A DNA stretch of 64,000 nucleotides, taken from assembly GCA_040220855.1 (NCBI GenBank), contig JAVJVZ010000076.1:26220-90219 (forward strand), read 5' to 3'. The notes under the pieces were generated by a model. It did not search any database. It had not been told where the DNA came from and was given only the letters and a program-made list of their open reading frames with translations. Each line of letters begins with the position of its first letter. Within the stretch, counting starts at the first letter, position 1. Origin of the DNA: Gammaproteobacteria bacterium. GTDB lineage: Bacteria; Pseudomonadota; Gammaproteobacteria; Ga0077536. This document shows positions 1-64,000 of this stretch, piece after piece. Both the position numbers and the translations under genes were made by a program.

Positions 1-852
1 CGCGACTGCCGGGCACCGACCTTCTTCCACGCGCGCCCCTTGTCGGACCCTTTCGGTGGTACCGATCTCGCCAACGGCCGTCACCCGAGCCGCATGTTCG
101 AACCCACGCCAGCCGCCGGCGCGCCGGCCGAGACGATGTACCTCTTCCTCGGTTCGCTGCAGTTCTCCGATGCCTGCCTGCGCCTCTACGGACATCCGCA
201 GCTGCTCGCCGTCGCTGCCGCGGTCAACGGCGCCGATTTCACGCCGTTCAACGAGGCGGTGTGGATCAAGCATCCCGGCCTCGGCGCCTCGGTCGCGTGG
301 CACCAGGACGGCGTCACCCACTGGGACAGTCCCGACCTCGATGCCGGTACGCACGGCTTCAATTTCATGGCCCAGCTCTACGGCTGCACGGCGTCCAACG
401 GCGTGTGGGTGGTACCGGGTTCGCACGCGCGCGGCAAGGTCGACATCGCCGCGCTGGTCGCGGCGGCCGGTTCCGAACGCCTGCCCGACGCCGTACCCAT
501 CCTGTGCGACCCCGGCGACGTCGCCATGTGCAACCGGCAGGTCGTGCACGGATCGTTCGCCAATGTCAGCCGCGATACCCGCGTGACCATCAACTTCGGT
601 TTCCATCGCCGCGCCTCGGTGCTCGATGTTACCGCGGGCGGGGTACACAACGAGCCGGCCATCTACGACGCCGCGCGCATCCGCCACCGCGCGCGGCTCA
701 TTGCCTACGCGATCGACGCCAGGCGCCAGCGCTTTCCCGACGAGACGCCTTACGAATACGCGCCGCTTGCCGCAGCCTGCGACGAGTGGCGCTGGAGCGA
801 GGCCGCGCGGGCCGATCTCCACGATTACAACCTGCATGACCTCAGCATCTGA
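1..852 (+). CDS. Phytanoyl-CoA dioxygenase (PhyH) family Fe(II)/2-oxoglutarate oxygenase, probably 5'-truncated by the window edge
   Basis: ORF 40..852 in frame 1 is open back to nt 1. It carries a WHQDG..H motif typical of PhyH-family oxygenases (double-stranded beta-helix fold), placed about 87 aa into the ORF, which suggests missing N-terminus. Confidence 0.65.
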   Translation, partial: RDCRAPTFFHARPLSDPFGGTDLANGRHPSRMFEPTPAAGAPAETMYLFLGSLQFSDACLRLYGHPQLLAVAAAVNGADFTPFNEAVWIKHPGLGASVAWHQDGVTHWDSPDLDAGTHGFNFMAQLYGCTASNGVWVVPGSHARGKVDIAALVAAAGSERLPDAVPILCDPGDVAMCNRQVVHGSFANVSRDTRVTINFGFHRRASVLDVTAGGVHNEPAIYDAARIRHRARLIAYAIDARRQRFPDETPYEYAPLAAACDEWRWSEAARADLHDYNLHDLSI

Positions 853-993
853 GCGGGGCGCGTTCCTGACCCGGCTCAGCATCGCTGCGCACGCGCCGGC
901 ATAGAGTGTGAACCAAGACCCGCGGCCCGTCGTAGCACGCGTCGAGCGCAACGTGCGCACATGGCGTCATGAAGGATACAGGGAGGTCTCAAG

Positions 994-1383
994 GTGTCTT
1001 ATCGTCTGAGCAGTACGCCCGATGCGCATCTTGTCCAGCTGACCTTCGAGCAGCAGTCGAATGCGGCCGAACGCCGCGAGGCCTACACCGCACTCGGAGC
1101 GCTGGTGGCCGAGGATGGTGCGACAAAGGCACTGATTGACGTCACGCACCTGCGCGCCACCTATGCCACCATGGTCTCTTACGACCACGCGGTTCAGCTC
1201 GCCGAGCGCATGCCGCCCGGCCTGCGTCTCGCCGTGTTGCTGTCAGCCGACCCGGCGCAACTCGGCGCAGCGAGTTTCGTGCGCGACGTCGCCAACAACC
1301 GCGGGCTCGCGATGGAGCTGTTCAGCACGCGCGATGATGCGCTCGACTGGCTGGGCGTGACGGCAGGTGCCGGCACGCTCTGA
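994..1383 (+). CDS. hypothetical protein (129 aa)
   Basis: Clean ORF with GTG start preceded by GGGAGG RBS. No family confidently recognised. Confidence 0.45.
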   Translation: MSYRLSSTPDAHLVQLTFEQQSNAAERREAYTALGALVAEDGATKALIDVTHLRATYATMVSYDHAVQLAERMPPGLRLAVLLSADPAQLGAASFVRDVANNRGLAMELFSTRDDALDWLGVTAGAGTL

Positions 1384-1427
1384 GCCGGCGCGCACGGGTT
1401 GCATCGCCGGCTGCCGGTGCGGCAGGC

Positions 1428-1772
1428 TCAGCGTGGCTGTTCGAGACGTTCCGCGCAGGCCACGCAGACCAGTGTCGTCGGATCGATGTCGAGGCGCTCC
1501 GTGGGGATCGCTTCCCCGCATTTGACGCAGAAGCCGAATTCGCCCTCGTCGAGGCGCGCGAGCGCGGAGCCGATGCGGGTCAGCTCGAGCCGGCGCCGCT
1601 CGGCGGTGGCGCGTGCCATGGCCTGGTCCTGCAGGGCATCCATGCGCGTGAGGCGGCCGAGGCGGGTCTGGTCGAGCTCGACGGTCGCGGCTGCGGCGGC
1701 GCCTTCCTCGGCGACGCCCTCGATCTCGGCGCGGCGCGCCAGCAGGCGCTGGCGGAAGTGGCTGCTGTTCAT
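1428..1772 (-). CDS. TraR/DksA family C4-type zinc-finger transcriptional regulator
   Basis: C-terminal CVKCGEAIP...CVAC four-cysteine zinc finger and DksA-like coiled-coil region. Internal Met (MNSSHF...) chosen as start with GGAGAA RBS; the longer N-terminal extension of the ORF looks spurious. Confidence 0.7.
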   Translation of the reverse strand: MNSSHFRQRLLARRAEIEGVAEEGAAAAATVELDQTRLGRLTRMDALQDQAMARATAERRRLELTRIGSALARLDEGEFGFCVKCGEAIPTERLDIDPTTLVCVACAERLEQPR

Positions 1773-1949
1773 GTTCTCCCCTTGCGGACGCGGATGGGCA
1801 GTGTCGCCGCGCGTTCGTCGTACACGCGGCACGCCCAGTGTGTGTCGTTCGAACCCTACGCCGATCGCGCGCCGATTACGAACCCCCGCGCCGGCCACGC
1901 TCTGCTATCTTGCCCGGCCGTTATTGCTTCTCAAGTGGGAGGTTCCGAC

Positions 1950-2810
1950 ATGACTGCCGTCACCGAGGTGCGCCCGCGCCGCAGCTTCCTGTTCGTGCCC
2001 GGCACCGGCACGCAGATGTTCGCCAAGGCGGTCGCGGCCGGTCCCGACATCGTCTGTGTCGATCTCGAGGATGCCGTGGCACCGCCGCACAAGACACAGG
2101 CGCGACGCGACACCCTCGCATTGTTTGCCGGCATGACGGCCCTGCCCGCATGCGAGACGCTCATTCGCGTCAACGGGCTGCGCAGCCGCGAGGGACTGGA
2201 GGATCTGCTCGCCATTCTAGACTGCGCGCACCCGCCCCACGGGTTGATGCTGCCCAAGGTCAAGCATGCGGAAGAGATCGCGCAGCTCGACGAGATTCTC
2301 ACTGCTGCCGGCAGCACGCTGCGCCTGCAGGTGATCATCGAGACCAACGAAGGGCTCGAACACGCGCACGCCATCGCGGGCGCGAGCCCGCGCATCGACG
2401 CGCTCCTGTTCGGCGCCATCGACATGGCGGCGGAACTCCGCGTCGAGCCGAGCTGGGACGCCTTGCTCTACGCGCGCTCACGGCTGGTCCATGCAGCCGC
2501 CGCGGCCGGTATCGACCTCATCGACGTGCCCTTCCTCGACCTCGAGGACGCCGTCGGCCTCGAACAGGCGGCAGCGCGCGCCTGCGCGCTCGGCATGACC
2601 GGGAAGGGCGCGATACACCCGAAACAGTTGCCGGTGATCACGCGCTGTTTCACCCCGGATGCGGCTGCCGTGGCTCATGCGCGCCGCATCATCGAGGCCT
2701 TCGAGGCCGCCGACGGCGGCCTCGTGGTGGTCGATGGCAAACTGATCGAGAAGCCGGTACTGCGCTCGATGGCGCGCGTCCTCGCCGTCGCTGCGCGCGG
2801 CAGCGCCTGA
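1950..2810 (+). CDS. HpcH/HpaI aldolase / citrate-lyase beta (CitE)-like acyl-CoA lyase family protein
   Basis: ~286 aa; pattern FVPG...VCVDLEDAV...LMLPKV...IETNEG is typical of the CitE/malyl-CoA lyase TIM-barrel. GGGAGG RBS 8 nt upstream of ATG. Confidence 0.75.
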   Translation: MTAVTEVRPRRSFLFVPGTGTQMFAKAVAAGPDIVCVDLEDAVAPPHKTQARRDTLALFAGMTALPACETLIRVNGLRSREGLEDLLAILDCAHPPHGLMLPKVKHAEEIAQLDEILTAAGSTLRLQVIIETNEGLEHAHAIAGASPRIDALLFGAIDMAAELRVEPSWDALLYARSRLVHAAAAAGIDLIDVPFLDLEDAVGLEQAAARACALGMTGKGAIHPKQLPVITRCFTPDAAAVAHARRIIEAFEAADGGLVVVDGKLIEKPVLRSMARVLAVAARGSA

Positions 2811-2827
2811 GCGCGGGCCGGCTCCGC

Positions 2828-3910
2828 TCAGCGGAACGCCGGCATCACGTGGGTGGCGAAGTCCTCCAGCACCTTGCGCTCGCAATCCATCGGCGGCCAC
2901 AGTGCGATCTCGCGGATGCCGCTCGCCTCGAGCTGCCTGACGTGCTCGATGATCGCATCGGGCTCACCGACCAGGCAGCCGTTGGCGATGGCAGCCGGGG
3001 TGACGTACTTGCGCTCCTCCGGCTGCAGGTAGACGAGGTGGCCGTCGTGGACCTGGCGGAAACGCGCATCCTCCGGCAGGCTCATTGCGTCGACGCGTGC
3101 CAGGTAATCCGGCCACACGTCGCGGAAGTGATCGGGAATGAGGGCATCGTCGCGGCCGTTGTCCTTCCATACCTCGTAATAGAAGTGCAGCTCGCAGCCG
3201 ACCCAGCTGCCGGTCTCGTCGATGACACGCGCGTCGGTGAGTCGTTCCCCCGGCGCCAGCACGCAGCTCGTGGTAATGAAGGCGGTGTGGAAGTCGGGCG
3301 GCAGCGCGCGTCCGGCCGCCTCGGCGCCGGCGCGGATCTGCGCGAGCTTCGGTTCGAACACGGCCGGCTCGCCGCCGACGGTGATGAAACCGTCGCCCAG
3401 TTCACCGGCGAGTGCGAGCGCGCGCGGACCGTTGGCGGCGACGTAGATGGGGATGCGTTCGTCGAGATTGAGAAAACGCCGCTCGCGGTGCAGGAACTGG
3501 ATTTCGCGCGTGCGACCTTCGTAGGTGTAGTCGACCGCTTCGCCATCGAGCAGCGCACGCACCACGCGCAGGTACTCGCCGAAGGCCTTTACCTTCATCG
3601 AGTTCTGGCCCATCACGCGCATCGCGGTATGCCCGGTGCCGAGGCCGAGGAAGGTGCGCCCCGGCGCCAGTGCGTTGATGGATGCGATCGAATGCGCGGT
3701 GACCGGGGCGATGCGCGTCCCGGTAATGGCGACGCCGGTACCGATCTCGATGCGTGAAGTGTGTTCTGCGGCGAGCGCGAGTACCGCGTAGCAGTCGGAC
3801 CAGATCATCTGCGAGTCGCCGACCCACGCGCGATCGTAGCCGAGCGTCTCCGCGAATTGGATGATCTCCCAGTTATTGATGTGCGCGCTGACGCCGATGC
3901 CGAATTGCAT
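2828..3910 (-). CDS. LLM-class (luciferase-like) flavin-dependent oxidoreductase
   Basis: 360 aa; bacterial luciferase-like TIM-barrel signatures (FGIGV..., ...LGLGTG...). Last gene of a minus-strand operon. Confidence 0.8.
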   Translation of the reverse strand: MQFGIGVSAHINNWEIIQFAETLGYDRAWVGDSQMIWSDCYAVLALAAEHTSRIEIGTGVAITGTRIAPVTAHSIASINALAPGRTFLGLGTGHTAMRVMGQNSMKVKAFGEYLRVVRALLDGEAVDYTYEGRTREIQFLHRERRFLNLDERIPIYVAANGPRALALAGELGDGFITVGGEPAVFEPKLAQIRAGAEAAGRALPPDFHTAFITTSCVLAPGERLTDARVIDETGSWVGCELHFYYEVWKDNGRDDALIPDHFRDVWPDYLARVDAMSLPEDARFRQVHDGHLVYLQPEERKYVTPAAIANGCLVGEPDAIIEHVRQLEASGIREIALWPPMDCERKVLEDFATHVMPAFR

Positions 3911-3976
3911 GTCGTGACCTCCCCTTGAACGTGGCTTGCGATTAGACCATGCCGCAACGCGAGGCGGCAGCGGGTA

Positions 3977-4999
3977 TCAGGCGCGCAAGGCCTCGATCAG
4001 GCGCCCGCAGCGTTCGATACCCGACGCCGTCCACGGGTGCGGCATGAGCGAGACGTGCTCGACGCCGAGCGCGGCGTAGGCGGCGAGCTGCTCGGCGATG
4101 GCGAGCGTGCCGCCGGCAAAGGGGCGGGCGCCGGGCACCGGGTAAGGGTCGCGGGTGAGGTTGACGCCGACAGTGGCGTGGCGCGCGAGCGTGGCCGGAT
4201 CGCGTCCGCGTGCGAGGCAGGCTGCCTCGATCGGTGCCCACGCGCGTTGCCAGGCGGCCGTCGAGGCATCGCCGAAGGCGAGCATGGTGTTCCACATCGC
4301 GGCGTGCTCGGCGACCAGGCGCGACATGCGTGGCCGGCCTTCGAGTGACCCGATCATGATCGGCGGCCCGCCAGCGCGTGCTGCTTTCGGCAGCAGCGCG
4401 GCTTGCTCGCAGCGGTGCCACGCGCCGTCGAAGCTGACCGTCTCACCGCGCAGCAGCGGCGCGATGATCGCGAGTGCCTCCTCGAAGCGCCCGACGCGGT
4501 GATCGAAGGGATAACCGAAGGCGCGGTGCTCGGTCGCGAAGTCGCCGGCGCCGAGACCGAGAATGAGGCGCCCATCGGCGAGATCGTCGACGGTGTCGGC
4601 CATGCGCGCGAGCAGCGCCGGGTTGCGGAAGCCCGTGTTGCACACGAGCGTACCGAGGCGGACGCGAGCGGTCGCCTGGGCGATCGCGGCGAGCATGGTC
4701 CAGCATTCCCACTGGCCGTTCTTGATGCCGGCAAAATCCGCCGGCAGCTCGACCCCGACGACGCGGAAGTCGTCGTAAGGTTCGTAGAAGAAATGATCGC
4801 TCATCCACACGCTGTCGAAGCCGACCTGTTCGGCAAGCCGGGCGAGCGTGACGACATCACCCGCGCGCGGCGTGACGCCGTCCATTGCCGCGGTCCAGCT
4901 CGGCAGCAGCAGGCCGAGTCGGAGATTGGCCGGTGCGACGGTGCCGGCGGTCGACCTGGCCATGGTGGGTGTCTCCTTGCGCGCTGCCGGCGCGCTCAC
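3977..4999 (-). CDS. LLM-class flavin-dependent oxidoreductase
   Basis: Luciferase-like monooxygenase motifs (LGLLLP..., LILGLGAGD). ATGA start/stop overlap with the upstream FAD monooxygenase gene at 4996-4999. An alternative start is Met13 at 4963. Confidence 0.75.
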   Translation of the reverse strand: MSAPAARKETPTMARSTAGTVAPANLRLGLLLPSWTAAMDGVTPRAGDVVTLARLAEQVGFDSVWMSDHFFYEPYDDFRVVGVELPADFAGIKNGQWECWTMLAAIAQATARVRLGTLVCNTGFRNPALLARMADTVDDLADGRLILGLGAGDFATEHRAFGYPFDHRVGRFEEALAIIAPLLRGETVSFDGAWHRCEQAALLPKAARAGGPPIMIGSLEGRPRMSRLVAEHAAMWNTMLAFGDASTAAWQRAWAPIEAACLARGRDPATLARHATVGVNLTRDPYPVPGARPFAGGTLAIAEQLAAYAALGVEHVSLMPHPWTASGIERCGRLIEALRA

Positions 5000-6213
5000 A
5001 ATGCGAGATACGTATGCGGGTCACTTGCCGCGGTCGCGCGCAGCAGGACTTCAGGCTGCCGGTAGTGCGCTGCCTTGGCGCGGGTCGCGGGGTCGTTGCC
5101 CTGCGCGCCGATGTAGCTGCCGAGGTCACGACCCCAGGCGACCACCGCACGGGCGTAGCGCAGCCGGGCACGCTCCCATTCGGCGAGGGCCGAACTGCTG
5201 CCGTCGGCGAGAGCCGCGGCGAACGTGGCGGCATCGTCGGCGGCCTTCGAGACGCCGAGGCCGACGTGCGGGCGCGCGGTCGCGGCAGCGTCCCCAAGCA
5301 GCACGACGCGGTCGTGCAGCAGGCGGTCGCTGCAGAAGTCGAACATGCCCTGCAGAAAGGGTTGACGTGTTGCCGCCACGATCGATTGCACCTGGGGCGC
5401 GAGGTATTCGCGCGCCTCGGCACGCATGGCGGCGATGAGTTCGGCACGGATGAGGTGATGCGGAATACCGCCAGCGTGGTAGTTTCCGTCGCCGTCGGTG
5501 AGGTGATCGGCAAGCACGGCGGCATCCGCCGCGCGGTACCAGCCCCAGTTGTACCAGCGGCTGCCGGGGGTGAGCGTGTCATCGGGGCCGGCCACCAGGT
5601 AGCCGAGCCAGTGACCGCCGGGCGCCATGCAGAAGGCCATGCGGTGGGCCACCTGCGCGAGTACCGCATCCGGCACCAGGGCTTCGTCGATCAACCCGCG
5701 CCAGCCGAAGTAGCCGACGTACTCGGCCTGCGTCTGCGGCGCGACGATGGCGCGTACCGTCGAGCGCGCGCCGTCGGCGCCGAGCAGCCAGTCGGCGTCG
5801 ATGCGGGTACCGTCTTCGAACACCGCCGTGACGCCGTCGCCACGGGGTTCGATCGCGCTCAGGGCCTGGCCACCGTGGTAGCTCGCATCCGGCACCTGCG
5901 CGCGCAGGAAACGGTAGATGAGCCCCCAGGAGGTCATGATCTGGTGCATTTCCTGGGTGTGCAGCACGCTGCCATCGCGGTCGAACATCACGCGACCCTG
6001 GGATGCCACGCCCATCTCGTCGCGCAGCTCGATGCCGGCAGCGCGGACCGCGGCGTAGAGCTCGTCGTGGGTGGCGATGCCGGCACCGCGGTTGGCGAGC
6101 GCTTCGCCGGCGCGCTCGTGAACGGACACGGCGAAGCCGCGCGCGCGCAGCGCGATGGCGGCAAACAGGCCCGCCATCGAGCCCCCGATGACGACCACGC
6201 GGGCTGTGCTCAC
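4996..6213 (-). CDS. FAD-dependent aromatic-ring / flavoprotein monooxygenase (UbiH / salicylate-hydroxylase-like)
   Basis: N-terminal VVVIGGSMAGL dinucleotide fold, GADGARSTVR (DG) and LLGDAAATARPHVGLGVSKAADDA (GD) motifs. Start overlaps the stop of the upstream esterase gene. Confidence 0.85.
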   Translation of the reverse strand: MSTARVVVIGGSMAGLFAAIALRARGFAVSVHERAGEALANRGAGIATHDELYAAVRAAGIELRDEMGVASQGRVMFDRDGSVLHTQEMHQIMTSWGLIYRFLRAQVPDASYHGGQALSAIEPRGDGVTAVFEDGTRIDADWLLGADGARSTVRAIVAPQTQAEYVGYFGWRGLIDEALVPDAVLAQVAHRMAFCMAPGGHWLGYLVAGPDDTLTPGSRWYNWGWYRAADAAVLADHLTDGDGNYHAGGIPHHLIRAELIAAMRAEAREYLAPQVQSIVAATRQPFLQGMFDFCSDRLLHDRVVLLGDAAATARPHVGLGVSKAADDAATFAAALADGSSSALAEWERARLRYARAVVAWGRDLGSYIGAQGNDPATRAKAAHYRQPEVLLRATAASDPHTYLAL

Positions 6214-7145
6214 GCGGCGAATGCCCGTCGCAGTGCCGCCGCCGCGCGGTCGAGCGCGACGATGCCGGTGTCGATGCGGCCGCCCATGCGGGCGAAGCCG
6301 TGGATCATGTCGGGATAGTGGTCGTGGGTCACCGTCACGCCTGCGGCAACGAGGCGTTCGGCGTAGGCGATGGCCTCGTCACGGAGGGGGTCGTAGCCCG
6401 CGGTCTGGATCAGCGCCGCGGCGGCGCCGGCAAGGTTGTCGGCGTGCATGGGCGAAGCGCGCCAGTCGGTGACGAGCGCGCGATCGCCGAGATACCAGTC
6501 GGTGAACTGCGCCATGGCGGCGCGTGTCAGCAGGTAGCCGCGCGCATTGTCCCTGAGCGACGCGTTGTCGGCGGCGAGATCGACGGCCGGGTAGATGAGG
6601 AGCTGCAGGGCCAGCGCGACCTCGCCGCGCAGCGCCAGGGCGCTCGCCGCGGCCAGGTTGCCACCGGCGGAATCACCGCCGACGGCGATACGTGCAGGGT
6701 CGACGCCGAGCTCGGCAGCGCCTCGTGCAACCCAGCGCACGCAGGCGACGGCATCATCGAAGGCGGCCGGGAACGGGTGCTCGGGGGCGAGGCGATAATC
6801 GAGCGCGACGATTGCGCAGTCCGCCGTGCCGGCGAGGTAGCGGCACAGGTGGTCGTGGGTGTCGAGACTGCCCACCACCCAGCCGCCGCCGTGGCAGTAC
6901 ACCAGCACCGGGGGCACGCCGTCCTGTGCCCCGCGCCGCGGATGGTACAGGCGCACGGCCAGGTCCGATGCCGGCCCGGGGAACACGAGATCCACGACGC
7001 TCTCCAGGGGCGGCCCGGCATGGCGGTACTGCGCCGTCGTCGCCGCGTAGCCCTTGCGCATCGCACGGTAATCGTCGGCCTCGAACGGTACGCCGGCCGC
7101 GTTGGCGGCATCGACGATGGCCTGTGCCTGCGGATGGAGAGACAT
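6210..7145 (-). CDS. alpha/beta-hydrolase fold esterase/lipase (HSL-like, HGGG + GDSAG)
   Basis: HGGGW oxyanion motif, GDSAGG nucleophile elbow and C-terminal DPLRDE/His. 311 aa from MSLHPQAQ. Confidence 0.8.
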   Translation of the reverse strand: MSLHPQAQAIVDAANAAGVPFEADDYRAMRKGYAATTAQYRHAGPPLESVVDLVFPGPASDLAVRLYHPRRGAQDGVPPVLVYCHGGGWVVGSLDTHDHLCRYLAGTADCAIVALDYRLAPEHPFPAAFDDAVACVRWVARGAAELGVDPARIAVGGDSAGGNLAAASALALRGEVALALQLLIYPAVDLAADNASLRDNARGYLLTRAAMAQFTDWYLGDRALVTDWRASPMHADNLAGAAAALIQTAGYDPLRDEAIAYAERLVAAGVTVTHDHYPDMIHGFARMGGRIDTGIVALDRAAAALRRAFAA

Positions 7146-7198
7146 GCGCCGAAGTATAGCGCCGCGTCCCGACGCGGCGCCGTGCGACTCGCCGAGGC

Positions 7199-7480
7199 CT
7201 ATTCGCCGCCGAGGACGAACACGCTGTCCATCGCCGCGAGGCGGGTGGGAATGATCGCCTGGTACTCCTCGGAGGCATACCAGTCCGCGGCCGCCTGGCG
7301 GGACGGAAACTCGAGTACCACCATGACCTGGTGGGGCGACTCGCCGGCAAGCACCTCGCTCGGGCCGCGGCTGACGACCTTGCCGCCGTGGCTGGTAACG
7401 GTCGGGCCGGCGGCAGCGCCGTATTCCTGCATCTTGTTCTGGTCGAGGACGGTAGCGTGGACGACGACGTAGGCGGTCAT
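7199..7480 (-). CDS. DUF1330 domain protein
   Basis: 93 aa from MTAYVVVHATVLDQ...; resembles the DUF1330 family. GGAGA RBS. Sits directly upstream of the esterase / FAD-MO / LLM operon. Confidence 0.55.
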   Translation of the reverse strand: MTAYVVVHATVLDQNKMQEYGAAAGPTVTSHGGKVVSRGPSEVLAGESPHQVMVVLEFPSRQAAADWYASEEYQAIIPTRLAAMDSVFVLGGE

Positions 7481-7778
7481 GGGTTTCTCCGTGTTGTTGA
7501 CGATACGAGCTGCGATGGGACCGGCGTGTTCGGCAGCCCAGGAGCGCTGTCGCGGAGCGCGCCGAGCTGCCGGCGACGCATTCGGCACCCAACGTGAGTC
7601 GCGGCGCGCGCGCCCGCGTCACCACCGGCTGCCGTGTCGCGTCCTCGCAGCGCCTTACGCGAGGGTGCCCGGCAGCATGTTAGCCGGCCGTGCGGATGGC
7701 GCACAGCCCGCCATGCCGTGGCTGCGGCCGGACGGGTAGTGCGCATTGCTTCACAGATCGACGGCCACCGAGCCCACC

Positions 7779-7816
7779 GTTAACACTCGTTGACAGCCGT
7801 TGACAGCGTGTAACAG
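7779..7816 (+). promoter_or_regulatory. Tandem GTT(G/A)ACA(G/C) repeat / TTGACAG-CGTGT-AACAG motif upstream of the PEP-CTERM gene
   Basis: Sequence seen directly: gttaacac-tc-gttgacag-cc-gttgacag-cgtgtaacag, about 90 nt upstream of the 7904 start. A near-identical motif occurs at 33288-33311. Confidence 0.45.
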
Positions 7817-7903
7817 CGCGTCGCCGTAGAGTCGCCCCATCACGCCGCTGCGGCCAGGCGACCGAGCCGGCAGCGCGACCGAATTCGAAACAGGAACCAA
7901 CCC

Positions 7904-8731
7904 ATGAATCCACGACTTTCCGCTCTGCTCGCTGCCTGCGGCATCGCTTACGGTGGACAGGCCGCGGCCTATCTGATCGACGACGGCGCCGGCGCGGCGG
8001 CGTCGCGCTACCACGGGGGCGACGGCCACGGCTATGGTGACGTCATCGGTGCACCGGCCAAGTTCGACATCCGCGGCGCCGACATCTCGCTCAACGGCAG
8101 CATGCTGACCGTCGACATCTACACCAACCTGGTCGGTAACGCCGGGGTGTTCGCGCCCTACACCGCGCACGGCAAGGGCATCGGCTACGGCGATCTCTTC
8201 CTCGCCAGCAGCTGGAACCCGTTCGGCGTGCCGAACTACGACCAGGACAATCACGCCAACGGCACGGTCTGGGAGTACGCGCTGTCGCTCGATGGCGATC
8301 GTTGGTCGAATGCCGACTACGCGAACTCGGCCACGCTCTACGCGCTCAGCGGCTCGAATGACGCCAGTGCACTGCTCTCCGAGGATCTCATGCAGGGCAA
8401 CGCGGTCTGGCGTGACGGCCAGGAAGTGCTCGTCGACCGCACCGCGCAGAGCATCTCGTCCGTCGGCAGCGGCAATTACAGCGTCTCGGCAGCCGACGAC
8501 CGCATCCGTTACGTCGTCGACATCAGCGGCACCGACCTGTGGTGGAAGCCCGGGCAGACCGAACTCACCATCGCCATGCACTGGGCGATGGACTGCGCCA
8601 ACGACGTCATCGAGGGCGCCGCGATCTTCTTCGACCCGCCGCCCAACACCAGCGTGCCGGAGCCGGCTTCGCTCGGCCTCGCGCTGCTCGGCATCGCGGG
8701 CATGGGGCGTGTGCGCCGCCGGCGCGGCTGA
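7904..8731 (+). CDS. PEP-CTERM sorting-domain secreted protein (exosortase substrate)
   Basis: N-terminal signal peptide. C-terminus ...VPEPASLGLALLGIAGMGRVRRRRG is the canonical PEP motif, then a TM helix, then an Arg cluster. Confidence 0.8.
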   Translation: MNPRLSALLAACGIAYGGQAAAYLIDDGAGAAASRYHGGDGHGYGDVIGAPAKFDIRGADISLNGSMLTVDIYTNLVGNAGVFAPYTAHGKGIGYGDLFLASSWNPFGVPNYDQDNHANGTVWEYALSLDGDRWSNADYANSATLYALSGSNDASALLSEDLMQGNAVWRDGQEVLVDRTAQSISSVGSGNYSVSAADDRIRYVVDISGTDLWWKPGQTELTIAMHWAMDCANDVIEGAAIFFDPPPNTSVPEPASLGLALLGIAGMGRVRRRRG

Positions 8732-8754
8732 GACGCCAGGCACATCACTACCCG

Positions 8755-8784
8755 GACGCCGGCACCCGCCGGCGTCTTCATTTG
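8755..8784 (+). terminator. candidate intrinsic terminator after the PEP-CTERM gene
   Basis: gacgccggc-accc-gccggcgtc hairpin (9-bp stem) followed by ttcatttg. Confidence 0.45.
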
Positions 8785-8848
8785 CAGCGCGCGCAGCGCG
8801 TGCCCATCTCGCGGGTATACTCCTGCGCTCACATGGGGAGGGGCAGGC

Positions 8849-9820
8849 GTGACGCAGGCGATCGTGTTGCACGCACATGGTGGACCGGAGCAGCTCCGCG
8901 CTGCGAGGGTGGAAGTCGGCGCACCGGGCGCGGGCGAAGTGCGCCTGCGCCACACCGGTATCGGCGTCAATTTCGTCGATACCTATTTTCGCCGCGGCCT
9001 CTACCCGGTCGAACTACCCGCCATCATCGGTGACCAGGCCTGCGGCGTGGTGGAGGCGGTCGGGCCCGGCGTGGACGGCCTCGCGGTCGGCGACGCTGTC
9101 GCCTATGCGTCGTGCCCGGGCGCCTATGCCGCCACGCGTATCGCCCCGGCAGCACAGCTGGTTCGCGTACCCGCCGGCGTCGACGCGATGCTGGTTGCAT
9201 CCAGCCTCACGCGCGGCATGACCGCCGAATACCTGCTGTTCCGTCTCCACGCACTCGCGCGCGGGGAGAGCTGCCTGGTCTACGCGGCGGCGGGCGGCAC
9301 CGGCCGCCTGCTCTGCCAATGGGCGCGGCATCTCGGTGCCACCGTCATTGCGGCGGTCGGCGCTGCCAACCGGGTTGCAACCGCGCACGAGGCCGGTGCC
9401 CACCACGTGCTGCTGAACGACGACGCCGACTTCGCCGCGCGCGTGCGCGCGTGGAGCGGCGGGCGCGGTGTCGATGTCGTCTACGACTCGGTCGGCCGCG
9501 ACACCTTCACCCAGTCGCTCGCCTGCCTGCGCCCGCGCGGCCTGATGGTCGCCTACGGCAATGCCTCGGGCGCGCCGGAGCCCTGCGAGGTACTCGCCCT
9601 GGCGCGCCACGGCTCGCTGTTCCTGACGCGTCCGCGCCTGCCCGACTACGTCGCCGATCGCAGCGAGCTGGAACACTGCGCGGGGCGATACTTCGATGCG
9701 CTCGCCGCGGGCGTCGTGCGCCCCAACGCGATTGAACGCTACGCGCTGGCCGACGCGGCGGCGGCACACCTGCACCTCGAGGATCGCGAACGGCTGACCA
9801 CGCCGGTGCTGGTACCCTGA
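8849..9820 (+). CDS. qor: NADPH:quinone oxidoreductase (Qor), zinc-free medium-chain dehydrogenase/reductase (MDR) family
   Basis: 323 aa, VYAAAGGTG Rossmann motif, zeta-crystallin-like. GTG start 5 nt after a GGGGAGGGG RBS. Confidence 0.8.
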   Translation: MTQAIVLHAHGGPEQLRAARVEVGAPGAGEVRLRHTGIGVNFVDTYFRRGLYPVELPAIIGDQACGVVEAVGPGVDGLAVGDAVAYASCPGAYAATRIAPAAQLVRVPAGVDAMLVASSLTRGMTAEYLLFRLHALARGESCLVYAAAGGTGRLLCQWARHLGATVIAAVGAANRVATAHEAGAHHVLLNDDADFAARVRAWSGGRGVDVVYDSVGRDTFTQSLACLRPRGLMVAYGNASGAPEPCEVLALARHGSLFLTRPRLPDYVADRSELEHCAGRYFDALAAGVVRPNAIERYALADAAAAHLHLEDRERLTTPVLVP

Positions 9821-9937
9821 GACGAACGGTGTGACGCGGCGGCGCGGTGCGGCCGCCAGCGCGCGGAGCGTGAGCACACGGCGGTCGGGGGCACACGCGG
9901 CGAGGCCATCAACGCGCCAGGGAGGGAAGGGAAGATC

Positions 9938-11029
9938 ATGAAGCTCAGCTATTTCACGATGCCGTTGCATCCGCCCGGGCGCGATTGGCGCGAGACCCTC
10001 GACGAGGACCGCGCGGCTGTCCTGCTCGCCGACCGCCTCGGCTACCACGAAGCCTTCGTCGGCGAGCACGTCACTGATCGCGCAGAGACCGTGACGTCGT
10101 GCCTGATGTTCCTCGCCAGCCTCGCCTACGAGACGGGAGCCATCCGTCTCGGCAGCGGCACCGTCAACCTGCCGAACAGCCACCCCGCGGCGGTTGCCGC
10201 CCAGGTCGCGATGCTCGACCACATGCTTGCCGGGCGCTTCGTGTTCGGCATCAGCCCGGGCGGGCTGCGTTCCGATGCCGAGGTGTTCGGCAACCTCGAT
10301 CGCGATCGCCGCGCGATGTTCGACGAGGCCATCGAGCAGGTGCTCGCGATCTGGAGTGGCGAGCCGCCCTACGAACTCGACGGCGAGTTCTGGACGGTGA
10401 GCACGCGGCGCACGCTCGATCTTGCGATCGGCCAGGGGGCGATTCTCGGCCCCTACCAGCGCCCGCACCCGCCGATCATGGTCGCCTGCATGTCGCCGTT
10501 CTCGGATTCGGTGGCCAACGCGGCGCAGCGCGGCTGGTCGATCGTGTCGGCCAACTTCCTGCAGCCGGTATGGGTGAAGAGCCATCGCGACAAGCTCGCG
10601 GAGGGCTGGGCGGACGGTGGACATACGCCGAATCCGGCCGACTGGCGCGTCGCGCGCAGCATCTTCGTCGCCGACGACGCGCACACCGCGCGCACTTATG
10701 CGATGGAACCCGATGGCGCGTATGGCAATTACTATCGCAGCCTGATGCACAAGCTCATCGGCAACGGGCGACCCGACCTGTTCAAGACCCGCCGTGACAT
10801 GGCCGACGCCGAGGTCACCCACGATTTCGTCATGCGCTCGCTGGTCATTCACGGCACACCGGCGCAGGTCGCCGAGCAGATCGTCGCACTGCGCGAGACC
10901 GTCGGCGAGTTTGGTACGCTGGTTTATGCTGGTCACGACTGGGTCGATGGCGCCCTCGCGCGGCGTTCGATGGAACTGATGGCGACCGAGGTGATGCCGG
11001 CGGTCAACCGCGCGCTCGGCGAGGCCTGA
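9938..11029 (+). CDS. LLM-class flavin-dependent oxidoreductase
   Basis: 363 aa luciferase-like monooxygenase. GGGAGGGAAGGGAAG RBS then ATG. Confidence 0.8.
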   Translation: MKLSYFTMPLHPPGRDWRETLDEDRAAVLLADRLGYHEAFVGEHVTDRAETVTSCLMFLASLAYETGAIRLGSGTVNLPNSHPAAVAAQVAMLDHMLAGRFVFGISPGGLRSDAEVFGNLDRDRRAMFDEAIEQVLAIWSGEPPYELDGEFWTVSTRRTLDLAIGQGAILGPYQRPHPPIMVACMSPFSDSVANAAQRGWSIVSANFLQPVWVKSHRDKLAEGWADGGHTPNPADWRVARSIFVADDAHTARTYAMEPDGAYGNYYRSLMHKLIGNGRPDLFKTRRDMADAEVTHDFVMRSLVIHGTPAQVAEQIVALRETVGEFGTLVYAGHDWVDGALARRSMELMATEVMPAVNRALGEA

Positions 11030-11060
11030 GCCGCGCAACGTACAGCGAGGAGGCTTTCCC

Positions 11061-11849
11061 ATGAGTATCGTCGAGACCCGCACCATCGCGCTGAATATCA
11101 CCGTCGAAGGCCCGGCTGACGCGCCGGCCATCGTCTTCTCCAACTCGCTCGGCGCGAATCTCTCCATGTGGGAGCCGCAGGCCGCGCACTTTCGCGAGCG
11201 TTTCCGCGTGGTTCGCTACGATCAGCGCGGGCACGGCCTGAGCGAGGTGCCGCAAGGTCCTTACAGCTTCACCGGGCTGGTCGAGGACGTGGTCGCGCTG
11301 GCTGATGCGCTGGGGCTCGAGCGCTTCCATTTCGTCGGTCTCTCGATGGGCGGCATGACTGCGCTCGGACTCGCGCTGACCTATCCGCAGCGCTTGTTGT
11401 CGGTGACGCCGGCGAATTGCGTGGCCGGCTTTGGCGCCGACGCACGGCGTAACTGGGAGGAGCGCATCGCGACCGTCACCCAGGGCGGCCTCGAGCCGCT
11501 GCTCGAATCCACCCTCGAGCGTTGGTTCACCGCGCCGACGCGCGCGGCGCGCCCGGCGCAGATGCAGGCAGTGCGCGAGATGGTCGCGGCGACGCCGGTG
11601 CAGGGTTATGTCGGCTGCTGCGGTGCGCTCGAAGGGCTCGACTATGACGGTCGCCTCGAAGCGATCACCACGCCGACGCTGTTCATCGCCGGCAGCGAGG
11701 ACCCGAGCACGACCGCCAGCGCGATGCGTGCGATGCACGCGCGCGTTGCCGGATCACGCTACGTCGAACTGCCCGCCGCGCACGTCTCCAACCTCGAGTG
11801 TCCGGACGCCTTCAACGACGCCCTCGACGACTTCTTCGCCACCCTGTGA
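11061..11849 (+). CDS. 3-oxoadipate enol-lactonase-like alpha/beta hydrolase
   Basis: 262 aa, GLSMGG nucleophile motif, PcaD-like length and layout. GAGGAGG RBS. Confidence 0.75.
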   Translation: MSIVETRTIALNITVEGPADAPAIVFSNSLGANLSMWEPQAAHFRERFRVVRYDQRGHGLSEVPQGPYSFTGLVEDVVALADALGLERFHFVGLSMGGMTALGLALTYPQRLLSVTPANCVAGFGADARRNWEERIATVTQGGLEPLLESTLERWFTAPTRAARPAQMQAVREMVAATPVQGYVGCCGALEGLDYDGRLEAITTPTLFIAGSEDPSTTASAMRAMHARVAGSRYVELPAAHVSNLECPDAFNDALDDFFATL

Positions 11850-11868
11850 GCGGCGCGGGTAGCGTGCC

Positions 11869-12822
11869 GTGAGCGCCGCCGCCGCGCACCCGCTGGTCCT
11901 GCATCACTACGATTTCTCCAACTACTCGGAGAAGGTGCGCCTGGTGCTCGGCCTGAAGGGGCTCGCGTGGCGCTCGGTGACGATCCCGGCATGGGCGCCG
12001 AAGCCATCCTATACGCCGCTGACGGCCGGATATCGGCGTACCCCGGCATTGCAGATCGGTGCCGATGTCTATTGCGACACGCAGCTCATCGTCGAGATGC
12101 TCGAGACGTTGGCGCCGGCGCCGACGCTGTGGCCGGGAGCGGACGTCGCGCAGGCGCGTGCGCTCAACGCCGCGCTCGTGTACTGGGCCGAGACGAGCCT
12201 GTGCCGGCCGCTTGCGCTGTACATCACCGGGCGCCACGCGGCGCGCTTCCCGCCCGCGTTCCATGCCGACCGCGCGCGCCTGCACGGCCGCCCCGAGCCG
12301 GGCTTGGCCCAGGTCGAAGCCTCTGCAGCCAAGTACGCGGCGCAGGTCGGCCCGCAGCTCGCGCAACTCGAAGCGCTGCTCGGCGACGGCCGCCCGTGGG
12401 TGTTCGGCGAAGCGCCCGCGCTGGCCGACTTCGCGCTCTACGAGGCGCCGTGGTTCCTGCGCACCATCGGCGGTGACGCGGCGTTGCCCGAGGGTCTGCC
12501 GCGCCTGCGCGCGTGGATGACACGTGTCGCCGCCTGCGGTCACGGTGACGTCTCCGCGTTCGATGCGGACGCGGCGCTCGCGCTGGCGCGTGCCGCGTCA
12601 CCACTGGCGTGCGCGCCGAGTACCGACTACGCCGCGCCCGAGGGCGTGCGCGCCGGCGACGTCGTGGTCGTACGCCCGCTCGACGAGGAGGCCCCGGCAC
12701 GGGGGCGCCTCGTCGCCATCGACGAGGCGCGCATCGTGATCGCCGCGAGCAGTGCTGCCGCCGGCGAAGTCCACGTGCACTTCCCGCGGCTAGGCTACCG
12801 CGTCGGCCACGTGCGCGCCTGA
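11869..12822 (+). CDS. glutathione S-transferase family protein
   Basis: N-terminal thioredoxin-like GST_N (LVLHHYDFSNYSEKVRL...) plus a C-terminal helical domain. GTG start. Last gene of the Qor/LLM/hydrolase operon. Confidence 0.6.
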   Translation: MSAAAAHPLVLHHYDFSNYSEKVRLVLGLKGLAWRSVTIPAWAPKPSYTPLTAGYRRTPALQIGADVYCDTQLIVEMLETLAPAPTLWPGADVAQARALNAALVYWAETSLCRPLALYITGRHAARFPPAFHADRARLHGRPEPGLAQVEASAAKYAAQVGPQLAQLEALLGDGRPWVFGEAPALADFALYEAPWFLRTIGGDAALPEGLPRLRAWMTRVAACGHGDVSAFDADAALALARAASPLACAPSTDYAAPEGVRAGDVVVVRPLDEEAPARGRLVAIDEARIVIAASSAAAGEVHVHFPRLGYRVGHVRA

Positions 12823-12834
12823 GCGCTGTCGCAC

Positions 12835-13470
12835 TCAACGCTTATCGAGGATTACGCGGTAGAACTTGGTGAAGACCATTTCCTCGGTAGCGTTGGCGGC
12901 GTGACAGGCGGCGCAAGCCTCTGCCGGTGCGGGGGCGGCCGTCTCGGCATAGGGCGGCGCATGGTGACCGAAGTTGAAGAAGCCCCAGCCGTTGGTTTCC
13001 GCAAAGCGCCGACTGTCCTTGACAGCGACGTCGATGCCGTTCGGATCGCCCGGGAAATAGCCTCGCCCGGAGGCTTCGACGGTAGAGCCGTCGCTGGCGT
13101 TACCGGGGCGCACCAGCTGCAGTTCCTTGAGCAACACGGTGCCCTCGGCGAACGAGCCGGTGTTGCGATACGCCTCGAGGGCGTGACGCTGGATGTACAC
13201 GTTGTGGAACTCCGGAAACCCGGCCGCGCCGCCGTTCAATGCATTCGGTGTGAGCGGGGCACCGAGAAAAACCCATTCGCGGTAGTTGCGCGGCAGCTCG
13301 AGGTGGCCTTCTGCTGTCCAACGTGGTGCGTCGTCGGGCTCTGCCGCGAAGACGGCTTGCGCTGGAGTGCAAAGTAGCGAGACGGCCAGGGTGGTCGCGC
13401 GGGCAACCGCCTGCGCGATGGCTGGGGCAGTCGCACGGACCGGTGGCAAATCGAGGGGAAGGCGAGGCAT
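12835..13470 (-). CDS. cytochrome P460 family protein (periplasmic, c-type heme)
   Basis: 211 aa with signal peptide. Single C-terminal CAACH heme-binding motif in the P460 position. AAGGAGA RBS. Confidence 0.7.
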   Translation of the reverse strand: MPRLPLDLPPVRATAPAIAQAVARATTLAVSLLCTPAQAVFAAEPDDAPRWTAEGHLELPRNYREWVFLGAPLTPNALNGGAAGFPEFHNVYIQRHALEAYRNTGSFAEGTVLLKELQLVRPGNASDGSTVEASGRGYFPGDPNGIDVAVKDSRRFAETNGWGFFNFGHHAPPYAETAAPAPAEACAACHAANATEEMVFTKFYRVILDKR

Positions 13471-13590
13471 GTCTGTTCTCCTTCTGGATGGAATAGTCGC
13501 CGCGGGTGATGCAAGGACAACAGCAGATTCGCACTTCTTGATAGACTTTATGCAACGATAAGTCGCATATATGGTGCAGAAGGTATCAGG

Positions 13591-14409
13591 ATGGACGATC
13601 GACTCGTGGCCTTGCTGCGTCGCTTCGAGCTGACCGCAGAGGTCTTGCAATGCGGCCCTCTGCGGCGCCCTGCGCGTCACAACGCCGTGGCGGTGTACGT
13701 GCATCTCGTGCGCACCGGGCGCGTCGCACTGCGTGGGCCGGGGCGCTATCGACGCCGTGTCGACGGTCCTTGCGTGGTGCTGCTGCCGCGCGGCGGACCA
13801 CACATGCTCGAAGCCACCGATGCCGCGCCCGCGATCGTCAGTATTGCGCTGGACTTCGGCTTGCGCGTGCGCAACCCACTGACAGTGGCTGTGCCTGCGT
13901 TGGTCGTCGTCCCCCTTGCGCTCGACGACAGTCTCGGCGTGGCCACCGAGCTGCTCTACCGTGAGGGTATTGAGCAGCACTGCGGACGCCAGGCCGTGAT
14001 TGATCGCCTCGGCGAGGTTGTCCTAGTGTTGCTGCTACGCCACCTGATGGATACCGGGCAGGTACGCACCGGGGTCCTTGCCGGGCTCGCCGATGCGCGC
14101 TTGATGAAGGCACTCAACGCGATGCACGAGGACCCGGCCGAGGATTGGTCGCTGGCGCGCCTGGCCGCCGTTGCCGGCATGTCGCGAGCACGCTTCGCCA
14201 GTCATTTTCGCGCGACCGTAGGACAGACTCCGGGCGCCTATCTCACCGATTGGCGTTTGAGCCTGGCGCAATCGCTGCTGCGTGCGGGGCAGCCGGTGAA
14301 CGTTGTGGCGGATGCGGTAGGGTACGAGGCGGCTTCGGCCTTCGCGCGTGTGTTCAGCCAGCGGATCGGCCTCGCGCCGACCGCGTGGCTACGCCAACAG
14401 CGCGCCTGA
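13591..14409 (+). CDS. AraC family transcriptional regulator
   Basis: C-terminal AraC-type double HTH (ARLAAVAGMSRARFASHFRATVGQTPGAYLTDWRL...). Divergent from the P460 gene. Confidence 0.8.
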   Translation: MDDRLVALLRRFELTAEVLQCGPLRRPARHNAVAVYVHLVRTGRVALRGPGRYRRRVDGPCVVLLPRGGPHMLEATDAAPAIVSIALDFGLRVRNPLTVAVPALVVVPLALDDSLGVATELLYREGIEQHCGRQAVIDRLGEVVLVLLLRHLMDTGQVRTGVLAGLADARLMKALNAMHEDPAEDWSLARLAAVAGMSRARFASHFRATVGQTPGAYLTDWRLSLAQSLLRAGQPVNVVADAVGYEAASAFARVFSQRIGLAPTAWLRQQRA

Positions 14410-14452
14410 GCGTCGTACCGCCACCACGTCGGTGGCGAGAGATAATGCAGTG

Positions 14453-16474
14453 ATGATGCGGGAGTTCGCCCCCACCGCCCTGCTTGCCGGCATTGCTGCA
14501 GTTGCGTTTGCGGCGGCCGCCGACATGCCCGGCGACGCCGCCGTGACGAGCAGTCGTATCGTTCGCGCGGGTTTCGTGTTCGAGGACGTCGCGCTGAGGT
14601 TCGACTGGACCGACATCACGCGCCCCGCGCTCGAACTGCGTGCTGCCCGTGTCGTGCTGCCCGGGCCGCTCGGCGAGCTGAACGCGCTCGAATTGCATTG
14701 CCCCGCACTCGTAATCAGCGCGCCGCGTCTACGCTGTGCTGCGGGCACGCTCGAAGCGCGCCACGCGGACGTTGGTGCAGTGAACGCGTCGATCACGTTC
14801 GAGTACACCCCCGATGGTGCGCTGCGCCTGACGGCATCGACCTCGGCTGTGGTCGGCGGCACCCTCGACGCCGAACTGCGCAGCGATGGCGACGGCATTC
14901 ATCTCGCCGTCCGTGGACGTGAGCTCGCGCTCGGCGGTGCGGTCGACGCGACACTGGCCAGTCTCGACGTCGACCTGCGCCAGCCGGCCGCGCCACATGC
15001 CGCGTGGCAGGCCGACGCGCGTTTCGCCGGCCTCGGCTTCAGCAATCCCAGTGGAACACTCGCCGGCGAGGCGCTCGATGGCAGGCTGACACTGACCGCG
15101 CGGGCGGCGCCGGATGGACACAGCTGGGCAGGCCGCGCGCGCATCGTGCTGACGCAGGGCGGTGCCTACGCCGAACCGGTCTACCTCGACCTCGCGCGCT
15201 TCCCGGTGACGGTGGTGAGCGACTATCGCTTCGCCGACCCACGGTTCGAACTCACGCAGCTCGATTTCGAGCAGCCGGGCGTGCTCGAGATCGCGGGCCA
15301 CGCGCTCGACTTCGTCGACGGTGCCCTGGTCACGGCCGATGTCGCGGTGGAGTCGATGCGTTTCCCCGCCGCCTACGATGCCTGGCTCGCCGGCTACCTC
15401 GTAGGCACGCCGTTCGCGCGACTGGACATTGCCGGCAGCCTGAGCGGGCGCGTGCGCATGGAGGCGGGTGCTCTGAGTGCGATCGACGTCGCGCTCGATG
15501 CGCTGGATCTCGAGGACCGTGACGGCCGTCTCGCACTGTACGGCCTCGACGGTGAAGTCCACTGGGCAGCAGACGGCACCGATCTCGCGGCCAGTGTGCT
15601 CGGGCTCGAGGGCGGCTTCTTCTATGGCGCCGGTTTCGATGCTACCGAGTTCGTGCTCGGCATCGCCGGTGCGGCCATCGACCTGCTCGAGCCGGCGCGC
15701 ATCCCGCTGCTCGGCGGCGCGCTGACCATCGAGCAGTTCTCGCTGCGCGACTACGGCAGCGACGAGCTCGCGCTCGGGCTCGAGGCGGCGCTCGAGCCGA
15801 TCGATCTCGGGCAGCTGACACTGGCGCTCGACTGGCCGGCCTTCGCCGGCACGCTGTCCGGCCGCCTGCCGTTGCTGAGCTACCGTGATGGCGTGGTCAC
15901 GCTCGGTGGTGATCTCGAGGCGCGCGCCTTCGACGGCGACATCACCATCGGTGGCCTGCGTATCGCACGTCCGCTCGGCCTGGTGCCGGAGATCGAGGCC
16001 GACATCCGCATGCGTAACCTCGATCTCGCGCAGATCACCGAGGTCGTCCCGTTTGGCCGCATCACCGGCCGGCTGGACGCCGACATCGACAACCTCCGCA
16101 TGCTCAAGGGCGAGCCGGTACGCTTCGACGCGCGCTTCCGCACGCCCGCCGACGACGATTCGCGCCACCTGCTCAGCCAACGCGCGGTCGATACCATCTC
16201 GCGCGTCGCCGGCGGTGGGGGCGCGGTGTTGTCGACGACCTTCCTGCGCGTGTTCGAGAACTTCGCCTACGAGCGGCTGGGCATATCCTGCCGGCTCGAG
16301 AACGACGTCTGCCACATGGATGGCATCGAGCCGGCCGACGACGGTTACTACATCGTCAAGGGGGCCTGGCTGCCGCGCGTGGACCTGATTGGCCGCGTCC
16401 ACCGCGTCCACTGGTCGCGCCTGATGGCGCAGCTCGAGCAGGCACTCGCCGAGGGCGAATTCAGGATCGAGTGA
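14453..16474 (+). CDS. YdbH / AsmA-like large envelope protein (N-terminal anchor, repetitive beta-rich region)
   Basis: 673 aa with an N-terminal hydrophobic segment and a long low-complexity body. The C-terminal region (…VDLIGRVHRVHWSRLMAQLEQ) resembles the YdbH family. Family call is from memory. Confidence 0.5.
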   Translation: MMREFAPTALLAGIAAVAFAAAADMPGDAAVTSSRIVRAGFVFEDVALRFDWTDITRPALELRAARVVLPGPLGELNALELHCPALVISAPRLRCAAGTLEARHADVGAVNASITFEYTPDGALRLTASTSAVVGGTLDAELRSDGDGIHLAVRGRELALGGAVDATLASLDVDLRQPAAPHAAWQADARFAGLGFSNPSGTLAGEALDGRLTLTARAAPDGHSWAGRARIVLTQGGAYAEPVYLDLARFPVTVVSDYRFADPRFELTQLDFEQPGVLEIAGHALDFVDGALVTADVAVESMRFPAAYDAWLAGYLVGTPFARLDIAGSLSGRVRMEAGALSAIDVALDALDLEDRDGRLALYGLDGEVHWAADGTDLAASVLGLEGGFFYGAGFDATEFVLGIAGAAIDLLEPARIPLLGGALTIEQFSLRDYGSDELALGLEAALEPIDLGQLTLALDWPAFAGTLSGRLPLLSYRDGVVTLGGDLEARAFDGDITIGGLRIARPLGLVPEIEADIRMRNLDLAQITEVVPFGRITGRLDADIDNLRMLKGEPVRFDARFRTPADDDSRHLLSQRAVDTISRVAGGGGAVLSTTFLRVFENFAYERLGISCRLENDVCHMDGIEPADDGYYIVKGAWLPRVDLIGRVHRVHWSRLMAQLEQALAEGEFRIE

Positions 16475-16526
16475 CGACTGCCGACACCGGCGCCGGCGCG
16501 CGCACCGTGTGCGGCCACGTCCTCGC

Positions 16527-17765
16527 TCAGCGCTGCGCGAGGCGGCGCGTGTGCATGGCGAGCACCCCTGTCAGGACGAGCGCGAGCAGGTTGAGCACGC
16601 TCGAGCCGACGAAGGCGAGGTGGTAGCCGCCGCTGGCGTCGTAGAGCCAGCCGGCAGCATACGGACCGAAGGCGGCGGGTGCGCCGGCGACAGCGAAGAT
16701 CACGCCGACGATACTGGCCATGTGGGTGCGACCGAAGAGGTCGCCGCACAGCGGCGGCAGCAGGGTCACCCCACCGCCGTAGGAGAACCCGAAGGCCAGC
16801 GCGGCGAGCCACAGCGGCGCCAGCGCAGTGACCTCGCCGAACGCGGCGAAGGCGGCGGCCTGCAGGGCAAACACGAAGACGAGCGCGGGGTAGCGTCCGA
16901 TGCGATCGGAGACGATGCCGGCGGAAAGGCGCCCGGCGACGCCGCCGAGCCCGATGGCGGCGAGCAGCGAGGCGGCGCTGGCAGCGTCGTGGCCGAGGTC
17001 GTGCGCATGCGCCGGCAGGTGCACGAATGGCATGAACACGACCAGCCAGGAGCAGAAGTAGATCGCGATCACGAGCACGAAGCGCGCGCTGCGGCGGATG
17101 TCGGCAAGCGCGGCATCCACCCGCGGGGCGAGCGTGGTGTCGAGCGGCGCGGCGTCGCCGTCGGGTGCGAGACCGAGTGTTTCCGGGTCGCGCACCATGA
17201 AGCGCGCGGCGATGAGCATGGCGAGCGCGCTCGTCACCGCGATCACGGCAAGGGCGATGCGCCAGCCGCAGGCGACCATCAGCAGGCCGGCGAGCGGCGG
17301 CACGACGAAGTTGCCGAGGCTGGCGCCGCTCGAGGCAATCGCGACGGCCGTTCCGCGCCGCCGCGTGAACCAGCGGGCTACGGTCGCGTTGCACGGCACC
17401 CAGGCCACGCTCATGCCGAGCGCGGCGACCACCCCGAGACTGAGCGCGAGCTGCCAGGGCGCACTCACCAGCGCGCTCGAACCCCAACCGAGCCCGAGCA
17501 GCACGGCACCCATCGTGATTACCTGGCGCGGACCGAAGCGATCGGTGGCGCGCCCGGTGGCGGCGCTCAGCGCACTGTAGGCGAACACGTAGAGCGAATA
17601 GGGCAACGCAGTCTCGGCGCGACCCCAGCCGAGTTCCACCGCCATGCCGGTGACGAAAACGCCGTAGCTGAATTGCAGGCCATAGGCGAGGAACAGCACG
17701 GCGAACGCGGCGGCGACCACGATCCAACCGTAGAAGGGCCGGTGGGCGGGCATCGCGACACTCAT
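16527..17765 (-). CDS. MFS transporter
   Basis: 412 aa with about 12 predicted TM helices and an MFS-like loop (TGRATDRFGPRQV). Confidence 0.85.
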   Translation of the reverse strand: MSVAMPAHRPFYGWIVVAAAFAVLFLAYGLQFSYGVFVTGMAVELGWGRAETALPYSLYVFAYSALSAATGRATDRFGPRQVITMGAVLLGLGWGSSALVSAPWQLALSLGVVAALGMSVAWVPCNATVARWFTRRRGTAVAIASSGASLGNFVVPPLAGLLMVACGWRIALAVIAVTSALAMLIAARFMVRDPETLGLAPDGDAAPLDTTLAPRVDAALADIRRSARFVLVIAIYFCSWLVVFMPFVHLPAHAHDLGHDAASAASLLAAIGLGGVAGRLSAGIVSDRIGRYPALVFVFALQAAAFAAFGEVTALAPLWLAALAFGFSYGGGVTLLPPLCGDLFGRTHMASIVGVIFAVAGAPAAFGPYAAGWLYDASGGYHLAFVGSSVLNLLALVLTGVLAMHTRRLAQR

Positions 17766-18051
17766 CGGCGCGGTGTGCCGGGGCTCACCGGGTAGGCGCA
17801 GGGAACGGACATCGACGGCAAGGGTCCATCCAGGGCGAGGGCGCCGCCGTGCACGTGGGCACGGCCGGAGCGGTTACTATTGAGCACGGCCGCCACGCCG
17901 GGGCCGCCGCGCGCGGCCGCGGTGAGGGGTGTTCGCATCGCTGCAGTCTAACCCGGGCGCGCAGCGTGGAACCCGACGGTGGCGGCACGGCCATGCATCC
18001 CGAGGTTACAGCACGGGCGCGAAGCTCGTGTGGCACGAGGACCGAAGCCAG

Positions 18052-18669
18052 ATGACCCTGAACCGTATCCTGTTCGCCGTCGCTGCCAGCGTGCTCGTCG
18101 GCTGCGTCACCATCAACATCTACTTCCCCGAAGCGGCCGCGCAACAGGCCGCCGATCGCATCATCGACGAAGTGCGCGGCCTCAACGGCGATGCCGCGCC
18201 GGCGCCCACCACGCCCAACGGCGAGCCGACCTCCGGGCGCGATTCGGCACTCACGCGGTCGCTCGTCGCGGTCGGTACCCGCGTGCTCGACTGGCTGGTG
18301 CCGGCGGCTGCGGCCGCACCCAATTTCGATGCCAGCTCGCCCGCCTCGCGCGCGCTGGAGCAATCGCTCAAGGCACGCTTTCCGCGCATCAAGCCCTACC
18401 TCGACTCCGGCGCGGTCGGGCTGACCAACGCCGGCCTGCTCGAGATCCGCGATCGCAACGCCATTCCTCTCGCCGAGCGCAACGCCGTCCGTCAACTCGT
18501 GACCGAGCAGAACACCGACTGGGAAGCGCTGTACAAGGAGATCGCGCGCATCAACGGTCACCCCGAGTGGGTCGACCAGATCCGCAAGGTATTCGCCGAG
18601 CGCTGGGTGGCGAAGGCGAGCCGTGGCTGGTTCTACCGTGCGCCGGGCGGCGGCTGGCAGCAGAAGTAG
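18052..18669 (+). CDS. YdbL-like (DUF1318) lipoprotein
   Basis: Lipobox LVGC after a signal peptide; ~205 aa matching DUF1318/YdbL. GAGGA RBS. Confidence 0.6.
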   Translation: MTLNRILFAVAASVLVGCVTINIYFPEAAAQQAADRIIDEVRGLNGDAAPAPTTPNGEPTSGRDSALTRSLVAVGTRVLDWLVPAAAAAPNFDASSPASRALEQSLKARFPRIKPYLDSGAVGLTNAGLLEIRDRNAIPLAERNAVRQLVTEQNTDWEALYKEIARINGHPEWVDQIRKVFAERWVAKASRGWFYRAPGGGWQQK

Positions 18670-18760
18670 CCGGCTGGCGCGGCGCCGACGCACCGTGACG
18701 CGCATTCGCGCCGGCTGAGTACCCATCGACGAGAGTGTCGAGATCGCGCTGACGCTCGCC

Positions 18761-19447
18761 GTGCTGGGCGCGGCGAGCACCGTCCACGCCAGTGTCGGCT
18801 TCGGCACTGCGCTCGTCGCGATGCCGTTGCTGGTGCCGTTGCTCGGCTTCGCCGTGGCGACACCGCTGGTCGGCCTGGCGGCCCTGTTCAGCGTGCTGAT
18901 GGTGCTGGGGCGCGAATGGCGCGCGCTCGCGCCGCGCGCAGCGGCACGCCTGCTCGTCGCCACGTTGCCCGGCATTCCGCTCGGCGCCGCGCTGGTCATG
19001 CTCGCGCCATCGAGCTGGTTGCGCGCCGGGCTCGGCGTGCTGCTCGTCGCCTACGGTGGGTGGAGCCTCGCGCGGCCGCGCCTGCCGCGCCTCGCCGAAG
19101 GTCGCAGCGTCTACGTATTCGGCTTCCTCGCCGGGCTGCTCGGCGGCGCGTACAACACCAATGCACCACCGCTGGTGCTGTACGGTGCGCTGGTGCGCTG
19201 GCCACCGGCACGCTTTCGCGCGACCTTGTCCGGCTATTTCCTCTTCGCCGCGGCTGCCATCTGCCTCGGCCATGCGCTGTCCGGCTTGTGGACGGCGCGC
19301 GTATTGACCCTGCTCGCGTACGCGGCCCCCGTGATCGTTGCCGGCAACCTGTCAGGCGCGTGGCTCGCGCGGCGCATCCCGCAGGCGCGCTTCACCGTCG
19401 TGCTGTACGCGTTGCTGGTCCTGCTCGGTGCATTGATGCTGGCGTGA
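18761..19447 (+). CDS. TauE/SafE (DUF81) family sulfite/anion exporter membrane protein; N-terminus uncertain
   Basis: Polytopic membrane protein with an internal repeat of the TauE type. The only canonical start (GTG 18761) cuts into what looks like the first TM helix; see findings. Confidence 0.65.
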   Translation: MLGAASTVHASVGFGTALVAMPLLVPLLGFAVATPLVGLAALFSVLMVLGREWRALAPRAAARLLVATLPGIPLGAALVMLAPSSWLRAGLGVLLVAYGGWSLARPRLPRLAEGRSVYVFGFLAGLLGGAYNTNAPPLVLYGALVRWPPARFRATLSGYFLFAAAAICLGHALSGLWTARVLTLLAYAAPVIVAGNLSGAWLARRIPQARFTVVLYALLVLLGALMLA

Positions 19448-19691
19448 ATCGCCGCGGTTGCGCCGCCGTGGTGCAAAAGCGCGCGGCGCGGCGGCGACCC
19501 GCGTGGAATTTCCTCGTCACCCTAACGGTCACGGCCCCAATTGGTGTAGATTCTTCGCGCGGCGGCCGCAGCGCACGCCGCTAAATCCATGAAATCAATG
19601 AGTTGCGCACCGGCGCATGCTGCGACGGCGGTTACACTCGCGGCGCCGCGCGACCATGAACGAACACGCAGCAGATGAGAGGCGTTCATTT

Positions 19692-21002
19692 ATGAGCAAA
19701 CCCGCAGACAGCGCGTCGACCGGCGCCGCCAGGCTGGACATCGCCACCCAGGCGACCGAGTATCCCGTGCGTTCCGGCACCGTCGGCCCGAGTGTGATCG
19801 ACATCTCGAAGCTCTACGCGCAGACCGGCCATTTCACCTACGACCCGGGCTTCACGTCGACCGCGAGCTGCGAGTCGAAGATCACCTACATCGATGGCGA
19901 CCAGGGCGTGCTGCTCTATCGTGGCTATCCCATCGATCAGCTCGCCGAGCAGAGCAACTTCGTCGAGGTCGCCTACCTGCTGCTGAACGGCGAGCTGCCG
20001 AATCGCTCCGCGTACGACGAGTTCGAGCACGCCATCACGCACCACACGATGGTGCACGAACAGCTCCATGATTTCTTTTCCGGTTTCCGCCGTGACGCGC
20101 ACCCGATGGCGATCATGTGCGGCGTGGTCGGCGCCTTGTCCGCCTTCTACCACGACTCCACCGACATCAACGATCCCTACCAGCGCCTGGTCGCCAGCCG
20201 GCGCCTGATCGCGAAGATGCCGACCATCGCCGCGATGGCGTTCAAGTACTCGATTGGCCAGCCCTTCGTGTATCCCTCCAACGAGCTCGACTACACCGCG
20301 AACTTCCTCAAGATGTGCTTCGCGGTGCCTGCCGCCGAGTACACGGTGAGCCCGACGCTCGCGCGCGCGATGGAACGCATCTTCATCCTGCATGCGGATC
20401 ACGAGCAGAACGCTTCGACCTCGACCGTACGCCTGGCGAGTTCCTCCGGCGCCAACCCGTTCGCCTGCATCGCTGCCGGCATCGCGTGCCTGTGGGGCCC
20501 GGCGCACGGTGGCGCCAACGAGGCGGCGCTCAACATGCTGGCCGAGATCGGCAGCGTCGAGCGGATTCCCGAGTACGTCGCCAAGGCCAAGGACAAGAAC
20601 GATCCGTTCCGCCTCATGGGCTTCGGTCACCGCGTGTACAAGAACTACGACCCGCGCGCCAAGGTCATGCAGCAGACCTGCCACGAAGTGCTCTCCGAGC
20701 TCGGCATCAAGGACGATCCGCTGCTGGAAGTGGCGATGGAGCTCGAGAAGATCGCACTCTCCGACGAGTACTTCATCGAGAAGAAGCTCTATCCCAACAT
20801 CGATTTCTATTCCGGCATCACGCTGAAGGCGATGGGCTTCCCCACCACCATGTTCACGGCGCTCTTCGCGCTCGCACGCACGGTCGGCTGGGTCGCGCAG
20901 TGGAACGAGATGATCGAGGATCCGAGCCAGCGCATCGGACGTCCGCGCCAGCTCTACACCGGTTACACGCAGCGCGACTACGTGCCGCTGGTGAAGCGCT
21001 GA
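19692..21002 (+). CDS. gltA: citrate synthase (type II, GltA)
   Basis: Collinear with E. coli GltA from the N-terminus (…VIDI…[23 protein letters not shown]…) through [14 protein letters not shown] to the C-terminus. GAGAGG RBS. Confidence 0.9.
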
Positions 21003-21022
21003 GCGGGGGCGACGTCGCGCGC

Positions 21023-21502
21023 ATGAGCGATTTCGCCACGGCGCGCGACGCGCGCTGGTTCGAGGACTACGTGCCGGGCGCGGTGCACGAATTCGGCCGC
21101 TACGTGGTGGGCGAGGACGAATTGCTCGACTTCGCCCGCCGCTACGATCCCCAGCCTTTCCATATCGACGAGGAGGCTGCCGCGCAGACCCAGTACGGCG
21201 GCCTCATCACCAGTGGCTGGCATACCTGCGCGATGATGATGCGCATGCTGGTCGATCACTACATTTCGAGCGTGGCGAGCCTCGGTTCGCCTGGCGTCGA
21301 CGAGGTGCGCTGGCTGCGCCCGGTGCGTCCAGGCGATGTCCTGCGCGTTCGCGTGAGCGTGCTGGACGCGCGCGTCTCGCGCTCCAAGCCCGATCGCGGG
21401 CTCGTGCATTCCGCCATCGAGGTGCTCGATCACGACGATAACGTCGTCATGACGATGAAGACCCTCGGATTCTTCCTGCGCAGGGAGACTGCGACGCCCT
21501 GA
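21023..21502 (+). CDS. MaoC-like (R)-specific enoyl-CoA hydratase / hotdog-fold dehydratase
   Basis: 159 aa single hotdog fold (…ITSGWHTCAMMMRMLVD…). 20 nt downstream of gltA. Confidence 0.75.
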   Translation: MSDFATARDARWFEDYVPGAVHEFGRYVVGEDELLDFARRYDPQPFHIDEEAAAQTQYGGLITSGWHTCAMMMRMLVDHYISSVASLGSPGVDEVRWLRPVRPGDVLRVRVSVLDARVSRSKPDRGLVHSAIEVLDHDDNVVMTMKTLGFFLRRETATP

Positions 21503-21596
21503 GCCGGGCTGCAGCGTGACGGCTTCCTGTCGCACGGCGCTTTCGCCGTCTACACTGTACAAGACGTTCCACTGCGCTCCCGCAAGGAGGCCGTCC

Positions 21597-22115
21597 ATGG
21601 ACCGTCGTCTCTATTTTGTGCTTCCCGATCTCGCTACAGCCCAGGCAGTCGAACGCGACCTGTTACTGGCCCGGGTCGAAGAACGGCGGATGCACTTCGT
21701 TGCCCGGCGCGGCACCGACCTCGCCGACCTGCCGGAAGCGACGCTCGGGCAGAAGTCCGACATCCGCCACGGTGTCTTCGTCGGCCTCGTCAGCGGCCTG
21801 CTGGTCGGTGGGGCGATCGGACTCTTGCTCTACCTGCGTCCCGAACTGGTCGGCATTGCCGTGCACCCGGGCCTCATCGTCGTGCTGGCCGCGTTCGGTG
21901 CCGTGTTCGGCATCGCCACCTCGGGTTTCCTGATCGGCTCGAGCACGCCGAACGTGCATCTGAAGGCGTTCGAGCGCGATTTCGCGCGCGGTCGCATCGT
22001 GCTGATGCTGGACCTGCCGCGCGAGCGGGTCGACGAGGTGCGCGAGCTCATTCACGCGCATTTCCCCGCTGCCGAGGACCATGGCATCGACGCGACGATG
22101 CCGGCCTTCCCCTGA
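21597..22115 (+). CDS. hypothetical membrane protein (two TM helices)
   Basis: CAAGGAGG RBS 7 nt before ATG. Central GLVSGLLVGGAIGLLLYL and IVVLAAFGAVFGIATSGFLIG helices. Confidence 0.5.
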   Translation: MDRRLYFVLPDLATAQAVERDLLLARVEERRMHFVARRGTDLADLPEATLGQKSDIRHGVFVGLVSGLLVGGAIGLLLYLRPELVGIAVHPGLIVVLAAFGAVFGIATSGFLIGSSTPNVHLKAFERDFARGRIVLMLDLPRERVDEVRELIHAHFPAAEDHGIDATMPAFP

Positions 22116-22121
22116 GCGGAG

Positions 22122-23171
22122 TCAGCGTGCGGGGCGGCCGTGCGCGCCGCCGACGCCGTGAATGCCGTGGCGCTCGAGCAAAGCCGACAGGGTGCGGTAG
22201 AGCTGGGCGAGGCGCGCGACGAAGTCGGCCGAGAAGCCCGCCGCGAGATCGGCCTGGCGCAGCGCGCCGAACTGGTGATCGAAAAAGATGGCGTCGCGGA
22301 AGCGGTGACAGAACACCGCCGGCGCGAGCGCGTTGACGTCGCCGCGCGAAGCCGCCACCTGAGCCAGGCGCGGCTCGAGGTCGAGCCACTCGCCGCGTAG
22401 TTGAGCGGCGATGTTCTCGACTGCCTCGGTGACGAGCAGGGTGGCGCGCAGGTCGATCGACTCGAGCAGCGACAAGCCGCCGCTGCTCGCGCCGCCGCCC
22501 GCGCCGCTCTCGTCGGCGCTGAGCGCGCTCGCCACGCTCGGCAGCGCCTCCGCGATGATCGCCTCGTGCAGGCGCGGGCGGGCGGCGGCGAGTTCGGCCT
22601 CGAAGGTGGCGAAGCGACGGTCCTCTGCATCGGATTGTGCCGCTGCGCGACGCCCGGCGAGGTGGGCGGCGAGTCCGTCGAGGTAGGCCTCGCCGACCGC
22701 CGGCAGCTGCTGGCGGATGCTCGCCAGGCACAGCGCCGCGATGGCGTCGGCGGTCATCTCCGGCGCGGCTGCGGCCGCTTTCGCAGACGGCGCCGCCGCA
22801 GGTGCCGCGGGGCTGCGTGCGAGGCTCGTCAGCGCGCTGCGGCTGTCCGCATCGAGTGCGACGAGACCGACCTCGATGCCGCGCGGGCCGCGCGCGCGCA
22901 GCCGTCCGAGCAGGCTCGTGCGGCGTGTGTTCTCGCCGTTGCCCGCCTTGAAGATGATCACCACCCCGGCGCCCTGCGTGGCCCAGCGCTCGTCGACCGC
23001 GCCGGACGGGCCGTCGAAAGCGAGCAGCAGTACGTCATCGCGCCATTCGCGCATGATCATCGGCATCACCGAGGGCGCCAGGCCGGCAACCAGGGCACGT
23101 GCGCGCAGCACCTGGCGGGCAGCGCTACCGGCATCACGGGACGGGTTCCTGGGCTTCGCTTCCTGCGTCAT
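22122..23171 (-). CDS. hypothetical protein (Ala-rich, 349 aa)
   Basis: Long ORF, divergent from the FAH gene. No family confidently recognised. Confidence 0.4.
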   Translation of the reverse strand: MTQEAKPRNPSRDAGSAARQVLRARALVAGLAPSVMPMIMREWRDDVLLLAFDGPSGAVDERWATQGAGVVIIFKAGNGENTRRTSLLGRLRARGPRGIEVGLVALDADSRSALTSLARSPAAPAAAPSAKAAAAAPEMTADAIAALCLASIRQQLPAVGEAYLDGLAAHLAGRRAAAQSDAEDRRFATFEAELAAARPRLHEAIIAEALPSVASALSADESGAGGGASSGGLSLLESIDLRATLLVTEAVENIAAQLRGEWLDLEPRLAQVAASRGDVNALAPAVFCHRFRDAIFFDHQFGALRQADLAAGFSADFVARLAQLYRTLSALLERHGIHGVGGAHGRPAR

Positions 23172-23339
23172 GATCGCTCACCGGGACCGGACCCGCGCAT
23201 GTTACGCCGCGCGGCGGCGGCCTGGCACCCTCCTCGTGCACGCGAAACGCGCCCGTCCGGCGTGGCCGGATACCGTCGGCGCTTGCAAAGCACGGCCGGA
23301 TCGGGTGTTCTGCGCGCGCCTGCCCCGAGGAAGCCGCGC

Positions 23340-24212
23340 ATGAAGATCGCCCGTTATGCCTATCGTGGTGCGACATTGGTCGGACGTGTCGACGTCGCCG
23401 CCCGCCAGGTCATTCCGCTCGACGTCGATCACGGCGCCACCGACGTCGTCATCGCTCTCGCCGAGCGTCTCGTCGCCGGTAGTACCGTGAACGACGCCGG
23501 TGCGGCCGTCGCCGTCGATGCGGTCACCTGGCTCGCTCCGATCATCAGGCCACGCAAGAACATCCTGTGCATCGGCAAGAACTATCGCGAACATGCGCTC
23601 GAGTTTGCGCGGAGCGGTTTCGACGCTGCCGCGGGTGGCGGTGATGCCGTGCCGAGCGCACCCATCGTCTTCACCAAGGCGCCCTGCACGGTGATCGGTG
23701 CGAGCGCCGACATCACGGTACCCTGGAACTTGACGCAGCAGGTCGATTACGAGGGCGAACTCGGCGTCGTCGTCGGCCGACCCGGGCGCGCCATCGACCC
23801 CGCCAACGCATGGGACCACGTGTTCGCCTACACCATCATCAACGATGTCACCGCGCGTGACCTGCAGGCGCGTCACCGGCAGTGGCATCTCGGCAAGTCT
23901 ATCGACACCTTCTGCCCGATGGGCCCTTGGCTGACCACCGCCGACGAGGTCGACCCGCTGGAGCTCGTGCTCGAAACGCACGTCAATGGCGAGCTTCGCC
24001 AGCAGGCCAGCACGCGCGACCTGATCTTCGACATTCCTACGCTGATCGCGACACTGTCGGCGAGCATGACGCTGGAGACCGGTGACGTCATCGCGACCGG
24101 CACGCCGGCCGGCGTCGGCGCCGGTTTCGATCCGCCGCGTTTTCTCGTCCCGGGCGATCGCGTCGAGGTCAGCATCAGCGGCCTGGGTCGCCTCGATAAC
24201 GGCGTGGTATGA
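23340..24212 (+). CDS. fumarylacetoacetate hydrolase (FAH) family protein
   Basis: 290 aa; FAH-fold signatures (NYREHA, DYEGELGVVVG, GDVIATGTPAGVG). GAGGAAG RBS. Confidence 0.85.
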   Translation: MKIARYAYRGATLVGRVDVAARQVIPLDVDHGATDVVIALAERLVAGSTVNDAGAAVAVDAVTWLAPIIRPRKNILCIGKNYREHALEFARSGFDAAAGGGDAVPSAPIVFTKAPCTVIGASADITVPWNLTQQVDYEGELGVVVGRPGRAIDPANAWDHVFAYTIINDVTARDLQARHRQWHLGKSIDTFCPMGPWLTTADEVDPLELVLETHVNGELRQQASTRDLIFDIPTLIATLSASMTLETGDVIATGTPAGVGAGFDPPRFLVPGDRVEVSISGLGRLDNGVV

Positions 24213-24331
24213 ATCGGCCGCGGTGTGCGCGCGGGCATGACGCAGCGCTGCACGACGTGCGAAGATCGCCACGCCGCCAGCGTCCACGGGCGCCGGCGAA
24301 GTTCCGTCAGTTTCGCAGGAGTATCCTTATC

Positions 24332-24904
24332 GTGAGCACGCATCGCGTCGTCGTTCTCCGTTTCCTGGTCTTGCTGTGCGCCTTGCATGCACTCGCCGGC
24401 TGCGCGCCGCTGACCGCCACGGGCGCCGCCATCTCCGGCGATCGCCGCACCACTGGAACGGTCATCGACGACGAGCAGATCGAGAGCAAGGCGAACAAGT
24501 TCTTTGCCGCCGATGCCGAGCTCGCGCAGTCGTGCCACATCAACGTGACGAGCTACAACCAGCAGGTGCTGCTGACCGGCGAGTGTCCGACCGAGCAGCT
24601 CCGCGCGAAGGCCGCCGATTACACCGGCCGAGTCGCCAAGGTGCGCCACATCTTCAACGAGATCGCGCTCGACGCGCCGAGCCCCCTGGGCTCGCGCACG
24701 AACGACGGCCTCATCACCACCCGCGTGCGCGCCAAGCTGCTGACCATTGCAGACCTTCCCGAATCGAACATCAAGGTCGTTACCGAGGCCGGGGTGGTCT
24801 ACTTGATGGGTTTGGTCGACGCACAGTCCGGTAACGTCGCTGCCGAGGCGGCCAGTACGATCGGGGGCGTCGCCAAGGTGGTCAAGCTGTTCGAGCATCC
24901 CTGA
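24332..24904 (+). CDS. BON-domain outer-membrane lipoprotein (DolP/YraP/OsmY-like)
   Basis: GTG start 9 nt after AGGAG. Lipobox LAGC. Two BON repeats (…VTSYNQQVLLTGEC…, …VVTEAGVVYLMGLV…). Confidence 0.7.
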   Translation: MSTHRVVVLRFLVLLCALHALAGCAPLTATGAAISGDRRTTGTVIDDEQIESKANKFFAADAELAQSCHINVTSYNQQVLLTGECPTEQLRAKAADYTGRVAKVRHIFNEIALDAPSPLGSRTNDGLITTRVRAKLLTIADLPESNIKVVTEAGVVYLMGLVDAQSGNVAAEAASTIGGVAKVVKLFEHP

Positions 24905-24921
24905 GGCCGGCTGCACTGCGG

Positions 24922-26115
24922 GTGCCGCACGAGACCGCTCGCATGCTGCGTGAAGAAATCGAGGCGCTCGAGCAGAACGGCATCACGCGCGTTGCCATGA
25001 GCCGCCTCGGTGATCCGGCGGTGATTCCCCTGTGGTTTGGCGAGGGCGACGCGGTCACGCCGGAATACATCCGCACCGCAGCCAAGCAGGCACTCGACGA
25101 CGGCTATACGTTCTACGGTCACATGCGCGGGCGCGCCGAACTGCGCGCTGCCATCAAGTTCTATCTCGATCGCCTCTACGGCATCGACCTCGATCCAGAC
25201 CGCCTCACCGTGCCGGGCTCGACCATGCTCGCGGTGACCATGGCGGTGCAGATGACGCAGACCAGCGGCATGCACGGCCTCATCGTGTCGCCTCACTGGC
25301 CGAACGTCGATCGCGCCTGGCAGGTCAGCGGGGCGCGTTTCGACACCGTGCGGCAACGGCCGACCGATGCCGGCTGGCGACTCGACCTCGATGACGTACG
25401 CGCAGCGCTCAGGCCCGACACGCGTGCCTTGTTCGTCAACAGCCCGTGCAACCCTACCGGCTGGGTCATGCGTGCCGACGAGCAGCGCGAACTGCTCGCA
25501 CTGGCGCGCGAGCACGGTTTCGTCATCATCGCCGACGAGGTCTATCACCGCACCGTGTTCGACGCCGAGGCCGCGCCGTCATTTCTCCAGATTGCAGCCG
25601 ACGACGATCCGTTGATCGTGGTCAACGGTTTTTCCAAGGCCTGGGCGATGACCGGCTGGCGTCTCGGCTGGATGGTGACGCCGCCGCGTTTCGCGACGCA
25701 GATGGCAGTGCTCTCGGAATGCTTCAACACCAGTGCACCGTCATTCGTGCAGCGGGCCGGCATTGCCGCACTGGAAGCGGGCGAAGCGACCATCGCCGAA
25801 CTGCGCGCCCAGTACCGCGCCGGCCGCGAATGCGTGCTGGCGCATCTCGGTGATCACCCGCTGGTCGACCTGCCGTACCCCGAAGGTGCGTTCTACGCGT
25901 TTCCGCGTGTGCGCGGGCTGCACTCGAGCCTCGCTTTCGTCGAAGGCGTACTCGCCGAGGAGAACGTCGGTCTTGCACCCGGCTATACCTTCGGCCCGGG
26001 CAACGAGGCGCACTTTCGCCTGTGTTACGCACAGTCGGTGGCGCGACTCGATACCGCCCTCGCGCGCATCGTGCGCTACCTCGAGCGTCACGCCGATGAA
26101 TTCGCCGCGAGTTGA
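24922..26115 (+). CDS. pyridoxal-phosphate-dependent aminotransferase (class I/II)
   Basis: 397 aa; NSPCNPTG and SKAW (PLP-Lys) motifs. Start could also be ATG 24943. Confidence 0.85.
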   Translation: MPHETARMLREEIEALEQNGITRVAMSRLGDPAVIPLWFGEGDAVTPEYIRTAAKQALDDGYTFYGHMRGRAELRAAIKFYLDRLYGIDLDPDRLTVPGSTMLAVTMAVQMTQTSGMHGLIVSPHWPNVDRAWQVSGARFDTVRQRPTDAGWRLDLDDVRAALRPDTRALFVNSPCNPTGWVMRADEQRELLALAREHGFVIIADEVYHRTVFDAEAAPSFLQIAADDDPLIVVNGFSKAWAMTGWRLGWMVTPPRFATQMAVLSECFNTSAPSFVQRAGIAALEAGEATIAELRAQYRAGRECVLAHLGDHPLVDLPYPEGAFYAFPRVRGLHSSLAFVEGVLAEENVGLAPGYTFGPGNEAHFRLCYAQSVARLDTALARIVRYLERHADEFAAS

Positions 26116-26263
26116 TGACGGCGGGAAGACCGACCGGCGGCGCCGCGGAAAACGCCCTGAATGGGCGATGAAAAACTCCCGCGTGGCGGTTGCCGCTTCC
26201 GTGCACCGCGGCGCAGCGCGAGAATGCCGGGAGACCGCACCGACCTTATTCACACGCGCCTGT

Positions 26264-26296
26264 GCGGCCGGCGAGCGCTTGCCGGCCGCAATTTTC
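26264..26296 (+). terminator. intrinsic terminator after the aminotransferase gene
   Basis: gcggccgg-(10 nt loop)-ccggccgc hairpin followed by aattttc. Confidence 0.55.
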
Positions 26297-26314
26297 TATC
26301 GCCCCGCGAGCATG

Positions 26315-27262
26315 CTAGAAGCTGATACGCCCGATGACGTCGAGGATATGCTCGCGGTCCTCGGCGAATTGCGGTGAGATCATGATTTCCTCGCCGATGC
26401 GCGCCGGGTCCTCGTCGACTGCCCAACCCTGCGGTTTGCTCACCGTCGCCTCGAACAGCGCCCCACCGGGCGTGCGCACGTAGACGGAATCGAAGTAGCC
26501 GCGATCCTTGACGTCGGAGACGTCGGTATAGCCGAGCCCCTCGACGTAGGCCTTGTACTCGCGTTGGAGTTCGAGGTCGGCGATGTCGAACGCACAGTGG
26601 TGCACGGTGCCTTCTGCGAAGGTCCAGGTGCCCTGGTGGCGATCGGGTTCAGCGGTGACGTCGATCAACGTACCGCTGCCGCCGCGGCCCATGGCGAAAC
26701 GCACGGTGGCGCCGTCGTCTTCGACGCGCCGGCAGCTCCACGCCTCGAGTACGAAATCGTCCATCACGTCGCGATCGCGCACGGCGACCTCGATACCGTG
26801 CATGCCATGGATGGCGGTCTCGCGCGGCACCCCGCCCTGGTCCCAGCCACGGCGGGGGTCGTCGGCAACCTCGACCAGCGCATACGGGATACCGCAGGGA
26901 TGCGCGAAAGCGAGGCGACGCTCACCCAGGCATTCGTATTCGCGATTGTCGATGCCCTGCGCCGCCAGGCGCTCGCGCCACCAGGTCAGCGAGCCGCTCG
27001 GCACGGCGAGCAGCAGGGTGGCGATCTGGTTGGCGCCGCGACGTCCCAGGCGACCGGTGTGGCGCATCGGGAAGGTGGTGACGATCGAACTCGGGGCGCC
27101 GTCGGCGTTGGCGTAGTAGAAATGGTAGATGGGCACCTTGCCGTCGTAGAGCAGTGTCTTCTTCACGCTGCGCAGACCGAGTGTCCGCGTGTGGAAGTCG
27201 TAATCCTCCTGTGCGTCGCCCGTGCACAGGGTGATGTGATGCAGGCAATTCAGCTCGTTCAT
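26315..27262 (-). CDS. two-domain VOC (glyoxalase/extradiol-dioxygenase fold) protein
   Basis: 315 aa with duplicated VOC modules (HHITLC… / …HHCAFD…). GGAGGAGG RBS. Confidence 0.7.
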   Translation of the reverse strand: MNELNCLHHITLCTGDAQEDYDFHTRTLGLRSVKKTLLYDGKVPIYHFYYANADGAPSSIVTTFPMRHTGRLGRRGANQIATLLLAVPSGSLTWWRERLAAQGIDNREYECLGERRLAFAHPCGIPYALVEVADDPRRGWDQGGVPRETAIHGMHGIEVAVRDRDVMDDFVLEAWSCRRVEDDGATVRFAMGRGGSGTLIDVTAEPDRHQGTWTFAEGTVHHCAFDIADLELQREYKAYVEGLGYTDVSDVKDRGYFDSVYVRTPGGALFEATVSKPQGWAVDEDPARIGEEIMISPQFAEDREHILDVIGRISF

Positions 27263-27352
27263 GGGACCTCCTCCGACCGGCACGGCACCGCGGCAGACTC
27301 GGCGCGGCGGGCGGTCCGCGCCATGGTAACCCTTCGCGCGCGGCGCGGCGCG

Positions 27353-28507
27353 TCAGGGGCGCGGCGACCACCCGCTGTCGATGGCGCGCGCGATGACGAG
27401 GTGCTGGATGTCGTTGGTGCCCTCGTAGATGCTCAGCACGCGGGCGTCGCGGTAGAGCTTCTCGACCGGGCAGTCGCGCAGGTAACCCTGCCCACCATGA
27501 ACCTGCAACGCCGCCGAGGTGACTGCCTCGGCCATCGCGCTGGCCTCGGCCTTGGCCATCGAGGCCTCCACCGCGGCGTCGGCACCGGCGTCGACGCGCG
27601 CCGCCGCGGCCAGGGTGAGGGCGCGCGCGGCGGCGAGCCGGCTGGCCATGCGGGCCAGGCGGAAACCGACCGCCTGGTGGCGCACGATCGGCTGGCCGAA
27701 GGTGGTGCGCTCGCGCGCATAGGCGATGGCGTGCTCGAGCGCGGCGCGCGCGACGCCGAGCGCCTGTGCGGCCACGCCGATGCGGCCGCCATTGAGATAG
27801 GAGAGGGCGATGCGCAAGCCTGCGCCGGGCGCGCCGAGGAGGTGTTCGTTGCCGACTTCGACGCCGTCCAGCGCGACCTCGCAGGTGTCGCAGTTGCGGT
27901 GACCGAGCTTGTCCTCGACGCGCAGCACGCGGTAGCCGGGCGTGTCCGTGGGAACCAGGAAGGCCGAGATGCCACGCTTGCCGGCGGCCGGGTCGCTCAC
28001 GGCGACGACCAGCGCGAGCTGCGCGCTGCGACCCGCGGTCACGAAGCGCTTGACGCCATCGAGGCGCCAGCCGCCGCTCGTGCGAACGGCGCGCGTGCGC
28101 ACAGCGGCGGCATCGGAGCCGGCCGCGGCTTCGGTCAGCATGAAGCAGCCGCGCAGGCGGCCGGCCGCGAGCGGGGCGAGCCAGTTTGTGTGCTGCGCCG
28201 GTGTCCCGTGCTCGACGAGCGCCGCGCACACCGGCGAATTGCTGACGTTGACGAGATTGGTCAGCCCGCAGTCGCCGGCGGCGAGTTCCTCGGTGACGCG
28301 TGCATAGGACGTCATGTCGAGGCCGCTGCCGCCGAGCGCGCGGGGTGTCAGCAGGCCGAAGTAACCCAGCGCAGCGAGACGCTCGAGCAGCGCCGTGGGT
28401 ACGCCCGTTCCGGTGGTTTCCCAGGTGCCGGCATGCGGCGCTATCTCGCGCGCGACGAAATCGCGCGTGGCGTCGATGAGCTGGCGCTGTTCGGTACTCG
28501 GAAGCAT
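27353..28507 (-). CDS. acyl-CoA dehydrogenase
   Basis: 384 aa; ACAD N-terminal, middle and C-terminal domains (…YEGTNDIQ… catalytic-base region near the C-terminus). Confidence 0.85.
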   Translation of the reverse strand: MLPSTEQRQLIDATRDFVAREIAPHAGTWETTGTGVPTALLERLAALGYFGLLTPRALGGSGLDMTSYARVTEELAAGDCGLTNLVNVSNSPVCAALVEHGTPAQHTNWLAPLAAGRLRGCFMLTEAAAGSDAAAVRTRAVRTSGGWRLDGVKRFVTAGRSAQLALVVAVSDPAAGKRGISAFLVPTDTPGYRVLRVEDKLGHRNCDTCEVALDGVEVGNEHLLGAPGAGLRIALSYLNGGRIGVAAQALGVARAALEHAIAYARERTTFGQPIVRHQAVGFRLARMASRLAAARALTLAAAARVDAGADAAVEASMAKAEASAMAEAVTSAALQVHGGQGYLRDCPVEKLYRDARVLSIYEGTNDIQHLVIARAIDSGWSPRP

Positions 28508-28596
28508 GCTGACGACCCCGAAAGGACGGCTGCACCGTGCTGGTGAACGAATCCCGGCGCAGCGGCCACGGAGCGCCGCCGCCGCGCGGCACCGGT

Positions 28597-29067
28597 TCAG
28601 CGCACGATGGTCACCGGGCAGGGGGCGTGGTTGACGACCGCGTTGCTCACGCTGCCGAGCAGGACGCGCTTGAGACCCGAGCGGCCGTGCGAGCCGATCA
28701 CGACGAGGTCGACCTGCTCGTCTTCCGCGAAGCGGCAGACCTCCTCGGCGGCGTGGCCCCAACGCTGGACCAGGGTCGGCGGCGCGGCCAGCTCGCCGAG
28801 AGCGGCGGCGGTTTCCGGCAGCTCCTTCTCGGCGGCGCGCGACTCGATCAGCTGGCGGATCTCGTCGACCGACATCGCGCCCCACGGTGACGCGGCGGGA
28901 TACTCGCCCGCTCCCCAGGCGTGGGGCATGATGAGTTCCTCGCTCTGCACCATGAGCACGCTGACGCGGGCGCCGAGCCCGCGAGCGAGCTCGCCGGCCA
29001 CGCCGGCCGCCTTGCGCGAACCTTCGGAGCCGTCGGTGGCGACGAGCACGTGCTTGATTCGGGTCAT
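28597..29067 (-). CDS. universal stress protein (UspA family)
   Basis: 156 aa; …VVIGSHGRSGLKRVLLGSVSNAVVNHAPCPVTIV ATP-binding C-terminus. GAGAGGA RBS. Confidence 0.8.
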   Translation of the reverse strand: MTRIKHVLVATDGSEGSRKAAGVAGELARGLGARVSVLMVQSEELIMPHAWGAGEYPAASPWGAMSVDEIRQLIESRAAEKELPETAAALGELAAPPTLVQRWGHAAEEVCRFAEDEQVDLVVIGSHGRSGLKRVLLGSVSNAVVNHAPCPVTIVR

Positions 29068-29165
29068 CGTTGTTCCTCTCGTGCGATGGGAGCAGGCGCC
29101 GTGTGTGCGCCTGCGTGGAGTATCGATTGTACGACCGGGGCGCGTCGCGGCGGTTCCGGCCCGGA

Positions 29166-30065
29166 TCAGCTCGAGGTGCGATCGAGGGGCAGCGCGGCGA
29201 GCGCAGCGGCGAACTGCATGTCGAGTGGTTGCTCCAGGGTGTCGGCGGACAGGGCGTCGAGCACTTCGCCGAGACGTCGTTCGAGCAGCAGTTGCAGGCG
29301 GTAGCGCGCGCGCGCGGCGAGCCGTCCGGCGCGGTCCGCGTGCTCGTCGAGCCAAGCCTGGTGGGCGTCGATGGCTGCCGAGAGCGCGCTGATGGAGTCG
29401 CCATCGTGGATCGAAGTCAGCACCACCGGGGCCTGCCAGCCGTCATGGGCGGCGCGCAGCGCCTGTACGCGACGGATTTCGGCGGCGAGCTGGGCGGCAC
29501 CGGCGAGCTCGCTCTTGTTGACGACGTAGATGTCGGCAAGCTCCATGGTGCCGGCCTTCATCGCCTGCACCGTATCGCCAGCGCCCGGCATCAGCACCAG
29601 GGCAAGGGTGTCGACCTGGCTGCGGACCGCGTGTTCGGCCTGGCCGACGCCGACCGTCTCGAGCAGCAGTTCCTCGAAGCCGGCCGCGGCCAGCGCTTCG
29701 AGCAGTTCGGGGAGATTGTCGGCGAGGCCGTCACTGTGTGCGCGCGAGGCGATCGAGCGCAGGTAGAGATTCTCGGCACCGGCGAGTTCGTCGAGGCGGA
29801 TGCGGTCGCCGAGGATGGCGCCGCCGGTGAGCGGGCTCGACGGGTCGACCGCCAGCATGCCGATGCGGTGGTGCGCCGCGCGCAGCAGCGCGAGGCGTCC
29901 GGCGAGACTGCTCTTGCCGACGCCGGGGGCGCCGGTGAGACCGATGCGCGGAACCGTCGCCGGCGTCGCCGGCGCCAATGCCAGCACGTCGGCGACGCTC
30001 GCATCGGCGAGCTGGCCGAGACGCCGGGCCAACGCGCGGCGGTCGAGCGTCGCATCGCCGGCCAT
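29166..30065 (-). CDS. meaB: methylmalonyl-CoA-mutase-associated G3E GTPase (MeaB/ArgK)
   Basis: P-loop GAPGVGKSS, then switch and NKxD (VVNKSEL) motifs. Confidence 0.85.
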   Translation of the reverse strand: MAGDATLDRRALARRLGQLADASVADVLALAPATPATVPRIGLTGAPGVGKSSLAGRLALLRAAHHRIGMLAVDPSSPLTGGAILGDRIRLDELAGAENLYLRSIASRAHSDGLADNLPELLEALAAAGFEELLLETVGVGQAEHAVRSQVDTLALVLMPGAGDTVQAMKAGTMELADIYVVNKSELAGAAQLAAEIRRVQALRAAHDGWQAPVVLTSIHDGDSISALSAAIDAHQAWLDEHADRAGRLAARARYRLQLLLERRLGEVLDALSADTLEQPLDMQFAAALAALPLDRTSS

Positions 30066-30068
30066 GAC

Positions 30069-30509
30069 TCAGGCGAGCGCGGCGCCGAGGGCGGCGACGA
30101 CGTCTGCGAGCGGCTGGTCGCTGGTGTAGATGCCGCGCACGCCGAGTGCGCTGAGCGCGGCATGGTCCTCCGCCGGCACGGTGCCGCCGACGAACAACGC
30201 GATGTCGTCGGCGTTCTCTGCACGCAGACACTCGACGACCTGTGCGACCAGCTCGCGATGGCTGCCGGAAAGGATCGACAGGCCGACGGCGTCGACGCCT
30301 TCGTCGATCGCGACGCGCGCGATCTGCTGCGGACTCTTGCGCAGGCCGGTGTAGATGACTTCAGCGCCGGCGTCGCGCAGCGCGAGCGCGACCACCTTGG
30401 CGCCGATGTCGTGGCCGTCGAGGCCCGGCTTGGCGACGAGAATGCGTTTGCCGCGCAGTGGCGCCGCACCGTTGCCGGCAGCGGCGTTCGAAGTCGTGGG
30501 GGTGCTCAT
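30069..30509 (-). CDS. acyl-CoA mutase small subunit, cobalamin-binding domain
   Basis: B12-binding DxHxxG (GLDGHDIGAKVV) Rossmann-like domain, 146 aa. ATGA overlap with the large-subunit stop. Confidence 0.85.
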   Translation of the reverse strand: MSTPTTSNAAAGNGAAPLRGKRILVAKPGLDGHDIGAKVVALALRDAGAEVIYTGLRKSPQQIARVAIDEGVDAVGLSILSGSHRELVAQVVECLRAENADDIALFVGGTVPAEDHAALSALGVRGIYTSDQPLADVVAALGAALA

Positions 30510-32110
30510 AGTCTCACCGGCTCCTGGAATTCGCCCCATTCGGCTTTCAGTTGCGTGACCATCTCGCCGACCGTGACGTAGGCGTGGCAGCAGTCGACCA
30601 GGTAGGGCATGAGGTTCTCGTCGTCGCGCGCGGCGGCACGGCCGAGCGCGGCGAGGCTGCGCTCGACCGCGGCAGCATCGCGGGTGTCGCGGATACGTTC
30701 GTATTTCTCGATCACGCGCGCGGCGGCATTCGGATCGACCTGGAACGTCTCGCCGATACCGCGGGTGGCGTCGTCACGCGCGAAGAAGTTCTGCCCGACG
30801 ATGACACTTTCACCGCGGTCAACCTTCTGCTTGCGCTCGAGCGCGCGCTCGGCGATGCGCATCTGCAGCCAGCCGTCCTCGATCGCTTTCTCGACGCCGC
30901 CGTAGTCGTCGATCTCGCGCATCACGGCGCCGATCGCGTCCTCGGTCTGGTTGGTCAGGTGCTCGACGAGATAGCTGCCACCGAGCGCGTCGACGCTGCG
31001 TGCGATGCCGCTCTCGTAGGCGAGAATCTGCTGCGTGCGCAGGGCGAGTTCGGCCGAGCTCTCGGTCGGGATCTGGAAGGCCTCGTCGTAGGCACAGGTG
31101 AAGATCGACTGGGCACCGCCGAAGACCGCTGCCATCGTCTCGACCGTGACGCGCACCACGTTGTTCATCGGTTGCGGTGCGACCAGCGAGGAACCGCCAC
31201 AGACCACGCCGAAGCGGAACATCAGCGCTTTCTCGTCCGTCACCCCGTAACGATCCTGCAGCAGCTTCGCCCACAGGCGGCGCCCGGCGCGGAACTTGGC
31301 GATCTCCTCGAAGAAATCCTGGTGCACGTAGAAGAAGAACGACAGGCGGCGCGCGAACCTGGCCACGTCACCGCCGCGCCGGCGCAGCTCGTCCACGTAG
31401 GCAAGGCCGTTGGCGAGCGTGTAGGCCATCTCCTCGACGGCGGTCGCGCCGGCATCGCGCACGTGGGCGCCGGCGATGCTGATCGGGTTGAAGCGCGGCG
31501 TGACCTCGTTGGCGTAGAGGATGGTGTCGGCAATGAGGCGCATCGAAGGGCGCACCGGGAAGATCCAGGTCCCGCGCGCGACGTACTCCTTGAGGATGTC
31601 GTTCTGGATGGTTCCGGTCAGCTTCTCACGCGGTACGCCGAGCTTGTCGGCAGTGGCGAGGTACATGGCGTAGATGATCGCCGCCGTGCCGTTGATCGTG
31701 AAGGAGGTCGAGATGGCGCCGAGATCGATGCCGTCGAAGAGGATCTCCATTTCGGCGAGGTTGGACAGCGACACGCCGACCTTGCCAACCTCGGGCCGCG
31801 CCATCGGATCGTCCGGGTCGTAGCCGCACTGGGTGGGCAGGTCGAGCGCCACCGAGAGGCCTGTCTGGCCCTGCTCGAGCAGGAAGCGGTAGCGCGCGTT
31901 GGTGTCCTCGGCGGTGCCGAAGCCGGAGTACTGGCGGATGGTCCACAGGCGGCCCTGGTAGCCGTCGGCAAAGATGCCGCGGGTGAATGGCGGGGCACCG
32001 GGCGTACCGATCCGATCGGGATCGAGGAGCTCGGGGCCGGCGGTGACCGGTATTTCGAGACCGGCCATGGTGCGTGTCCCGAGCGTCGGCCGGGGGCGGG
32101 TACTGCTCAT
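30506..32110 (-). CDS. methylmalonyl-CoA-mutase-family large (catalytic) subunit, split type
   Basis: 534 aa TIM-barrel substrate domain (…[40 protein letters not shown]…[16 protein letters not shown]…) without a fused B12 domain. Confidence 0.9.
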
Positions 32111-32198
32111 GCGAGACTCTCCTGCGCGCGTGCGCGTGGGGCCGGCGGCCGGGCCGCCGGGCGTTGACTGTGAGCGTCGATTGACTGCTGCGTCGCGC

Positions 32199-32960
32199 TC
32201 ATGTCGCGAGTGCCGCGCCGAGTTCCTCGATCGCGGTGGCGAGCGCGGTCACGTGTGCGGCGAGGGCATCCTGCATGCGCGGCAGCGGGCCGGCCACGGC
32301 GACGCCGAACAGGGCCTGGCCGAATGCGAGCGGGGCCGCCACGGCCATCACGTCGGCGACGTTCTCACCGCGCGTCAGGTAGTGACCACGGGCGCGCGAA
32401 CGCACGAGATCGGCGCAGAGGGTGTCGGCACTGGTGAGGGTCTGGTCGGTGACGGCCACCAGCGGGTGGGCGGCAAGCCAGGTGGCCAGTGCCGCATCGT
32501 CGAGCGCACCGAGCATGACCTTGCCGATGGCGCTCGAGTGCAGTGGTTTGCTGGCACCGGCGCGCGCCGAGTAGCGAATCGACCGGGCACTCTCGAGCAC
32601 CAGGAGGTACTGCACCACGTCGCGCTGGCGCGTGCCGAGAATGACCGTCTCGCCGGTCTCGTCGCGCAGTCGCGCGAGGCGTGGCTCGAGCCGCCGCGCG
32701 AGCGGGTCGTGGGCGCGAATGGTGTCGGCCAGATCGCCCAGCCGACGCGTCGGGTAGATGCCGCGACCCTCGAGCTGGCACAAGTAGCCTGCCTCTTCGA
32801 GCGTGCGCAGCGCGGCATGGCAGGTCGAGACGGGCAGACACGCGGCACGCGCGAGCTCGGACAGCGACAACGGTCGACGGTGCGTTTCGAAGGCTTCGAA
32901 GATGTCGAGCGCGCGGCGCGTCGAGCGCCCACGGGGCGTGCTGTCGATGGTGGTGCTCAT
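32199..32960 (-). CDS. IclR family transcriptional regulator
   Basis: N-terminal wHTH (LSLSELARAACLPVSTCHAALRTLEEAGY) plus a C-terminal IclR effector domain. Confidence 0.85.
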   Translation of the reverse strand: MSTTIDSTPRGRSTRRALDIFEAFETHRRPLSLSELARAACLPVSTCHAALRTLEEAGYLCQLEGRGIYPTRRLGDLADTIRAHDPLARRLEPRLARLRDETGETVILGTRQRDVVQYLLVLESARSIRYSARAGASKPLHSSAIGKVMLGALDDAALATWLAAHPLVAVTDQTLTSADTLCADLVRSRARGHYLTRGENVADVMAVAAPLAFGQALFGVAVAGPLPRMQDALAAHVTALATAIEELGAALAT

Positions 32961-33287
32961 GGTCGTTCGCGCGGCATTGGCTGATGTTCATGTTTCCAAA
33001 TATAGAAAATCATTTCTATCATGTGAAAGCGTCATCATGGAAGGCTACGCTCAAGCACCGCCCGGATGAGCGGCCGGCACCCACGTCGCCGTCGTGCTTG
33101 CACTCGTCGCAAACACCTGCGCCGACGACCTGTCGATCGGGCGGCCGGCGGTGACGCCGAGGCACGGCGTCTGCGTGTCAAGCCGACTGACAGTGGACCG
33201 CTGCGTGCGCAGTGCAGCAAAGCCATTGATTGCTTGGGGAAAACTGCGCGGCGAGGGAGAACTCGCAGGGCGCTGGTGTCAGCGGAT

Positions 33288-33311
33288 TTGACAGTCGTGT
33301 GACAGGTCGTG
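33288..33311 (+). promoter_or_regulatory. Tandem TTGACAGTCGTG / TGACAGGTCGTG repeat upstream of the VPLPA-CTERM gene
   Basis: Seen directly. Shares the TTGACAG-[T]CGTGT-[A/G]ACAG core with 7779-7816. Confidence 0.45.
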
Positions 33312-33477
33312 GCGGTGAGGAACTCGAAAACCGTTTATGTTCAATAGCCTGGATTCATGGCCTGGAATTTGCTGCGTTCATTCTGGGCAAGGACGCGGTC
33401 AGCGCCGCGACTGACGCCGGTGGAGCCGCAGGCGCATGCCTCGGCCAGCTTGACGTAACCGCAACAAAGGAATGGCC

Positions 33478-34053
33478 ATGATTTCACGCCAGCTCACCCT
33501 GCCGCTGCTCGGTGCGGCGCTGCTCGCGGCGTCGACGACGACGAGTTTCGCTGCAACCGAAGACCTGCTCAGCGACAACGGCTCACTCGCCACGGCGCAG
33601 AATGTCGACCCGTTCAGCAGCTTCGACGTCATCAACGTGTTCGGCTTTCGCGGCACCGTCCTCGACGGCGCGATCGTCGACAACGACGATGCCGACTTCT
33701 ACAGCTTCACCGTCGCCGACAACACGCGTATCACGCTCGCCGTGACCACGCCGGAAGGTCCGTTCTTCGACGATGACCCGGTCCTCGCCCTGTACGATGC
33801 CGGCGGCACGCAGGTCGCGGTCGATGACGACGGCGGCGAAGGCTACGATTCGCTGCTCAGCTTCAACGCCCTCATCGGCGGCGTCTACTTCGCCGCCGTG
33901 TCCGGTTTTTCCGATTTCGATTTCGAGGGCGGCGGTGACAGCGACTTCCTCTACCAGCTCAAGATCACCGCTGCGCCGGTACCGCTGCCGGCACCGCTGG
34001 TGCTGCTCGGCAGTGCCGTGGCGCTGTTCGCGGTACGTCGACGCGACGCCTGA
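33478..34053 (+). CDS. VPLPA-CTERM sorting-domain protein with a pre-peptidase C-terminal (PPC)-like domain
   Basis: Signal peptide. C-terminus …AAPVPLPAPLVLLGSAVALFAVRRRDA is a VPLPA variant of PEP-CTERM. Confidence 0.7.
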   Translation: MISRQLTLPLLGAALLAASTTTSFAATEDLLSDNGSLATAQNVDPFSSFDVINVFGFRGTVLDGAIVDNDDADFYSFTVADNTRITLAVTTPEGPFFDDDPVLALYDAGGTQVAVDDDGGEGYDSLLSFNALIGGVYFAAVSGFSDFDFEGGGDSDFLYQLKITAAPVPLPAPLVLLGSAVALFAVRRRDA

Positions 34054-34066
34054 CGCAGGACACGCC

Positions 34067-34093
34067 GCGCTGCCGCCGTCACGGCGGCAGCGC
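34067..34093. terminator. bidirectional GC hairpin between convergent genes (VPLPA-CTERM gene and dinB)
   Basis: gcgctgccgcc-gtcac-ggcggcagcgc perfect 11-bp stem. No U-tract. Confidence 0.4.
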
Positions 34094-34156
34094 GCGTAGC
34101 GTGAGGCCCGTCGCGTGGTTGCTTGCATACGCGAGCCCACGCCGGGCGGGGCGCGC

Positions 34157-35293
34157 TCATTCCTGGTCCTCTGACGCAGGTGACGGCTGCACCGGATCCG
34201 GCGCCTCGCAACTCTCGAACAGCCCCGGCTGCCGATCGCGCGTAGCGCGTGGAGTGAAATTGGCGAGCCCGGTGCCGACCAGGCGGTAGCGCGTCGCCGG
34301 CGCCAGTTCGACGCGCTCGAGCAGCATGCGTGAAATGCTCGCCAGCTCGGCGGCACTCGCCGGCGGTTGCGGCGGCGTGTGACTGCGCGTGATGATGCGA
34401 AAATCGCTCGTCTTCAATTTCACCACCACCGTGCGTGGCGCGTGGCGGCGCGTGTCGAGCGCCTTCCATACGCGCTCGGCGAGGGCATCGAGCGGTGCGG
34501 CGAGCTCGGCCAGGCTGCGATCGGTCTCGAAAGTCGTCTCCGCCGACAGTGACTTGCGTTGCTGGCGTGGTTGCACGGAGCGCGTATCGATGCCGCGCGC
34601 GAGGTCGTGGAGGCGTGCCCCGAAGCGGCCGAATCGCGCGGCCAGTTCAGCGAGTGGGCGGGCGCGCAGGTCGCCCACCGTGTGCACCCCGAGTGCGGCG
34701 AGCGCGGCTCCGGTGGCGCGCCCGACACCGGGCAGCTTCGCGACCGGCAGCGGGGTGAGGAAGTCGAGCACCTCGTGCGGCTGGATCACGAACAGGCCGT
34801 CCGGTTTGCGCCAGTCGGAGGCGATCTTGGCCAGGTACTTGGCCGGCGCCACGCCGGCCGAGGCGGTCAGACCGGTCTCCGCGCGGATGTCGGCACGGAT
34901 GGCACGTGCTACCTGCGTCGCCGTGGCGAGCCCGCGTTTGTTCGTGCTGACGTCGAGGTAGGCCTCGTCGAGCGACAACGGCTCGACGAGATCGGTATAG
35001 CGCGTGAAGATCGCGCGTACTTCGGCGGAGACCGCGCGGTAACGGGAGAAATCGGGCGGCACGAACACCGCGTCCGCGCACAGGCGTTCGGCGCGTGCGG
35101 CCGGCATGGCCGAGTGGATGCCGAACACGCGCGCTTCGTACGATGCCGCGCATACCACGCTACGGCGCCCGCGCCACGCCACCACCACGGGCCGTCCACG
35201 CAGCGACGGGTCGTCACGCTGCTCGACGGAGGCGTAGAAAGCGTCCATGTCGACGTGGACGATCTTGCGCGGCGCTGCCGGCGGGGTCGTCAT
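34157..35293 (-). CDS. dinB: DNA polymerase IV
   Basis: …KIVHVDMDAFYASVEQRDDPSLRGRPVVV… collinear with E. coli DinB. Start chosen at MTTPPAAPRK; the ORF extends 33 codons further upstream. Confidence 0.85.
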   Translation of the reverse strand: MTTPPAAPRKIVHVDMDAFYASVEQRDDPSLRGRPVVVAWRGRRSVVCAASYEARVFGIHSAMPAARAERLCADAVFVPPDFSRYRAVSAEVRAIFTRYTDLVEPLSLDEAYLDVSTNKRGLATATQVARAIRADIRAETGLTASAGVAPAKYLAKIASDWRKPDGLFVIQPHEVLDFLTPLPVAKLPGVGRATGAALAALGVHTVGDLRARPLAELAARFGRFGARLHDLARGIDTRSVQPRQQRKSLSAETTFETDRSLAELAAPLDALAERVWKALDTRRHAPRTVVVKLKTSDFRIITRSHTPPQPPASAAELASISRMLLERVELAPATRYRLVGTGLANFTPRATRDRQPGLFESCEAPDPVQPSPASEDQE

Positions 35294-35426
35294 CGGCGGC
35301 GCCGGCGATGGTCTGCCGGGCGGTCGGTTCGCAATGGCTTCGGGCCCGTTCGTCGCATGATTGCCACCGACAACGCCACCTCCTGGCGCCACGCATGGGC
35401 GCGAGCATAGCAGCAGGTGGCGACGC

Positions 35427-37562
35427 TCAGTTGCGGGTGAGATTGCGGATGGTGCTGGTGTGCAGGCCGCGCTCGCGTGCGAGCAGCGCCTCCGCGGACT
35501 CGGCTGGCAGCGGCTTGGAGAACCAGAAGCCCTGCGCCATGCAGCACTTCAGGTCGCGCAGGCTTTGTGCCTGTTCCTGCGTTTCGACGCCCTCGGCGAT
35601 GACGCTCATATCGAGGACGCGGCCGAGATTGACCAGTGCATCGATGATGCGGCGGTCGCGGTTGCCATCGCGCGCGGCGGCGATGAAGGAGCGGTCGATC
35701 TTCAGCGTATCGTAGGCGAACAGGTTGAGATAACTGAGCGAAGAGTAGCCGGTGCCGAAGTCATCGAGATGCAACTTGACGCCGTGTTTCTGCAGCGCGG
35801 AGAGCTCGCGCAGGGTCTCCGCTTCGTGTTCGAGCAGCGCGTTCTCGGTGATCTCGAGGTGCAGTGCCTCCGGCGCGAGATCGATCTCTGCGAGAATGGC
35901 GAGCGTGCGGCGAGCGAAGTCAGGGTCGGAAAACAGGCGACTCGACACGTTCACACTGACCGATAGCTCGGAGAACCCTGGCGCCGACTGCTGCCAGGTG
36001 CGCACCTGGCGGCACGCCTCACGCATGATCCACCAGGTCAGTGCGCCGATGGTGCCATTCTCTTCGGCCAGCGGAATGAAGTCGTCCGGCCCGATCAGGC
36101 CGCGCTTGGGGTGGAACCAGCGCATCAGCGCCTCGAAGCCGACCACGCGCATGTGTTCGAGCGACACGATCGGCTGGTAATAGACGGCGAGCTCGCCGCG
36201 ATTCACCGCCGAGCGCAGGTCGGTCTCGAGCTCGAGGCGCTGCAGTGCTGTCTCGTGCATGAAGCTGTCGAACACGGCATAGGAGCCGGCGCGGCGGCGC
36301 TTGGTGCGATACATCGCCAGGTCGGCGTCGCGCAGGAGGTCACCCGAGCGTTCGTACTTGACGTCACTGAGGGCGATACCGATGCTCGCCGAGCAGAAGA
36401 TCTCCTTGTCGGCGATGACGAACTTCTGCGACAGCAGCTCGTGCACGCGCTCGGCGACGCGCGTCGCTTCGCTGAGATTCGTGATATCGTTGAGCAGAAT
36501 GGCAAACTCGTCGCCACCGAGGCGGGCGACGGAGTCACCCGGTCGCAGGAACATGCCGAGGCGGCGCCCGAACTCGATCAACAGTTCGTCGCCGGCGGCG
36601 TGGCCGAGACTGTCGTTGATCGACTTGAAACGATCGAGATCGAGGAACAGGACGGCGAACTTGCGCTTGCGATCACGCCGGTGCTGACGCATCGCGAGAT
36701 CGAGCCGATCGAGGAAGAGGTTCCGATTGGGCAAGCCGGTCAGCGCGTCGTGCAGGGCCTCGTGCACGAGCATCGCCTCGGTCGACTTGCGGTCGCTGAT
36801 ATCGGAGAGCGAGCCCGCGATGCGCACGGCGCGGCCGTCGACGTCGCGCACGGCGAGCCCGCGCGCGAGCGTCCAGAGCTGCTTGCCAGCGGCGTCGCGC
36901 ATGCGGCATTCGGCTTCGAAGTGCGGCGTGTCACCGTCGAGGTGCGCCTGCAGCGCCTTGCGCACCGAGGTCTGGTCCTCGGCCTCGATGCCGTCCAACC
37001 ACGTCGCCGGCACTGGCGCCACCTGCGCCGGGTCGAGCCCGAGCAGTTCCATCCAGCGTGGCGAGTAGTAGACGTAGTCACGCTCGAGGTCCCAGTCCCA
37101 GATACCGTCGCGGGCGCCGGCGACGGCGAGCGCAAAGCGCTTCTCGCTCTCGCGCAGACGGACCTCGGCGCCGTTGCGCGCGATGGCATAGCGAATCGCC
37201 CGTGCCAGCAGGTCGGCGGTGATGTGCCGCTTGATCAGGTAATCCTGGGCGCCCTCGCTGACCAGCTCGGTCGCGGTGCGTTCGTCCTCGACGTTGGTGA
37301 GGATGATCACCGGCACCGTGTTGCAGGCGCCGGTGACGCGGGTGAGGTTGTCGACGCCGTGGCCATCGGGCAGGTTGAGATCGAGCAGCACGATATCGAA
37401 GTGCGCCTCGGCGAGCCGCGCGAGTGCGGGTGCAATGCGCTGGTGATGCTCAATCTCGGCCGCGGTGAAGGCCGACTGCGCGAGCTGCCTGCGGATCAGC
37501 TCGGCCTCGATGCGGTCGTCCTCGATCATCAGGATGCGAAGCGGCGTCGGCTGGCTCGGCAT
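35427..37562 (-). CDS. response-regulator receiver / PAS / GGDEF / EAL c-di-GMP turnover protein
   Basis: REC (ILMIEDD…DIVLLDLNLPDGHG), PAS, GGDEF (RLGGDEF) and EAL (EITE… ; DDFGTGYSS) domains are all present. Confidence 0.85.
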   Translation of the reverse strand: MPSQPTPLRILMIEDDRIEAELIRRQLAQSAFTAAEIEHHQRIAPALARLAEAHFDIVLLDLNLPDGHGVDNLTRVTGACNTVPVIILTNVEDERTATELVSEGAQDYLIKRHITADLLARAIRYAIARNGAEVRLRESEKRFALAVAGARDGIWDWDLERDYVYYSPRWMELLGLDPAQVAPVPATWLDGIEAEDQTSVRKALQAHLDGDTPHFEAECRMRDAAGKQLWTLARGLAVRDVDGRAVRIAGSLSDISDRKSTEAMLVHEALHDALTGLPNRNLFLDRLDLAMRQHRRDRKRKFAVLFLDLDRFKSINDSLGHAAGDELLIEFGRRLGMFLRPGDSVARLGGDEFAILLNDITNLSEATRVAERVHELLSQKFVIADKEIFCSASIGIALSDVKYERSGDLLRDADLAMYRTKRRRAGSYAVFDSFMHETALQRLELETDLRSAVNRGELAVYYQPIVSLEHMRVVGFEALMRWFHPKRGLIGPDDFIPLAEENGTIGALTWWIMREACRQVRTWQQSAPGFSELSVSVNVSSRLFSDPDFARRTLAILAEIDLAPEALHLEITENALLEHEAETLRELSALQKHGVKLHLDDFGTGYSSLSYLNLFAYDTLKIDRSFIAAARDGNRDRRIIDALVNLGRVLDMSVIAEGVETQEQAQSLRDLKCCMAQGFWFSKPLPAESAEALLARERGLHTSTIRNLTRN

Positions 37563-37581
37563 GGTGCTTCCCCGGTTCGTG

Positions 37582-38979
37582 TCAGGCTGGTCGCATACTG
37601 TGGTCACGGGTGCGTGGCAGGTCGATGACGACGACGCTGCCGGCCTCCGCGCCGCCTTCGATGCGGATCGTACCTCCATGTCGCTCGATGATGCGCCGGC
37701 ACAGGGCGAGGCCGATGCCGGTGCCAGGATATTCCTCGCGGGTGTGCAGGCGCTGGCCCATCTCGAACACGCGCTCGCGGTGCGGCGCCGGAATGCCGAT
37801 GCCGTTGTCGTGCACCTCGATGCGCCAGTGTCCCTCGGTTTCGTGGCACAGCACCCGGATCTCGGGTCGCGCGCGGCCGCGGAACTTGAGCGCGTTACCG
37901 ATCAGATTCTGCAGCAGGTGCACCAGCTGAATGGCGTCGCCGCGCACGTTCGGAAGCCGTTCGGCGTAGACCTGTGCCTCGTTCTCGTCGATGGTGGGGC
38001 GCAGGTTGTCGAGCGCCTCCGCCAGGCAGTCATTGAGATCGACGATGTCGGCCTGGGCGTCGCGCGTCGACAGCGCGAGGTATTCCAACATGCCGTCGAG
38101 CATGTTCCCGGCGCGCTCGGCGCAGGCACGCAGCTGCTCGAGGGTGCGCGCATCGGTGCGCTGGCCGGGCTGGTCGCTGTCGTCACTGAGCTGGCGCGCG
38201 AGGCGCGTGATCTGCTGCATGGGTTGGCGCAGATCGTGCGAGAAGACCAGCGCGATGTCCTGCATCTCGCGGCTGGCGCCGGCGTCATTGTCGGTGCCGC
38301 GCACGGGAGCGACGAGGCAGCCGAACAGGCTGCCGTCGGCGCCGCGGCGCAGCTGGAGCTGCCCGGCCCCGGCGCCGGCGCGGTCGCGCAGGGCCACGGC
38401 GCCGGTGCCCGCCCTGCCAGCGATGAAGCTGTGGCAGGCCGCCGCGTCGTCGCAGTGATCGGCGAGCACCGTGCCGGCAAGCTCGCCGGGCATGCAGCCG
38501 AGGGCCGCCTCGAGCGCCGCGTTGGCCGCCCCGATGCGGCCGTCGGCGTCGATGCGCGCGGCCGGCATGGGCATCAGTTCGAGCGCGGGAGGCGGCGCGG
38601 CAGCCGCTGCCAGTGCGCCGCGCAACAGCTCGCCCAGGGCGAGAAATCCGCCACTGCTCTTGCGTACGAGGCCCGCGCAGGCCCGTGCAGGACTCAGGCA
38701 GGTGGCGACGATGTCGCGCTCGTGGCCGAACAGCACCACCGCCGCGCGCGGCCAGCGCTCGCGCGCCAGTTCCTGGATCTTCCCGCTGTCCGCCCATCCC
38801 AGCTGTGGTGCCAGCACGAGTGCATCGACGCGTGCCGCACTGAGTGCTGTGGCGAGCGCGCTGGTATCAATCACGGTGACCAGTGTCGCGGTGGGAAATT
38901 CGGCGCCGATCAGGCGTGCTGCGAGCGCGATGTCGGCCGGGCTCTCGTCGATGAGGAGTATGCGTACGGACGCGCTCAT
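37582..38979 (-). CDS. sensor histidine kinase with N-terminal receiver-like domain and PAS domain
   Basis: N-terminal REC-like fold (ILLIDESPAD…VDALVLAP), H-box FSHDLRQP, then N, G1 and G2 boxes (HDNGIGIP…GTGIGLA). Immediately upstream of the GGDEF/EAL gene. Confidence 0.8.
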   Translation of the reverse strand: MSASVRILLIDESPADIALAARLIGAEFPTATLVTVIDTSALATALSAARVDALVLAPQLGWADSGKIQELARERWPRAAVVLFGHERDIVATCLSPARACAGLVRKSSGGFLALGELLRGALAAAAAPPPALELMPMPAARIDADGRIGAANAALEAALGCMPGELAGTVLADHCDDAAACHSFIAGRAGTGAVALRDRAGAGAGQLQLRRGADGSLFGCLVAPVRGTDNDAGASREMQDIALVFSHDLRQPMQQITRLARQLSDDSDQPGQRTDARTLEQLRACAERAGNMLDGMLEYLALSTRDAQADIVDLNDCLAEALDNLRPTIDENEAQVYAERLPNVRGDAIQLVHLLQNLIGNALKFRGRARPEIRVLCHETEGHWRIEVHDNGIGIPAPHRERVFEMGQRLHTREEYPGTGIGLALCRRIIERHGGTIRIEGGAEAGSVVVIDLPRTRDHSMRPA

Positions 38980-39350
38980 GCCGAGCCACCCGGCGTGCCG
39001 GCGACGTCGTGGCGGTCACACACGGGCAGCGCGATCGCCGGCGCTGATGCGCCGATGACGACCGCCGGGCGCACGGGCCCGCGCTGACCAGATGTCCGCA
39101 TACAATCCGCTCCTCGGGACGCGCGCCGGGCTTGCTCGAGTGCTCACGACGTTGCCGTCCAGCCTGGCACCGGCGTCCGGCTCGGAATCTCGCGGCAGCG
39201 TTCCGTGCGACACGCAATGTGGTGTTGGGCGGCGGCAGCCATTCGTAGTGTGACGGCGCGCACACACCGGGTATCCCCCAATTGGGGCAATTGTGGTTTG
39301 CGCTACTGGAAAGCACAAGCCGTTGCGGTGTTACAGAGTGTGGGGGACTG

Positions 39351-40904
39351 TCAACAAAGGTCGCCCTGGCGCAGGCGAAATCGCTGAATCTTACCGGTCG
39401 CGGTTTTCGGCAGGACATCGATGAACTCGATCCAGCGCGGGTACTTGTAGGGCGCGAGCCGGTTCTTCACGTGTTGCTTGAGGCTGTCGGCGAGCGTATC
39501 GCTGGCGTCGTGGCCGTCCTTGAGGACGACGAAGGCGCGCGGTTTGATCAGCCCGGCTTCGTCGGCGTGGCCGACCACGGCCGCTTCGAGCACCGCGTCG
39601 TGCCCGATCAGGGCAGCTTCGACCTCCGCCGGCGAGACGTAGATGCCGCCCACCTTGAGCATGTCGTCGCTGCGTCCGCAGTAGACGTAGTAGCCATCGT
39701 CGTCCTGGCGGTACTTGTCGCCGGTGCGCGTCCACGTGCCGGCGAAGGTGTGGCGGCTGCGCGCCCGGTTGTTCCAGTACATCGCCGCGGCGGTCGGGCC
39801 GGCCACCTGCAGCTCGCCGATGTCGCCGCTGGCGACAGGCTCGCCCGTATCGTCGACGATGCGCAGCGCGTAGCCGTCGACGGCGCGGCCGGTGGTGCCG
39901 TAGCGCACGTCGCCGGGGTGATTGGACAGGAAGATATGCAGCATCTCGGTCGAACCGATGCCGTCGAGGATGTCGACGCCGAATTGCGCATGCCAGCGCG
40001 CGCCGAGTTCCGCCGGCAGCGCTTCGCCCGCCGAGGTGCATACGCGCAGGGCGAGCGCCTCGCGCGACGGCAGCGCCGGGTGCGCGAGAAGGCCGGCGTA
40101 GAGCGTGGGAACGCCGTAGAAAATGGTCGCGCCGTGTTCCTGCAGGCGCGCGAATACCGCCTCCGGCGTCGGCCGCTCGGCCATCAGCACGGTGGTCGCG
40201 CCGACGCTGAGCGGGAACGACAGCGCATTGCCGAGGCCATAGGCGAAGAACAGCTTGGCGGCGGAGAAGACGACGTCGTCCGCGTTGATGCCGAGGATCG
40301 GGCGCGCATACAGTTCCGCGGTCAGCGCGAGCGAGGCATGCACGTGCACGGTGCCCTTGGGGCGTCCGGTCGAGCCCGACGAGTAGAGCCAGAAGCACGG
40401 CTCGTCGCTGCAGGTCGCGGCAACGCTGTCGTCACCGTCGGCGGCGGCGAGCAGGGCCGCGAGTGCGTCCTCCGAGCCGCCGCTGACGACGACACGCTCG
40501 AGTGTCGGCACGCTCGCTTGGAGGCCTTCGAACTGTGGCGCCAGCGGCGCCGACACCACGGTGACGCGGGCGCGGCTGTCGCTGAGCATGAAGGCGTAAT
40601 CGTCGCGGGTCAGCAGCGTGTTGACGAGCACCGGTACGATTCCGGCGCGGATTGCGCCGAGAAACAGCACCGGTAACGCGAACGTATCGTGCATGGCCAG
40701 CAGCACGCGCTGCTCCGGGGCGATACCGAGGGCACGCCACATCGCCGCGGCACGGCGCACCGCGGCGTCGAGCTCGGCATAGGTGTAACGCCCGTGGTCG
40801 TCGATGTAGGCGAGCTTGTCGCGGTAACCGGCGGCGAGGTTGCGCTCGACGAGGTCGGCCGCGGCGTTGTACGACCGCGGCGCCACGTCCAGGCCGGCGC
40901 CCAT
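39351..40904 (-). CDS. bclA: benzoate-CoA ligase family (AMP-forming)
   Basis: 517 aa; AMP-binding motifs YSSGSTGRPKG, GTTGRAVDGY and the C-terminal PKTATGKIQR lysine motif. Start ATG overlaps the ferredoxin stop (TGATG). Confidence 0.85.
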   Translation of the reverse strand: MGAGLDVAPRSYNAAADLVERNLAAGYRDKLAYIDDHGRYTYAELDAAVRRAAAMWRALGIAPEQRVLLAMHDTFALPVLFLGAIRAGIVPVLVNTLLTRDDYAFMLSDSRARVTVVSAPLAPQFEGLQASVPTLERVVVSGGSEDALAALLAAADGDDSVAATCSDEPCFWLYSSGSTGRPKGTVHVHASLALTAELYARPILGINADDVVFSAAKLFFAYGLGNALSFPLSVGATTVLMAERPTPEAVFARLQEHGATIFYGVPTLYAGLLAHPALPSREALALRVCTSAGEALPAELGARWHAQFGVDILDGIGSTEMLHIFLSNHPGDVRYGTTGRAVDGYALRIVDDTGEPVASGDIGELQVAGPTAAAMYWNNRARSRHTFAGTWTRTGDKYRQDDDGYYVYCGRSDDMLKVGGIYVSPAEVEAALIGHDAVLEAAVVGHADEAGLIKPRAFVVLKDGHDASDTLADSLKQHVKNRLAPYKYPRWIEFIDVLPKTATGKIQRFRLRQGDLC

Positions 40905-41223
40905 CAGAACTCGGGCGCGAGCGTCAGGCGGATGCCATCCAGCTCGTCGACGTACGGCACCTGGCAGGCGAGGCGGGACCTCTCCTCGAAATGCCCGGAG
41001 TCTTCCACCATCACCTGCTCGTCGGTCGCACGCGGCGCGAGTTTGCCGGTCCATTCTTCGTCGACGTACACGTGGCAGGTCGAACAGATGCACTGGCCGC
41101 CGCAGATGGCCTCGATGGGCAGCCCGCCGTCACGCAGGATCTCCATCAGCGTGTAGCCCGCGCGCGCTTCGAGCCGGTGCTCTGCGCCGTCGCGGTCGGT
41201 TGCGATCACGGTACCCATCGAGC

Positions 41224-41227
<4 letters not shown>
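40904..41227 (-). CDS. adrenodoxin/putidaredoxin-type [2Fe-2S] ferredoxin
   Basis: 107 aa; CGGQCICSTCH (C-x5-C-x2-C) plus a distal LACQV cysteine. GTG start overlaps the boxB stop (GTGA). Confidence 0.8.
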
Positions 41228-42642
<1,415 letters not shown>

Positions 42643-42660
42643 GTCGGGTTACCTCCGCCG

Positions 42661-44346
42661 CTACACGCGGCGCTTGTCGTATTGCGGGCGCTCGCCGGTG
42701 CCGTAGAGCACCAGTGCGCCCTGCTCGCCCACCGCATTGGGACGCTGGAAGATCCAGTTCTGCCATGCGGACAGGCGCGCGAAGATTTTCGATTCCATCG
42801 TCTCCGGGCCGGGGAAGCGGATGTTCGCTTCCATGCCGGTCAGCGCGTCGGGCGAGAAGCCCGCGCGAGCCTCGACCAGGATGCGCAGCTCGTCGTCCCA
42901 GTCGATGTCGTCGGGGATGAAGGTGACCAGGCCGAGCTGCTCGGCACGCGCGGCGTCGAGCGGCTCGGCACCGAGCGCGGACAGACGCGCGATGGCGTCG
43001 GGGTCGTCGAGGCTGCGTGCCTCGAGGCGCGTAAGACCGTTGACCATGCGCAGCCAGCCGAAATTCGCCGGCGACAGTACGACGCTCGCTGGGGGGCGTT
43101 CGTCGTCCTCGAAGCGGCCGTCGAGCATGAAGCTCTGGTCAGCGGCGAGCACCAGCTCGAGCAGCGTGCCGGCGAAGCATGAGCCGGGTTCGACGGCGGC
43201 GATCAGCGAGCGCGCGGAGACGTCGACGCGCTTGAGCACGCGCTGCGCGTAGAGTCGCACCTCGCGCACGAACCAGTCCTCGGCATGCGCGTCGAGCAGG
43301 GCATCGGCGGCGAGTACGCGGCCGGCATCTCCTGCGCTCTTGAACATCCACGTGCCAACGGCTTCCTCGTTGAAGCGCAGGTGCAGGATGGCATCATCGA
43401 GCGCACGCATCACGGCGAGTGGCCAGAAGGCCGCGCCAGCGGCGTGGATACCGGCGAGATCGCCCGGCAGCTCGTCGCTGGGTCCATGCACGACGAAGGT
43501 GGCGAGGCGTTGTGCGCGGTCGATGTGCACGTCGAGATGCGCGTAGCGCAGCGTGTCGCCCTGAACCTGCCGTGACAGCGGCGTGAGTGCGATTCCGCTG
43601 GTCGACGCCGGCCGATCGCTTCCGGCGGCGAGTTCGGCTGCGCGTGCACGCACGCTGTCCTCGAAAGCGGAGGCCGGCACGACGTGGTCGACCAGGCGCC
43701 AGTCGAGCGCTCGTTTGCCACGCACGCCCTCCTCGACGGTGCAGAAGAAGTCTGCGCGGTCGCGCCGCACGTGGCGCTTGTCGACCAGGCGCGTGAGGCC
43801 GCCCGTGCCGGGTAGCACCGCGAGCAATGGCAGCTCGGGCAGCGACACCGCGCTGGCACCGTCGTCGGCGAGGATAATCTCGTCGCAGGCGAGGGCAAGC
43901 TCGTAGCCGCCGCCGGCACAGGAGCCTCTGACCGCGGCGAGGTAGACCTGGTGCGAGTGATTCGTCGCATCTTCGATGCCGTTGCGCGTTTCGTTGGTGA
44001 ACTTGCAGAAGTTCACCTTGTGCGCATGCGTCGCGCGACCGAGCATCTTGATGTTGGCGCCGGCGCAGAACACGCGATCGTGCTTCGAATGGACGACCAC
44101 GCAGCCGACCTCCGGATGCTCGAAGCGCAGGCGCTGCACGGCGTCGTAGAGTTCGATGTCGACACCGAGATCGTAGGAATTGAGCTTCAGCTCGTAGCCA
44201 TCGCCGATGGTCGCCTGCTCGTCGACGGCGAGGCCGAGCCAGGCGACGTTGCCGTCGATCTCGAGCTGCCAGTGATGGTAGTGCTCCGGCGCGGTGCGGA
44301 AATCGATCACGCGGGCGGGACTCGTCGCGGGGGCGGCGGTGGGCAT
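42661..44346 (-). CDS. boxC: 2,3-epoxybenzoyl-CoA dihydrolase / benzoyl-CoA-dihydrodiol lyase
   Basis: 561 aa, two crotonase-like domains (…FCAGANIKMLG…, …SCAGGGYELALACD…). Start at MPTAAPAT…; the ORF extends upstream through low-complexity codons. Confidence 0.8.
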   Translation of the reverse strand: MPTAAPATSPARVIDFRTAPEHYHHWQLEIDGNVAWLGLAVDEQATIGDGYELKLNSYDLGVDIELYDAVQRLRFEHPEVGCVVVHSKHDRVFCAGANIKMLGRATHAHKVNFCKFTNETRNGIEDATNHSHQVYLAAVRGSCAGGGYELALACDEIILADDGASAVSLPELPLLAVLPGTGGLTRLVDKRHVRRDRADFFCTVEEGVRGKRALDWRLVDHVVPASAFEDSVRARAAELAAGSDRPASTSGIALTPLSRQVQGDTLRYAHLDVHIDRAQRLATFVVHGPSDELPGDLAGIHAAGAAFWPLAVMRALDDAILHLRFNEEAVGTWMFKSAGDAGRVLAADALLDAHAEDWFVREVRLYAQRVLKRVDVSARSLIAAVEPGSCFAGTLLELVLAADQSFMLDGRFEDDERPPASVVLSPANFGWLRMVNGLTRLEARSLDDPDAIARLSALGAEPLDAARAEQLGLVTFIPDDIDWDDELRILVEARAGFSPDALTGMEANIRFPGPETMESKIFARLSAWQNWIFQRPNAVGEQGALVLYGTGERPQYDKRRV

Positions 44347-44356
44347 CGGGTGCTCC

Positions 44357-45250
44357 TCAGTGGGCGGTGATGAGCTCGCGCACGGGCGGCAGTTCGAGCA
44401 GCGCCGTGAGCGCCTGCTCGACACCGTTGGCGGAGGTATCGATGGTGTAGTCGGCGCGGCCGTAGAGGCTCGCGCGCTCGTCGAGGATACGGCGCAGGTC
44501 GGCCATCGCGTTGCGGTGATCGGCCATCGGACGGTAATCGCCCTGCGCGATCACGCGCTCCATGTGCTCGCGCGGCGCGGCTTTCAACCAGACGGTACAG
44601 CACGACGCGAGCAGGAAATCGAAGGTGCGTGGCTCCGATACCAGGCTGCCGCCGCAGGCGATCACGGCATGCTCGAAGCGATCCAGCGAGGCAGCCAGCG
44701 CGGCGCGTTCGTGACGCCGGTAGGCGGTCTGCCCACCGCGCGCGAGAATCTCGCTCACCGCCATGCCGGCGTTGCGCTCGGTTTCCTGCACCAGTTCGAC
44801 GAACGGCACGCCCAGCCGCTTGGCGAGCGCCGCACCGAGGGTACTCTTGCCGGCGCCGCGCAGGCCCACCAGCGCGATGTGACGGGGAACGGGTGAGGGT
44901 CGCTCGCGAGTCGAGGCGAGCAGCGTGGCTAGGCGCGTCAGCTCGTCTTCGCCGGCGCCGCGCAGGCGCTCGCGCAGCAGCAGGTACTCGACGCTCTGCT
45001 CGACGCGCGCATCGACGAGATCGTCGAGCGCCACGTGCATGGCGGCAGCGATCGCGCGCAACACCAGTATCGAGGCGTTGCCCTTCCCCGCCTCGAGCTG
45101 GGCAAGGTAGCGTTCCGAGACGCCGGACGCGGCAGCAAGGATGCGCCGTGACATGCCGCGCCGCGCGCGCACGCGGCGCACGCGCGCGCCGAGCTGGGCC
45201 AGGTAGTGGCCACTCTCGCTGGCTGGGTCGGCGGACGCAGGGACACTCAT
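44357..45250 (-). CDS. boxR: BoxR/BzdR-type regulator (XRE HTH + shikimate-kinase-like domain)
   Basis: N-terminal XRE HTH (GMSRRILAAASGVSERYLAQLE), C-terminal P-loop GLRGAGKSTLG and shikimate-kinase fold. 10 nt upstream of boxC. Confidence 0.8.
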   Translation of the reverse strand: MSVPASADPASESGHYLAQLGARVRRVRARRGMSRRILAAASGVSERYLAQLEAGKGNASILVLRAIAAAMHVALDDLVDARVEQSVEYLLLRERLRGAGEDELTRLATLLASTRERPSPVPRHIALVGLRGAGKSTLGAALAKRLGVPFVELVQETERNAGMAVSEILARGGQTAYRRHERAALAASLDRFEHAVIACGGSLVSEPRTFDFLLASCCTVWLKAAPREHMERVIAQGDYRPMADHRNAMADLRRILDERASLYGRADYTIDTSANGVEQALTALLELPPVRELITAH

Positions 45251-45412
45251 GACTTGAAGAATAGTGCAGGAAGTCGAGGTGGGACATGAATTATAGTGCA
45301 GGAGAAGCCGATGTCCAGCCGTGCGCGCAGCCGTCGCCGTCGCTGCCCGCGGCTCTATAATCCGCTCCCGTTGCCCGCCCCGCGGGCCGCACGGCAGGGC
45401 CTGTAGACGCAC

Positions 45413-46840
45413 ATGGGCGAAGAAATCGCGACGACCACCTTCTGCGCGGCGGACTTCGAGCGTTTCGCTGCACGCCTCGACGACGAGACGGCCGCGCTGG
45501 CGGCGCTGTTCGAGGCCGGTACGCTGTCCGACAGCGGTTACACCTGGGGCTTCGAACTCGAGGCCTGGCTGCTCGACCACGGGCTGCACCCGACGCCGGT
45601 CAATGCCGCGCTGCTGGATGCCCTCGGGCGCGACGATGTCGTCCCGGAGCTGTCGCGCTTCAACGTCGAGCTCAATACCGCGGTACGCGATTTCGCCCCG
45701 CACACCTTCAGCGCCGCCGAGCGTGATCTCACCACGCAGTGGTCGGCGTGCAACGCGGTCGCACACGGGCTCGATGCCAACATGGTTGCCATCGGCTCCC
45801 TGCCGACCATTCGCGACGCCGATCTCTCGATCGACAACATCTCGCCACTCAAGCGCTATTACGCCCTCAACCACGAGCTGCTCGCGGCCAACCGCGGGCG
45901 CCCCCTGCAGATCCGTATCGAAGGGCGCGAGCGGCTGACGCTGAGCCATGCCGACGTCATGCTCGAAGCGGCGGCGACGTCCTTCCAGGTGCATCTGAAG
46001 ACCCCGTGGTCGCTCGCTCACCGCTACTACAACGCTTCGCTCGCGCTGTCGGCGCCAGTGCTCGCGGCGGCGGCCAATGCACCGTTGCTGTTCGACCGGC
46101 TGCTATGGGAAGAGACCCGCATACCGCTTTTCGAGCAGGCCATCGCCGGCGTCGCCGGGCCCGCCGCAGCGGTGCCACGGGTGACCTTCGGCAGCGGCTA
46201 CCTGGATCACACGCTGTTCGAATGCTTTGCGGAGAATCGCCGCGCGTTCCCGGTGCTGCTGCCGATCGGTTTCGACGAGTCGCCCGCCGCTTTGCGCCAC
46301 CTGCGCCTGCACAACGGCACCATCTGGCGCTGGAATCGCCCGCTGGTCGGCTTCGACGGCGACGGCGTCCACGTGCGCCTCGAGCACCGTGCGCTACCGG
46401 CCGGGCCGAGCCTGGCCGACATGATCGCCAATGCCGCACTCTATCTCGGCGCCACCCACGAATGGGTCATGCGCGACTGCGTGGCACGGGTCACCGCGAG
46501 CGATGCGCGGGCGAATTTCTACGCTGCCGCCCGCCACGGTCTCGACGCCACGCTGCGCCGCGACGGCGGAACCTGTGCGGCCCGCGCGTGGCTCCTCGAC
46601 GAAATCGTCGACGACGCTGACGCGGGTCTCGCGCGCCTCGGTATCGCCGCGGAGGAGCGTGCGCGCTACCTCGGCATCGTGCGTGCGCGTGTCGCCAGCG
46701 GGCAGACCGGCGCGGCCTGGCAGCGCGCCTGCTACCTCGCGCAGGGCCGCGATGCCTACGCGCTGATGGCGGCTTATTGCGAACTGCAGCGCAGTGGGGC
46801 GCCGGTGCACGAATGGCCGCGGCCGGGGGCCGCGCGATGA
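45413..46840 (+). CDS. glutamate-cysteine ligase family 2 (GCS2/YbdK-like) carboxylate-amine ligase
   Basis: 475 aa; YbdK-like ATP-dependent ligase. Family call from overall architecture and size; no single diagnostic motif verified. Confidence 0.7.
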   Translation: MGEEIATTTFCAADFERFAARLDDETAALAALFEAGTLSDSGYTWGFELEAWLLDHGLHPTPVNAALLDALGRDDVVPELSRFNVELNTAVRDFAPHTFSAAERDLTTQWSACNAVAHGLDANMVAIGSLPTIRDADLSIDNISPLKRYYALNHELLAANRGRPLQIRIEGRERLTLSHADVMLEAAATSFQVHLKTPWSLAHRYYNASLALSAPVLAAAANAPLLFDRLLWEETRIPLFEQAIAGVAGPAAAVPRVTFGSGYLDHTLFECFAENRRAFPVLLPIGFDESPAALRHLRLHNGTIWRWNRPLVGFDGDGVHVRLEHRALPAGPSLADMIANAALYLGATHEWVMRDCVARVTASDARANFYAAARHGLDATLRRDGGTCAARAWLLDEIVDDADAGLARLGIAAEERARYLGIVRARVASGQTGAAWQRACYLAQGRDAYALMAAYCELQRSGAPVHEWPRPGAAR

Positions 46841-46874
46841 TGGCGCCCGTCAGCTGCCGCCCGGGCGGTCCGCC

Positions 46875-47912
46875 ATGAGCGGGCTGCGCGTCTTCGACCA
46901 CCTGCCGCACGGCCTGCTAGCGGCACGGCCGCAGGACCTCGCACGGCTGCTCGGCGGCCCGACGCTATTCGACCTGCCCGCGCGTGCGCACGCGGCCGCC
47001 GCGGCGCCCCTGTTCCTCTCCACGCTTCTGCACGGCAACGAGGACACCGGCTTCGAGGCCGCCAAGCGGGTGCTCGCCCGGCACGGGGTGGACGGCCTGC
47101 CGCGACCGCTGTTGCTCTTTCTCGGCAATGTCGAGGCGGCGGCGGCGCAGCGGCGCACGCTGCCCGGTCAGCACGATTTCAACCGCGTGTGGCCGGGCTC
47201 GCCATTGCCGGAGTCATGCGAGCGGGCGCTCATCGCCGAGGTGTTCGACTACGTCCGCACCCGTGCGCCTTTCGCGAGCATCGACATCCACAACAATACG
47301 GGGCTCAATCCGCACTACGGTTGCATCAACCGTCTCGACGAACGCTGGTTCCACCTCGCCCGCCTGTTCAGCCGTACCGTGGTCTATTTCACCGAGCCGA
47401 CCGGGGTCCAGTCCGCAGCCATGGCGACGCTGTGTCCGGCGGTGACGGTCGAGTGCGGCAAGGCGGGTGTCGCCGCCAATATCGTTCATGCCGAGGCGTT
47501 CATCGAGGCCTGCCTGCACCTTGCCGAGCTGCCCCACGCCCCGTTACCCGCGCACGACCTCGATCTCATGCGCACGGGTTGGATCGTGCGCGTGCCGGCC
47601 GGCGCGAGCCTGTCGTTCGACGACAGCCCGGCCGACTTCATGTTCCGCCGCGATCTCGATCACCTGAATTTCAGCGAGTTGCCGACCGGCACCTCGTTCG
47701 GCCGGCTCGGCGGCGCGCACGGCGAGCGCCTGGCGGTAGTCGACGGCGGCGGTGGTGCGATCGACGCGGTATTCGACTACCGCGACGGGTGCATCCGCCT
47801 GGCGCGGCCGGCAGTGCCCGCGATGCTGACCTTGGACGCCGAGGCGGTGCGCCTGGACTGCCTGTGTTACCTCATGCAGCGCATCGACCGCCGCGGGCAG
47901 GCGCTGCCGTGA
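46875..47912 (+). CDS. succinylglutamate desuccinylase / aspartoacylase (AstE/AspA) family zinc deacylase
   Basis: 345 aa; …LLHGNEDTGFEA… and …IDIHNNTG… His/Glu zinc ligands characteristic of the M14-like AstE/AspA fold. Confidence 0.65.
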   Translation: MSGLRVFDHLPHGLLAARPQDLARLLGGPTLFDLPARAHAAAAAPLFLSTLLHGNEDTGFEAAKRVLARHGVDGLPRPLLLFLGNVEAAAAQRRTLPGQHDFNRVWPGSPLPESCERALIAEVFDYVRTRAPFASIDIHNNTGLNPHYGCINRLDERWFHLARLFSRTVVYFTEPTGVQSAAMATLCPAVTVECGKAGVAANIVHAEAFIEACLHLAELPHAPLPAHDLDLMRTGWIVRVPAGASLSFDDSPADFMFRRDLDHLNFSELPTGTSFGRLGGAHGERLAVVDGGGGAIDAVFDYRDGCIRLARPAVPAMLTLDAEAVRLDCLCYLMQRIDRRGQALP

Positions 47913-48685
47913 GCCTGCTCGCCGCCGACGAGCCGGCACCCTTCGTGGTCGAGCGCGCCGCCGGCACGGCGCCGTTCTTTCTGACCTGCGACCATGCCGG
48001 CACGCGCATCCCGCGTGCCCTCGGCGACCTCGGTCTCGCGCCGGGCGCCCTCGAGACGCACGTCGGCTGGGACATCGGTGCGCTCGACGTCGCGCGGGAC
48101 CTCGCTGCCCGCCTCGATGCCACGCTCGTCTGGCAGCCCTACTCGCGTCTCGTGGTCGATTGCAACCGTCCGGTGTCGAGTCGTCAGCTGGTCCCCGCGC
48201 GCTCCGAGCGGACCGCGATTCCGGGGAATCTCCGCGTCGATGCCGCCGCGCGCGCGCAGCGCCTCGCTGCCATTCATGCGCCCTACCATGCCGCCATCAC
48301 GCGCCTGCTCGATGCGCGTGCCGCGCGTGGCCAGGCCAGCGTCTACGTTGCCGTGCACAGCTTTACGCCCGTCTACGACGGCCAGCCGCGCCCGTGGCAG
48401 CTGGCGGTGCTCTACGGCGCGGATGCGCGCCTCGCACGGCCGCTCATCGACCTCGCGCGGGCGGACGCTGCGCTCGTCGTCGGTGACAACGAACCCTACC
48501 GTATCGACGAGGAAGATTACGGCGTCCCGGTGCACGCGCTGGGACGTGGCCTGCCCAATGCGCTGCTGGAGCTTCGCCAGGACGAGCTCGTGGCGCCCGC
48601 TGCTGCCGCACGCTGGTCGGAACGCCTCGCCAGCCTGCTCGTCGCGGCGCTGGAAACGCTGCAAAACAGCGCCGATCCGGCCTGA
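47909..48685 (+). CDS. N-formylglutamate amidohydrolase (FGase) family protein
   Basis: 258 aa; …FFLTCDHAGTRIP…VAVHSFTP… matches the FGase/HutG-like family. GTG start overlaps the preceding stop (GTGA). Confidence 0.7.
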   Translation: MSLLAADEPAPFVVERAAGTAPFFLTCDHAGTRIPRALGDLGLAPGALETHVGWDIGALDVARDLAARLDATLVWQPYSRLVVDCNRPVSSRQLVPARSERTAIPGNLRVDAAARAQRLAAIHAPYHAAITRLLDARAARGQASVYVAVHSFTPVYDGQPRPWQLAVLYGADARLARPLIDLARADAALVVGDNEPYRIDEEDYGVPVHALGRGLPNALLELRQDELVAPAAAARWSERLASLLVAALETLQNSADPA

Positions 48686-48899
48686 ATTGCGCGGCCAAAA
48701 ATAACACTTGCATTCTGCGCCGAGATCTATACCCTGCGCGTCCTCCGTGAGTGACTGGCGGCGTAATTCAAGACCGAAGGAGGTGAACCAAGCCGTTTCA
48801 TAGCCTCGGCCGGGTTCGGTATCAAGCCCGAACCGACTGGGCGCAGAGCCTTGAACGGCACTGCGATTTCAAAGACCTTGCTGGGTGGGGGTAATACCG

Positions 48900-49298
48900 A
48901 TGTCTGAACATCAACCTATCTGGGGGCAACACCTCATCATCGACCTCGCGGGCTGCCCGCGGGACCGTCTCACCGACGCCGACCACCTGCGCTCGTGGGT
49001 CAAGGATCTCGTCGACACCATCAAGATGAAAGCGTACGGCGAGCCTCAGCTCGAGCACTTCGCCACGCATTCGTATGATGCGGCCGGTTTCACTCTGCTA
49101 CAGCTGATAGAGACCTCGAACATCTGCGCGCACTTCGCGGAGAACCTGGGGCAGGTCTATATCGACATCTTCTCCTGCAAGTCCTTCGACAACGACCTGG
49201 CGGTGGCCTGCTGCAGGAAGTACTTCGAACCCGAAGTCGTTGAACTGCACCTGATCGAACGCGGTAAGTTCCAAGCCTCGCTGCAAAAGGCGAGTTGA
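48900..49298 (+). CDS. S-adenosylmethionine decarboxylase-related small pyruvoyl-enzyme proenzyme (SpeD class 1, paralog 1)
   Basis: 132 aa; …GQHLIIDLAGC…FTLLQLIETSNICAHF… corresponds to the HLxxDLxGC…LAESHISIHTWPE family, with ETS in place of ESH at the cleavage motif. Confidence 0.65.
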   Translation: MSEHQPIWGQHLIIDLAGCPRDRLTDADHLRSWVKDLVDTIKMKAYGEPQLEHFATHSYDAAGFTLLQLIETSNICAHFAENLGQVYIDIFSCKSFDNDLAVACCRKYFEPEVVELHLIERGKFQASLQKAS

Positions 49299-49301
49299 GG
49301 G

Positions 49302-50168
49302 ATGGCCGGTCAGTTCGTCGAAAGCCTGTACACGGGACAGGCTTTCCAGGGCTTTTTCTACGACAAGCTGCTGTTCGAGGCTGACACCGAATACCAGTCG
49401 ATCCGGATCTACGACGTGCCCTGGCTGGGGCGCGTCCTGGTCCTCGACGGTATCGTGCAGACCACCGAGGCCGACGAGTTCATCTACCACGAGATGCTGG
49501 CGCACGTACCGCTGATGTCGGTGGCGGCGCCGCAGCGCGTGATGATCGTCGGCGGCGGTGACGGCGGCACGTTGCGGGAAGTGCTCAAGCACCCGGTCGA
49601 GAAGGTCGACCTCGTCGAAATCGACGAGGTCGTGATCTCGAGCGCGCGCGAGTTCCTGCCGACGCTCAACGACGACGGGCGGGCGTTCGATGATCCGCGG
49701 GTCGAAATCGTGGTGCGGGATGCCTTTCAATACATGAAGGAGCATACCGGCGAGTACGATGCGATCCTGATCGATTCGACCGATCCGGTCGGCATGGCCG
49801 AGGCGTTGTACTCCGACGAGTTCTACCGCCTGTGTCGGGATGCCCTGTCGCCGCAAGGCGCGCTCAGCGCCCAGGACGGCGTGGTGTTCTTCCAGCGCGA
49901 CGAGGCGGCGCGCACGGTCGCCGCGCTGCGGCGCCTCGGTCTCAGCGCGGGTGCCTACATTGCGGCCGTGCCGACCTATTATGGGGGCTCGATGACCTTC
50001 GGCGTCGCTGGACGCGATGCCGCCGTGCTGACGCCCGATGTCGATACCCTGGCGGCACGCTTTGCTGCGCTGACGGGCACCACCCGGCACTACTCGCCGG
50101 CCGTGCACCAGGCGAGTTTCGTGCTGCCACGCTGGATCGAGGAAGCGGTGGAGGGGAAAAAACAATGA
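49302..50168 (+). CDS. speE: spermidine synthase (polyamine aminopropyltransferase)
   Basis: 288 aa; VLVLDG…, GGGDGG and DSTDP motifs. Confidence 0.85.
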   Translation: MAGQFVESLYTGQAFQGFFYDKLLFEADTEYQSIRIYDVPWLGRVLVLDGIVQTTEADEFIYHEMLAHVPLMSVAAPQRVMIVGGGDGGTLREVLKHPVEKVDLVEIDEVVISSAREFLPTLNDDGRAFDDPRVEIVVRDAFQYMKEHTGEYDAILIDSTDPVGMAEALYSDEFYRLCRDALSPQGALSAQDGVVFFQRDEAARTVAALRRLGLSAGAYIAAVPTYYGGSMTFGVAGRDAAVLTPDVDTLAARFAALTGTTRHYSPAVHQASFVLPRWIEEAVEGKKQ

Positions 50169-50575
50169 AAGAACTGCCCGATCACTTCAAGAAGGATGCC
50201 CGTGGCAATGCCTATGCGGGCGATCACCTGCTGGTCGAACTGTGGGACGCCTGCAACCTGACCGATGCCGCCCACATCGAGCAGACGCTCGACCAGGCGG
50301 CCCATGCGGCCGGGGCGACGGTGCTGCACGCCTATTACCACCCCTTCGGTGAAGGCCAGGGCGTGAGTGGCGTCACGGTGCTGGCGGAGAGCCACATCAG
50401 CATCCACACCTGGCCGGAGCGCGGCTACGCTGCCATCGACGTCTTCATGTGCGGTGACTGCGATCCGAATCTCACCGTTCCCATCCTCACCGAGGCGTTC
50501 CGTCCGGGGCGCATCGAGACCCGCCTGTTCAAGCGCGGCTGCGAGCCGGCCAGCGCGATGCAGAGCGTGGCCTGA
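50165..50575 (+). CDS. speD: S-adenosylmethionine decarboxylase proenzyme (class 1b)
   Basis: 136 aa; GDHLLVELWDC…VLAESHISIHTWPERGYAAIDVFMCG, a canonical ES-cleavage pyruvoyl motif. ATGA overlap with the speE stop. Confidence 0.8.
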   Translation: MKELPDHFKKDARGNAYAGDHLLVELWDACNLTDAAHIEQTLDQAAHAAGATVLHAYYHPFGEGQGVSGVTVLAESHISIHTWPERGYAAIDVFMCGDCDPNLTVPILTEAFRPGRIETRLFKRGCEPASAMQSVA

Positions 50576-50730
50576 GCGGAGCGCGCCCGGCGTTCCCCCG
50601 CCCGGCGTACCGGCAGCGCGCGACGCCTGCTGGTACGCCGCCATCTTCCGGCGTGCACTGCGCCCCGTCAGCGGCGTCGGCGCACGCCTGTTAAGATCGG
50701 CGCCCCGTTCACCCAGCACGCCGGCCTGCC

Positions 50731-51669
50731 GTGACCGCAATCCCCGTCAAACTGAATCCGCCCGTCCGCCGCGGCGACCCGCGCAAGCAGCGCGTCGATG
50801 CCGGGCGGCTGCAGCAGCGCCTGCGCCGACTGGCCGGCAAGGCGATCGGCGACTACGCCATGATCGGTGCCGGCGATCGCGTCATGGTCTGCCTGTCGGG
50901 CGGCAAGGACTCCTACACGCTGCTCGACCTGCTGCTCAGCCTGCGCGAGCGTGCGCCAGTCGATTTCGAACTCGTCGCGGTGCATCTCGACCAGAAACAA
51001 CCGGGCTACCCGCCGGCGGTGATGCGCGACTACCTGGCCGGTCTCGGCATCGAGCACCATGTCATCGAGCAGGATACCTACTCGGTGGTCAAGCGCGTGG
51101 TCCCCGAGGGACGCACGATGTGCGGACTTTGCTCACGCCTGCGCCGTGGCATCCTGTATCGCTTCGCCACCGAGCATGGCATCACCCGTATCGCGCTCGG
51201 ACACCACCGCGACGACATCGTCGAGACGGTGTTCCTCAACATGTTCTTCGGCTCGAAACTGAAGGGCATGCCGCCGAAACTGCTCAGCGACGATGGCCGC
51301 CACGTCGTCATCCGCCCGCTCGCCTACTGCCGCGAGACTGACATTGCGCGCTATGCCGAGTCGCGCGGTTTCCCGATCATCCCGTGCAACCTGTGTGGCA
51401 GCCAGGACGGTCTGCAACGGGCCCGCGTGAAAGCGATGCTCGCCGAGTGGGAGCGCGAGCAGCCGGGGCGGGTGGAGAACGTGTTCCGCGCGTTGCAGAA
51501 CGTGGTGCCGTCACATCTCGCCGACACCGGGCTGTTCGATTTCGCGGCGCTCGGCGACGCTGGCGCTGCGCAGCGTCATGCGGCACGCGACTGGCTGGTC
51601 GGTGATGGCGGCTTGTCGGCGCCGGAGGGTGCGGACGGCATCGATGACGAGGACGGCGACCGCCGCTGA
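50731..51669 (+). CDS. ttcA: tRNA 2-thiocytidine(32) synthetase
   Basis: Collinear with E. coli TtcA (…[12 protein letters not shown]…[10 protein letters not shown]…IPCNLCGSQ…). GTG start. Confidence 0.85.
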
Positions 51670-51686
51670 GGTCGCCGGTGGATGAA

Positions 51687-51718
51687 GCTCCCCGCGCCGC
51701 GTGCGGCGCGGGGAGCTG
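51687..51718. terminator. bidirectional hairpin between convergent ttcA and the BVMO gene
   Basis: agctccccgcgcc-gcgtgc-ggcgcggggagct perfect 13-bp stem. Confidence 0.5.
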
Positions 51719-51745
51719 GCGGCAGCGTGACTGCCGGTCGTCGGC

Positions 51746-53377
51746 TCAGGCGATGGTGAAGCCGGCGTAGCCGCTCGCCTTGACGTCGTCGCAGATCTGA
51801 CGGTAGTTGCCGACGCCGCCGATGTAGGACAGCAGCCGCCGCGGCTTGCCCTCGATGTTGGCGCCGGTGTACCAGGAGTTGGTGCGCATCAGCAGCGTCG
51901 CGTTGGCGATCTCGTCGTGGTGCGAGACCCACTCATCCTGCTTTTCCACCGTGGGTTCGATCGAACTGGCATCCCGATCGCGCAGATAGGCAATGCAGTC
52001 GGTGACCCAGTCGACCTGCTGCTGCAGGCAGGTGGTCATGTTGCAGAAGGCGGTCGACGGCGCGAGCGGCCCGGCCACGGTGAACAGGTTGGGGAAACCG
52101 CTGACCTGCAGGCCGAGTGTCGAGCGGATGTCCTTGTGCCACTCCTCGGACAGCGACAGGCCGTCGCGACCGCGGATGTTCATCTGCGTGAGCGAACCGG
52201 TGCCGGCGTCGAAGCCGGTCGCCAGGATCACCACGTCGAGCGCGTACTCCTCGCCAGAGGCGAGGCGGATGCCGGTCTCCGTGAAGCACTCGATGGGGTT
52301 GTCCTTGACCTCGACCAACTCGACGTTGTCGCGGTTGTAGGCGTCGTAGTAGCCGTTCTCGAGCGGTACGCGGTAGGTGCCGAAGGTGTAGTGATAGGGC
52401 ACCAGCTTCTCGGCCACTTCCGGGTCGTCGATGCGCGCGCGGATCTTCTCGCGCACCCATTCGGATACCTCGGCACCGACCTTCTCGTCGGTGAGCAGTT
52501 CGGCGAAGCTGCCGACCCAGAAGCTCAGCGAACCGTCGGCCCAGATCTCCTCGAGCTTGGCGAGGCGCTGCTCGGCGGTGAGGTCGTACCAAGACACCGG
52601 CTGCACGTCGAAGTCGAAGCCGGCAAAGGTGTGGTTGACGCGCTCCTCGAGCTCGTGGGCGTGGGCCTTGTACTCGGCGCGATCGGCGTCGCTGAACTTG
52701 GGGTTGCGCATCGGCACGGCGTACTGCGGGGTGCGCTGGAAGACCTTCAGTTCGCCGACTTCTGCGGCGATGGTCTGGATGACCTGGATGCCGGTCGCGC
52801 CGGTGCCGACGACGCCGACCCGCTTGCCCTTCATGTCGATACCTTCGCGCGGGTAGCGCGCGGTATGGGCGATGATGCCCTTGAACTTCTCGTGTCCGGG
52901 GAAGGGCGGCACCTTGGGCGCGGAAAGCATGCCGGTGCAGCTGACCAGGAACTGTGTCGTGAAAGAGTCACCCTGGTCGGTACGTACCACCCAGTGCGCG
53001 TTGGCCTGGTCCCACTCGGCGCCGGTGACACGGGTGCCGAAGCGGATGTCCTTGCGCAGGTCGAGCTTGTCGGCGACGAAATTCAGGTAGCGCTCGGTCT
53101 CGGGCTGGCCCGGAAAGCGTTCGCTCCAGTTCCATTCCCGGATCAGCTCCTCCGAGAACCAGTACTGGTAGATGTAGGACTGCGAGTCGACGCGTGCGCC
53201 CGGATAGCAGTTCCAGTACCAGGTACCGCCGACGTCGGTGCCGGCGTCGATCGATTGCACCTTGAGGCCCATCTCGCGCAGGCGGTGCAGCTGGTAGAGA
53301 CCGGCCACGCCGGCGCCCACCACGATCGCATCAAAATCCGTTCCGGCGCGGGCGCCGTTGCCATTCGTTCCAGTCAT
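51746..53377 (-). CDS. type I Baeyer-Villiger / flavin-containing monooxygenase (cyclohexanone-monooxygenase family)
   Basis: 543 aa; two Rossmann motifs (VVGAGVAG, VGVVGTGATG) and a BVMO-like fingerprint FKGIIAHTARYP. Confidence 0.8.
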   Translation of the reverse strand: MTGTNGNGARAGTDFDAIVVGAGVAGLYQLHRLREMGLKVQSIDAGTDVGGTWYWNCYPGARVDSQSYIYQYWFSEELIREWNWSERFPGQPETERYLNFVADKLDLRKDIRFGTRVTGAEWDQANAHWVVRTDQGDSFTTQFLVSCTGMLSAPKVPPFPGHEKFKGIIAHTARYPREGIDMKGKRVGVVGTGATGIQVIQTIAAEVGELKVFQRTPQYAVPMRNPKFSDADRAEYKAHAHELEERVNHTFAGFDFDVQPVSWYDLTAEQRLAKLEEIWADGSLSFWVGSFAELLTDEKVGAEVSEWVREKIRARIDDPEVAEKLVPYHYTFGTYRVPLENGYYDAYNRDNVELVEVKDNPIECFTETGIRLASGEEYALDVVILATGFDAGTGSLTQMNIRGRDGLSLSEEWHKDIRSTLGLQVSGFPNLFTVAGPLAPSTAFCNMTTCLQQQVDWVTDCIAYLRDRDASSIEPTVEKQDEWVSHHDEIANATLLMRTNSWYTGANIEGKPRRLLSYIGGVGNYRQICDDVKASGYAGFTIA

Positions 53378-53738
53378 TCGCTTGAACCTCCACTCGTGGA
53401 ATCGGGAATCTCGTGTTCGGGGGACCCGGCGGACGCGGCGGCGCGTTGCCGTTCGCGGGTCCGGACGCGCGCCGCGCGGGCGGTGATGCCGGTGGCAGTG
53501 TGCATTCGCCGTCCGGCGCCGTCTTGCACGTCACGCGCGCGCGTTTTGCACGATCGCGGCAGTTCCGCGCTCGGCCGCGGCCGCCGGATCCTGCCGGGCG
53601 CCGGCACCGCGCGGCAAGGCACGGGACGCTGCAATCGCCGATCACTTGACCTGGCTCAGCGAATTGCCAAGCGCCGGCGCTGTCGCCTAAGCTGCCGGAC
53701 CCGGGCTCGCGCCCGGCCTGCCACGAGGACCGTGCCCC

Positions 53739-54626
53739 ATGTCAGACCTGATCACGCCGGAAGAGTTGCCGCGCTGGGTGCCGGGCGAGATCACGGCCCG
53801 CAGCGACGGGCTCGGCTGGCGCGGCGTGACCCTGCGCGGCTACCGCTATCGCGGCCAGGACGTCTACATCCCGCCGATGCGCGATTATATGGTGGTTTGC
53901 TACCGGCAGGGAGCCACCCCGATGGAGCGGCGCTTCGACGGTTCCTGGACGCAGACGCGCTGCGCTCCCGGCAGCATCTCGCTGCTGACCCGCGCACAGC
54001 GCTCGGACTGGAACTGGTCGCAGAACGTCGAAGTCTGTCACGTATACCTCAGCGGCGAACTGCTCGCCCGCCTCGCCAGCGAGGCGCTCGAGCGCAGCAT
54101 TGCCGATGTCCACCTGCGCGACCTGCTCAACATCGACGACCCGGTGATCACCGCTACTGTCGACGCCATTCGCGCCGAGGCCTCCCAGCAGGCGGTCGGT
54201 GGCGCGCTCTACGTCGACGCGCTGGGCACCCAGCTCGGCCTGCACCTGCTGCGGCGCTATTCGTCGGTGACCTTCCGCGAACGCTCCGACAACGGCGCAC
54301 TCGCTGCCGCCCAGCGGAAGCGCGTGGTCGATTACATCGAGGCCGAGCTCTCCCGGCCGCTCGATCTCGAGCAGCTCGCCGCGGTGACCGGTCTCGGCGT
54401 GTGCAGCTTCACGCGGCGTTTCCGCAAGAGTTTCGGCTGTGCGCCCTATGCCTATGTCATCGAACGCCGACTGCAGCGCGCGCGGCTGCTGATCGAGGCC
54501 GGCGAACTGCCGCTCAAGCAGGTCGCGCCGGCCTGTGGTTTCACCGACCAGGCGCACATGACGCGGCTGTTCCGCAGCCGTCTCGGCGTTACCCCCGGGG
54601 CCTTGCGGCGCACATCCGGGCCCTGA
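53739..54626 (+). CDS. AraC family transcriptional regulator
   Basis: C-terminal AraC HTH (…LEQLAAVTGLGVCSFTRRFRKSFGCAPYAYVIERRL…). Divergent from the BVMO gene. Confidence 0.8.
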   Translation: MSDLITPEELPRWVPGEITARSDGLGWRGVTLRGYRYRGQDVYIPPMRDYMVVCYRQGATPMERRFDGSWTQTRCAPGSISLLTRAQRSDWNWSQNVEVCHVYLSGELLARLASEALERSIADVHLRDLLNIDDPVITATVDAIRAEASQQAVGGALYVDALGTQLGLHLLRRYSSVTFRERSDNGALAAAQRKRVVDYIEAELSRPLDLEQLAAVTGLGVCSFTRRFRKSFGCAPYAYVIERRLQRARLLIEAGELPLKQVAPACGFTDQAHMTRLFRSRLGVTPGALRRTSGP

Positions 54627-54710
54627 GCCCGCGGACCGTGCGATGGCCTGCAGCGGCCGTGCAGGTGCACGGCACGGTGGCGCCGACCATGATGCGCCCG
54701 GCCGATACGC

Positions 54711-56396
54711 TCACGGTTCCTCGCCGTAGCGCTCGCGCAGAGCGCGGCGCAGGATCTTGCCGACCGGGGTCTTGGGCAGCGCCTGGGCGAACACGACCGA
54801 GCGCGGCATCTTGTAACCGGTGAGGCGCTCGCGGCACCAGGCGAGCAGCGTGGCAGCTTCGAGGTCCGCCACGGCGGGCACCACGATCAGGCGCACCGCC
54901 TCGCCTGAGCGCTCGTCCGCGACACCGATCGCGGCGACCTCGCGCACGTCGGGGTGGGCGGCGACGACGTCCTCGATCTCGTTCGGGTAGACGTTGAAGC
55001 CCGAGACCAGGATGACGTCCTTCTTGCGGTCGACGAGATAGAGATAGCCATCGGCCTCGATGCGTGCGATGTCACCCGTGTGCAGCCAGCCGTCGGCGTC
55101 GAGGACCGCGGCGGTTTCCTCGGGATTCTCCCAGTAGCCGCGCATCACCTGGGGGCCGCGCACGCACAGCTCGCCGGGTTCACCGATGGCGGCATCGACC
55201 TCCGGCGTGGCCTTGATGCGAATCGCGGTCGATGGCACCGGCAGGCCGATCGAGCCGGTGAAGGTCTCGACGTCGAAGCGGTTGATGGTCACCACCGGCG
55301 ACGCCTCGGTGAGACCGTAGCCTTCGGCGAGCACGCTGCCTGTGACTGCCTGCCAGCGCTCGGCGACGACGCGCTGGACTGCCATGCCGCCGCCGCTGGT
55401 GAACTTCAGGCGGCTGAAATCGAGCTGCGCGAAGTCGGGATGCTCGAGCAGCGCCGCGAACAGCGTGTTGACGCCGGTCATCGAGGTGAACGGTACGCGC
55501 GCCAGCGTACGCACGAAGGTGTCGAGGTCGCGCGGATCGGTGATGAGACAGTTGAGACCGCCGACCACCATCGTGCTGAGGCAATTCGAGGTGAGCGCAT
55601 AGACGTGGTAGAGCGGGAGTGCGGTGATCATGACTTCGGCGCCGCGCACGGTTTCAGCGGCGAGCCACGCGGTAACCTGCAGCACGTTGGCGACGATGTT
55701 GCGATGGGTGAGCATTGCGCCCTTGGCGCGACCGGTCGTGCCGCCGGTGTACTGCAGGAAGGCAAGGTCGTCGAGATCGAGTGTCGGCAGGGCGGTCGTG
55801 CTCTTCGCACCGCTGCGCAGTGCCGCGCGCAATGCAACGGTGCCCGGGACCGTTGTGGCGCGGCGGCCGCTGCGGCGACGCGCGACGAAATCGACGACCA
55901 GCCCTTTCAGTCGAGGCATGAAGTCGCCGAGCCCGACTTCGAGCAGGCGCTCCACCGGCAGCGCGGCATGGGCGGTCGCGACAGTATCGCGGACGCCATC
56001 CCAGGCCACCAGCACGCGCGCGCCGGCATCGGTGAGCTGATGAGTCAGCTCGTGTGCCGTGTAGAGCGGGTTCACGTTGACCACCACCCCACCGGCGCGC
56101 AGCACGCCGAGCAGCGTCACCGGGTAGGCGAGCATGTTGGGCATCATCAGCGCCACGCGATCGCCGCGGCGCAGGCCACAGACGTCGACCAGGTAGCGGG
56201 CGAACGCCGTGGCATGGCGATCGAGCGCCGCATACGTGAGCGTTGCGCCGTGGTTCTCGAATGCGGCGTGGTCAGCGAACTCGCTGCAGGCGTCGTCGAG
56301 CAGCGCGACCAGCGAGGCATGCTGGTCGGGGTCGATCGAGCGCGGGACGCCCGGCGGATAGGAAGCGAACCAGATCTCGTCCACGCGTCGCGTCAT
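54711..56396 (-). CDS. fadD: long-chain-fatty-acid-CoA ligase
   Basis: 561 aa; YTGGTTGRAKGAM, GYGLTEASP and …PKTPVGKILRR… motifs. Confidence 0.85.
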   Translation of the reverse strand: MTRRVDEIWFASYPPGVPRSIDPDQHASLVALLDDACSEFADHAAFENHGATLTYAALDRHATAFARYLVDVCGLRRGDRVALMMPNMLAYPVTLLGVLRAGGVVVNVNPLYTAHELTHQLTDAGARVLVAWDGVRDTVATAHAALPVERLLEVGLGDFMPRLKGLVVDFVARRRSGRRATTVPGTVALRAALRSGAKSTTALPTLDLDDLAFLQYTGGTTGRAKGAMLTHRNIVANVLQVTAWLAAETVRGAEVMITALPLYHVYALTSNCLSTMVVGGLNCLITDPRDLDTFVRTLARVPFTSMTGVNTLFAALLEHPDFAQLDFSRLKFTSGGGMAVQRVVAERWQAVTGSVLAEGYGLTEASPVVTINRFDVETFTGSIGLPVPSTAIRIKATPEVDAAIGEPGELCVRGPQVMRGYWENPEETAAVLDADGWLHTGDIARIEADGYLYLVDRKKDVILVSGFNVYPNEIEDVVAAHPDVREVAAIGVADERSGEAVRLIVVPAVADLEAATLLAWCRERLTGYKMPRSVVFAQALPKTPVGKILRRALRERYGEEP

Positions 56397-56592
56397 GTCG
56401 TTGAGTCGGCAGTCATGGCGGCCGCTGGCGGCGCGACCGCGCCTGACACTACACGGCCGCCGCACGGGTGTCGACGGTGCTGCAGCGCATTGTGGACGGG
56501 GGCGCACAAAAAAGGCCCGCTCCGGGGAGCGGGCCGCAAGCCACGTCAGGAAGGGAACGTTGGCGTGGACAGGGTGAACGGTGGTTGCGCGT

Positions 56593-56850
56593 TCAGGCTG
56601 CTGCCTCGAACGTGCCGAGCAGACCGTCGATATGCTCGAGGTGCTGCCGGTAGAGGCGTGCCAGTCCGCTGAAGTCGTGGGGATCGCGCTGCGTGGCGTC
56701 GGCCAGCCGGGCGCTGAACTCGGCGCGGTCGGCGAGCAGCGCCGTGCGGCGCTCGGCCAGCTCGCTCGCATAGGCGTCGACCAGGTGGGCGAGCCCCTGT
56801 TCGCGCTCGTCACGATGGCGCAAGCGGCTGAGTTCGAGCGGCGTCGGCAT
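56593..56850 (-). CDS. hypothetical small protein (85 aa)
   Basis: GAGGAG RBS 6 nt before ATG. No family recognised. Confidence 0.35.
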   Translation of the reverse strand: MPTPLELSRLRHRDEREQGLAHLVDAYASELAERRTALLADRAEFSARLADATQRDPHDFSGLARLYRQHLEHIDGLLGTFEAAA

Positions 56851-56949
56851 GTTGGATCTCCTCGGCGGGCGGGACAGTGATGGACGTGCGATTGCCGTTT
56901 GCAGTATGCATGCCAGTCGCGCTGGGATGCCCGGATGAGATATTAACTG

Positions 56950-56968
56950 ATTGATTTATATTGATTTA
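56950..56968. repeat. 9-bp direct repeat ATTGATTTA-T-ATTGATTTA inside an AT-rich island
   Basis: Seen directly; lies within 56,880-57,000, a roughly 45-55% GC stretch in an otherwise ~70% GC window, upstream of the small ORF and fadD. Confidence 0.5.
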
Positions 56969-57053
56969 GTTCAGGCGTGACCAGAATCTGCCCGAGCATC
57001 CCAGGTGACGCGCAGCGGCACATGTCGCCGTGCGGTGACGCTCTGCGCGGCGC

Positions 57054-59171
57054 TCAGGAATTGAGCAGCCGCTTGAGCTGGTCGAGTGTGCCGCGGCCGG
57101 TCTCGCGATTGGCCGCGGCGTCGGTGACGTGGCCGTCCCAGGCCAGCTCGTCGGCCGGCAGTTCGGCGAGAAAGCGGCTCGGCTCGCAGCTCTCGAGTTG
57201 GCCGTAGCGCTTGCGCGTGCGACAGAAGGTGAGGGTCAGCGTGCGCTTGGCACGGGTGATACCGACGTAGGCGAGGCGGCGTTCTTCCTCGATGGTGTCC
57301 TGCTCGATGCTCGAGCGATGGGGCAGCAGGTTCTCTTCGAAACCTGCCAGGTAGACGTGCGGGTACTCGAGGCCCTTGGCGGCGTGCAGCGTGGTCAGCG
57401 CGACGCCGTCATAGTCGCTATCGCTGTCCTTGCGTTCTGCAATGTCGAACAGGGTCAGCGCGGCGACGATGTCGGCCGTGGTGCGCGTTTCGTCGCGGGC
57501 GTGGATGCGCTCGATCCAGCGCGACAGCTCGGCCACGTTGTCCTTGCGCCGTTCGGCGGCCTTCTCGTTCTCGGCGTTCTGCTCGAGCCAGTCGTCGTAG
57601 CCGATGTCGGCGAGCAGGGTGGCGAATGCCGCCGGTGGCGATGATGCCTCGTGCTCGCGCTGGAAGCGTGTCAGCCAGGTGGCGAACTCGCCCACGCGGC
57701 GCCCGACCTGGGGCGAGACCTGCAGGCGAAAGCGTTCATCGAGGGCGGTCTCCAACAAGGACAGGCCGCTCGCCGCGGCGACGTCGACCAGCGTCTTCAC
57801 GGTCTGCGTGCCGATTGCCCGCCGCGGCGTGTTGATGATGCGCAGGAGCGCGTTGTTGTCATCGGGGTTGGCCAGCAGACGCAGGTAGCACACGCAGTCC
57901 TTGACCTCGGCGTAGTCGAAGAACGAGCGGCCGCCGGACAGCACGTAGGGGATGTCGCGCTCGCGAAATGCGCGTTCGAACAGTCGCGCCTGGAAGTTGG
58001 AGCGCAGCAGTACCGCGAAATCGGCGTAACCGCCGCCGTGCATGAGTTTGCGGTGCAGGATGTCGTTGGCAATGCGCTCGGTCTCGTCGTGTTCGGAGTT
58101 CACGGCGACGACGCGAATCTTGTCGCCGAAGCCGTGCTCCGACCACAGCTTCTTTTCAAACACGTGCGGGTTGTTCGCAATCAGCGTATTGGCGGCCTTC
58201 AGAATGATGCCGCTCGAGCGATAGTTCTGCTCGAGCTTGACCACTTTCAGGCGCGGAAAGTCCTGTGCCAGCTGGGCGATGTTCTCGGGCCGCGCGCCGC
58301 GCCAGGCATAGATCGACTGGTCGTCGTCGCCGACCGCGGTGAGACGTTGATGCTCGCCGACCAGCAGCCGCACCAGTTCGTACTGCGACAGATTGGTGTC
58401 CTGGTACTCGTCAACGAGCATGAAATCGATGCGCGCGCGCCAGCGTGCGAGCGCTTCCGGATCGTTGCTGAGCAGGCGCACCGGCCCCATGATGAGATCG
58501 TCGAAGTCGACCGCGTTGAAGGTCATCAGCGCTTCGCAGTAGGGGCCGTAGCAGCGTGCGGCGAGTGCTTCGGCCGGTGTCGGCGCGTCGAGCACGACCG
58601 CCTCGGGCGCCACCATGGCGTACTTCCATGCCGAGATCGCCTGCTGTACGACGGGCACCGCGACGTCCGTACCCGGACTGTCCCGACGCATCAGGTCGGC
58701 GAGCAGCCCGGCGCAGTCGCCGGCGTCGAGGATGCTGAAGCCCCCCCGATAACCGAGCGCTGCGTGCTCTTCGCGCAGGATGCGCAGGCCGAGGGTGTGA
58801 AAGGTCGAGATCCAGGGCTTGACGGCGCGCTTGCCGAACAGCGTGCGCACGCGCTCGCGCATCTCGCGCGCAGCCTTGTTGGTAAAGGTGATGGCCGCAA
58901 TCTGTCCCGGTTCGGCGCCGCAGGCATCGATCAGGTGGACAATCTTGTGCGCAATGACGCCGGTCTTGCCGCTACCGGCCCCGGCGAGCACGAGGAGGGG
59001 GCCGTCGCTGTAGCGGACGGCTTCGCGTTGTCGCTGATTGAGCTTGTGCAAGAGTCGATGGTTCGGCGCTGGGAGGATGCCGGTGCGTGTGAGGCGCTGA
59101 CAGGCGCCGCCGCGCTCGCAAAACGGGCAGGCCGGCAGCGCCCCCGTTCGGACCGCGGCGATTGTAGGCAA
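57054..59171 (-). CDS. rep: ATP-dependent DNA helicase Rep (UvrD/Rep family)
   Basis: Collinear with E. coli Rep (…LVLAGAGSGKT…TFTNKAAREM…VDEYQDTN…VGDDDQSIYAWRGA…YVGITRA…). Homology starts at an in-frame TTG at 59051 (M/LHKLNQRQREAV), so the upstream 40 codons (to 59171) may not be translated. Confidence 0.85.
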   Translation of the reverse strand: MPTIAAVRTGALPACPFCERGGACQRLTRTGILPAPNHRLLHKLNQRQREAVRYSDGPLLVLAGAGSGKTGVIAHKIVHLIDACGAEPGQIAAITFTNKAAREMRERVRTLFGKRAVKPWISTFHTLGLRILREEHAALGYRGGFSILDAGDCAGLLADLMRRDSPGTDVAVPVVQQAISAWKYAMVAPEAVVLDAPTPAEALAARCYGPYCEALMTFNAVDFDDLIMGPVRLLSNDPEALARWRARIDFMLVDEYQDTNLSQYELVRLLVGEHQRLTAVGDDDQSIYAWRGARPENIAQLAQDFPRLKVVKLEQNYRSSGIILKAANTLIANNPHVFEKKLWSEHGFGDKIRVVAVNSEHDETERIANDILHRKLMHGGGYADFAVLLRSNFQARLFERAFRERDIPYVLSGGRSFFDYAEVKDCVCYLRLLANPDDNNALLRIINTPRRAIGTQTVKTLVDVAAASGLSLLETALDERFRLQVSPQVGRRVGEFATWLTRFQREHEASSPPAAFATLLADIGYDDWLEQNAENEKAAERRKDNVAELSRWIERIHARDETRTTADIVAALTLFDIAERKDSDSDYDGVALTTLHAAKGLEYPHVYLAGFEENLLPHRSSIEQDTIEEERRLAYVGITRAKRTLTLTFCRTRKRYGQLESCEPSRFLAELPADELAWDGHVTDAAANRETGRGTLDQLKRLLNS

Positions 59172-59225
59172 GCGCGTGGCGCTTGCACAGAATTGACAAG
59201 CGGCGGTGTTGCTGCCGTCTCCGGT

Positions 59226-59564
59226 TCAGCGCCGCCAGCCGCGGCGCCAGCGATGATCGCGATGCTGGTGATGGTGGCGGTGCGCCCAGCGCCGGTGGTC
59301 GTGGCGGTCGAAATGCCGCCAGTGGCGCGGCGGGCGTGGCGCGTAGTACCCGAAATTGCCATACGCGTGCGGGGCGGGCGCAAAGCTGCCCCAGCCGGGC
59401 CGGTAATGGTAGCCGTGGTGATGGATCGCGGGCGTGGTGATGCTGAAGCCGAACCAGGTGCGCGGCGGGCCGTGGTAGACCGCGCCGCTCCAGGCCTGCG
59501 CCGCGCCGGCGGCGGCGAGCAGCAGGAGGGCGAACAGGGGACGAATGGCTCTCGGCGACGACAT
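59226..59564 (-). CDS. small secreted His/Arg/Trp-rich protein (112 aa)
   Basis: Signal peptide MSSPRAIRPLFALLLLAAAGAAQA. The mature part has HHH, HxH and RxW repeats (…RHWRHFDRHDHRRWAHRHHHQHRDHRWRRGWRR). GAGGAG RBS. Confidence 0.5.
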   Translation of the reverse strand: MSSPRAIRPLFALLLLAAAGAAQAWSGAVYHGPPRTWFGFSITTPAIHHHGYHYRPGWGSFAPAPHAYGNFGYYAPRPPRHWRHFDRHDHRRWAHRHHHQHRDHRWRRGWRR

Positions 59565-59723
59565 GGCGGTTTCTCCTCGGTCGATGCTTGCCCCGACGGT
59601 AGCGCTGCGGCCCTGAATCGGTGCTGAATGCCGGCGTCGATTCCCGCCGCGGCACCACCGCGCGTACAATGAGCGCCGGCGTGACGGGACGGCGTGCGCC
59701 GTGACCGAACGAGGAGTGTCCGA

Positions 59724-60227
59724 TTGCCGAAGCGCGCTGTCAGCGGCGCCGTGCTGCTCACCGCCGGCCTCGTGATCGGCTGGATGGGTGGTACCTGGTC
59801 GGCGGCACGTACGTTGCTGCCACCGGTGACGCAGGTGGTCGTCGCCGAAGCGGGCATGGCATTCGATGCCCGTCTCGATACAGGTGCCACGGTGTCCTCG
59901 ATTCACGCTGAAGACATCGTGGTCGCCGGCGGAAGAACGTCGCCGGGGCGCGATGATGTCGGGCGCACGGTGCATTTCGTGCTCGTCAACGCGGCCGGCG
60001 AACGGCGCGCCTTGCAGGCGCCGATAGCACTCGTGCGCGGCATCCGCATGGCCGATTGCCGCGAGGTGCGTTACCACGTGTGGCTCACCATCGTGCATCG
60101 CGGGCGCGCGCTGCGCGTGCTCGCCAACCTCAATGATCGCAGCGGCGCGGCCGACAAGCTGCTGCTGGGACGCAACTGGCTGCGCCACGGTTATGCCGTG
60201 GCAGCGCCCGAAGAAGCCGAAATATGA
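59724..60227 (+). CDS. retropepsin-like aspartic protease (DUF785 / COG4067 'putative ATP-dependent zinc protease')
   Basis: LDTGATVSSIHA is a D-T/S-G-A aspartyl-protease motif. TTG start 7 nt after GAGGAG; the ORF track allows an upstream GTG at 59694. Confidence 0.65.
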   Translation: MPKRAVSGAVLLTAGLVIGWMGGTWSAARTLLPPVTQVVVAEAGMAFDARLDTGATVSSIHAEDIVVAGGRTSPGRDDVGRTVHFVLVNAAGERRALQAPIALVRGIRMADCREVRYHVWLTIVHRGRALRVLANLNDRSGAADKLLLGRNWLRHGYAVAAPEEAEI

Positions 60228-61420
60228 GCACCATTTCCGAGCAACCCCACGTCGACCTCACGGTCGGAACCACCGAGCTGCGCCTGCTCGGCACCGCCCA
60301 CGTGTCGCGAGCGAGCGCCGAGGCAGTGAGCGCCGAGATCGAGTCACGCCGCTACGACGCCGTTGCCATCGAACTCTGCGAGAACCGTCATCGCGGCATG
60401 GTCGACCCGGACGCCCTCGGCCGCATGGACCTGTTCGAGGTGATCCGCGGCGGCAAGGCGCCGATGGTCACTGCGATGCTCGCCATGGGTGCCTTCCAGC
60501 AGCGCATCGCCGAGCAGTTCGGCATCGAACCGGGCGCCGAGATGCGTGCGGCCATCAACGGCACCCAGGCGTACACGCTGCCGCTGCATCTCATCGATCG
60601 CGACATCGGCACGACCCTGCGGCGCATCTATGCCAACGTCCCCTGGTACAAGCGCATGTACCTGTTCAGCGGACTGTTCGCGAGCGTGGTGGTGAACGAC
60701 GACATCCCCGAAGAAGACATCGAGGCTCTCAAGCAGGGTGATCTCCTGGAAAGCACGTTCGCCCAGTTTGCCGATGCCGCCGGTCCCATCTACGAGCCGC
60801 TCATCGACGAGCGCGACCAGTACATGGCTGCGCGCCTGCTCGGCGTGATCGAGGACGAGCAGCCCGAACGCCTGCTCGCGGTGGTGGGTGCCGGCCACCT
60901 CAAGGGTATCGCGCACTGGCTGGGCGAGGGCATCGACGATCGCGCCGCGCGGCTGGCTGAGCTCGACAGCACCCCGCCACGTCGGCGGTGGCTGCGATTC
61001 CTGCCGTGGCTGGTGGTGGCCCTGGTACTGGTCGGCTTCGTACTCGGCTTTCTGCGCAGCCCCGAGCTCGGCCTGCGCCTGGTTGTCGAGTGGATCCTGA
61101 TCAACGGCACACTGGCTGCGCTTGGCTGCCTCATCGCCGGCGGCCACGCGCTGACCGTGGTGACGGGGTTCGTCGCCGCACCGCTGACGTCGCTCAACCC
61201 GACCGTCGGCGCCGGGATGGTCACGGCGCTGGTCGAGGCCTGGGTGCGCAAGCCCACCGTGGCCGATTTCGCGCGCCTGCGTCAGGACACCACGAGCCTG
61301 GCCGGCTGGCGGCACAATCGCGTCGCGCGGACCTTCCTGGTCTTCTTCCTCAGCACGCTCGGCTCGGCTATCGGCACCTACGTGGCGGGATTCAGGATTT
61401 TCGACCACCTGGTCGGCTGA
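60224..61420 (+). CDS. TraB/GumN family protein
   Basis: 398 aa; N-terminal …LLGTAHVS… and …VVGAGHLKG… TraB/GumN motifs plus a C-terminal membrane domain. ATGA overlap with the protease gene. Confidence 0.75.
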   Translation: MSTISEQPHVDLTVGTTELRLLGTAHVSRASAEAVSAEIESRRYDAVAIELCENRHRGMVDPDALGRMDLFEVIRGGKAPMVTAMLAMGAFQQRIAEQFGIEPGAEMRAAINGTQAYTLPLHLIDRDIGTTLRRIYANVPWYKRMYLFSGLFASVVVNDDIPEEDIEALKQGDLLESTFAQFADAAGPIYEPLIDERDQYMAARLLGVIEDEQPERLLAVVGAGHLKGIAHWLGEGIDDRAARLAELDSTPPRRRWLRFLPWLVVALVLVGFVLGFLRSPELGLRLVVEWILINGTLAALGCLIAGGHALTVVTGFVAAPLTSLNPTVGAGMVTALVEAWVRKPTVADFARLRQDTTSLAGWRHNRVARTFLVFFLSTLGSAIGTYVAGFRIFDHLVG

Positions 61421-62729
61421 GCGGCGCCATCACGCGCCGCCAGGCGATGGTGGCGAGCACCACCGCACTGGCGGCGTGCACGGCGAGGATGACGCACGCC
61501 GCGAGCGGCGCGTCGTACAGTGGTGGACGGATCAGCGTGGCCAGCCCCTCGAGACCGAGCAAATCCAGGGCGGCGGGCACGACGCGGTTGAGCAGCGCGA
61601 TGCAGACGATGGTAGCGATCTCCGCGCGGCGCGTGACACGGCCGTAACTGAACGCGGCAAGCAGCGCGAGGTCGCGCAGCGCGAACAGCGCGAACGCGAG
61701 TGCGACGCCGCCGAGATTGTCCGCCCGTTCGTTGCTGAGCGCGGCATCGGCGCCGCCCAGCGTCGCGATGAGCCCGAAGGCGAGCGCGATGGCGAGCGAA
61801 CTGGCTGCCAGCGGCAGCGCTTCGAGTGCGCGGCGCGCGTCTCCGTCGGCGAGTGCGTGCAACACGCGGCGTACCTGTACCGGGTCGCGGGCGAAGGCGA
61901 AACCGGCAACGTAGGCGAGCAGCGCGGCGAACAAGGCTGCGGCCGAACACAGTGCCGGTATCAGCGCAGGCTGCGGCGGCGGCGCGAGGCCGGCGAGGAG
62001 CAGGGCAAGAAACAGCACGAAAGCGAGCCAGGCCCATGGCGTGGTGCGGATGTCGAGCTCGATGCACATGGCGCGGTAGGCACCGAGCACCGCCCATGCC
62101 GCGAGCAATGCGAGCAGGGTGAGCATGAAGGTGGTCGTTGCCACCGCGTGGCCGAACCACGTGACCGCGGCGACCGGTAGCAGGCTGCCGGGCGGCACGA
62201 CCAGGGCGAAGGTCGGCGGCAGCACCAGTGCGAGCAGCAAGAGGGCGAGCGCAATCGACAGGCGCGCGCGCTGGTCGCGCACACGATGCGCGGTCACGAT
62301 GGCCGACGTCAGCGCCAGGGCCTGAGCGAGGAGCGCGGCGAGCACCAGCGCGAGCGCCGTGATCGCGAACTCGCCGAGATCGCGTTCTCCGCGCCAGCCG
62401 AACAGGATGCCGAGCCAGATGGCTCCGGCGTACCAGGGCATCAGCGTGGCGCCGAGCAACTTGCCCCAGGTCATCGACCATGCCGACAGCGCCGCCATGC
62501 GCTGAATGTCCCAGGTGTGTTCGCGGACCTCGTCGAGCACGGCGTTGCGCGCCTGGCTGGCGCCCCACAGGATGGTCGTGGCGACGAAGCCGAGCATGGC
62601 GCCGCCCGGTACGAGCGCCGGCACGGCGCGGCCGAGCACGAAGCTCGTGCCGATCAACGCGAGCGGGATCAGCCACAGGCGCTGCGCCGTCGCTTCCAGC
62701 CAGAGCAGGCGACGCAGTTCAGGGTTCAT
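61392..62729 (-). CDS. ABC-2 type transporter permease (polytopic membrane protein)
   Basis: 445 aa highly hydrophobic ORF. Start overlaps the ATPase gene stop by 11 nt. Confidence 0.55.
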   Translation of the reverse strand: MNPELRRLLWLEATAQRLWLIPLALIGTSFVLGRAVPALVPGGAMLGFVATTILWGASQARNAVLDEVREHTWDIQRMAALSAWSMTWGKLLGATLMPWYAGAIWLGILFGWRGERDLGEFAITALALVLAALLAQALALTSAIVTAHRVRDQRARLSIALALLLLALVLPPTFALVVPPGSLLPVAAVTWFGHAVATTTFMLTLLALLAAWAVLGAYRAMCIELDIRTTPWAWLAFVLFLALLLAGLAPPPQPALIPALCSAAALFAALLAYVAGFAFARDPVQVRRVLHALADGDARRALEALPLAASSLAIALAFGLIATLGGADAALSNERADNLGGVALAFALFALRDLALLAAFSYGRVTRRAEIATIVCIALLNRVVPAALDLLGLEGLATLIRPPLYDAPLAACVILAVHAASAVVLATIAWRRVMAPLSRPGGRKS

Positions 62730-63687
62730 CACGAAATGCCTCGTCCGCGGCGCGTGCCAGCGAGCGTAGGTAGGATTGTTGCAGGTCTTCGCGCAGCAAC
62801 GCGAAGTGCGCCACGCCAATGTCGGCATTGACGAGCGCGGCCAGCACGCCGGCGCGCTCGGCGGCGCCACCGCGCACGGCGCAGCGCAAGCGGCCTGGGT
62901 AGGCGGCATCGACCTCGATCGCGCTCACCGCAGGCTGGGCCGCGAGGACGGCGTGCGCGGACTCGGCGGCACCTGTCACCTCGAGCTCCACACGCGCCAG
63001 CGGCGCCCGTGCGACGCCGAGCGCGCGATGTTCGACCACGCGTCCGTCGCGCAGGATCAGCAGCGCGCTCGAATAGGATTCGAGCTCGGCGAGGATATGC
63101 GAGGAGACGATCAGCGTCATGCCACGGTCGCGCAAGGCCATGATCAGTTCGCCGAGCTGGTAGCGCGCCTCCGGGTCGAGCCCCGCGGCGGGCTCGTCGA
63201 GCAGAATCACGCGCGGTGCGTGAATGACCGCCTGTGCGATCGCGAGGCGCTGGCGCAGGCCGCGCGAGAGTTCGCCAGCGCGCTGGTCGAGGCGTTCGGC
63301 GAGACCGAGTTCGGCCGCCGTCTGCGCGACGAGTGCGGCCCGCGTGTCGCGGTCGACGCCGTTCGCGGCGGCGACGTAATCGAGGCAGCGGCGCACGCTG
63401 AGTTCGGCGTAGAGACCGAAGAAGTCCGCCAGGTAGCCGACCGCGCGGTGGCTGCGCCGGGGCTCGGCTACGACGTCGATGCCCGCAACGCGTATGCGGC
63501 CGGCGAGCGGGCGGTCCATGCCGGCCAGGCAGCGCAGCAGGCTGGTCTTGCCGGCACCGTTCGGCCCCACCAGTGCAGTCACGCTGCCGGCTTCGATGGT
63601 GAAGCCGACGTCGTCGAGCGCACGCAAGCCGGGGTACTCGTAGACGAGATGCTCGACTTCGATGATCGCTGGGTTGGTCGTTTGCAT
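62719..63687 (-). CDS. ABC transporter ATP-binding protein
   Basis: Walker A GPNGAGKTS, signature LSRGLRQRL, Walker B ILLDEP. Confidence 0.85.
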   Translation of the reverse strand: MQTTNPAIIEVEHLVYEYPGLRALDDVGFTIEAGSVTALVGPNGAGKTSLLRCLAGMDRPLAGRIRVAGIDVVAEPRRSHRAVGYLADFFGLYAELSVRRCLDYVAAANGVDRDTRAALVAQTAAELGLAERLDQRAGELSRGLRQRLAIAQAVIHAPRVILLDEPAAGLDPEARYQLGELIMALRDRGMTLIVSSHILAELESYSSALLILRDGRVVEHRALGVARAPLARVELEVTGAAESAHAVLAAQPAVSAIEVDAAYPGRLRCAVRGGAAERAGVLAALVNADIGVAHFALLREDLQQSYLRSLARAADEAFRDEP

Positions 63688-63810
63688 GATGGCGCGCCAC
63701 CCGGGGCGCACGGCTGGCTGCGTGGCGACCGCGAGTGTCGGCGCATCCTACCATCGCCACACGCGGGCGACGTCCGGCGACGACCATCGCGGGGTGTAGA
63801 CTCGACGACC

Positions 63811-64000
63811 ATGAGCGAACCCCACGTGCCCGACGACGTCACCGAGCAGGCCTGGCGCGAAGCGCTGGTGCTCGCCACGCGCGCCAGCGTGGTGCGACGT
63901 GCGCTGCGGGTCGCCGTCGTCGTCGGCAGCGTGCTGGTCGCCATCAATTACGGCGATCGCCTTCTCGCCGGCGAGCTCGATGCGCGCGACGGAATTCGCA
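63811..64000 (+). CDS. small membrane protein, 3'-truncated by the window edge (possibly NrtS-like)
   Basis: ATG at 63811 with an open frame to the end; …RALRVAVVVGSVLVAINYGD… is a TM segment. Family guess is from memory only. Confidence 0.3.
   Translation, partial: MSEPHVPDDVTEQAWREALVLATRASVVRRALRVAVVVGSVLVAINYGDRLLAGELDARDGIR

Follow-up and report, generated by a model that had tools for sequence, protein, structure and literature searches.

The window, that is, the whole 64-kb stretch of DNA that we analyzed, contains a gene for a small secreted protein that lies back to back with two genes encoding a retropepsin-type aspartic peptidase related to RimB and RloA and a membrane protein of the TraB/TIKI family (Table 1). 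This layout raises the question of whether the small protein is processed by the products of the adjoining genes, as the earlier note had suggested, or whether the two sides function separately. We favor, with somewhat better than even confidence, two independent transcription units arranged back to back, one for a PhoP-activated envelope protein and the other a peptidase/TraB operon. Our comparison confirmed all three genes as real, and as conserved among members of an uncultured gammaproteobacterial lineage: about 35 independent MAG loci share the order rep(−)/small ORF(−)/RimB-like(+)/TraB(+)/membrane protein(−)/ABC ATPase(−), with identities of 47–72% for the RimB-like protein and 53–90% for TraB. 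A synteny search of this kind had been proposed in the earlier note, and the block that it described is indeed found repeatedly.

Table 1. Positions of the genes, motifs, and predicted regulatory elements at the divergent locus (numbering of the window).
Feature	Position	Strand	Details
Small secreted protein (mini-protein) gene	59226..59564	−	112 aa; from GC3, composition, relatives, and positional equivalents
Signal peptide of the mini-protein	59493-59564	−	Residues 1-24
C-terminal motif RHFDRH	59301..59318	−	Residues 83-88; instance of R[YH][FY][DGSAR]xH
Shine-Dalgarno sequence of the small gene	59573..59578	−	GAGGAG
Predicted −10 hexamer of the small gene	59596..59601	−	TACCGT (TAnnnT)
PhoP-type box	59613..59629	−	ATTCAGCACCGATTCAG; direct repeat of a hexamer, 5-nt spacer
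Predicted −10 hexamer of the RimB-like/TraB operon	59665..59670	+	TACAAT
Membrane-anchored RimB/RloA-like retropepsin-type aspartic peptidase	59724..60227	+	167 aa; PF05618
Peptidase TM helix	59730-59813	+	Residues 3-30, with G19xxxG23
Peptidase DTG	59877-59885	+	
Stop/start overlap of peptidase and TraB	60224..60227	+	ATGA
TraB/TIKI-family membrane protein	60224..61420	+	398 aa; PF01963, TIGR00261
TraB GTAH	60290-60301	+	
TraB Glu50	60371-60373	+	
TraB GAGH	60887-60898	+	
TraB membrane domain	60986-61417	+	Residues 255-398; four to five helices, C-terminal

The product of the small gene matches its initial description as a secreted protein rich in His, Arg, and Trp. It begins with a clean signal peptide, MSSPRAIRPLFALLLLAAAGAAQA, which is followed by WSG and ends in an AQA/W signal-peptidase site. 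The mature part comprises 88 residues, including 16 His, 15 Arg, 9 Gly, 9 Pro, 7 Trp, and 6 Tyr but no Cys and only 3 Asp; the net charge of the mini-protein is about +12. The Shine-Dalgarno sequence is placed 8 nt 5′ of the ATG. The GC content of the ORF at the three codon positions (0.70/0.61/0.87) resembles that of the neighboring genes, and the antisense frames over the gene show the wrong codon-position pattern. Comparisons among close relatives revealed an excess of third-position substitutions (26 versus 11 and 9; 22 versus 10 and 6). These features, together with a shared motif described below, indicate that the ORF is coding. The opposite possibility, that it is an untranslated chance frame in DNA of 70% GC whose promoter drives a non-coding RNA or rep, seems scarcely credible to us. 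High-GC DNA does yield many long spurious ORFs, rep follows the small gene in the same orientation, and a word-indexed search among 5.8 billion proteins matched the mini-protein to itself alone. However, a ribosome-binding site is correctly spaced before the small ORF in all loci, the signal peptide with its AxA site is kept despite sequence turnover, coding-type GC3 is confined to this frame, the C-terminal motif is frame-specific, and the ORF is also present in loci of 47–55% GC, where chance ORFs are rare. An Rfam search of the window gave no RNA family match, and RNA folds of the two intergenic regions were unremarkable (z-scores −2.4 and −1.6). A hairpin, GCAAGCGC-CAC-GCGCTTGC, sits 3′ of the gene and lacks a U-tract; a generic promoter and terminator scan returned no match.

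Relatives of the mini-protein are few. A phmmer search against 1.8 billion representatives identified three (P0242, P0243, and P0245), which were aligned with the mini-protein (alignment A2), and one repetitive false match, while a metagenome scan with the alignment of this first type found two loci, both with identical synteny. No occurrence outside the conserved neighborhood was found, in searches that have little sensitivity for a sequence of this kind. Eight versions of the small protein matched no family in Pfam and NCBIfam, the sole HMM match being a sub-threshold one to DUF7503 over the signal peptide. The small periplasmic proteins of the DUF2502 YpeC/YaaX type, which we take to be compositionally similar, likewise gave no HMM match to these versions. 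Positional equivalents of the small ORF were identified in about 25 loci, and the family has in common only the signal peptide and a C-terminal R[YH]F[DG]xH motif. Searching 992,000 residues of six-frame ORFs with the broader expression R[YH][FY][DGSAR]xH yielded 27 matches, 23 of which are the small ORF at the position of RHFDRH.

Outside these two features, the family diverges widely. Net charge ranges from +15 to −10, some members being net acidic, and the number of His residues varies from 3 to 24 per member; His richness is thus no family-wide trait. An HMM of the His/Arg-rich type fails to pick up the acidic type, and the converse holds as well; we infer that the two types are linked only by position, promoter, and the six-residue motif. 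The ratio of nonsynonymous to synonymous codon changes is 1.0–3.0 in the small ORF; for the same pairs of genomes, it is 0.1–0.33 in Rep, the RimB-like protein, and TraB. Judged from these sequence comparisons, the small gene is fast-evolving yet real and positionally conserved.

The promoter of the small gene is far more constant than its product. It lacks a −35 box, as expected of an activator-dependent promoter, and in its place carries a direct repeat, which is unique in the window even with one mismatch allowed. The pattern [AG]TTCAG-N5-[AG]TTCAG precedes the small ORF in every locus that has this ORF, lies only upstream of it (62–69 nt from the ATG), and is missing from loci without it; RTTCAGNNNNNRTTCAG has a single copy in each of 30 loci. 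TAnnnT follows the box at exactly 11 nt in 23 of 26 distinct loci and is replaced by CAnnnT at this distance in the other three, and loci with the full arrangement of box, spacing, and TAnnnT span 47–71% GC. The −10 hexamers of the small gene are predicted ones and weak (TACCGT, TAGCCT). The published PhoP consensus of P. aeruginosa is GTTCAGNNNNNRTTCAG (PMC3156716), from which the box in the window differs by an A in place of G at base 1, and most loci match it exactly, down to the flanking purine and the sixth-position G. PhoP promoters of architecture I in Salmonella, such as those of mgtA, phoP, yrbL, slyB, and pmrD, carry the box in direct orientation 11–12 nt from the −10 element (PMC3335776). 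The box of the small gene has the same orientation and, with 11 nt to the predicted −10, the same spacing. The small-gene promoter would accordingly carry a PhoP-type box, with PhoP, which responds to low magnesium, as its predicted regulator.

The cre/blr tag of CreB/BlrA promoters, TTCACnnnnnnTTCAC (TTCACN6TTCAC; PMC4689548), was considered first for this box and set aside, as the fit to the PhoP consensus from the literature holds at each base. Nearly all loci have TTCAG half-sites. The regulator could nevertheless be some other OmpR-family protein that recognizes a similar site. In a wider version of this alternative, an OmpR/PhoB-family regulator such as a CreB-like protein binds the repeat, and the small protein is a general periplasmic protein of envelope or metal (Ni/Zn/Cu) stress, unrelated to Mg2+. 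We regard this as unlikely. The cre/blr tag has the same geometry and shares four of five bases per half-site (PMC4689548), two loci (L018 and L032) carry TTCAC in the second half-site and are the only ones to do so, and no two-component regulator genes, including those for PhoP and PhoQ, were seen among the 10 window ORFs sampled with Pfam. A His content of 18% in the mature mini-protein is, moreover, typical of Ni/Zn/Cu(II) binders. The exact PhoP consensus in most loci argues against a CreB-like regulator, and the variable His content and net acidic members of the family argue against a metal-stress protein. Of the earlier suggestion that a metal-binding periplasmic protein is encoded here next to its maturation machinery, the first half is still plausible, since the PhoP-type box ties the gene to divalent-cation stress, whereas nothing indicates dedicated maturation machinery.

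On the other side of the intergenic region, the peptidase was correctly assigned to the former DUF785 family (PF05618, 32.4 bits versus a cut-off of 27), and it combines the LDTGA motif with a hydrophobic helix at its N terminus, the proposed anchor. Comparison with 40 homologues placed its start at the TTG at 59724 and not at the GTG at 59694, with a GAGGAG ribosome-binding site at 59711-59716; this leaves 159 nt between the divergent genes, in line with the previous estimate of about 160 nt. Residues R50, D52, G54, R116, and R139 are invariant in the alignment of the 40 sequences (alignment A1), and T53 is kept in at least 90% of them. In Foldseek searches, the AF2 model (pLDDT 89) retrieved 2pma, 9g59, and 9g58 as top matches (E 1e-8 to 1e-6), followed by HIV-1 protease, and a profile of the 40 homologues matched 9g59, 2pma, and 9g58 at E 2e-6 to 2e-4. 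As modeled, the peptidase has a retropepsin half-barrel fold.

The earlier note held that none of the three proteins had been characterized, which is outdated for DUF785: RimB and RloA1-3 have been the subject of biochemical and structural work (PMC11957791, PMC12239564). The peptidase shares the PF05618 fold with the secreted RloA1-3 and cytoplasmic RimB of Pseudomonas, the Legionella protein 2pma, and PDB entries 9g58 and 9g59, as well as the DTG, NLxDRS, and LLGR motifs and the basic poly-Glu-binding positions of RloA. However, it is only about 25% identical to RloA/RimB, and its NCBIfam equivalog scores (28 bits for RloA3, the best, and 24 bits for RimB) lie far below the cut-offs of 200–280 bits, which places it in a separate subfamily. 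Dimeric aspartic endopeptidase activity on poly-Glu, a trait of the RimB/RloA-like peptidases, is putative here. Like RloA, the peptidase starts with an export-type hydrophobic segment, but in this case the segment is a long, conserved GxxxG helix without a signal-peptidase site and is thus an anchor rather than a cleaved signal. A modest charge bias suggests that the catalytic domain is probably periplasmic. The partner is also different, TraB here taking the place of the ATP-grasp ligase (RimK, RloC) or the inactive transglutaminase (RloB). No ATP-grasp ligase gene is present within about 6 kb on either side in related loci, and tblastn found no TraB beside distant RimB homologues from Photobacterium and Desulfobacteraceae.

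The retained basic residues also bear on the substrate. RloA holds poly-Glu through K46, R114, and R137, and an Arg placed in such a substrate lowers or abolishes cleavage (PMC12239564). Residues R50, R116, and R139 of the peptidase align with these three positions, which makes acidic substrates likely and a polycationic one unlikely. By extrapolation from RloA, the substrates would most likely be acidic, Glu-rich, or polyglutamylated.

The TraB assignment was likewise borne out, with scores of 87 bits for PF01963 (cut-off 26.8) and 297.5 bits for TIGR00261 (cut-off 178), the latter match covering residues 17-393, and with the C-terminal membrane domain that had been noted. All 35 sequences compared keep G23-T24-A25-H26, E50, and G222-A223-G224-H225 unchanged. 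These motifs correspond to the paired GxxH motifs and conserved Glu that were reportedly defined by Bazan et al. and by Sanchez-Pulido and Ponting in 2013. A Foldseek search with the TraB model gave a Tetrahymena complex IV subunit as the best match (E 2e-4, with a TM-score of only 0.32), EreC and 2qgm appeared weakly (E > 2), and a sequence search of the PDB gave no match. The putative metallopeptidase domain is predicted to face the cytoplasm, with which the charge distribution is consistent. The protein shares the full-length TIGR00261 match, the invariant GTxH, GxGH, and Glu, and the polytopic C-terminal domain with a family that includes PrgY and TraB of enterococcal pheromone shutdown, the metazoan Wnt protease TIKI, and TRABD. 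It differs in its predicted cytoplasmic catalytic domain, its coupling to an aspartic peptidase, and its location in the chromosomal core genome: its context contains collinear chromosomal genes and no genes for a conjugative plasmid, pheromone, or inhibitor peptide.

The stop codon of the peptidase gene overlaps the TraB start in 26 of 38 distinct loci, and the ATGA overlap, already pointed out in the earlier note, implies translational coupling of the two genes. We found no TraB coupled to an aspartic peptidase in the literature searched. The operon has its own predicted −10 box, TACAAT, kept as TACAAT(G) in most high-GC loci. The distance between this element and the small-gene box varies from 14 to 49 nt among loci; in several of them, the box lies in reverse orientation 33–49 nt upstream, and reverse-oriented PhoP boxes of architecture V activate in Salmonella at 27, 37, or 48 nt (PMC3335776). 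By analogy, the box could co-regulate the operon at the distances found in some loci, a view that we did not adopt as the spacing is not conserved.

The separate promoters also weigh against the idea that the mini-protein is a precursor or substrate, which the retropepsin-like peptidase and/or TraB would process to a mature peptide or metal-binding protein. This reading, which we consider quite unlikely, draws on the divergent adjacency of small ORF and RimB-like gene (kept in about 23 loci), on the possible co-regulation in some loci, on the probable location of the peptidase domain in the compartment of the secreted mini-protein, and on the pairing of a short C-terminal motif that is conserved with sequence that is otherwise hypervariable, as is often seen in precursor peptides. 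However, at least seven loci retain the RimB-like and TraB genes without the small ORF (L010, L011, L016, L021, L023, L027, and L053), and another one has the small ORF and TraB without the RimB-like gene (L064). The conserved basic channel predicts acidic substrates, and Arg within poly-Glu blocks RloA, while the mini-protein carries a net charge of about +12; the catalytic domain of TraB is predicted to be cytoplasmic. The adjacency itself is weak evidence of linkage, since gene order is collinear throughout this stretch of core chromosome in the lineage, with rep, acyl-CoA ligase, citrate synthase, and similar genes around it. The two membrane proteins also occur singly, TraB alone in L057 and L062 and the RimB-like protein without TraB in L026; TraB orthologues that lack the peptidase (L057, L062, and L064) are 62–66% identical. 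RiPP clusters and the enterococcal pheromone-PrgY system likewise place a small, variable secreted ORF beside predicted membrane proteases. Unlike in those modules, the small gene and the proteases here are gained and lost independently, share no operon, and have predicted specificity opposite in charge to the mini-protein; no modification enzymes, dedicated exporter, or sensor genes were shown to belong with the small gene, and the downstream ABC pair is not tied to it.

PrgY limits self-stimulation in enterococci, and PhoQ-type sensors respond to cationic peptides. One may imagine a Gram-negative circuit of peptide signaling or self-sensing, in which the peptidase frees a C-terminal R[YH]FDxH fragment, TraB limits self-stimulation, and a PhoQ-like sensor feeds back onto the mini-protein promoter, a scheme that strikes us as very improbable.

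In the favored arrangement of two independent units, the first would encode a Sec-secreted, fast-evolving small envelope protein, directly activated by PhoP and expressed in response to Mg2+/Ca2+ limitation or envelope damage as sensed by PhoQ. In this genome, the protein has drifted to an extreme polycationic, His-rich composition, which would suit binding of anionic envelope sites such as LPS phosphates or of divalent metals. The second unit would be a translationally coupled operon for a retropepsin-type peptidase, tethered to the inner membrane by its GxxxG helix, and a polytopic TraB/TIKI protein. TraB would most likely be the obligate partner of the peptidase, which would work at the membrane, cutting substrates that are acidic, Glu-rich, or polyglutamylated and not the mini-protein.

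P. aeruginosa OprH, produced at low Mg2+, is a basic protein of the outer membrane. Similar to OprH, the mini-protein is small, exported, and, in this genome, strongly cationic. Its predicted promoter resembles those of OprH, slyB, pmrD, yrbL, and mgtA in having a direct box 11 nt from the −10 that replaces the −35 element, but there is no sequence similarity to these proteins, and the family differs from such PhoP-activated envelope proteins in its range of net charge. The pairing of an invariant regulator box with a hypervariable product is unusual. Should the box prove to be a genuine PhoP site, the small proteins would represent a new envelope protein family of the PhoP regulon in an uncultured lineage and a test case for the tuning of composition, from polycationic His/Arg-rich to acidic, under divalent-cation stress.

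The membrane-anchored peptidase and its coupled TraB offer a two-gene system in which to seek the physiological substrates of RloA/RimB peptidases and to probe bacterial TraB function outside enterococcal plasmids. The RimB/RloA-like assignment also corrects the NCBI labels of the peptidase, “RimK/LysX family protein” and “ATP-dependent zinc protease”.

The small ORF, the RimB-like peptidase gene and the TraB gene lie between a rep helicase gene and an ABC-transporter pair (see table), and the three-gene layout first described in the earlier note proved correct in every detail (ORFs, signal peptide, families, and ATGA overlap). The GC content of the small ORF by codon position (0.70/0.61/0.87) resembles that of neighbouring genes, and its 88-residue mature product contains 16 His, 15 Arg, 7 Trp, 6 Tyr, 9 Gly, 9 Pro, 3 Asp, and no Cys. 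The TTG start of the RimB-like gene at 59724 was chosen from an alignment of 40 homologues. The family of its product, PF05618, formerly went by the names DUF785 or 'Zn_protease'; the present name is RimB-like. In public annotation the protein and its relatives are labelled 'RimK/LysX family protein' or 'ATP-dependent zinc protease', both of which misfit a 167-aa retropepsin-fold aspartic peptidase.

Features of the locus, in window coordinates
Feature	Position	Strand	Evidence or remark
rep ORF	57054-59171	-	NCBI call is a shorter, 665-aa product; homologue alignments begin at residue 41
Small ORF	59226-59564	-	GAGGAG 8 nt 5' of ATG; classical signal peptide, ending AQA/W; mature product expected to begin WSGAVYH
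Predicted -10 hexamer TACCGT	59596-59601	-	11 nt downstream of box
Box ATTCAGCACCGATTCAG	59613-59629	-	pattern match upstream of small ORF
Predicted -10 TACAAT(G) of RimB-like/TraB operon	59665-59670	+	conserved; 14-49 nt from box
RimB-like peptidase	59724-60227	+	PF05618 match; 167 aa; TTG start, GAGGAG in front
ATGA overlap, RimB-like stop/TraB ATG	60224-60227	+	sequence
TraB	60224-61420	+	398 aa; TIGR00261, 297 bits vs cut-off of 178

Identical proteins are present in metagenome-assembled genomes (MAGs) labelled Gammaproteobacteria bacterium. A peptidase-profile scan of one genome per species yielded 49 loci, about 31 of which share by tblastn the order rep(-), gap, RimB-like(+), TraB(+), membrane protein(-; roughly 445-505 aa), and ABC ATPase(-); the genomes in question are all of uncultured Gammaproteobacteria, at 47-71% GC. 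More examples came to light through look-ups and in a metagenome scan (related loci are given L numbers below). An acyl-CoA-type ligase, a conserved 85-91-aa ORF, and a SpoU methylase are equally collinear around the locus, and housekeeping genes occupy the window farther upstream. The three-gene region is core chromosome, and because it is collinear, the mere fact that the genes are neighbours says little about a common function. In the window, the family-less ORF between the ligase and rep (56593-56850, -) encodes 85 aa; its position is kept, at 85-91 aa, in L001, L055, L057, L060, and L064. On the other side, an ABC-2/DrrA-type ATPase gene (62719-63711, -) and the gene of a membrane protein without Pfam family (61392-62909, -) are convergent with TraB, the 3' ends of the membrane-protein gene and TraB overlapping by 29 nt. 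This pair is found in most RimB-like loci, including L026, which lacks TraB, and is missing in the TraB loci without RimB-like (L057, L062, and L064) and in L010, L032, and L036. By tblastn, no TraB gene was found beside distant peptidase homologues (≤43% identity; Shewanella, Photobacterium, Ferrimonas, and Desulfobacteraceae). In the Shewanella loci L038 (2053-2889) and L039 (5638-6441), two RimB/RloA-like genes form a tandem pair, and TraB is lacking.

A word-indexed search with the mini-protein returned only itself, and phmmer against 1.8 billion representatives gave three relatives. Yet in about 25 distinct loci, the rep-peptidase gap holds an ORF of 85-135 aa on the rep strand with a signal peptide. 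Ten of the small proteins form one HMM-detectable family (alignment A2), which has in common FGFSxGxP[VI]IH[RH][YH]GYHYxPRW and a His/Arg/Tyr-rich tail; further ones are like it in composition, yet beyond HMM detection. A third group (L018, L020, L022, L024, L028, and L052) is net acidic and has the common motif FQRYFDRHxRAH. The HMM of one type misses the other, and there is no cross-detection between types. All the small proteins nevertheless carry R[YH][FY][DGSAR]xH some 15-30 residues before the C-terminus. When ORFs in all six frames of every locus are searched (992,000 residues), this pattern matches 27 times, 23 of them in the small ORF. Substitutions between close genome pairs cluster at third codon positions of the small ORF, and its ratio of nonsynonymous to synonymous codons is 1.0-3.0, compared with 0.1-0.33 for Rep, RimB-like, and TraB. 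The small ORF is a real, fast-evolving protein family. Individual versions contain between 3 and 24 His and have net charges anywhere from +15 to -10; the extreme His/Arg/Trp richness of the version in the window is specific to its lineage and does not characterise the family. At L036 (5145-5674, -), a signal-peptide ORF (5456-5674) is followed by a His/Gly-rich ORF in another frame (5145-5456), with no PhoP-type box; this is possibly a copy of the small gene that has suffered a frameshift or is decaying.

Aligning the 110-nt upstream regions of the small ORFs (26 distinct loci) revealed a direct repeat, [AG]TTCAG-N5-[AG]TTCAG, in 26/26, with the last base T or C in three. Exactly 11 nt separate this box from a hexamer that reads TAnnnT (23 loci) or CAnnnT (three loci), and about 30 nt, including the ribosome-binding site, lie between the hexamer and the ATG. 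The pattern occurs once in the 64-kb window, even at one mismatch, and once in each of 30 loci, always in the same place; it is missing in loci without the small ORF. The pattern equals the published Pseudomonas aeruginosa PhoP consensus, GTTCAGNNNNNRTTCAG (PMC3156716). Its direct orientation and 11-nt distance to the -10 are also like 'architecture I' PhoP-activated promoters of Salmonella (mgtA, phoP, yrbL, slyB, and pmrD), in which a single direct box stands 11-12 nt upstream of the -10 in place of a -35 (PMC3335776). Given this consensus and spacing, we predict that a PhoP-type response regulator directly activates the small gene. A generic sigma-70 promoter scan found nothing at the small gene, as would be expected if its promoter depends on an activator. 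The cre/blr tag (TTCACN6TTCAC; PMC4689548) has identical geometry, but it fits the box less well than the PhoP consensus. No phoPQ genes were seen among 10 ORFs of the 64-kb window sampled with Pfam.

The RimB-like and TraB genes form a coupled operon, as the earlier note held: the peptidase stop overlaps the TraB start, as ATGA or TGATG, in 26/38 distinct loci and lies within 10 nt of it in seven more, and each peptidase-subfamily member found adjoins TraB, with L026 the sole exception. Close TraB orthologues (62-66% identity) without the peptidase occur in L057, L062, and L064. Peptidase-TraB gaps of 167-302 nt without overlap are seen in L058 (3933-4251), L055 (5812-6016), and L029 (6459-6627), the gap in L055 containing a called 56-aa ORF. 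The small gene is coupled to neither enzyme gene. The same note had offered, as one of two readings of the layout, a precursor peptide with its processing proteases. Several observations make such a module improbable: small gene and box are absent with both enzymes kept in seven loci (L010, L011, L016, L021, L023, L027, and L053), L064 retains small gene, box, and TraB without the peptidase, the enzyme operon has its own conserved predicted -10, and the box remains beside the small gene where extra genes are inserted (L012, L013, and L032). Since some distances from the box to the operon -10 resemble those of working reverse-oriented Salmonella PhoP boxes, the box may co-regulate RimB-like/TraB in some lineages. 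The inserted genes (L012, 4166-5938; L013, 4165-5938; L032, 932-1720) separate the small gene from RimB-like. One of them, in the same orientation as the small gene, codes for an exported FecR-domain protein of roughly 250 aa that may have a twin-arginine signal; in L012 and L013 another codes for a 310-aa exported protein without family that ends in YRYH, and in L012 the box lies only 4 nt past the stop of the FecR-like gene.

The most economical reading is two independent units. One would be a PhoP-type-controlled, fast-evolving secreted protein, polycationic and His-rich in this genome, for which the analogy with OprH and other small PhoP-activated envelope proteins suggests an envelope or divalent-cation function. 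The other would be a membrane peptidase pair, probably acting on acidic substrates. New here are a RimB/RloA subfamily with a TraB partner and an unannotated family of small proteins whose promoter can be recognised.

DUF785 had been regarded as uncharacterised; members have in fact been studied. RimB trims poly-glutamate tails of ribosomal protein S6 (PMC11957791), and the secreted RloA1-3, required for hypo-osmotic tolerance, biofilm formation, and antibiotic tolerance, cut runs of at least 8 Glu; the poly-Glu chain is gripped by K46, R114, and R137 of RloA, and substrates containing Arg are cleaved less or not at all (PMC12239564). The aligned residues of our peptidase (R50, R116, and R139) are invariant, as are D52 and G54 of the DTG motif, with T53 in ≥90% of sequences. 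An AlphaFold model (pLDDT 89) places a beta domain after a single long helix (residues 3-30); the nearest solved relatives of the beta domain are Legionella Lpg0085 (2pma), P. aeruginosa RloA2 (9g59), and P. fluorescens RloA (9g58), ahead of retroviral proteases. Assignment as a RimB or RloA1-3 orthologue was rejected (best 28 bits against equivalog cut-offs of ≥200); the peptidase is a new RimB/RloA subfamily with a new partner, TraB. Because G19xxxG23 in the helix is nearly invariant and a signal-peptidase site is lacking there, the helix appears to be a membrane anchor, which could help the obligate peptidase dimer form. Judged by the charges on its two sides (net +1.1 to +1.5 ahead of the helix, +0.2 behind it), the catalytic domain is more likely to be periplasmic. 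Within residues 95-120 (window 60030-60080), the invariant VRGIRMADCREVRYHV resembles a ribosomal protein S12 segment, VRGGRAQDCPGVRYH (PDB 6yw5, E 0.95), a likeness that is curious given RimB's ribosomal target and is probably due to chance.

The N-terminal 240 residues of TraB contain invariant GTAH, Glu50, and GAGH motifs, in common with the TIKI/TraB/PrgY superfamily, and its last 145 residues fold into conserved helices in which certain polar residues are invariant. Lys/Arg placement (six before the first membrane helix, five in the 343-366 loop) predicts a cytoplasmic TIKI-like domain. Structure search told little about TraB, and no PDB entry matched it by sequence. The TraB model has a single significant structural neighbour, a Tetrahymena mitochondrial complex IV subunit of roughly 383 residues (8bqs_DQ, 7w5z_E; E 2e-4), at a TM-score of about 0.32, which suggests that a TraB-like protein may have been built into that complex.
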